DNA of 62,912 nt, filler included, from Octopus bimaculoides (Eukaryota): NCBI RefSeq assembly GCF_001194135.2. It is 7 parts of 6 records of this genome, joined end to end, with 100 filler letters (N's around TTAATTAATTAA, not from the genome) between each part and the next. Parts side by side here need not be neighbours in the genome. Positions count along the whole stretch, not along the records: positions 29,881 to 53,371 come from NC_068990.1; 6 more parts are not named here. The stretch is one strand, 5' to 3'. The translations under genes and the position numbers were made by a program. A model generated the notes under the pieces. The model saw only the letters and a list, made by a program, of their open reading frames with translations, made no database searches and was not told where the DNA came from. Below are positions 1-62,912 of this stretch, piece after piece. Each line of letters opens with the position of its first letter. Within the stretch, counting starts at the first letter, position 1.

Positions 1-23900: not shown

Positions 23901-25164
23901 CTGATAGTGGAATGCTAGAAATTGTGCGGCATATACATAAAATAAATTAAAACACTATTGCTCATTTGAAATATATTAAAACTATGTAGACTGTTGCATT
24001 TTCCTTCTTTCATTTTGTATATTTTTTTGCATTACAACTCACCAATTAGGAATAATCCGAATTCTCTTCCTCCCCTTTCTTACTACTACTACTACTACTA
24101 CTATATATATATCTATATATATNNNNNNNNNNNNNNNNNNNNNNNNNNNNNNNNNNNNNNNNNNNNTTAATTAATTAANNNNNNNNNNNNNNNNNNNNNN
24201 NNNNNNNNNNNNNNNNNNNNNNTTTTCCACAATTTAATTGTTTTTCATGCTTTACTATAAGTTGAAAAAGTCGCAAAGACTGAAACCGGTACTAAAATGT
24301 TCTTCATGAAAAAATTAGTTTAGCATTTTCTACCTTATCTTATTTTCCTTATACATATCAACTCATGTGTTCCTTTTCAACCTTCTACATATATATACTT
24401 GCACACATGCATACATGCATATATATAAATATATATATATATAATTACTATGAAGCATTGTGTAGAATATATTGTATAAAGGATCGTGGGTAAGGCCAAA
24501 ACAATGCGAACATTGTATTCAATATTGAATAGAAGGTAAGTCTATATTAATTCACATATTTGTTTTCTTGTGATTCACTTCTTCCCAAAATAGCTTAGTA
24601 ACATCCTCATAATAGGTTTTATAACACTTTTATCCCCTAGAGAAACATCTTGTTAGATCAATCAACTTGTCTCTATTTACTACTATTCTTATTTTACTAT
24701 TCTTATTTGATTTAAATGACTATTGCGGTAACCACGTACGCATCGGCTGCGATATTAAAATACATACATTGCAATGTATTTTCATTTATTAGAAGTATTC
24801 CTCATAGCATTTTTCATTCATTAGTTCTTGTTTGGTAACCTACAAAATATTTTTTCTTTTATATTTCTTTTAAATAAATATCGTGTTGGAAAGTAATTCT
24901 TCATTTGTTAGAAATCTGAATGACATATATTTTCTGTTCAGTAAGGTAAGTTTGATGTGTTTAAAAATGAAATTAATTATTTTTCACGTTTATTTTGGAA
25001 TTTTTCACATTTTCTTTGGAATTTTGAAACTAATTCTCAACGAAATATCTTGACAGAGCAGAGAGTAATTAAATTCACAAATATGATTTTTTTACAAACC
25101 TTGTGTAGCACTGATTTACTTAGTTAAATAAGTACTTGAGTTTACTCAGTGTAAAGTAATATTG

Positions 25165-25352
25165 GTTTCAAATTTTGGCACAAGGCCAGCAATTTCGGAG
25201 GAGAGGTAAGTCGATTACATTGACCCCAGTATTCAACTGGTACTTATTTTATCGACCCCAAAAGATATAACGCAATGTTGATTCCGACGAAATTTGAACT
25301 CAGAATGTAAAAACGGACGAAATGCATCTAAATATTTTACCCCGCATGTTAG
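25165..25352 (-). mobile_element. SINE family C, degenerate
   Basis: Match to the consensus; head eroded. Confidence 0.75.
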
Positions 25353-25357
25353 CTATT

Positions 25358-25567
25358 CTTTTCTACTCTAGGTACAAGGCCCGACATTTTGGGAGGAGGC
25401 CAGCCGATTAGATCGACCCCGGTAGGCAACTGGTATTTAATTTATCGACCCCGAAAGGATGAAAGGCAAAATCGACCTCGGTGGAATTTGAATCAAGAAC
25501 GTAAAGACAGACGAAATACCGCAAAGCATTGCGCCCGGGATGCTAACGTTTCTGCCAGCTCGCCGCC
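25358..25567 (-). mobile_element. SINE family C
   Basis: Full match; tandem with the previous copy. Confidence 0.9.
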
Positions 25568-28107
25568 TTAGCGTAACGTAATATTCATATAAATATTATA
25601 AAATTTGGACCGAAATGAGAAGTAATCCATCTGTTTCTCTTTCTCTGCAAATGCACTCATTTAGCGTCCACGTTTATACTCTGTTAGTAGAGAGCCCAAT
25701 GCATTATTGGTTGCAGTATTTAGTTCCTCACCTCTATGTATTTAAATGTCAGCAGGATCACCTTCTATAATCTATTACAACTGCGCCGAAATTTAATCTT
25801 ACCTTGTAAAATAGTTTTCTGTTTATTGAAAATAAATCAATCGATATACGCTATAAATATAGGACAGGAATGCAAAAGCCATCACAGCTATGAAAGCACT
25901 TCGTCTCCACATTGATGTCTCTAAAATTTCATTGTAGACTGAGTATTATTGACACCTGTGGATAAAAATTTGTAAACATTTACGCTTTGAATTTTTTTTT
26001 TATGGCTTACAGCTGCCGATTAAAGTGAAGAAAATTATCATTAACGAAAATTTTAAATCAATACATATAAATTCTAACTCTTAAATTGCTTTGGGGTTTG
26101 TCGTTGTCTAATTTGTAAGCTAATAAAAGTATGCTACAGAAAAGAAATACTCATGGGTATCTCTAACTGCCAACACACTTAAATATTCACTAACACGTAG
26201 CAGTAAAATCTATGTTACACATAACGATCGCTTTATCTTAGTGTGTTTTGGATTTCAAATTTACATTTTATATTTTAGCTTAGTACTTGGTAATATATTT
26301 AATTAGACTGACAAAAGCTTGTATGTAAAAGTGAAATTATTACGGGATATATGGAATGTATGTTAGGAAATATTCCAAGAAATAAAAAAAAAGTGGTGGC
26401 TAGCGGTTATGTAAGTCTTCGAACGAAGATCTTTTACTCATATCCAGGGGAACGCCCTCTGATTGTAGGTCATGCAGCTGTACGAAAAATGTGAGTAAAA
26501 AAGAGATGCAAGGGGTGCATTTATATCGATGGATAACTGGACAAAGTGTTTTGAGCGGGGTCTGGAGGAAAAACACAGGAAGGGTGACAGGAGAAGAGGA
26601 TACCAATTGTTTATTCAAGATATGAGAAGATATGTGGAGAGCCAGTTTAGAGAAACAGACGACATTATTTCAGAATTAGGTAAAACAAAGATAATCGTAT
26701 TGACGTTGTCGATTAGCTCCATATAAACGGTGACGAAGAAAACTATGTTTATGGAATCCAGGAATAATCTCAACTCTTTTTTCTGTCCTTTTTTTACCTC
26801 CCTCTAATCGTCAGATTCTCTTCTTTTTCTCTGTTTGGATATTAAACTTCATCGTACATACCTTTGTTTCCTTTTTTGATTTGAGATTTTTGTTAACATG
26901 AAACATATATATAAATATATATATTTCTACAGTTTTCAAGCGCGTACACACACTTTCTTAACTCCGTGTAGTATTTCCTGTTTGTTTCCTACTTGCCTCA
27001 ATTTTTTGTCTTATTTGTGTGTATCTGTTTTACATGTGTGTATGTGATAGTGGGTATAATGATGTGTGTTTGTGTGTTTGTGCATGCGCGCATGTATGTG
27101 TCAATGGAGTTACCCACTTCATAGCAAAGTGTGTTACTGTGAAATCTCAACCCTCAACAACACCATAAAGTTCATTTCGCTGATATCTTCTCCTATGTGG
27201 ATCTTAGATGTCAAGGCTGGACACTGCAGTCGCAACCATAAGGTGCATTTGGGAAGAGGTAATATCTTCACATCTTTTGTTTCCTCACTCGTGAACATAC
27301 TTAGTATGAGCAGCAGTGGCGGCAGTAATCACAATTCTTTATTGACTGGACTTTCGTTGCTGCTATTCTTTATCAGGTGCAATAATCAAAAGATCCACAA
27401 GTAAAGGAGAATATAGCCACCATTGAATTTGATAAACCGCTTTGAAAAATGAAGCAAGCAAGCGTGTGAATATGTATGTTTATGTGTTTGTGCGTGAGTG
27501 CATGTGTGTATGCGTGCGTTAGACACTCCCATGGAGAGGAAATATTAATGAATATAGAAAGCTGTTTATATAAGCAACATGGAATAATAAAATGTATACG
27601 ATGTGTTTACTTCATTATGTTGAAAATACAAAAACAATCATCACCATCAAGATTTTGTCTCAATTTTATCATTATAATATTCATAATACACAATAGAATG
27701 TATAAAAATGAAATTAACAATAACTTTAGACGTTACTTAATTGTAATTAAACAAGCTCTTCAAAGTTTTTCCTTTCACGAAAATTAATAATCGGCTTTAA
27801 TTATTATGATTGAACGTAAAAACGACGATTTATTAATGTCGATTGGTTACTAATTTTGGAAAATTCGAGCGAAATAACCTCGACACTACGTATGCATAAG
27901 TTTGCGTAGAAATGTGTGTGTGTGTGCATGTGCGTATGTGTGCGAGTAGGTGCAAGATGGTGTATTTGTCTTTGTTACACGTGTGCGATACATGCACTTC
28001 TGTCAAGTTTCCGGCCTGAATATAAGTTTCTTTCACAATGCACCAAGACTCTTTCCTCTATTGACTAAAACTTTATAAATATGAGTGGCAGAATATATAT
28101 TTTTCAT

Positions 28108-28290
28108 ATTTTACTTGTATCACTTATTGGACTGCGGCCATGTTGGGGCACTGCCTTGAAGAGCTCAGTCGAACAAATCGACTCCAGTATGTATTTTTAT
28201 AAGTCTGTTATTCTATTGGCCACTGTGACGAAATGGTATGTGATTTAGACGCAAACACACCAACATCGATTGTCAACCGGTGATTAGGGA
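28108..28290 (-). mobile_element. SINE family B, degenerate
   Basis: GGACTGCGGCCATGTTGGGGCACTGCCTTGAAG...GTCAACCG...GGGACAAA. Confidence 0.7.
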
Positions 28291-28435
28291 CAAATACAAG
28301 CACGCACACATAATTGTGTGTACGCACACATACACACACGTACAGACACACACATACACACACGTACAGACACACACATACATACATGCACACATGCACA
28401 CACACATACACACACACACACACAAGCAAATATAC

Positions 28436-28514
28436 GCTCCAGTTTCCGTCATAGTGGGATTAAACTCAAAACCACGTGGTTAGAAAGCGCGCTTTTAACC
28501 ACATAGCCATGCCA
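28436..28514 (-). mobile_element. SINE family D head
   Basis: Reverse complement begins GGCATGGCTATGTGGTTAA. Confidence 0.6.
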
Positions 28515-29151
28515 GCGCTTTTAATTTCAATGTAGATATTTCTGTATCTAAATTCCCGTGAGACATTGACAGTTATTTATTACTTTGCCAAATTTAGAAA
28601 TCTTATTGCGTTTTTTATTTTGCAAAGTCTTTTATGAAAGACTTCGCAAAATAATTACTTTATCATTAACAGCGAGTCACTTTTGAGTCCCCAAGTAAAT
28701 TTTCATATATATAAGGCACAAAGCTTTATATGAAAATGAATACCGTAGGGCGTGTGATATATGTGATTATCTTTGATTTTTCAATATTGAACACACTCTA
28801 TATGTCAATAAAGTTATATATTTTAATTTGTGATACAGTCTCTGAAAATCGTCTAGAAATTTTCGTTAGCAGTTTAGTGATTGCTTGAAGCTATCGACAT
28901 AGAAACTCAGAAAATATAACAGTCTTTTAAAATACATCCAACCGTTCTAAGTTTATTGAGTAGAATAACCATTCAATAAGTCAGACTTTTACTATAACTG
29001 TCTTGTATTAAACTTCTGCTTCTTGGTTTCTTGCTTTATGGTGGTTTTGTTTTACGTATTACAATATGCATTGCTATTGCAGGATTCTCCGTCATAGGCA
29101 TAATACTTCTGATAACGATAATTTGGAAATTTTGTTGCTTATATGTCTTTT

Positions 29152-29345
29152 ACATTTTACTTGTTTTAGACACATTCGGCTGCTGTCATGCTGGTCACCA
29201 CCTTAGAGAACTTTAGTCGAATGAATCGATCCTAGTACTGTTTTTTAAAGGCTGGTATTTGTTTTATCAGTGTTTTAAGCCGAACAGCTAAGTTACACAG
29301 ACAAACCCACCAACAACGTTTGTTAAGCAACAGCGGGGTAGAGGA
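29152..29345 (-). mobile_element. SINE family B, degenerate
   Basis: Tail and CCGAACAGCTAAGTTAC motifs. Confidence 0.7.
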
Positions 29346-29394
29346 TATGGACACAAACACACACACGAACGCACACGCACTCACACATATGTAT

Positions 29395-29545
29395 GCAGGC
29401 GTACGATGGGTTTCTTTCAGTTGCCGTGAATCAAATCCAGCCAAGGCTTTTGTCGACCCGAAAGTATAATCTATTATACACTTACCCAATGTGCCACGCA
29501 ATAGGAATGCCCCCAGAACCAGGTGGTTGTGAAGCAAACTTGATA
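29395..29545 (-). mobile_element. SINE family D, partial
   Basis: TTGCGTGGCACATTGGGTAAG...AAAGCCTT...CTGAAAGAAACCCATCGT. Confidence 0.6.
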
Positions 29546-29554
29546 CAACACATC

Positions 29555-29605
<51 letters not shown>

Positions 29606-31019
29606 GATTAAACACACAAGCACGTATCCATGCACACGCAAGTGTATGCATTTGTGTACGTGATTGTGCACATGGTTATGAGCGTGTATATATGTATGTA
29701 TGTATATATACATATATATATATATACATCCCATGGTTAGTCATGACCGAAGGGAGTCTCAGCAGCATATATGTATATATNNNNNNNNNNNNNNNNNNNN
29801 NNNNNNNNNNNNNNNNNNNNNNNNTTAATTAATTAANNNNNNNNNNNNNNNNNNNNNNNNNNNNNNNNNNNNNNNNNNNNATATATATATATATATATAT
29901 ACATATGTATATATTTATATATTGTTAATTGTATCGAAACCTTTTCCTGCTTTTTTTTTAATTTCCAGGTATATCAAAATATTGGTTTTTGTTATTGTTC
30001 TCTCTTTGGTCAATATTGATCGAAGATTAATCTACAATTTAATCAAAGACATTCTATGACAATCAGATCCTTCAGACCATATTGTCTTTTTTTATAAAAA
30101 AAATAAAAAAGAGCTACTATGTGATTTGATAGACGTTTGGTTATTATTTCTTGATATTTCAGTGAACAGGTCGAAGTACCCTCATTGGCTGTTAAATATA
30201 TTGGTAGTTTTCTTATGATAGCTTCATGTTGTGGACGGTTTTTTTTTATTGTTATGTGATATCTCTGTATAACATGTATTAGTAATATTAGTCTTGTTAC
30301 AAGATACAGATAACCTATTTTGTAGCAATACAGATGCTTTGGTGGGCCATATTTTCCAAAGATATATTCACACGATTTGGCACTAAAATAACGTTCTTCT
30401 AATAATATCTTCAAGAGAAATTAATGCTCTTTAACTAAAGCAATATTGGAATTAAATATCGTTTCTTTTAATTATCGAAAAGTTGATATTATTTTATGGA
30501 CAAAAAAACATTGTATAGAATCAAAGAACAAATATCTGATCGTTTTGTTGGTGAACTACAAGTTGGCCCTGATCCTTAATGCAGCAAATATCTAGGATCA
30601 GAGAATTCTGTCCACGACCATCCTAATTTTTTTTTAAAACACCTCGGATTTCATTATCCAATGTGACCATTTTAAAGACTGTAGTGTGTCGTTTGGACGT
30701 TATTTAACTACTATTTCTAGCTGATCAAACCACCATATAGAGGTTTTCTCATTAACTTTGGTGTAATATTCTGAGAAACTTTTGTTCTGAAGAAATATTA
30801 TTTGATTGAGAAACTATAGTCTCTAATTGTAAAGGCATCAGCCTAATTTTCGATGCAAATATTCCTTTTTAAGAATCGGTTTCCTAAGATTCGTCAACGT
30901 AAAATGCCAGTCAACTTTATAAACATCCGTTTTCTATATCTGGAAATAATATTCTTCTAACGGACCATGTATTCTACAGAACAACTTCTACATCACCTCC
31001 TACACACACACACACACAC

Positions 31020-31062
<43 letters not shown>

Positions 31063-31072
31063 TACACACACA

Positions 31073-32240
31073 CAGGGTGCGATGTCACTATTTTTGATTT
31101 CACGCATGCGCGTTGTTTTTTTAAATTTTGTTGACTAAACAATATAGTAGGGTCTGGTGGGCACCGTCTGTGAGAAAAACAACACCATGACGCAATTCAC
31201 TCTGCCAGAAATTTGGAAACGACATGCTGCACTGCTTGGCATTCACGCCGGAAGCTCCAAAAACGAACATTTCAGAGTGTTTGGGTGTCAATCTGAGGAT
31301 ACTGCAGAGTATTCGAAGAGTTGGATGAGTTTAATGGTGATTACGAAGCTACGGCAGCTCGGAAAACTCTCTCTGATCGTTCTGTTAAGAAAAGAACTCT
31401 TGAATTTTTTGGTGAGATCCAGAACATGATTGACAACGATCCCTCCAATTCAATCAGGTCCATCGCCAGGGACATGAGAGTGTTTGAGTTTCTTATCAGG
31501 TACATGAAGACATTCGGTATTCCTCATACAAGATGAGAAAGGGCCAATTTTTATCCCAAGTCATCAAAGACAAGAGGAAAGACCGCGTTACGAAGCTTTT
31601 GAACAAACTCAAGCATTCTCTCCAACTTAACATGCTTTGGTATTTCTTAGAGGATTTTTCTGCCAGGATCAAATGGTGAACACACAGAACAACCGTTGAC
31701 TTGCCGTGTCTCCAAGACATGTACTGAGAGTGATAAAAATCAAACATCCAGTCAACATCATAGTATTTCGAGCGATCACTAGTGATGGCGACGTTATGCC
31801 TCCATTCGCCTTCCCACACGGCCTCAAACTCAACACGCAGGCCTACATCAAGTGCCTGGAGGAGATATTGCTACCCTGGATGAAGAGTGTGGCTGTTGGA
31901 AGACCCTATATCTGGCAACAGGACTCTGCACCATGCCACACAAGCAGCAGAACACAGTTATGGCTGTCAGACAATTTCTGTGACCACATCACCCCTAACA
32001 TCTGGCCACCTAACTCCCCAGACTGCAACCCCCTTGATTATTATGTGTGGGGCGCAGATGAGCGAGAGACCAACAAAACTCCTTGTAACAACAAAGATGA
32101 ACTGAAGGCAAGGATTATGGCACCATTCGCCAACTTAAACAAGGAGACCGTCCAAAAGAGTTGCAGGAGATTCCGAAGTCATCTGGAGGTTGTGGTTGAA
32201 GCCAAGGGCGATTTTATTGAATAAATGATTTACTCTTTAG
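31073..32240 (+). mobile_element. Tc1/mariner-superfamily element, DD37D (maT) type, defective
   Basis: Starts CAGGGTG; ATG 31187 to TAA 32224 with frameshifts; QQDSAPCH...WPPNSPDCNPLDY has 37 residues between the second and third Asp; right end lost in a gap. Confidence 0.9.
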
Positions 32241-33091
32241 NNNNNNNNNNNNNNNNNNNNNNNNNNNNNNNNNNNNNNNNNNNNNNNNNNNNNNNNNNNN
32301 NNNNNNNNNNNNNNNNNNNNNNNNNNNNNNNNNNNNNNNNNNNNNNNNNNNNNNNNNNNNNNNNNNNNNNNNNNNNNNNNNNNNNNNNNNNNNNNNNNNN
32401 NNNNNNNNNNNNNNNNNNNNNNNNNNNNNNNNNNNNNNNNNNNNNNNNNNNNNNNNNNNNNNNNNNNNNNNNNNNNNNNNNNNNNNNNNNNNNNNNNNNN
32501 NNNNNNNNNNNNNNNNNNNNNNNNNNNNNNNNNNNNNNNNNNNNNNNNNNNNNNNNNNNNNNNNNNNNNNNNNNNNNNNNNNNNNNNNNNNNNNNNNNNN
32601 NNNNNNNNNNNNNNNNNNNNNNNNNNNNNNNNNNNNNNNNNNNNNNNNNNNNNNNNNNNNNNNNNNNNNNNNNNNNNNNNNNNNNNNNNNNNNNNNNNNN
32701 NNNNNNNNNNNNNNNNNNNNNNNNNNNNNNNNNNNNNNNNNNNNNNNNNNNNNNNNNNNNNNNNNNNNNNNNNNNNNNNNNNNNNNNNNNNNNNNNNNNN
32801 NNNNNNNNNNNNNNNNNNNNNNNNNNNNNNNNNNNNNNNNNNNNNNNNNNNNNNNNNNNNNNNNNNNNNNNNNNNNNNNNNNNNNNNNNNNNNNNNNNNN
32901 NNNNNNNNNNNNNNNNNNNNNNNNNNNNNNNNNNNNNNNNNNNNNNNNNNNNNNNNNNNNNNNNNNNNNNNNNNNNNNNNNNNNNNNNNNNNNNNNNNNN
33001 NNNNNNNNNNNNNNNNNNNNNNNNNNNNNNNNNNNNNNNNNNNTGTGTGTGTGTGTGTGTGTACATAGTACGTACGTTTGAATGTATGTAT

Positions 33092-33833
33092 ATCATTATT
33101 CAGTTTTATTTCAAGATTTCTTGCCAATAGAGGAAGAACCGTTTTCTAACCTAGAGCTCCTTCATTGGAAATTCAACAACATCAACAGGGTATTTTTATA
33201 TGTATGTATATGTGCAAATTTGTATGTTTTGCTTTATGTATGTATTCTCATACATATAGTTGCATGTTTAGACACGCTCGTATATATTTAAATGATAAAC
33301 TTCTGAAAAACTTTACAGATTTTTACAGTTCCAGTGATGGATTGGATCTGTAGTCTTCGAATCAGCTTTCTCGTTTCTGGTTTCTCAAGATTGGCATTTA
33401 GGCAGTGTGTTACATATCCCAGTGACCCAATAGCTCTACAAGTATAAACCTGAACTTATAATCTGGGTAGAATAGCTGCAGATTCCTCATTAGTTCAGCG
33501 TAGGTATTTTCTTTTTCGCTGATCTTCAGCTTTATGTTAGCATCCACTGGGCAGCTGATTTCCACAATTGTACACAGTTTCTCTTCTCCATCCCAAATCA
33601 TTATATCAGGTCTGTTGTGCTTACATTTTATTGAGGTCTTCACTGAAACATTCCACCGGTCCACCTTTTACTAAACAAAACTGTAATGTCAGAGGTTCGG
33701 AATCATAGGAAAGACCACATTTCTATGTGGCTGGTCTACAAGAAAGCCTTTCACTCTATCCTCCACTCATGGATGCTAGAAGCCCTTTCAACTTGTTAAA
33801 GTTCTTGTGAGCATAATCAAAGTCATAGCAGAC
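33092..33833. mobile_element. RLE-type non-LTR retrotransposon insertion: 3' part (minus, 33092-33664) plus inverted RT fragment (plus, ~33662-33833)
   Basis: Minus strand: KHNRPDIMIW..TIVEISCPVDANI..KISEKENTY (PD-(D/E)xK-type RLE), stop at 33290, then the 3'UTR. Plus strand: LLLNKTVMSEV..SMWLVYKKAFHSILHSWMLEAL (RT motifs). Flanked by TTGAATGTATGTAT at 33078-33091 and 33834-33847. Confidence 0.85.
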
Positions 33834-33852
33834 TTGAATGTATGTATGTATG

Positions 33853-33886
<34 letters not shown>

Positions 33887-33941
33887 TACATAGTCTAATG
33901 ATGGGTTAGCTGCACGAAACTTCGAAGTCACTGTCAATAAC

Positions 33942-34032
<91 letters not shown>

Positions 34033-34965
34033 GCATGGAGCTTACTGTGAGCGGTGTTTGATTATTTGGATTCTTGTTTTTATACATACATGCATAAATA
34101 CATAAAATGGATTAAAATCTATTATGAAGCTCTTCTGCGAATGTCGACCATCCATTATATATATGTATGTAGATGGTTTATCTTTAAGAAGAAAATTATT
34201 CGTACAAGTTGAAATTCCTGATGGAATATATTAATCAACGAATATGGAATTTATGATTTTATTTTTAATATATCGATCTGCTTAAATGTTCCGATAAGTG
34301 TTTCAAAGCGAGACACAAGTGAATGGAAATGGTAAGAAAGGTCGTTGGAAAACATTGGATCCAGGGCCAAGTCAACAGAAAATGCTTCGTTTTAAAAGAC
34401 AAAAAATCCTTCACACTCACTAAGATTTATTGAACTGAAATGAGATCCTGGTCGGTCGATTTCGATTCCTAGCTGGGGCTGTCATTATATCTCTTGAATG
34501 TTGCTATTCTTCTTCGTAAAACTTTTTTGACACACTTTTCTACCATGATTGAAAATCTCAGTATCTCCTGTAACACTTCTATATCACATTCAACCATCTT
34601 AATATGGAAAGACACGTTGAATAATGGAATTTTAGATACACAATAACTAATTAGAAGACAGAAGAGTCACGGTTGGAACGTTTTGATCATGAACTTTTTA
34701 ACTAAGAGTCGACTCGGGCCATTACAATAACTCCACCACCAACAATGATTATAACATGTTGGCCTGTGAAGGTTGCTATACCGAAATTTTCAGAGATTTT
34801 TTTACGGTTCAAACGGTGCTAAAGATTCAATTCATTTCACTCTGTTTTGCATCATTAAAATCACCGAGAAAAGCATAGATCTCATACCTGAAAACACGGA
34901 ACTAAAGTGTACAGCATTGAATTAGTTTTCTGCAGTATTTTCTTTCACCTGGTCCCTTCTACATA

Positions 34966-35120
34966 CTCTTTTACTTGTTTCAGTCATTTGACTACAGCCA
35001 TGCTGGAGCACCGCCTAGTAATTATTCTATAGGTCTCTTTTGCCGAACCGCTAAGTTACGGGGACGTAAACACACCAGCATGGGTTGTCAAGCGATGTTA
35101 GGGGGACAAACACAGACAAA
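34966..35120 (-). mobile_element. SINE family B
   Basis: Match to the consensus with an internal deletion. Confidence 0.85.
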
Positions 35121-36184
35121 TAAACATATACACACACATACATATATATATATNNNNNNNNNNNNNNNNNNNNNNNNNNNNNNNNNNNNNNNNNNNNNNN
35201 NNNNNNNNNNNNNNNNNNNNNNNNNNNNNNNNNNNNNNNNNNNNNNNNNNNNNNNNNNNNNNNNNNNNNNNNNNNNNNNNNNNNNNNNNNNNNNNNNNNN
35301 NNNNNNNNNNNNNNNNNNNNNNNNNNNNNNNNNNNNNNNNNNNNNNNNNNNNNNNNNNNNNNNNNNNNNNNNNNNNNNNNNNNNNNNNNNNNNNNNNNNN
35401 NNNNNNNNNNNNNNNNNNNNNNNNNNNNNNNNNNNNNNNNNNNNNNNNNNNNNNNNNNNNNNNNNNNNNNNNNNNNNNNNNNNNNNNNNNNNNNNNNNNN
35501 NNNNNNNNNNNNNNAAATTAATATCTGCTAAATGTAAAAATTTAGTATTTCTTGAATGATTTACAGAAACATCTTTTAATCGTCCGAAAGAATAATTCCG
35601 TTTTTATTTTTTAAATTTACTTTGGCGGAGTTCAAGTCAAAACACACCGTTTAGCTCGTCATTACATTTCTCTTTATTTTTTGGTATTTTCAGGAAATTT
35701 TTTGCGAATTTGTGTTATCCACGCTGTATTTCGTACGATTATACAAAAGAAAGTTTTTAAATTTTTTTCATCCTCATTAATCCTAAAATGTCGACTTGTT
35801 TCGTTTTTTTTTTTTTTAAATACGAACAGTCCGAATCTTCTATTTGTTTCTGTTTATAATTTCAAAATAATTTTTGAAATCTTTAGAAATCCTCTTTTTT
35901 CAGTATTTAAGGATTATCCTTGAATCTGGCTTATTAAATGACGCAACATTCATTTTTGATCGTCATTCGGAAACGTAAAACTGCTCTTTAAGTACCTTTT
36001 ATTCACCAACACATTATTTTTAAATGTAAGATGGTGAAATTGCTTTACTTTGCTGACATTAATAAATCCCTCACCAAAATGCAAGAAACTTTGCCATTTC
36101 ACGCTTCGCCTGTTTAACCCTTAGAAACCCAATTCACACATGCTTATCAAAGAAAATGTTATTTGGTAATGAAGAATATTATTA

Positions 36185-36190
36185 CCTTAC
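36185..36190 (-). promoter_or_regulatory. 5' splice donor of Brachyury intron
   Basis: AAG|GTAAGG on the minus strand, at the point where T-box similarity stops. Confidence 0.9.
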
Positions 36191-36369
36191 CTTCCATTTT
36201 TGGTAACAATCATTTCGTTGGTAAATTCCTTAAATTTTATCCACAATTCCTTATCTTCCAATGTAACGGTCAGCTGGCGCTCGGTAGGGTCCCCTTTTTC
36301 ACTGCCCACCGTCATTTCGGTGTCAACCGCACTTAAAAGGTGGTTCACGTTGACGGTCTCTGTTTTCAT
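36191..36369 (-). CDS. TBXT: Brachyury (T-box transcription factor T), first T-box-coding exon from the first in-frame ATG
   Basis: Translates [59 protein letters not shown](R). This closely matches the vertebrate Brachyury N-terminus ([46 protein letters not shown]), including the Brachyury-specific HLLSAV motif. The exon ends AATGGAAG|GTAAGG, a phase-2 intron in the NGR codon, as I recall for other Brachyury genes. ATG context aaaATGA. Confidence 0.96.
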
Positions 36370-36487
36370 TTTGCTCAGAGGCAGCGATAATGTTGGTCCC
36401 ACGGGGGAAAGAATTGAACTCAATGAATTATCAATCCTGCTACTGTTGTTGTCGTCGTCGCTGATCGACGTAGTAATGATCGGGGTT

Positions 36488-36548
<61 letters not shown>

Positions 36549-37146
36549 TGTTGGTGGCGTGTTGTATGTGGAGTCGTTGGTTTTGGGGGGAACTATCAAG
36601 ACATTGGAGATGTTGGTGGGGTCGGGGACGTTGGTTGCTATGGAGATGGTATTGTTGTTGTTGATGGTGGTTGAGGTGGTGGTGGTGGTGAAGGTTTGGT
36701 GTTTGTTGTTGCTGCTGTTGTTGGTAATGGTAGTCGTGGTACTGATGTTGGTAATGATTGTGTTGATGTTGATGATGATGATGGTGGTGGTGGTGTGGAT
36801 AGAAGGAACTATTAATGAGCGTGGCGGCAGTGACGGTGTCAGCAGCTGTAGTAGTAGTAGTAGTAGTAATAGTAGTAGTATTGGCAGTGACTCGGTCGCC
36901 GACGCCGCCGCTACTACTGCTGATGTTGCTGGTGGTGGTGGTGGTGGTGGTGGTAGTGTTGCGATCGGTTGCAGTGGTTATGACGATGATGCTGATTGTG
37001 GGATCCGTCGTGGTTGCCGTGGTGGCGGCTTTGGTAGTAAAAGCGGGGGTCGCAGGAGCGAGCGGTGGGTTCACTGTCAGGGGTGAGAGCCAATGTCCGA
37101 AGCGCTGCCGAGACCCTAACCACCGGTGATGCGAACGTCCTCGTCG
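36370..37146 (-). CDS. Possible low-complexity N-terminal extension of Brachyury (Thr/His/Gln/Asn-rich), or a long 5' leader
   Basis: Same frame as the T-box exon, open from an in-frame TGA at 37149-37147 down to ATG 36369 with no ATG (the ORF-track start at 37074 is GTG). His and Gln runs use mixed codons (CAC/CAT, CAA/CAG); (AAT)19 at 36490-36546 reads as poly-Asn. Confidence 0.5.
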
Positions 37147-37150
37147 TCAT
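36914..37150 (-). other. 78-codon ATG-initiated ORF upstream of the Brachyury ATG, in a different frame (uORF or displaced true start)
   Basis: ATG at 37150; MTTRTFASP...[12 protein letters not shown] ends in TAG TAG; offset by 1 nt from the T-box frame. Confidence 0.5.
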
Positions 37151-37199
37151 TGGATGAAAAGGACGAAGAAAAAGTCAAAGAGAGAAAGATAGAGGTGAG

Positions 37200-37217
37200 A
37201 GAGAGAAGAGAGAGAGT

Positions 37218-37255
<38 letters not shown>

Positions 37256-37312
37256 CTGTGAGGGACAGAGATGTCAGAGAGAATAACAGCAGACCGACAA
37301 GACCAACAGGAA

Positions 37313-37370
<58 letters not shown>

Positions 37371-37470
37371 TAAGAAGGTATTAGAAGCAGCAGCAGAAGA
37401 AGAAGAAAAAGAAGACGAAGAAGAAGTAGAAGAAGAAGAAGAAGAAGAAGAAGAAGAAGAAGAAGAAGAA
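37200..37470. repeat. Compound (GA)n/(TAG)n/(GAA)n microsatellite upstream of the Brachyury exon
   Basis: Direct reading; pyrimidine-rich on the coding strand. Confidence 0.95.
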
Positions 37471-38399
37471 ATGACCGATGCTAAAGGAAACAGTAATGAA
37501 GCTTTGAAAGACCGGTGAAAGACGTCGATCAGTAAAAATTGAAGAACGTAAGAGGAATGGGGAGGGGTGGGGTCGAGGGATCGTGCCGAGTGNNNNNNNN
37601 NNNNNNNNNNNNNNNNNNNNNNNNNNNNNNNNNNNNNNNNNNNNNNNNNNNNNNNNNNNNNNNNNNNNNNNNNNNNNNNNNNNNNNNNNNNNNNNNNNNN
37701 NNNNNNNNNNNNNNNNNNNNNNNNNNNNNNNNNNNNNNNNNNNNNNNNNNNNNNNNNNNNNNNNNNNNNNNNNNNNNNNNNNNNNNNNNNNNNNNNNNNN
37801 NNNNNNNNNNNNNNNNNNNNNNNNNNNNNNNNNNNNNNNNNNNNNNNNNNNNNNNNNNNNNNNNNNNNNNNNNNNNNNNNNNNNNNNNNNNNNNNNNNNN
37901 NNNNNNNNNNNNNNNNNNNNNNNNNNNNNNNNNNNGGTGGTGATGGTGGTGGTGGTGGTGGTGGTGGTGGTGATAGCAGCAGTGAAGGCTACGACATCGG
38001 TAATGGAGGAGGGTCCGGCGGTGATGGTGGCGGCGATTGTGGTGATGTAGTTGTGGTGGTGGTGGTATGAAGGCTATATTCTCAGCACTCGGGTGAACTG
38101 TCCTCTCTTGAAGAGTAAGCCAAGGTAGCGTGAATTAGCCGTGGCGTGTCTGGGTCGTGTGTCTGGGATGGACGTTTGACTGACTTGGTGGCCACTGACC
38201 GTCAACGGTGCAAATCTGTTCGGTGGGGTTTGATACAGAGATTCACTCACGCAGACACACAGACATACTGACATACTGACAGTTTCAGTCAGACAGAAAC
38301 ATACAGACACACACACACACATATATATATATAGAGAGAGAGAGAGGTGAATAGGTAGGTTGCAAGTAGTATGACAGGATAGGTAGAGAAACAGGATGG

Positions 38400-38409
38400 A
38401 AGATTAAAT

Positions 38410-38491
<82 letters not shown>

Positions 38492-38565
38492 AAGTGGAGA
38501 TACAGGTGGGTAGATTAACAAACAGACGCAGACAGACAGGTAGATAGACAGACAGACACAGACAA

Positions 38566-38646
<81 letters not shown>

Positions 38647-38675
38647 CAGACAGACACAGACAAATAGATAGATAG
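38400..38675. repeat. (GA)n/(GACA)n/(GATA)n microsatellites
   Basis: Direct reading. Confidence 0.95.
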
Positions 38676-39749
38676 AAAGGTAGGGATAATTAAGTCAAGG
38701 TGTGTGAAAGTTTGACGAAGAAAAGACAGACAGTAAACCATTAAAAAATTTTTGTAAACTCATCGTTAACAACCCAGTACAAATTCTGGCTGTGTATATA
38801 TATGTATATGTGTGTGTGTGTGTGTATGCATGCATAAAACTTATGTGTGTGTATATNNNNNNNNNNNNNNNNNNNNNNNNNNNNNNNNNNNNNNNNNNNN
38901 NNNNNNNNNNNNNNNNNNNNNNNNNNNNNNNNNNNNNNNNNNNNNNNNNNNNNNNNNNNNNNNNNNNNNNNNNNNNNNNNNNNNNNNNNNNNNNNNNNNN
39001 NNNNNNNNNNNNNNNNNNNNNNNNNNNNNNNNNNNNNNNNNNNNNNNNNNNNNNNNNNNNNNNNNNNNNNNNNNNNNNNNNNNNNNNNNNNNNNNNNNNN
39101 NNNNNNNNNNNNNNNNNNNNNNNNNNNNNNNNNNNNNNNNNNNNNNNNNNNNNNNNNNNNNNNNNNNNNNNNNNNNNNNNNNNNNNNNNNNNNNNNNNNN
39201 NNNNNNNNNNNNNNNNNNNNNNNNNNNNNNNNNNNNNNNNNNNNNNNNNNNNNNNNNNNNNNNNNNNNNNNNNNNNNNNNNNNNNNNNNNNNNNNNNNNN
39301 NNNNNNNNNNNNNNNNNNNNNNNNNNNNNNNNNNNNNNNNNNNNNNNNNNNNNNNNNNNNNNNNNNNNNNNNNNNNNNNNNNNNNNNNNNNNNNNNNNNN
39401 NNNNNNNNNNNNNNNNNNNNNNNNNNNNNNNNNNNNNNNNNNNNNNNNNNNNNNNNNNNNNNNNNNNNNNNNNNNNNNNNNNNNNNNNNNNNNNNNNNNN
39501 NNNNNNNNNNNNNNNNNNNNNNNNNNNNNNNNNNNNNNNNNNNNNNNNNNNNNNNNNNNNNNNNNNNNNNNNNNNNGATAAAGTTGAAAGGAAAAGAGGA
39601 GGCAATCCAGATCCAAGGAAATTGAAGGAGGGGAGGGGAAGAAAGAGTTTGCTGGAAGAAATGGGAAGCCGATGAGATGAGCTGCCAAAAGACAGAGAGG
39701 CATTGGAGTCTGTTAGTCTCTGTCTCTTTCTTTCCCTCTTCTGGGCGAT

Positions 39750-39840
39750 CCTCCTTTGAAATAATCACGTGACCATCTAATTTTCGTATTTAGATTTAAT
39801 TTACTATTGTTTCTTTTATCTCGTTTTATTATTTATTTGT

Positions 39841-39883
<43 letters not shown>

Positions 39884-40020
39884 ATGCACGCCAGCAATCC
39901 GACCACAATGTGTTTAATGTCCGCCGTCCAATGAGATTCCGTCCAATGAGTCTGTGATGTCGGCAACGAGAGTTGATTAGGCAAGATCAGTGGGAGGAAG
40001 TAGGAGGAAGTGGGAGGCAG
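39750..40020. promoter_or_regulatory. Candidate Brachyury upstream cis-regulatory cluster
   Basis: CCTTTGAA (TCF/LEF-type) 39753-39760, CACGTG 39766-39771, ACCACA 39902-39907, duplicated CCGTCCAATGAG 39924-39935 and 39939-39950, two AGGAAGT (ETS-type) in a 10-bp tandem at 39990-40017. Motif matches only. Confidence 0.35.
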
Positions 40021-43000
40021 CTGAAAGGCTGAAAGTCTCGTTGTTCATTGGTCCGTTTCCTCTTCGACGTCGTAGTCGTAGTCTATGTATCAGACATGAT
40101 TATTCAATAGCGGTAGTGGCGAGGGTGGTAACGCTGACAGAATAGTACTAACATTCGCAGTCTCACGGTCCTGTGTTCGATTCCCCTCTGTGGCAGTTTG
40201 AGTATATACACACACACATATATATATATGTATATATATTGGAAGGTTTGGAGGTGATGTACAGAAATTATATAGAAAAAAAATTANNNNNNNNNNTGTC
40301 GTGTGCATGTTTATTTGTGATCATACCCATTGCTTTATACTGAGTCTGAGAAAGTTAAACCAAAATTTGTGCAATTTGAAGAAGAAAGATTTGTTGGCGA
40401 AGCTCAGTATTGTAGAGTAGGTGTATGAAGAACCCTGAAGCGTTGATTTCCAAAGCTTCGTGAGAAAATATTTTAACTCCTTTGTCTTTGTAAGAGATGA
40501 ATTTCACTTTTTATTTATTTATTTATTGAGTGGGGGAGATGGATCTCCTTAAAAACCACCAAACTGTTTACCTCTTTTCTGAGCTTCATAATATTACTGC
40601 CCATTTGAGTCCTTACTAGGCAAGTGCATCCTAGTAACTTTTTCTCTCTAGATGAGATCCTACTTCTGTATACTTAAATAATGCTTCAGCCATAATAGGA
40701 AAGACACGCGAAGAAGGTTACTGAGCATTTTTAACATTTGTAAAGTAAGGTTACATCTCCATTTATACGAATGCTTCAGTATTTTCCCATCAGCCATCAT
40801 ATTTCACCGGGAGTAAATGTAGGAAGTTCCTTATAGGATGTTATTCTCAGAGCGAGTTCATATCTAAACAGGTGACAGATCATGCACTTTACATTTTCCC
40901 TGCCAGTTCACTCATTTTACTGGCAACGCTTTTTACGGACAAAAACAGTTATTGAGACAAAACTCAATATGTATATGTTGTGTCGACGCCCCCAGACGAT
41001 AACGTAGGCAAGCCCAATACGTAGATATAGGGGGAGAAGTCTATTTGTCGGGGTAGTTGAGCAGAGGTCATCCGAACGTGCGATATAACAGTATAAAAGG
41101 TTAGAAAATTTTTTTTTTTTTTTTTTCGGAATTTTGGGCGATAATAAATGCCATTGAGAAATCAAGACGAAGGAGAAAATGCCAATAAAACAGTAGGTTC
41201 TGAATGATACCAGTCAGAAAACAGTACAACTATGAGTCAGGGTCTGAAAACGTTTACGTTCCCGAGAAATACTGGGAAAGGTTTCTAATGACGACNNNNN
41301 NNNNNNNNNNNNNNNNNNNNNNNNNNNNNNNNNNNNNNNNNNNNNNNNNNNNNNNNNNNNNNNNNNNNNNNNNNNNNNNNNNNNNNNNNNNNNNNNNNNN
41401 NNNNNNNNNNNNNNNNNNNNNNNNNNNNNNNNNNNNNNNNNNNNNNNNNNNNGAATTTGATTATGATTGAAGAAACACACCAAATGGAAGGGAATGTTTT
41501 TAGTCGGGAGCAGGAACCAAAAGGAATCTCAGATTTTAGCAAATTCACAATAAATTAAGTAGGGTCAGAGGAAACCGAAGGCTTTAATGGAGTTTCTGTG
41601 TTGGCTTTTAGCGACGGTTTTAAACATTTAAAAAACTTGTTCAGCAAAGAAAACAGAACTAAATAGGGACAAACTTTATTTCCCTTTCTCAATAAATGAG
41701 AGAAAATTTACCAAGTATTTCGGTGTAGATTGATTGGCAACGAATAGTAACAACTGTGTTTATTCATTTCTGTGGATTGGGAGTCCTTTTTCCGAAAGTC
41801 GGGAAATTTGAAAACATGAAATTTTGGAGAAAAATATTTTGAAGAACTTTGGTTGTTTTTTCTAGCATATCGAGTGACACATTAAGGCTTATCTCTTCCA
41901 TCTTCTGGTTAAATGGATATTCACGCATGCGTGGAAAGTATTACTGTTCCGATAGTCAAAGGGTGGGGGAATTTATAAAACCTGAAACTGTGAAGAGATT
42001 ATTTGTTAAAGTTGTGTCTTGGGAGAGTCATTACGCCAAAAATGCTAGAGTCATTGGCTAAATAACTCTCCCAAGACAGAAGAAGGTTTCTTATGAAAAA
42101 CATGAATTCACATCAAAAATCTTGCAAACCATTTACAAAAGCGAAGTATTTTTTCTCAGATTTCTTTTATTCGACGCATGTGAAGAGACCCTATTCAAAC
42201 CTCCCTCATTTCATCTGCTGGTTCAACAAGCTTCCGTCCATGAACGTGGAAATGAGAGGTCAAGTATAAAACATCCGGAATGCTGGTATGAGGGTGAGGT
42301 GGGGGAGTATTGCGTAAACTGGTGGTCGAGAGAGATGGCAAATTTTGGTAAACATTGAAATTTTGATTTTTTTTTAAAATTGTTTTCTGATTTATTTTTA
42401 GAATCATAAGACATATTTTTCCCGATGGATTTCCACGGGAAAAAGGAAGAGTGAAAAATTGGGGGAGGCGTTGGGATGTTATTTCATATTTTGTAAGGTG
42501 TCTTTTTTTGTTTCCAATCAAAATCGCAATTTCCGTTGAAAACATGGGATTCTGAAGAAACATTTCAAAAAAAAGTAAAGCTAATACATACACACATACA
42601 TACATAAATACATACATACATACATACACATACATACATACATACATACATACATACATACACGCGCACAAATGTACACATACATACATGCACACATATA
42701 TACATGCATACATACATACATACATGCATGCATGCACACACATACACGCACACACACACATGCATACATATATACATACATGCACATATACATACATAAA
42801 TACCTACATACATACGTTCATGAATACATACACACATTAATGAATGCTTTTGTATCGTTACAGATGAAAACAACTTTAATTAAAGCTGAAGGATTGCTCA
42901 ATACTTCTTTGGAGAGTTCCATGATTTTTGAAAACTTTTACAAGGAAATCGTTCACAGTGATTTCATAGTGTTAACTTGCTCCCCTTTAATACACAATGT

Positions 43001-44600
43001 GTGTGTGGGGGTGGTGTATATGGTTGTGTATGTGCATGTGTATGCGTGTGTGTGTACCTACACCAACTGTTTGCTGCTCATGGGTTTTTTTGCGGTAATA
43101 TCTAAAAGAATTTACTGCTTAGAATTTGTTTGTCTGAGTTACTACTCTTCCACTTTTTAGCACGTTTTGCCGTCACTCTCTTTAGACCCAACCAAATTCC
43201 TATATTTCAAAATATAGCAGCATATTGGTCTTTTCAATGAATTCAATCGCATTCAATTTGGTCAAGAAGCTAGAAGACATAGATGGGGATCAAGCAAAGG
43301 TTGAATTTGAGAATCCCCACTGGAATAGAGATGGATAATATTGCAAATACACATACACACGCACAAGCACAGAGGACTCTCTCTCTCTACTTCTCTCTCT
43401 CTCTACTTCTCTCTCTCTCTCTCTTTCTGTCGCAAACGCATCACACACGCGCGCGCACAAACGCACACGCACACGCACTTACATGAGCATATAAGCAGTG
43501 ATCCTGCTTTCAGGTGTCAAAATCACATTGGTATCTGATCGAGAGCTGATGACTTCCTCGACTGTGTTAAAAGTTTCCATTTTCAAGTAAATTTCTCTGC
43601 TCATTGTTAAGGCCCTATTGAATTTGCTTTACTTACCTGGGAAAATAGTATATTCTTTGGTNNNNNNNNNNNNNNNNNNNNNNNNNNNNNNNNNNNNNNN
43701 NNNNNNNNNNNNNNNNNNNNNNNNNNNNNNNNNNNNNNNNNNNNNNNNNNNNNNNNNNNNNNNNNNNNNNNNNNNNNNNNNNNNNNNNNNNNNNNNNNNN
43801 NNNNNNNNNNNNNNNNNNNNNNNNNNNNNNNNNNNNNNNNNNNNNNNNNNNNNNNNNNNNNNNNNNNNNNNNNNNNNNNNNNNNNNNNNNNNNNNNNNNN
43901 NNNNNNNNNNNNNNNNNNNNNNNNNNNNNNNNNNNNNNNNNNNNNNNNNNNNNNNNNNNNNNNNNNNNNNNNNNNNNNNNNNNNNNNNNNNNNNNNNNNN
44001 NNNNNNNNNNNNNNNNNNNNNNNNNNNNNNNNNNNNNNNNNNNNNNNNNNNNNNNNNNNNNNNNNNNNNNNNNNNNNNNNNNNNNNNNNNNNNNNNNNNN
44101 NNNNNNNNNNNNNNNNNNNNNNNNNNNNNNNNNNNNNNNNNNNTATATATATATATATATGCGTGTATGTGTCTGTATGTGATTATATACATACGCATAT
44201 GCACGTGTGCGTATGTATAGTTTGGACCGAGATCAATCTCAAAGTAATTATATTGCATAACACAGAAATACAATTCCAGAAACGTCGTCCAGTATTGACA
44301 GTTGCGCATGGGCTTCTGTATGCACATATGTGCGCGCGTATGCTTGATCATAAGTGTATAAAAGTCCATATATATATATATATATAGACATACATACATA
44401 CATACATACATACATACATACATACATACTAACAAACGCTCCTCTCACAAATATATCTCGCGACACTTTTAAACCGAAGGAACAAATGGTGTTTAATAGT
44501 TTGAACTTTCGAGATAAAACGTGAACAACACAATGGAAGAAAGTGGAGAGTGGAGCCAATATTAGCAGCAAGAAAAACCAGTAGAAAATGGATACAAAAA

Positions 44601-44640
<40 letters not shown>

Positions 44641-45080
44641 ACAAGAGCAACAAAATTATATCGACGAATGAAATGAGAAAGAAAATGGCGGAAAAAAGTA
44701 AATTGGAAGAAAAAGAGGACAATGGGAATATGAAATGTACCTATGGCTACTGTATGTAGTCGGCCTGTTTATCGCGTTCCCCTCACACACACACACATAC
44801 ACACAGAGTAAAAGTAAAAGCGGTATTGGATGGAGGGAGGTGAGAGGGAAGAAGAAGGGGAGGAGGACGACGATGAAACGAAGAAGGGAATGGGAGGAGA
44901 GGGAAGAGGTGAAAAATATAGGAAGAAGAAGAAGAGGAGGAGGAGGAGGAGGAGGAAGAAGAAGAAGAAGAAGATTGAGAAACGAGACGAAATTAATTTA
45001 ATTAATGGTTGTCGGATTTTTGTGAAATCGTTTTTGGTTTGTGTGGAGAAATATAACGAGACGGTGTGAGGAGAAGAGGA

Positions 45081-45127
<47 letters not shown>

Positions 45128-45665
45128 AAAAAGAGCGAAGGAGGGAAGAGAAAAAGAAAAGATGTGACGTAGACAGAGAGAGAGAGGGGGAGAGAAACAG
45201 AGAAAGCGATATTGAAAGAAAGAAAGAAAGAATAAGAAAGAAGAGATGAAAGAAAGAAAGTATGTGAGAAATCTTGACAAGAGGCAGAGTGTGTGAGAGA
45301 GAGGTTAGAGGAAGATTGTTTCGGGAATTCTCTTTAACGATTGAGTGACAAGTTAAAGATTAGAAAGAGAATGGCGTGAGGGCGAAGAATGAGGAAAAGT
45401 GATGGGCAGAAGACATGGAAATAAATGAGCTTCGAAATAGAGAAGCAAGTAGATTCGAAATAATCAACATTTCTTTAAAACTAAACATGGGGGCGACACC
45501 ACGGATTGGCAAAAATATGGCGTAATTATAGCCAAGAGACTTGTTAGTCATCACACTCACACATAGATACATATATATGCACACGTATACATTTATAAAA
45601 ACGCGCACATTTTATATACATATGTGTATGTGTATATATTTACATATGTTGTATACGGACATATA

Positions 45666-46567
45666 CGGGTGGTGTCAAAAAGTTCCCAGCTTATTTATGT
45701 TTAATAAAAAAAAATAACTTATACACCTCAGTTTTTAACATCATCTTCAAAATAGTCATCATGCGCGGCAATACACCGGTCCCAGTTTTCCTGTCACTTT
45801 GGGGAGCTGGGCTGGGAGTCGTTTTCTGTGAGTCGAGGATCCTTTGCAGTTCGCTCTGGATCTCGACAACGGTGTTAAAACGGCGTTCTTTGAGCTGCAT
45901 TTTCATCTTGGAGAAGTGCTAAATCTGGCGAGTAGGGCAGGTGCGGAAGCGATACCATGTTGTTTTTGGCGGGAAACTCATGAGTGAGGTAAGCTCGGTG
46001 ACAGGGTACCTTGTCGTCGTGAAGGACCCAATTCTTTGTTCTCCACAGATCTGGTTGCTTTCACCTAATGTCCTCCCTCAAACGCTTCAAAACGCCGTTC
46101 ATTGTCCTCCGTCGATCCACATGCACAACAAGCTGATGAATTTTCTTCACATTTCCGGGGGTAACACTCGTGATAGGTCTCCCAGATTACTCATCGTCTT
46201 CCAGGGACGTTCTTCCGCTTTTGAAGCGCCCATGCCACTCGAAACATTGTGTACGACCCATTGCCTCGTCGCCGTAAGCTTACCGAAACATGTTCAGTAT
46301 CTACGTTGCAGACTTCACAAGTTTAATGCAAAATTTCGCGTTGGCTCTCTGTTCCAACTTCCTGTCCATGACAAAAATCACAGAGAACAGCACACACGTG
46401 ATCACCAACAAAACACAAATTTTCCAACTTGCAAAGTAAACACAGCGATGCAATTTGATACACTGCCTCATGAAGGTCGCTGCTAGCTCTCACGGCGCAC
46501 ACAACCGCGTGCTGCCATCTGCTGGCGCGCTACACAACTAGTCCAGGAACTTTGCGATACCATCTCG
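45666..46567 (-). mobile_element. Mariner element with both TIRs, internally deleted
   Basis: Ends TA-CGGGTGGTGTCAAAAAGTTCC and (reverse complement) TA-CGAGATGGTATCGCAAAGTTCC with TA flanks; translation MDRKLEQRANAKFCIKL..FEWHGRFKSGRTSLEDD..SGRP, then VLKRLRE..W.LHDD..PYSPDLA..KMKMQLKERRF with stops and deletions. Confidence 0.92.
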
Positions 46568-46691
46568 TATATATGTATGTGTGTCTGTGTGTGTGTGCGC
46601 GTAAGTGTGTGTAAGTCTGTTTGTGTGTGAGTGTATGTGTGTATATATATATGCATATGTATATGTGTATATACATGTGTGTATGTATATG

Positions 46692-46748
<57 letters not shown>

Positions 46749-46887
46749 NNNNNNNNNNNNNNNNNNNNNNNNNNNNNNNNNNNNNNNNNNNNNNNNNNNN
46801 NNNNNNNNNNNNNNNNTATATATATAGATGTATGTATATGTATATGTATGTATGTGCGTATATATGTATATTCACTGAATAGCCTAT

Positions 46888-46926
<39 letters not shown>

Positions 46927-47490
46927 AAAGGGAGAGAGGGAAAGGCATTCAAATATATATGGAGAGACTGATATAACAATTCTGATTTGAGAGAAAGGGT
47001 AAGAAAATTGGTAAGAGAGAGACAAACAGATATGGTTCAATGAAAGGAGGGGGCTGGAAAAGAAGATAGACGAAGCATCGAAGAGATAAACAAGGAGGGT
47101 TGGTTAGACATTATGAAAGAGAAGGGGAGGACGGTGGGACAAAATAGGGGACAGAGAATGAGAAAGAGGGGCAAATGAGCAAGGGCGTGTTGGAAACACT
47201 GAGTGTATAAGAAACAGCTGGTCCGAGTGATTCTATTTAAATAAACCTCATTGGTTGATAACGACTATTAAAATCTAGTGATAGGAAGAGAGTAAAAAGA
47301 GAAGAAAAAAACAAACAAGATATTTGAGAAGCCGAGTGGGTAATTAAATTAGATGAATACGTATTGTATTATTATTATTATTATTATTATTGATTTGGGG
47401 TTGGGTGGCCAGTGCTGGTATCGTTTATCTGGAGGAAACATTTGAGTGTTGAGAGGGCAAACATTATCGAAGGAAGACTGCAACGCGTAA

Positions 47491-47536
<46 letters not shown>

Positions 47537-47944
47537 NNNNNNNNNNNNNNNNNNNNNNNNNNNNNNNNNNNNNNNNNNNNNNNNNNNNNNNNNNNNNNNN
47601 NNNNNNNNNNNNNNNNNNNNNNNNNNNNNNNNNNNNNNNNNNNNNNNNNNNNNNNNNNNNNNNNNNNNNNNNNNNNNNNNNNNNNNNNNNNNNNNNNNNN
47701 NNNNNNNNNNNNNNNNNNNNNNNNNNNNNNNNNNNNNNNNNNNNNNNNNNNNNNNNNNNNNNNNNNNNNNNNNNNNNNNNNNNNNNNNNNNNNNNNNNNN
47801 NNNNNNNNNNNNNNNNNNNNNNNNNNNNNNNNNNNNNNNNNNNNNNNNNNNNNNNNNNNNNNNNNNNNNNNNNNNNNNNNNNNNTTTTACAATATATACG
47901 TACACACACACACACACACACACGCACGCACACACACGCACACA

Positions 47945-47988
<44 letters not shown>

Positions 47989-49789
47989 CAAACACACACA
48001 TATGAAATGTTAGAGTACGATATTGATAATACATCGTTATGCTTTTTCCAAACAATCATCATATCACAACCTCAGCCTGTTCCTAAAATATCTGGGATCC
48101 ATATGGCTTATTACTATGCAGAATCTCTTATATACCCTTATGGTTTTAAAATGTTGTAGGGTGCATAATTCCTCCGTTTAAGGTTGAATTATTTACAAAT
48201 ATAGGAGACAATAATAAAATACAGAGGAGATTAAAAACAAAATGGAAATGAGAACAGAAAGCTATGGAGTTGAGAGATATCACTGAATCTAATGTTATAA
48301 AGTATGATAAGGACAATGGTGTTTACTGAAACGGAGAAGGGAGATAATGAATGTTTGAATCCAGTTGGACGATACTTAAGATTCAATCAACCAGACGGTG
48401 TTAAAAAAACCTTCAATGCGTCAGAAAGTAGCTATCGAATTGGTAACAATTAACAATTGGTGGAGAGATATATAGGACTAAAATTGCTAATGATGTTGGG
48501 AAATGATTTTCCAAGTAACGACTGAAATCCATCTAAAAATGTCCAATTCTTTTCCTGGCACTCTGTACTTTTTATTCTTACCAATCGATGTTATATATTC
48601 TTTCATTTATTAACATCCGAGATTATTAGCCGTTAGCATATACTATTCCATGTATTAAATATCGATCGACTTTATCGTATAACAGCAGTATCATACAATT
48701 TACCTCCGTAGACAAAGACTCGATCAGTTATTGTTGCCTCACTCAAGTGAAGCGGTGAGACTCAAGGGCGAAATGCCTGTCACCCTGAAATACTTCTTGA
48801 CGATACGAAAGAGCTTGCACCATTGCAATGGATTTAGACAAGAAAAATCTCTGAGTAACTCCTGCAGTTTGTGCGGGGAGCAAAACATCTCTAGAGTTTA
48901 CTTCACCTATTTATATGGCTCACACTGTTCATGGAATATTTCCTTATATTTTCCTTAATAATATCACATTTGACTTCATCATATTTTCCATATTAACATA
49001 ATATCGATCGAATGTATCATAGCTGCTATATCATACCACTTCTCCCCGACAAAACACATTTGCCCGATTAATTCTGTTCAAAAAAACTTCTCACGGTATT
49101 TTTTCTATTCCTCACATCTCATTGATTTTAAAAACCGCAGTAATTTTATCTCTGTTTGTATGTTCACTTAAGCATGCAGAACAAAACAAGATACCGAACG
49201 CTTTCAGAATCGATTCAAAGCCCAACAACAAATTCAAATTCTGGAGACACTCCTGAACATGTTTCGGTATTTTATTTCATTTTTATTTAATTTAACTTTT
49301 TTAATATTTTCTGTTCCTTAAAATAAAGGACTTTTGCCATTTTTTTTCCACTTGGAATATTCTATATACTGGACACGCTTGCTCTAATCTTCCTTATCGT
49401 GTGGAGTTCGGACACATGAAACTCAGAATAACGGCTCATATGTTTGTAAGTGTGAGTATATTGGTCTAAATATACATACATATTTATGTATGTCTATCAT
49501 CTTTAGTCTGTGTGTCTCTCTCTGTGTATATTCTCTAATCTTCGTTTTCTTTCATCTCTTTGCCCCTCCCCCACTCGTAATTTTAAAGGTCAGAGAGTTC
49601 ATTAGTCTAGGTAGTTAGTAGTTAACACCTGTAAGAGAAATTGCCCTTTCAATCCGTTTTTAAAATTATGGGGTCTACCCCACCTCTCTCCCGTTCTCTT
49701 GCTTTTTGTCTTTATATGTGGTTACTTCCGGTATATAAATTACAGATCCCTTACACTCACAAAAAATCTGAATGTCATAACTAACCATG

Positions 49790-49846
<57 letters not shown>

Positions 49847-50494
49847 AGTAGTAGTAGTAGTCGTAGTAGAGTGTTATGTCACCAATTTTTCATGCCCTCC
49901 CATAAAAGTATCAAACCTCAGCGCTTGCCTTAAAACAATAAATAAAACCATTAGCGCCTCTGTATAGTCTGGGACCCACCCTGAAGCTATACGTACGTCC
50001 CCCAGTAGCTTTGAGAATGACATGGACGCCATCACATCACCGTAACATCTCAGCCTTTATATCAAAATTGCTTCCTGTCGTTTAGCCTCGGGTCAACTTT
50101 GATTATCACGTCTATTTTTTTTTTTTTTCAGACAGAGTCTATTTAAGAATACATTATTCAGTGTGTTGTTTTTAAAAGACTGTAAGTCGTAATATGAGGG
50201 AGATTAGTTACTGTTTCGAGCATTTTAAGAAATAACAGTGACTCCCTCACCGCATCCTCGTATCATAGATGGGGTTACAAGATTCTATGCATTACATCTG
50301 AAAAAACTCCAGGTTGTGACTCCTGTTCAATGAAGTTAATACAAGGTCTTGTCCTCTATCAATTTAATAAACTGCATACTAGTTCCAATCAAAGGTTAAT
50401 ATCCACACTTATATAACAAAACCAACATTTTTACCACAACGTGTAGGTTTAATGGTATCTTTCTCCCTCTTGTGTATCAGGTATTTAGTAACTA

Positions 50495-51040
50495 TCACCT
50501 GTTTCTGGATAACGAAGGCACATCCTTCTCAGTAGGATGTAATCTATCTATCGCCGGTTCAGGAGAGGCTACTTTTCCTGTCAATGCTGTTGTTGCCCTC
50601 TCATGTGCGGGATATGTACCCATGCATTGATTTTTGCCGGTATGGTGACCTGCTTCTTCCCAAAGATGTTGCTCTCTCTCTTTTGAGTTTGCATGGAATG
50701 TACTCATTTCTTTCCTTACTGTTCAAGGTGTTGTTTGAGCGATACAACGCGACATTCAAAGGCTGTTTGGACAGACTTTATGCCTCTACCGCTGCTATCA
50801 CTTCGTCTCACATAAATCCTCTCGGTGTCGCTGTTAATGTGGAAGATGCCAGTAGTGGTCAGTACCTTGCTGGCTTTGATGTCCATGCTGAGTAGCTCAC
50901 TGAGTGTCCAGTCCAATATCGCAAATATTGGTACTAGCACCGGTACTGCAAAAGCATTGTGAGATATGATCTTGTTAAATGCAGACAGCTCTGAGTTCCA
51001 TATTTTCCGGAGTAAAATATGTAGATTTGACATTTTGTTA
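50495..51040 (-). mobile_element. RLE-clade (R4/NeSL-like) LINE, RT thumb fragment
   Basis: IWNSELSAFNKIISHNAFAVPVL..W..SELLSMD..L..GIFHINSDTERIYVRR..GRGI matches the EL..NK..N..AVP..W..D.KTRK.LT..FH..SD..RLY..R..GGRGL pattern. Confidence 0.85.
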
Positions 51041-52175
51041 ACAGAACTGCTAAAGGATTCACTACCAGCACAGACAGTATTTTAGAGATAAACTATCTGC
51101 CTGGAATATGCTTGTTATTAGCTTAATTCTGTTTGTAATAATGCGCTTAGCTTTAGTAGTTGTCAGTGATAACTATGTGGAACATGGTGCAGTCAGTCTT
51201 TCAATGGTATTCACTAGAGCAGTTGATAATTTAGCAAGGTGTAATGATTTTCTCATTCATGCGTGAGACATAAAGTCAAACTCCTTGTACTCTAACCATA
51301 TTATTCTGAGATGATGACGATGTTACCCGGCTTCCTTAAGGACAGCTTTGTTGAGAAGGACCTGTTCAGCACGGCTCCAGCATCCTTTCTTTCCTCCTGC
51401 CAGTTCACCAACGTGTGTATGTATGTATGTATGTATGTATGTATGTATGTATGTATGTATTATGTATGTATGTATGTATGTAAATGTAAGTGGATGTACA
51501 AGGCTTCACAAGACTGTGGCGATACGGTGTTCGTTTCACGTTGCTCTGTTCACTCAGCTGCCAACAATGAGTAAATCTGCGAAGGATCGGCGCCCACCCT
51601 CGTACGTCCGAGAGACTGGCTTTATGAGCCTTTGGCTCGGGAAGGACCTGTCATCCTTTTTTTTTAATACATACTCATTCATGTCAGTGCGCGCGCGCGC
51701 GCGTACGAGTGTGTGTATATGAGTGTGTGTGTATACATGAGTGAGTGGACAGACGAAAGAAAGAGGCACTCAACACATTTAGTAGGAGTGACACTATTAT
51801 TTAAAATAGTTTGATTCGGTTCCATGCGACTTAAGTTTCGTAGGTTCATTAAAGGAACCTAAATCGTCGGACTCAATCTCACAAAGTCGGGCTGTCTTAT
51901 AGATCCTGACTTTGGAATATGAAAAAGGTGAAGATAGTGCCGATTATTGTTGGGCCTTAGGAACAGTATCAAAAGTTATTGGAAGGAGCATGAAGGAAAT
52001 GAGACTAGAGTGTCCAGTTGAGCTGTGTCCAGTTGAGATTGTCTCCTTGGCACGGTTAGAATAATGAAGAAATTATCGGATAGTTGAAGAGAATAGTTAA
52101 CATTGCACTTAGGCTGCAGGTAGCTAACCCGCTACTCATCTAGTAGTTTCAACGAAATCTGAGTTAAAAGGATAA

Positions 52176-52267
<92 letters not shown>

Positions 52268-52519
52268 TATGTGTGTTTAGGTCGATATATATATATATAT
52301 ATGCATATATGTAAATAACCTTTTTGGGTAACATTATACAAATATTCTCTAATTATAAGCATAATTATAATCAGGAGTCAGCTAATTGCTTCGCCACGCA
52401 CCAAATTTAGAAATAGCAGTTAAAATACTTTTTCCGCTACCATAAATATATCTCAGACGGTAACACACTTTTTTTACGTAGGCAGAGAAAAAATAACGAA
52501 CCCACACGATTTTGTGTTT

Positions 52520-52848
52520 GTGTGAGTAATTTTGGTGCATGTTTATAATCTCATGACTGACCGTGGGATTGCACCTAGAAGGTTCCCTTTTTAAGGCACA
52601 TGTCCGGGGCATATTGTTTATGGAAGACCAGTGGTCGCCCATGCATACCAGCCTCCCCCCTCTCCACACCACCGATGTTATCCAAGGTAGAGGCAAAAGG
52701 GGCCGATACAACTTGGCATCAGTGACGTTTCAACTCATTTCTACAGAGCAACGTGAAATAAAGTATCTTGCTCAAGAACACAACACACAGCCCGGTCCAA
52801 GAATCGAACTCACTACCTCATGACTGTGAGCCCGATACTCTAATCCAT
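52520..52848 (-). mobile_element. CORE-like SINE with a different 3' tail
   Basis: tRNA head (GTTCGATTCTTGGACCGGGC) plus TGTTCTTGAGCAAGATACTTTATTTCACGTTGCTC; tail differs from 21745-22038. Confidence 0.75.
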
Positions 52849-52959
52849 TGATGTCTGCGACGAAAGAGAAATCAAAGTAGAAGTACAACACCGCCATGCT
52901 CAAGTATCTTCATCGCCAATCACAAACATTGTTTTATCGCCCGAAACAACTCACACACA

Positions 52960-53000
<41 letters not shown>

Positions 53001-53257
53001 ACACACACACACGCACATACACACACACACTGACAGTCACAATTAATTGCACGACAGACGCCTTCAGTCTTTCTTTTTTTCTTTTTTCTTTTCTTTTAGC
53101 TTATATTAATGATTTATATTATATTAATGATTTCCTGAATTTTGGTCAAATTCGGTGAATTTAATTTAGATCAAAGGGCTATTGATCAGAGATGTCGTCT
53201 GCCTCCATTTTCTTATAATTTCTTTCTTCTTTCCTTCCTTCCTCATCCCCACCTTTC

Positions 53258-53328
<71 letters not shown>

Positions 53329-53471
53329 TTTACATAGTTGTGGAGTGAACACAAACACACCTAAAACAGAGNNNNNNNNNNNNNNNNNNNNNNNNNNNNN
53401 NNNNNNNNNNNNNNNTTAATTAATTAANNNNNNNNNNNNNNNNNNNNNNNNNNNNNNNNNNNNNNNNNNNN

Positions 53472-53522
<51 letters not shown>

Positions 53523-53880
53523 TCTATTTTGTCGTGTTTGTTTCTGTCATTGTCCTATTCGTTCTTTAGCTATTCCCAGTGGATTTTCACTACCGGCACC
53601 ACCCAAAGTGAACAATATCAACGTTAAAGGCGCGAAATTGTAATGATCTTTTAGACGTTGACTGATGAGGAATTCGCTACGAATTTTCTGTTTGTTATGC
53701 TTTTGTAAGGTTTTCTGTCTGTTGTTTCGATGTATATATATATATCGCCTTCTCAGTGATAAACGCAGAGCTAGATATTTGCGGTTATACTGGATCTTCT
53801 ATATCTATCAAAAGAAATCAGCGAGAAAAACTTTTTATACACGTACGAAGAGTTGCCAAGTCTTCATGAATATAAATAGT

Positions 53881-53990
53881 GAGAGCGCATGGCCTAGTGC
53901 TTAGGGTGTTGTACTCACGATCGCGAGATCGCGATTTCAATTCATAGACCGGGTGGTGCGTTGTGTTATTGAGCAAAACACTTTATCTTG
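53881..53990 (+). mobile_element. CORE-like SINE, 5' part
   Basis: GCGCATGGCCTAGTG head and TTGAGCAAAACACTTTAT. Confidence 0.7.
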
Positions 53991-54119
53991 TTTGTGGCGT
54001 TGTTAGCAAACTCCTCCTATATCGTTTTATTGATTTTGATGAAATTTGACACGTGAGTAGAACTCATGTCTGGTAACCTCGTGACATACTTAGGTTGTTG
54101 AAAAAAATCGATAATAGGC

Positions 54120-54506
54120 CCCTAGAAGGGATCTTTATATGTACCTCATATAACTAATTTTTTTAAACACCCAAGGAAAATAACCCATAGCATCTGCACT
54201 TACGGTTGTTAGTCTTTAGCGAAGCGATCAATATTTGATTCGCACGATCAGTGGACTTCATTCTGCATTTCACTACTCACAATTTTCAACTGCTAATCTT
54301 GATTATTGTACTTTCTTGATGCATGTACACCTTCAATGCTCATAACTTCGACAATTCTGCATTTTTCCAGTTAAAAATTTTCGATGACAGTACATAAATT
54401 TTTGATTACAGAACGTATTTAATAAGTGTATCCCAATAAAATGAACTCATACTTTGAATGCTTAAAATTCTTAAAAAATTAAACCAAATTCAGTTGGGAC
54501 ACCCTG
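54120..54506. mobile_element. Non-autonomous Tc1/maT-like remnant (one terminus)
   Basis: Ends GGGACACCCTG-TA (reverse complement TA-CAGGGTGTCCC), the same CAGGGTG terminus as 31073; repeated TT(C/G)AATGCT subterminal motifs. Confidence 0.5.
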
Positions 54507-54748
54507 TATGACATATTACAAATCATATTTATTGCTTATTTACAGTTCATACAACATTTTCATGAAACTAATTGAGACATCGAATTTAGAAATATTTTAC
54601 TGGTTTCATTGCTTATGTCCGATTACTTTGAATATTGATTTTTTGTGTATCCAATTTCTAATTTTTGCAGACGATATCACTTTTATATTTTATTTGACAC
54701 GTGAGTAGAACTCACGTCTGGAAACCTCATGACATACTTAGATTGTTG

Positions 54749-54843
<95 letters not shown>

Positions 54844-54844
<1 letters not shown>

Positions 54845-55140
54845 AGTGGAGGCCCAAGACCTTGTGGTTGAGCAGCAGACTCGTGTATTCGAATCTCAGG
54901 CCGGGTCATGTGTGTTTATGAGCGAAACACCTAAGGTTCACGCGGCTCCGGCAAAAGTAATGAAGAACTTCTGCTGACTCTTTCTCCACAACTTTCTCTC
55001 ACTCTTTCCTCGTGCATCGCTCAGCTCACCTGCGACGGACCGGTGTCACGTCCAGGTGGGGAACCTATACGCCAATGAAATCGGGAAACCGGCCCTTATG
55101 AACCAGGCATGGTTTGAGGAGGAACAAAGAACAACAACAA
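54844..55140 (+). mobile_element. SINE family A with an alternative 3' tail ending in (AAC)n
   Basis: Body matches 1-140, then diverges. Confidence 0.75.
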
Positions 55141-57060
55141 TGTATATGTTTGTATGCATGTATGTATGCATGTATGTATGCATGTATGTATGTATGTATG
55201 TATGTGTATATATATGTGTGTGTGTGTGTGTAGTACTAAATTAGGGCTGTCAGCCGCAAAGAAATATGACTTTGGAGCATATGCAGATAGAAAATGATGC
55301 ATCACTTTTCTTTTGGGGTCCCAAGGACATCGAGTCTGGATGATTTGTGAACATTAGAATTGTTCTACATTAATTACCTGTTAATCAACTGATACTGCTT
55401 ACGAGTGAGAAGAATATTTTGTTGGAGTTTTGTTATAAAATAATGTAGCTACTGATGTGGAAGCTCTTACGTTGAAATTGGGTCACACCAAATAATATAT
55501 TTAGTTCTATTTAGATGTTGTATCCCTGCTTTGCCGTCACTATCGTGCCGTGCGTTATTATAATTTATGGAATGCTCCTTGACTAGTGAATCGTTAGACG
55601 ATAGATTAACCGCTGATGAGTTCTACCATACAGAAAAATAACTGTAGTTGTCCCTTGCTGGCAAAAAAAAAATTAAGACAGTCATTTACTATAAGAACGT
55701 AAATTATCCTGAGAAATTAATTCTTAATTTCTAAAAGATATTTTAACCTTTCTTTGAAAATGGCTTACAAATGTCGCTGGACTTTTGTTCGTCTTTCTTG
55801 ATTTCAGACGGATATTTCTATCAACTATTTCTTTTTACGCGCATTACTCTCCAACCTGTATCATCCAAATTCATGCCATTGATCCATTTGAATTATTTCC
55901 CTTAGGAGACTTATCGAGCACTGAATGCTGAAGTCGAAGTGAACCCAGACGGGATTAGAAGTGCAAACGTAGAGGTGAGTAATTAAATAATGCAAGGTGT
56001 TTACTTTACCTGGAGTTTTGTGATGATGACGACGATGATGATGATATTATCTTTAATAAAATCATCAGATCGGAACTTTTTATTAAAACATATGTAGAAA
56101 ATTTGTGGAAATATTTCGATCTAGAAATAGACATAATTTAAAAGGGTAAAGTTGAAGATTGCTATCGTTGACCATACCAAAATATTTTTAATAAACAAAT
56201 CAAATAAACCAAATCAAAGGGGTAAAAAAAAAAATAAAAAAGACCACGTGAGATGACCTTTCTTGAATAGTTTTATTTTCTAAGCTCACTCATCTTACCC
56301 TAAAAAGAGGTTATAGGCTTTCTAATAATCATCGATGGTGTGTTATGGATGTAACTTATGTTGATGTTGTCGAGTCAGTTCTGATGAAAAACGTTCCAAC
56401 CGTAACTTACACATCATTTGTTTAGACGAAATAGTATATCGAGCATTACATTACCCAATGTAGACTTCCGCTTCTAACACGGCGGTGAGGGATCTGAGGA
56501 GGTTTTGACTGATATTTCTAGCAAGTTGAGTGACTGGATTGATGCCCGGTACATATGTTAATAGTGACGACAACGAATTAGGTTCCATATAGGATAATTC
56601 TCTATGATTTCCGACATCTCTATCACAGTAAAGTTTTATTTATTATGGGCATTCTGATTTGTATAATACTTCTAAGTGGGTGTTCAGAATTTCTAGATAT
56701 CTTATTCATGCCTTTACTAAGTAATATCATCTCATCAAAACTTAATGTTATAAAGAATGATGATATCGTTAAACCATAGTAAGAGAAACTCTTCTAACTA
56801 TTTCTATTGTTATGTAAATTGATGATGTCTTTATGTCAACATGATGTCAGGACAAATCTACAGTATCTTAATACACTCAGAGTAGTGATGGAGATTTCAT
56901 TTCTCCATGATGCTAGATAAAGTTTTAAAGAGCTTATTGTATTATGAAGTATATTTAAATTTGAATATATCAAGAAAATAAATCACTTCTTATATAAACA
57001 TCTTCTGACAGAATCATATTCATTGTTTAGCAACCAGTGCGGAAATAGAATTCTCTGTGT

Positions 57061-57115
<55 letters not shown>

Positions 57116-57535
57116 GGTGTGAGTTTGTGTATGCATGTGTATATATATATATGTGTGTGTATATATACATATACACATATATATATTCATATATATATAN
57201 NNNNNNNNNNNNNNNNNNNNNNNNNNNNNNNNNNNNNNNNNNNTTAATTAATTAANNNNNNNNNNNNNNNNNNNNNNNNNNNNNNNNNNNNNNNNNNNNA
57301 GAGAGAGAGAGAGAGAGAGATTTATATGTATATATATTATTACAAAATTTGGGATTTTACCAATAGAACCGCAACTCCTATTTCAGGATAAACTTATTGT
57401 ATGGAATACACATAGCAAGTTACATCTAATAAAACAATATAAGCAGTTGAAATCACCTACTATAAAATACAATAAAATTAGTTGAAAAAATATATAACTT
57501 ACCTGTTATTAGTCTGTGGGGAAAGAATGTATTTC

Positions 57536-57621
57536 TAATCAACGCTACACGTGTTTCTGCACTAGTGGGGTATGTATCAAGGCTACACCTAATACGTAAA
57601 TCAACCGGTGCGTCCTCCGGC

Positions 57622-57625
<4 letters not shown>
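57536..57625 (-). ncRNA. Decayed hammerhead-like motif
   Basis: CGGAGGA (U4 to G) 57619-57613; GCAC/GUGC stem II; GAAAC-ACGU-GUA 57557-57546. Confidence 0.4.
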
Positions 57626-57678
<53 letters not shown>

Positions 57679-57698
57679 CATTATTATTATTATTATTA

Positions 57699-57766
<68 letters not shown>

Positions 57767-57770
57767 TACG
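57622..57770. repeat. (ATT)n microsatellite
   Basis: Direct reading; about 49 units with two ATC interruptions. Confidence 0.95.
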
Positions 57771-58542
57771 GATTAAAGTTTAAAATAATATTAAAAGTCA
57801 TATTAAATAAAAAATGAAAATAAGAATAAAAATATTATAAAATGTATAAATTACAAATATACATTTATAAAATTAAACACTTAAATTACAATACCGATAT
57901 ATATAGAAAATGCTAAACCTAAAGGAATCATCCACGACTAAATTATAAACACATCAAATCCTACAACATATCTAAATAAACATTATGGGAATTAATAATT
58001 TAGTGTAAGATTTATCCCTATCAAAACAAGTATAAAAAAACATGTTTTATGTCAAACGTAAGTTAATAGTGTTTAATAAGATTATCTAGTAAAAAACCTC
58101 TACGTACGTTATAAACATATTGAATAAAACTAGGAACAAAATTTAAAAAGGAAGAATACTTATCGAGATTATGTTTACTCCTTCTCGTTCGAGTGTAAAT
58201 GGCCGCTCCCTCTGTCATGCGCTAAGTATTATGGGAATAACATAAATAAAATAAAACGCTCTGAAAAATTCTCTAAAACTAATAATATTAGAGAGGTTGA
58301 ATTCAAGGGGAGATAATAATTAGAAATATGTTATACTCATAAACCTAGCTGTAACTGAATTTTTTTATGGTGTTTAAGATATAGATATTTATGTTAGATA
58401 AATGTGGCCTGTCTATTCCTTCTAATGTAATCTTGTTTGATAAATTCTGGTATATCCGTATCTAATACTACTATAAATTATATTATAATTTCATTTAACT
58501 ATCTTCCTCATAATTGTGTAAGAGATGAAATACGGGGTGGGG

Positions 58543-59815
58543 TTATAATTTTATATATTTTTCATTTTATTATACGTAAAATTATTCTTATGTCGGCATT
58601 TTATTCCTCTCTCTTCTATACTGTTCAGTAATAACTCTCTCAACTGAAGTATTTTCATAAACTGTTGTGCATAATAAGCACGTTTTATTACCTATTCTAT
58701 ATGACTTCGCTCTACAAGTGATATTCCAATTAAGGGTTATTCTATTTTATTAGATTTCAACTCCCATGTTAAGATGTTCTAACCCAAGTTCAGATAATAG
58801 GCATATTCCTACTACATCTGTTACTTGTGCAGAGTCTGGGGCACCCATTGGTATATAAAAGCAACCCATTGTGTCCTTCCTAGCTCATAGTTTATTTTTA
58901 TATCTAATTAGGGATTTCCTCGCTATTAGTACTACTTTAACTTCATATGGCATCTTAACCTTTCTCATAGTATATACAAGGGCCTCATTAAGAATAATCT
59001 CGTTAATAGAAAAATAATAATTTTCTATATCCCTTTGGATGAACTTGCAACATTTTTTATCTTTAATATTTTTGAACTAATTTAACGTATCTTTTGTACA
59101 ACTCCAGAGTTTAAGGTTATTTAACGTATTAAGTTTATCTCTATATTTATCTAATATAAGTTTACCGAGTTTTCCTATATCGGATTTACATGGGCATATC
59201 AATCTTACTTGCGGGTTAAAATAAAACATGTTTTTATGGTCCTTAATGGTTATTCTTGGATGCATAGGGGCATATGGTTCAATTCTATTTTCCAAATCAT
59301 ATTTCGTTATGATTTTTTAGATGCATTGTCAATCCTATTTAATTGACTTTCACTAACTATTTTATATTTTTTTCCTTATTTCATTTTCTAGAAGGCTATC
59401 ATTTAGCTGTATATCCAGTCTATATAGGTTCCTTGTTTTATCGGATTGGACTAATATTTCCTCCATGTACTTCAATTTATTTATTTTATTAGCTAAGTTT
59501 CTTAGGTGCTCATTATGTCTATTCGGGTATTTTTAAAATTTAATATTCTTAACCATGTTCCATATTTTATCCCCGAAATCCTGTAAGGCTCTATTATTAG
59601 GGAATTCCTGCTTAAATTTAAAGTTATTTTAAAAGTAGTCTTTATCTTCTAAATTGCTGGTATTATAATTTTTGTTATCGAGGAAGTAGGCCTTCCATTT
59701 TATTCTATTTAAAATGTTCTTAATCTGATCTATTAAATTTATAGTGTATTCTCTCTTACTGGGAATAGGTATATCATTCAACGATGAGTTCCAGTCTATT
59801 GGTTCTATCCTACCT
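58543..59815 (-). mobile_element. Penelope-like element (Naiad-like), defective and internally deleted
   Basis: DIPIPSKREY..LI..RIKWKAYF, SDKTRNLY (59442-59434), ITIKDHKN..NPQVRLICPCKSDIGKL, IPMGAPDSAQV..VG..LLS, then directly WELK..W.I..AKSY..GNKTCLLC..LLNS..KCRHKNNF (C-terminal part of the GIY-YIG domain); multiple stops and frameshifts. Confidence 0.88.
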
Positions 59816-59819
59816 AATG

Positions 59820-60430
<611 letters not shown>

Positions 60431-60530
60431 ATATTTGAGGAGATTCGTTATAGATATAAGAATATACAATAAACAAATATTAAAAATGGAGAAAAAATGT
60501 TGAAACAGAAATAGATTTATTATAAAGCTG

Positions 60531-60681
60531 GATTCATTGCATACGTACGTTTCGAAAAACAATGCAAAAATGTAAGGAAAAATTTAAATCATAGTGATTA
60601 TAATTATAATTGAAAATTAAAAATTAAAATTAAGAATAAAAATAAAAATTTATGCATTCTCATTCTCATCAGTGAGGAATC
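60531..60681 (-). ncRNA. Type I hammerhead-ribozyme-like motif in a Penelope terminal region
   Basis: CUGAUGA 60672-60666; G60665 pairs with C60554; GAAAC 60553-60549, loop GUAC, GUA 60544-60542; stem I CA/UG plus GAUUC/GAAUC. Confidence 0.6.
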
Positions 60682-60991
60682 TTTTGAAGGACATCAACAA
60701 AGTTTAATAAGATGAACTAAATTGAGATAGAAATAAAATAAAATTAAAATATAACAAGATACAATAAGAGAACACAGATGGGGCAATAAGAGAGATTGGG
60801 TAATTTACAAACCAAGTTGTGAACGGGAAAAATAATGATATCAACAATAATAATGGTGAGAGGCGAAAATAAAAAATAAAAAATAAAAATATATCAATGT
60901 GTATGCAAGTGTATATGTGCAGTGAAACGATAACATAAGAATCTATCAAATGTGTTTAATAATAATAATAATGATAATAATAATAATAATG

Positions 60992-61028
<37 letters not shown>

Positions 61029-61057
61029 TGATGATGATGATGATAATAATAATAATA

Positions 61058-61251
61058 ATTGATGTATCAATACCAGCAGATGACAACGTTTCCCTAAAAG
61101 AAATGGAAAGACTTTCAAAATACAAAGACCTGGAAATGGAGGTAACTCGAATGTGGAATCTAAAATCAGAAACAATTCCTATCATAGTAGGTGCCTTAGG
61201 TATAATAAAAAAATATTCAAACAAATACATAACAAAAACACCAGGACTTAC
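61058..61251 (+). mobile_element. R4/Dong-like RLE domain fragment following an (AAT)n/(GAT)n tract
   Basis: IDVSIPADDNVSLKEMERLSKYKDLEMEVTRMWNLKSETIPIIVGALG matches the IDVAIP.D.N...KE.EK..KY.DL..E..RMW.....PI+VGALG pattern; runs into a gap. Confidence 0.9.
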
Positions 61252-61351
61252 NNNNNNNNNNNNNNNNNNNNNNNNNNNNNNNNNNNNNNNNNNNNTTAAT
61301 TAATTAANNNNNNNNNNNNNNNNNNNNNNNNNNNNNNNNNNNNNNNNNNNN

Positions 61352-61421
<70 letters not shown>

Positions 61422-62837
61422 ATGTATGCATGTATGTAAATATACATATCTCTGTCTGTCTATATGTATATGCGTATATATGTTATGTACGTACGTATCA
61501 ATATATTTATCTATATAGATAGATATTTAGCACATCGGAATAACTTCAACAACAACGTCAATATCAAAAATATATGACTGGACGTAGCAACGGTAACATC
61601 TGTGAATATGCTAAGTAGCTGGTTACGTGTCAGATTGCTTAATTAGCGGGCCTAATGAGGCTAACTTGATAATTACAGGTTAAGTAGCTCTGAACAATAC
61701 AATTGCTTCCAGCTTCTGCGCTGTCTTTCTCTCCCTTGTTCCCCGTCTTTCATTCAATTGGGTGCATGTTAGGTAGGAAGCTGAGTGCTCTGTCTCTGTG
61801 CATGTGTGTGTGTGTGTGTGTGTAGGTATGTATGTATGTATGTATGTGTGTATGCATTTATGTGTGTATGCATTTATGTATGTATGAACGTAGGTATGTA
61901 TGCATGTAAGTAGGTAGGTAAGTAGGTTGGTCGGTATGGATATATGTATGTTTGTACATAAGAAGGGTTGTATGTATTTATATATATATATATATATATA
62001 CGTGTGTATATATATATATAGATTTGTGTGCGTGTACATGCATATATATNNNNNNNNNNAAAGATGGAACAAAAACGTAGTAGAGGGCATTACAACGTTC
62101 GGACAGATAGACAAGAGATATAAAAGCAGACAAGAGAAACAACGATTAGAAGGACAGGCAAAGTAAGACGGGTCGTTCTTAGCCTTCTTTTTTCAGTCAA
62201 GTACCAGAAGTCAACACCATTTTGGGCAGTTACGCTTGAGATGGTTCGATTTGGTTGCCCCCATATATATATATATTTCAATATAGAAATTTAACCAACC
62301 TTTGATGTTCATCAAAAATTACGACTTGGCGACGCTTTCAGAGAGTAAAAAGAACTTCCCAAAGCTAAAGCACTGCGTTTTAGATTTGATCGGTCTAATT
62401 CGATAGACCGTTCATTGAGAAGCAAGCAATGTCGCGTTGATTACACTCTCTCTCTATAACAGTCCATGTCTGCAGTATACCATCTAGAAGTATAGAAATT
62501 TGTTAATTAGTGGACAAACCAGTATGTTTTAGATATCGCATTATACAATGCTAGCAGTGTTTTAGAGTAATATTACGAATATATGTGAATATAGAGACAA
62601 AAATCACATGATTTTTCCATATTATGTCGACTGTGCGTCAATGCATCTGTGTATTTGTAGGCATATATGTATGTATATATTAGTTGTAGATATTTATAGA
62701 TCTACGATAAGTACCTGTATGTGTATATATGCATAGGTATATGTGTATATATATATAGAGAGAGATAGAGATACCTATACATATATATGTGTATGAATAT
62801 ATAAGTATATAAGTACGCGCATGCATATATCTACATA

Positions 62838-62912
<75 letters not shown>

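Follow-up and report, generated by a model that had tools for sequence, protein, structure and literature searches.

Brachyury is a key gene of gastrulation and axial patterning, and its gene model in the genome of Octopus bimaculoides hinges on one question, namely where translation starts. The window (the whole stretch of DNA analysed, 62,912 nucleotides with filler) carries the 5′ part of the gene in a piece spanning positions 29,881 to 53,371. Here the reading frame of the T-box (hereafter the T frame) leaves an upstream TGA and proceeds through 319 codons without a stop, open from 37146 to the exon end at 36191 (AAG/gtaagg). Its first in-frame ATG is at 36369, so that the 259 preceding codons lack any ATG. 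Two ATGs lie further upstream, of which ATG 37150 opens a 78-codon ORF out of register with the T-box and ATG 36604 reads Met-Ser-stop. The positions given in an earlier note on this DNA proved to be right on the minus strand.

Identity of the exon and its relatives

To identify the gene, mouse T was used as a tblastn query, and only exon 1 of the gene was found in the piece (66% identity over 62 aa). Positions 1-26 of the Pfam T-box profile matched residues 294-319 with an E value of 2e-5 and 25 bits against a cut-off of 26, the score remaining under the cut-off because just 26 of the 182 profile positions fall in exon 1. Both searches placed the N-terminal start of the T-box domain (LW.KF...) in this exon. 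The top named matches were Brachyury or T-box transcription factor T of molluscs and vertebrates rather than members of other T-box subfamilies, and the pre-T-box peptide HLLSAV(D/E).E...GSEKGDPTE, a feature of the Brachyury subfamily, was invariant in alignment A1. We identify it as the first exon of a mollusc Brachyury (T) gene. Intron 1 is longer than 6.3 kb and runs off the piece, whose nine assembly gaps mark it as draft assembly. As for promoter signals, no TATAWAW was present at 35153-38321 in a TATA scan that is uninformative, CCAAT counts were no higher than expected by chance, and the GC/CpG profile revealed a GC-rich block with CpG preserved at 36900-37199.

The closest relative was a spliced Brachyury mRNA in the Logan assemblies SRR7369732, SRR8281664 and SRR8281681 (P0370; contigs L014, L015 and L016), a comparison with one species whose contigs from three RNA-seq runs are identical upstream. 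L014 shared 95% amino acid and 82% nucleotide identity with the T-box part of the window exon. An exhaustive comparison of the 319-aa T frame with representative proteins, in which clustering at 50% identity hides close relatives, returned none matching the extension. Exact look-ups of the window ORFs (295, 60 and 78 aa) in public assemblies gave no record, a metagenome scan for relatives of exon 1 gave nothing above 76% identity, and the literature on octopus, cephalopod and squid Brachyury yielded nothing on the N-terminus.

Table 1. Positions of the features discussed, counted along the window.
Feature	Position	Strand	Basis or remark
Exon 1 of Brachyury, 3′ part, from the conserved second Met to the splice donor AAG/gtaagg	36191..36369	-	intron from 36190
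77 T-frame codons linking the proposed MLDS start to the conserved MKT	36370..36600	-	
Perfect (AAT)19, Asn19 in the T frame	36489..36547	-	TRF: period 3, 19.7 copies, 100% matches
ATG TCT TGA (M-S-stop) as assembled; proposed canonical Brachyury start	36596..36604	-	context ccaATGt
TCTT, four-base interval bound to contain the proposed single surplus base	36598..36601	-	direct reading of the sequence
181 stop-free codons in T phase, C/A-rich triplet repeats; probably 5′ leader or promoter-proximal DNA	36605..37146	-	
TAG in the frame of ATG 36604	36638..36640	-	12 codons upstream
78-codon ATG ORF, one base off the T frame; candidate uORF if transcribed	36914..37150	-	
TGA shutting the T frame upstream	37147..37149	-	overlaps ATG 37150 (aATGAcg)
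(CT)n, (CTA)18 and (CTT)29 microsatellites upstream of ATG 37150; pyrimidine-rich tract	37179..37470	-	TRF
343-N assembly gap lying ~440 nt 5′ of ATG 37150	37593..37935	.	

ATG 36604 and the MLDS motif

To define the expected N-terminus, 12 genomic exon-1 ORFs were analysed together with named proteins from Patella, Haliotis, Argopecten, Pinctada, Mytilus, Pomacea, Lymnaea and Gigantopelta and one protein labelled Crassostrea gigas. They carried MLDS..C[DE][FIL] at the start, 20-50 residues ahead of a conserved MK(S/T) that aligned with M36369 of the window; Patella Brachyury begins MLDSS. Genomic contigs of other molluscs showed MLDS and the T-box start in one exon. In L014, the sequence MLDSTTTCD, initiated at cccaATGtta gat tcc, lies 122 in-frame codons upstream of MKTEP, and a stop is located 37 codons upstream of MLDS.

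The window reads tccaATG-T-CTT-GAT-AGT-TCC, that is, an ATG, one additional base, and then Leu-Asp-Ser-Ser in the T frame, with the spacing before MK(S/T) as expected (78 codons). The earlier note had taken ATG 36604 for a mere upstream ATG encoding M-S-stop, a view that the L-D-S-S one base later, which matches the mollusc MLDS N-terminus, argues against. ATG 36604 shares the frame of ATG 37150, both being one base ahead of the T frame, and it is the first ATG following the stop in its own frame. The mollusc motif comes into frame only once the surplus base is removed: deleting any single base of the TCTT interval gives ATG CTT/TTT/TCT GAT AGT TCC, or M(L/F/S)DSS, in the T frame (assembled 36604-36596, ATGTCTTGA; variants with one base fewer, ATGCTTGAT, ATGTTTGAT and ATGTCTGAT).

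An ATG followed 0-2 nt later by LDS in T phase occurred in 0.12% of dinucleotide shuffles, and a relaxed motif in 1.1%, figures to be read with the register shift having been spotted post hoc and with the motif represented by its MLDS(S) part alone. Most orthologues and L014 follow MLDS with Cys-[DE]-[FIL] at positions 8-10, which the window lacks. M[LFIV][DE]S had no other occurrence on the minus strand of the piece. Within 36370-37592, the start 15-mer of L014 found its best local match at 36607-36589; the DNA-level match of the start region to L014 was reached in 63 of 500 shuffles and is thus not significant alone. 'RIDNS' and 'DDD' (~36440) were also considered as equivalents of MLDS, with alignments no better than chance.

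The best reading of this sequence is that ATG 36604 corresponds to the homologous start. We regard it as probable that 36604 is the canonical start, that one surplus base lies within 36601-36598, and that the DNA upstream of 36604 is leader. The Brachyury start would then be displaced by one base from Leu-Asp-Ser-Ser, and this surplus base would account for both the M-S-stop reading and the seemingly startless T frame. Without it, the protein would begin with MLDSS (or MFDSS or MSDSS) and pass through a 78-codon N-terminal region including Asn19 to M36369. The 181 open codons at 36605-37146 would represent a C/A-rich leader of triplet repeats, free of stops owing to its composition, and the ORF of ATG 37150 would be an upstream ORF at most. 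The one-base register problem raised in the earlier note is the core of the puzzle, although its probable location is right after ATG 36604 and not before 36914 as had been suggested.

The odds are about even between an assembly error or allelic indel as the source of the surplus base and a real start loss that leaves Brachyury to be translated from the second Met at 36369 (aaaATGa) behind a two-codon mini-uORF. Against the best reading, the surplus base is confined to a 4-nt target that is no homopolymer, an unlikely spot for an assembly error. Some lophotrochozoan models begin at the MKS Met (P0127 and Nucella P0379), which makes a protein starting from M36369 plausible. Taken as a reading of its own, the true destruction of the canonical start by a 1-nt insertion, with Brachyury made from the second conserved Met and the MLDS N-terminus absent, is a real possibility that falls clearly short of an even chance. 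As an origin of the M-S-stop mini-uORF, displacement of the canonical start is likelier than evolution as a regulator.

Several observations bear on the coding nature of 36370-36600. The interval 36490-36370 contains no stop in the T frame versus two and three in the other frames, and the whole region is collinear with the N-terminus of L014 (LHI, T.SNNN, an N-rich block and G.(S/T)LS..SR/K-MKTE), with an Asn-rich block of mixed codons in L014 where the window has pure (AAT)19. The equivalent region is coding in all the named mollusc orthologues. The proposal that the upstream open frame is coding can thus be retained for about 77 codons, giving an N-terminal region of ~78 codons, not 235-260. 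It is very unlikely that M36369 has always been the sole start, with everything upstream non-coding and both the open frame and the LDS by ATG 36604 due to chance. The DNA similarity between the window and L014 does start precisely at the ATG of MKT, the context of M36369 is strong, and MKS starts exist among the lophotrochozoan models; the perfect (AAT)19 resembles non-coding AAT/ATT arrays elsewhere in the piece, and stop-poor composition yields long open frames locally. However, such a sole start requires the MLDS coincidence (p ~0.001) and a fully open T frame (p 0.01-0.07) jointly, and the sequence upstream of MK(S/T) is coding in the closest relative as well as in all the named orthologues.

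The open stretch upstream of ATG 36604

The stretch from 36605 to 37146 consists of ACC/ACG (Thr-like), ACT and CAC/CAT/CAA/CAG (His/Gln-like) repeats. About 3.0 stops were expected there in T phase, with a probability of ~0.05 of finding none, and 3-4.5 stops in the whole T frame under local codon-position-specific composition (P(0) ~0.01-0.07). Column shuffling gave P 0.002-0.013 for the whole frame being open, and a dinucleotide shuffle, which wipes out the triplet-repeat structure, gave P = 2e-4. In three of the six frames of the same region, open stretches reach 185 codons or more, and microsatellite DNA elsewhere in the piece shows open frames of ~200 codons. The earlier caveat that this C/A-rich strand is poor in stops was borne out: by composition the upstream T frame would be open only about one time in 20, and its openness is only moderately beyond chance. 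Against the best reading, the 181 further open codons (p ~0.05) are left to chance alone as their explanation. The stretch upstream of 36604 is probably non-coding.

Neither codon usage nor comparison with L014 singled out a frame. Neighbouring codons at 36912-36370 differed synonymously versus non-synonymously 9/44 times in the T frame and 14/38 and 15/35 times in the other frames; the mixed synonymous codons pointed out in the earlier note are present, but they are not frame-specific. A hint from codon-position entropy at 37029-36920 in favour of frame A, the frame of ATG 37150 and ATG 36604, was dropped, the neighbour-codon test giving no consistent frame signal. Smith-Waterman and global alignments of the L014 N-terminus with each frame revealed mostly compositional similarity without frame preference, and over 36912-36607 frame A scored 93.5 versus 100.5 for the T frame. 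An in-phase DNA alignment matched window 36723-36653 with the coding His/Gln block of L014 (QQQ.P.LH). The tandem arrays within 36370-37146 all have a period of 3 or a multiple of 3. Similar CAC/ACC repeats recur at 37936-38090, past the CT microsatellites.

Overall, we consider a long extension unlikely, whether it begins at ATG 37150 or in an upstream exon. An equally unlikely variant is that the assembly contains no error and all 259 codons of the T frame are translated, to give a ~320-residue N-terminal domain rich in Thr/His/Gln/Asn, in which the old MLDS start would have become internal as CLDS, and initiation would proceed via a frame change from ATG 37150, an upstream exon or a non-AUG codon. 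In its specific form, the first possibility holds that ATG 37150 (MTTRTF..., with the canonical LDS deleted) is the true start of ~320 low-complexity His/Gln/Thr/Asn codons, that the assembly or this allele has a 1-nt indel in 37146-36914, and that the ATG, single base and LDS at 36604 are coincidental. Both frames are open over 37146-36914, so the fusion would need only a single indel anywhere in these 233 nt of draft sequence of low complexity. The context of ATG 37150 (tccaATG behind a CT-rich tract) is like that of L014, and the ORF, which terminates in TAG TAG (36916-36911), resembles residues 1-65 of L014 weakly but collinearly (z 2.6, 6/300; z 1.7 for residues 1-45) in the pattern M-TT, L..LTP.S, C, Q.RHH. 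The T frame open throughout (chance p 0.01-0.07), the period-3 arrays, the in-phase His/Gln match and the real upstream extensions of some gastropods (P0378, P0382, P0383 and P0121) also favour it. On the other side, an ATG followed by one base and LDS in T phase has a chance probability of ~0.001, the similarity to L014 lacks frame specificity, a frame-specific synonymous excess is absent, and the period-3 arrays and CAC/ACC repeats extend into clearly non-ORF DNA at 37316-37470 and 37936-38090. Moreover, this model demands the loss of MLDS from the start, yet LDS adjoins an ATG 180 codons downstream. An internal intron joining the frames (GT..AG, length 3n+1) had no compatible pair in a scan of 37150-36380, which met one weak donor (37123) and one acceptor that was at least 70% pyrimidine (37028). 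Fusing ATG 37150 with the T frame, as the earlier note had proposed, is accordingly unsupported, and we consider it quite unlikely.

The spliced or non-AUG extension of ~260 aa is likewise unsupported and highly improbable. Here, an upstream exon, perhaps in or beyond the gap at 37593-37935, would be joined to an acceptor at ~37141/37140, or initiation would take place at CTG 37080 or GTG 37074, both of which are codons of the T frame. From its sequence, a branch-like ctttgAc (37180-37174) with the first AG at 37141-37140 could form a candidate 3′ splice site; the pyrimidines at 37173-37153 complete a good geometry, the opening of the T frame lies just upstream of this AG, and the open T frame itself (p 0.01-0.07) speaks for an extension. 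However, MLDS and the T-box start share one exon in the genomic contigs of other molluscs, the minus strand upstream is devoid of M[LFIV][DE]S, and the 5′-most T-frame peptide resembles an out-of-frame reading of GC-rich DNA. CTG 37080 and GTG 37074 found no support, and the MLDS coincidence (p ~0.001) would be left to explain.

A programmed +1 ribosomal frameshift from the frame of ATG 37150 or ATG 36604 into the T frame agrees with the arithmetic only, both ATGs being one base ahead. The closest relative and all the named orthologues have plain in-frame ORFs from MLDS and no conserved two-frame arrangement, a shift at 36604 would be needed at most two codons after initiation, and no stimulatory element was seen. 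We know of no case of +1 frameshifting in T-box genes. This mechanism, which the earlier note had also listed, is unsupported and its probability is next to nil.

For 36605-37146, what fits is the long leader with upstream ORFs that the earlier note had placed first among its models, given that the leader of the closest relative likewise measures at least 834 nt and contains seven uATGs; long uATG-bearing leaders thus do occur in Brachyury. Long 5′ leaders with uORFs are known for developmental transcription-factor mRNAs. The window mRNA would resemble them in carrying the 78-codon uORF if transcription begins upstream of 37150 and, as assembled, the two-codon M-S-stop uORF ahead of M36369.

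Implications and comparison with other Brachyury genes

If the surplus base is an assembly error, the corrected gene model would start at 36604 with MLDSS and a 78-codon linker, and the case would caution against taking long "ORFs" in C/A-rich triplet-repeat DNA as more than weak coding evidence. If it is real, the lineage would have lost an N-terminal motif conserved over bivalves and gastropods and would use an internal Met behind a two-codon uORF, a small natural experiment for evo-devo on the role of the MLDS N-terminus. In both cases, Brachyury of this clade accommodates large homopolymer expansions between MLDS and the T-box, the linker having 30 residues in mussels, 78 in the window and 122 in the closest relative.

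The closest relative and the window have lineage-specific residues in common and an identical start context (ccaATGt), and the linker from MLDS to MKT is expanded and of low complexity in L014 too (His/Gln/Asn/Ser/Thr-rich). In contrast to the window, where the ATG is out of register, L014 possesses an intact ORF of 539 aa from MLDS with its 122-codon linker. Its leader is T-rich and not open in the coding phase, whereas the window has C/A triplet-repeat DNA upstream.

Among more distant molluscs, Brachyury of Patella vulgata (Q8WT06), Haliotis asinina, Argopecten irradians, Mytilus californianus and Pomacea canaliculata has the same exon-1 architecture as the window, composed of the MLDS motif, a variable linker, MK(S/T) and a phase-2 intron after NG(R), with 74-91% identity over the T-box start. 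The window differs in that its ATG is one base out of register with LDS and Cys-[DE]-[FIL] is absent. Its linker has 78 codons with a pure Asn19 run, compared with 20-50 codons in the orthologues, and its intron 1 exceeds 6.3 kb, compared with ~1.5-3 kb in Mytilus-like contigs.

Gastropod models with an extension upstream of an internal MLDS (the 571-aa protein of Babylonia areolata, P0378, together with P0121, P0382 and P0383) show that the N-terminus of mollusc Brachyury can lengthen, and P0382 contains a His/Tyr/Gln run (HHHHLRHHYNHYQQQY) resembling the T-frame reading of the window. All four extensions have an ATG of their own, whereas the window has no in-frame ATG. The conserved motif MD.N...NFLEL.GI is common to P0121, P0382 and P0383, in which the Met of M[LF]DS also stays in frame, and the window has no such motif; Babylonia P0378 lacks the motif as well but retains MLDS.

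Reading frames of exon 1

Exon 1 was the only part of Brachyury found by tblastn with mouse T as the query in the 29881-53371 piece of the window (NC_068990.1), and by its exon-1 sequence the locus is an ordinary Brachyury subfamily member whose remaining T-domain lies outside the piece. The minus-strand frame coding the start of the T-box (T frame) is open for 319 codons up to the splice donor, and its first ATG, at 36369, follows 259 ATG-less codons. Between 37592 and 36370 the minus strand holds only two ATGs, at 37150 and 36604, which share a frame displaced from the T frame by one base; the latter reads ATG TCT TGA. The earlier note had described accurately this open frame with its first ATG, the 78-codon ORF from ATG 37150 and the Met-Ser-stop at ATG 36604.

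Features delimiting the reading frames around Brachyury exon 1
Feature	Position	Strand	Basis
TGA closing the T frame upstream	37149-37147	-	sequence
78-codon His/Gln-rich ORF, ending TAG TAG at 36916-36911	from ATG 37150	-	sequence
TAG 12 codons upstream of ATG 36604, same frame	36640-36638	-	sequence
End of exon 1, splice donor AAG/gtaagg	36191	-	sequence

The piece contains nine N gaps in 23.5 kb, including 37593-37935, so the assembly is a draft, and its microsatellite load is extreme (AT, AC, AG, ATAG, ATAC, ACGC..., AAT), with 7 of its 11 period-3 arrays concentrated in 36489-37972. In intron 1, a 174-codon open stretch (31700-32221, plus strand) abuts the N gap at 32241; it weakly matched DDE_3 transposase (E 0.0011, 19 bits, below the cut-off) and probably represents the degraded remnant of a Tc1/mariner-like transposon.

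Dinucleotide shuffling gave a probability of 2e-4 for an open T frame, a value that overstates the case because the region is made of phase-coherent triplet repeats. Three of the six frames stay open there over 185 codons or more, and frames of about 200 codons also arise in microsatellite DNA in other parts of the piece. From the local codon-position-specific composition, 3-4.5 T-frame stops were expected (P(0) about 0.01-0.07); for 37146-36605 the expectation was 2.96 stops, which makes its openness about a 1-in-20 compositional accident. The mixed synonymous codons of the earlier note are present, but variation within the repeats showed no preference for synonymous changes in the T frame (synonymous/non-synonymous neighbour differences 9/44, against 14/38 and 15/35 in the remaining two). 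As coding evidence, the openness of the T frame is suggestive but weak.

Brachyury starts in molluscs and in the closest relative

Genomic exon-1 ORFs from many molluscs start with MLDS..C[DE][FIL], 20-50 residues before a conserved MK(S/T) motif that aligns with the Met at 36369 (M36369), and the same start is present in named Brachyury proteins of Patella, Haliotis, Argopecten, Pinctada, Mytilus, Pomacea, Lymnaea and Gigantopelta. In the genomes of other molluscs, one exon holds both MLDS and the T-box start, with a short leader ahead. This arrangement argues against an upstream exon spliced near 37140, where the splice-site geometry is plausible, or CTG/GTG initiation, and we regard either as very improbable.

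The closest relative found, protein P0370, is 95% identical in exon 1 at the amino acid level and 82% at the nucleotide level, and has lineage-specific residues in common with the window. It surfaced only with a 397-aa query; short queries in the word-index protein search gave mostly short ORFs and missed full-length Brachyury proteins, and their negatives do not amount to absence. For the window's own species, searches retrieved no reads, transcripts or near-identical sequences.

Three RNA-seq runs gave identical assemblies of a fully spliced P0370 mRNA (L014-L016). In L014, the T-box frame is open for 122 codons upstream of MKTEP, beginning at cccaATGtta gat tcc (MLDSTTTCD); a stop lies 37 codons upstream of MLDS. 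The linker from MLDS to MKT has many His, Gln, Asn, Ser and Thr residues, and the leader of at least 834 nt carries seven uATGs. Together, this frame and leader indicate for this clade that real coding sequence precedes the MKT Met, that MLDS is the canonical start, and that long uATG-bearing leaders occur. The frame is plain and continuous in P0370 and all orthologues, against which a programmed +1 frameshift is hardly conceivable.

The L014 leader (1-834) is T-rich, with two CCAAT-like boxes, near 555 and near 603, and may in part consist of promoter sequence or unspliced read-through instead of mature leader. Three gastropod-like exon-1 ORFs (P0121, P0382, P0383) and P0378 of Babylonia areolata have a real 66-98-residue extension that precedes an internal M[LF]DS; the former three have MD.N...NFLEL.GI in common, which was not seen in P0378, and P0382 also has a His/Tyr/Gln run. 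Mollusc Brachyury N-termini are therefore more variable than usually assumed.

A candidate displaced start at ATG 36604

The sequence around ATG 36604 is tccaATG T CTT GAT AGT TCC, which gives ATG, one base, and Leu-Asp-Ser-Ser in the T frame, with the same ccaATGt context as in the closest relative; Patella Brachyury starts with MLDSS. Deleting any one base of 36601-36598 yields M(L/F/S)DSS in the T frame, 78 codons before M36369, a linker length between those of mussel (30) and the closest relative (122). With the TAG at 36640-36638 upstream in its own frame, no other ATG would come between a stop and ATG 36604. ATG followed by 0-2 nt and LDS in T phase arose in 0.12% of 20,000 dinucleotide shuffles (1.1% with a relaxed motif), and no other M[LFIV][DE]S was found on the minus strand of the piece; a plain leader with all these features by chance seems improbable. 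The relative's start 15-mer has its best local match within 36370-37592 at this site, with a score not significant by itself, and downstream the window and the relative show the same elements in the same order (LHI, T.SNNN, an Asn-rich block, G.(S/T)LS..S(R/K)-MKTE).

We consider that ATG 36604 is probably the canonical Brachyury start, shifted by one base against the frame that it should open. On this reading the stretch of 259 codons lacking ATG has two parts: 77 codons (36600-36370) of N-terminal sequence that codes, or did so until recently, including a perfect (AAT)19 array giving Asn19, and 181 codons of C/A-rich triplet-repeat leader (37146-36605), open in T phase by composition. A one-base register problem, suspected before 36914 in the earlier note, does exist, but at ATG 36604, and the proposed N-terminal extension of about 235-260 aa contracts to some 78 codons.

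The ORF from ATG 37150 would be an upstream ORF at most. That ATG 37150 is the true start of a roughly 320-residue extension, with a 1-nt indel somewhere in 37146-36914, is unlikely. In its favour, this ATG follows a CT-rich tract and shares the ccaATG context, the T frame is open, some gastropods have real N-terminal extensions, 36723-36653 matches the relative's His/Gln block in phase at the DNA level, and the ORF weakly resembles the first 65 residues of the relative in collinear order (z 1.7-2.6). Against it, the similarity is not frame-specific, as another frame of the same DNA scores nearly equally, CAC/ACC and period-3 arrays run on into DNA unable to code, and the MLDS coincidence at 36604 is left unexplained. 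No internal GT..AG pair able to join the two frames was found.

A second CAC/ACC-rich block (37936-38090, minus strand) lies just upstream of an N gap, into which one of its frames runs; its composition resembles that of the ATG 37150 ORF without real repeat homology, and CT/CTA/CTT microsatellites separate it from the exon. Directly downstream of a (CT)n tract, 36900-37199 is GC-rich (50-64%) with preserved CpG (o/e 1.05-1.33; piece average 38% GC, o/e 0.77), and could mark a core promoter or transcription start region.

Origin of the extra base

Whether the extra base is an artefact or allele or a real mutation stands at roughly even odds. Its target comprises only four bases (36601-36598) outside any homopolymer, which argues against routine assembly error, and conservation of the MLDS motif across bivalves and gastropods argues against easy loss; the assembly is a gap-rich draft. 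With a real extra base, translation of Brachyury would begin at M36369 (context aaaATGa), downstream of a mini-uORF of two codons, and the product would retain both the T-domain and the HLLSAV peptide; a start at the MK(S/T) Met is seen in some lophotrochozoan models (P0127, Nucella). The matter is mainly one of gene model and assembly, and a real extra base would make it a mildly interesting evolutionary variant. Relative to other mollusc Brachyury orthologues, the start in the window is out of register, the Cys-[DE]-[FIL] after MLDS is lost, and the linker is longer and homopolymer-bearing.
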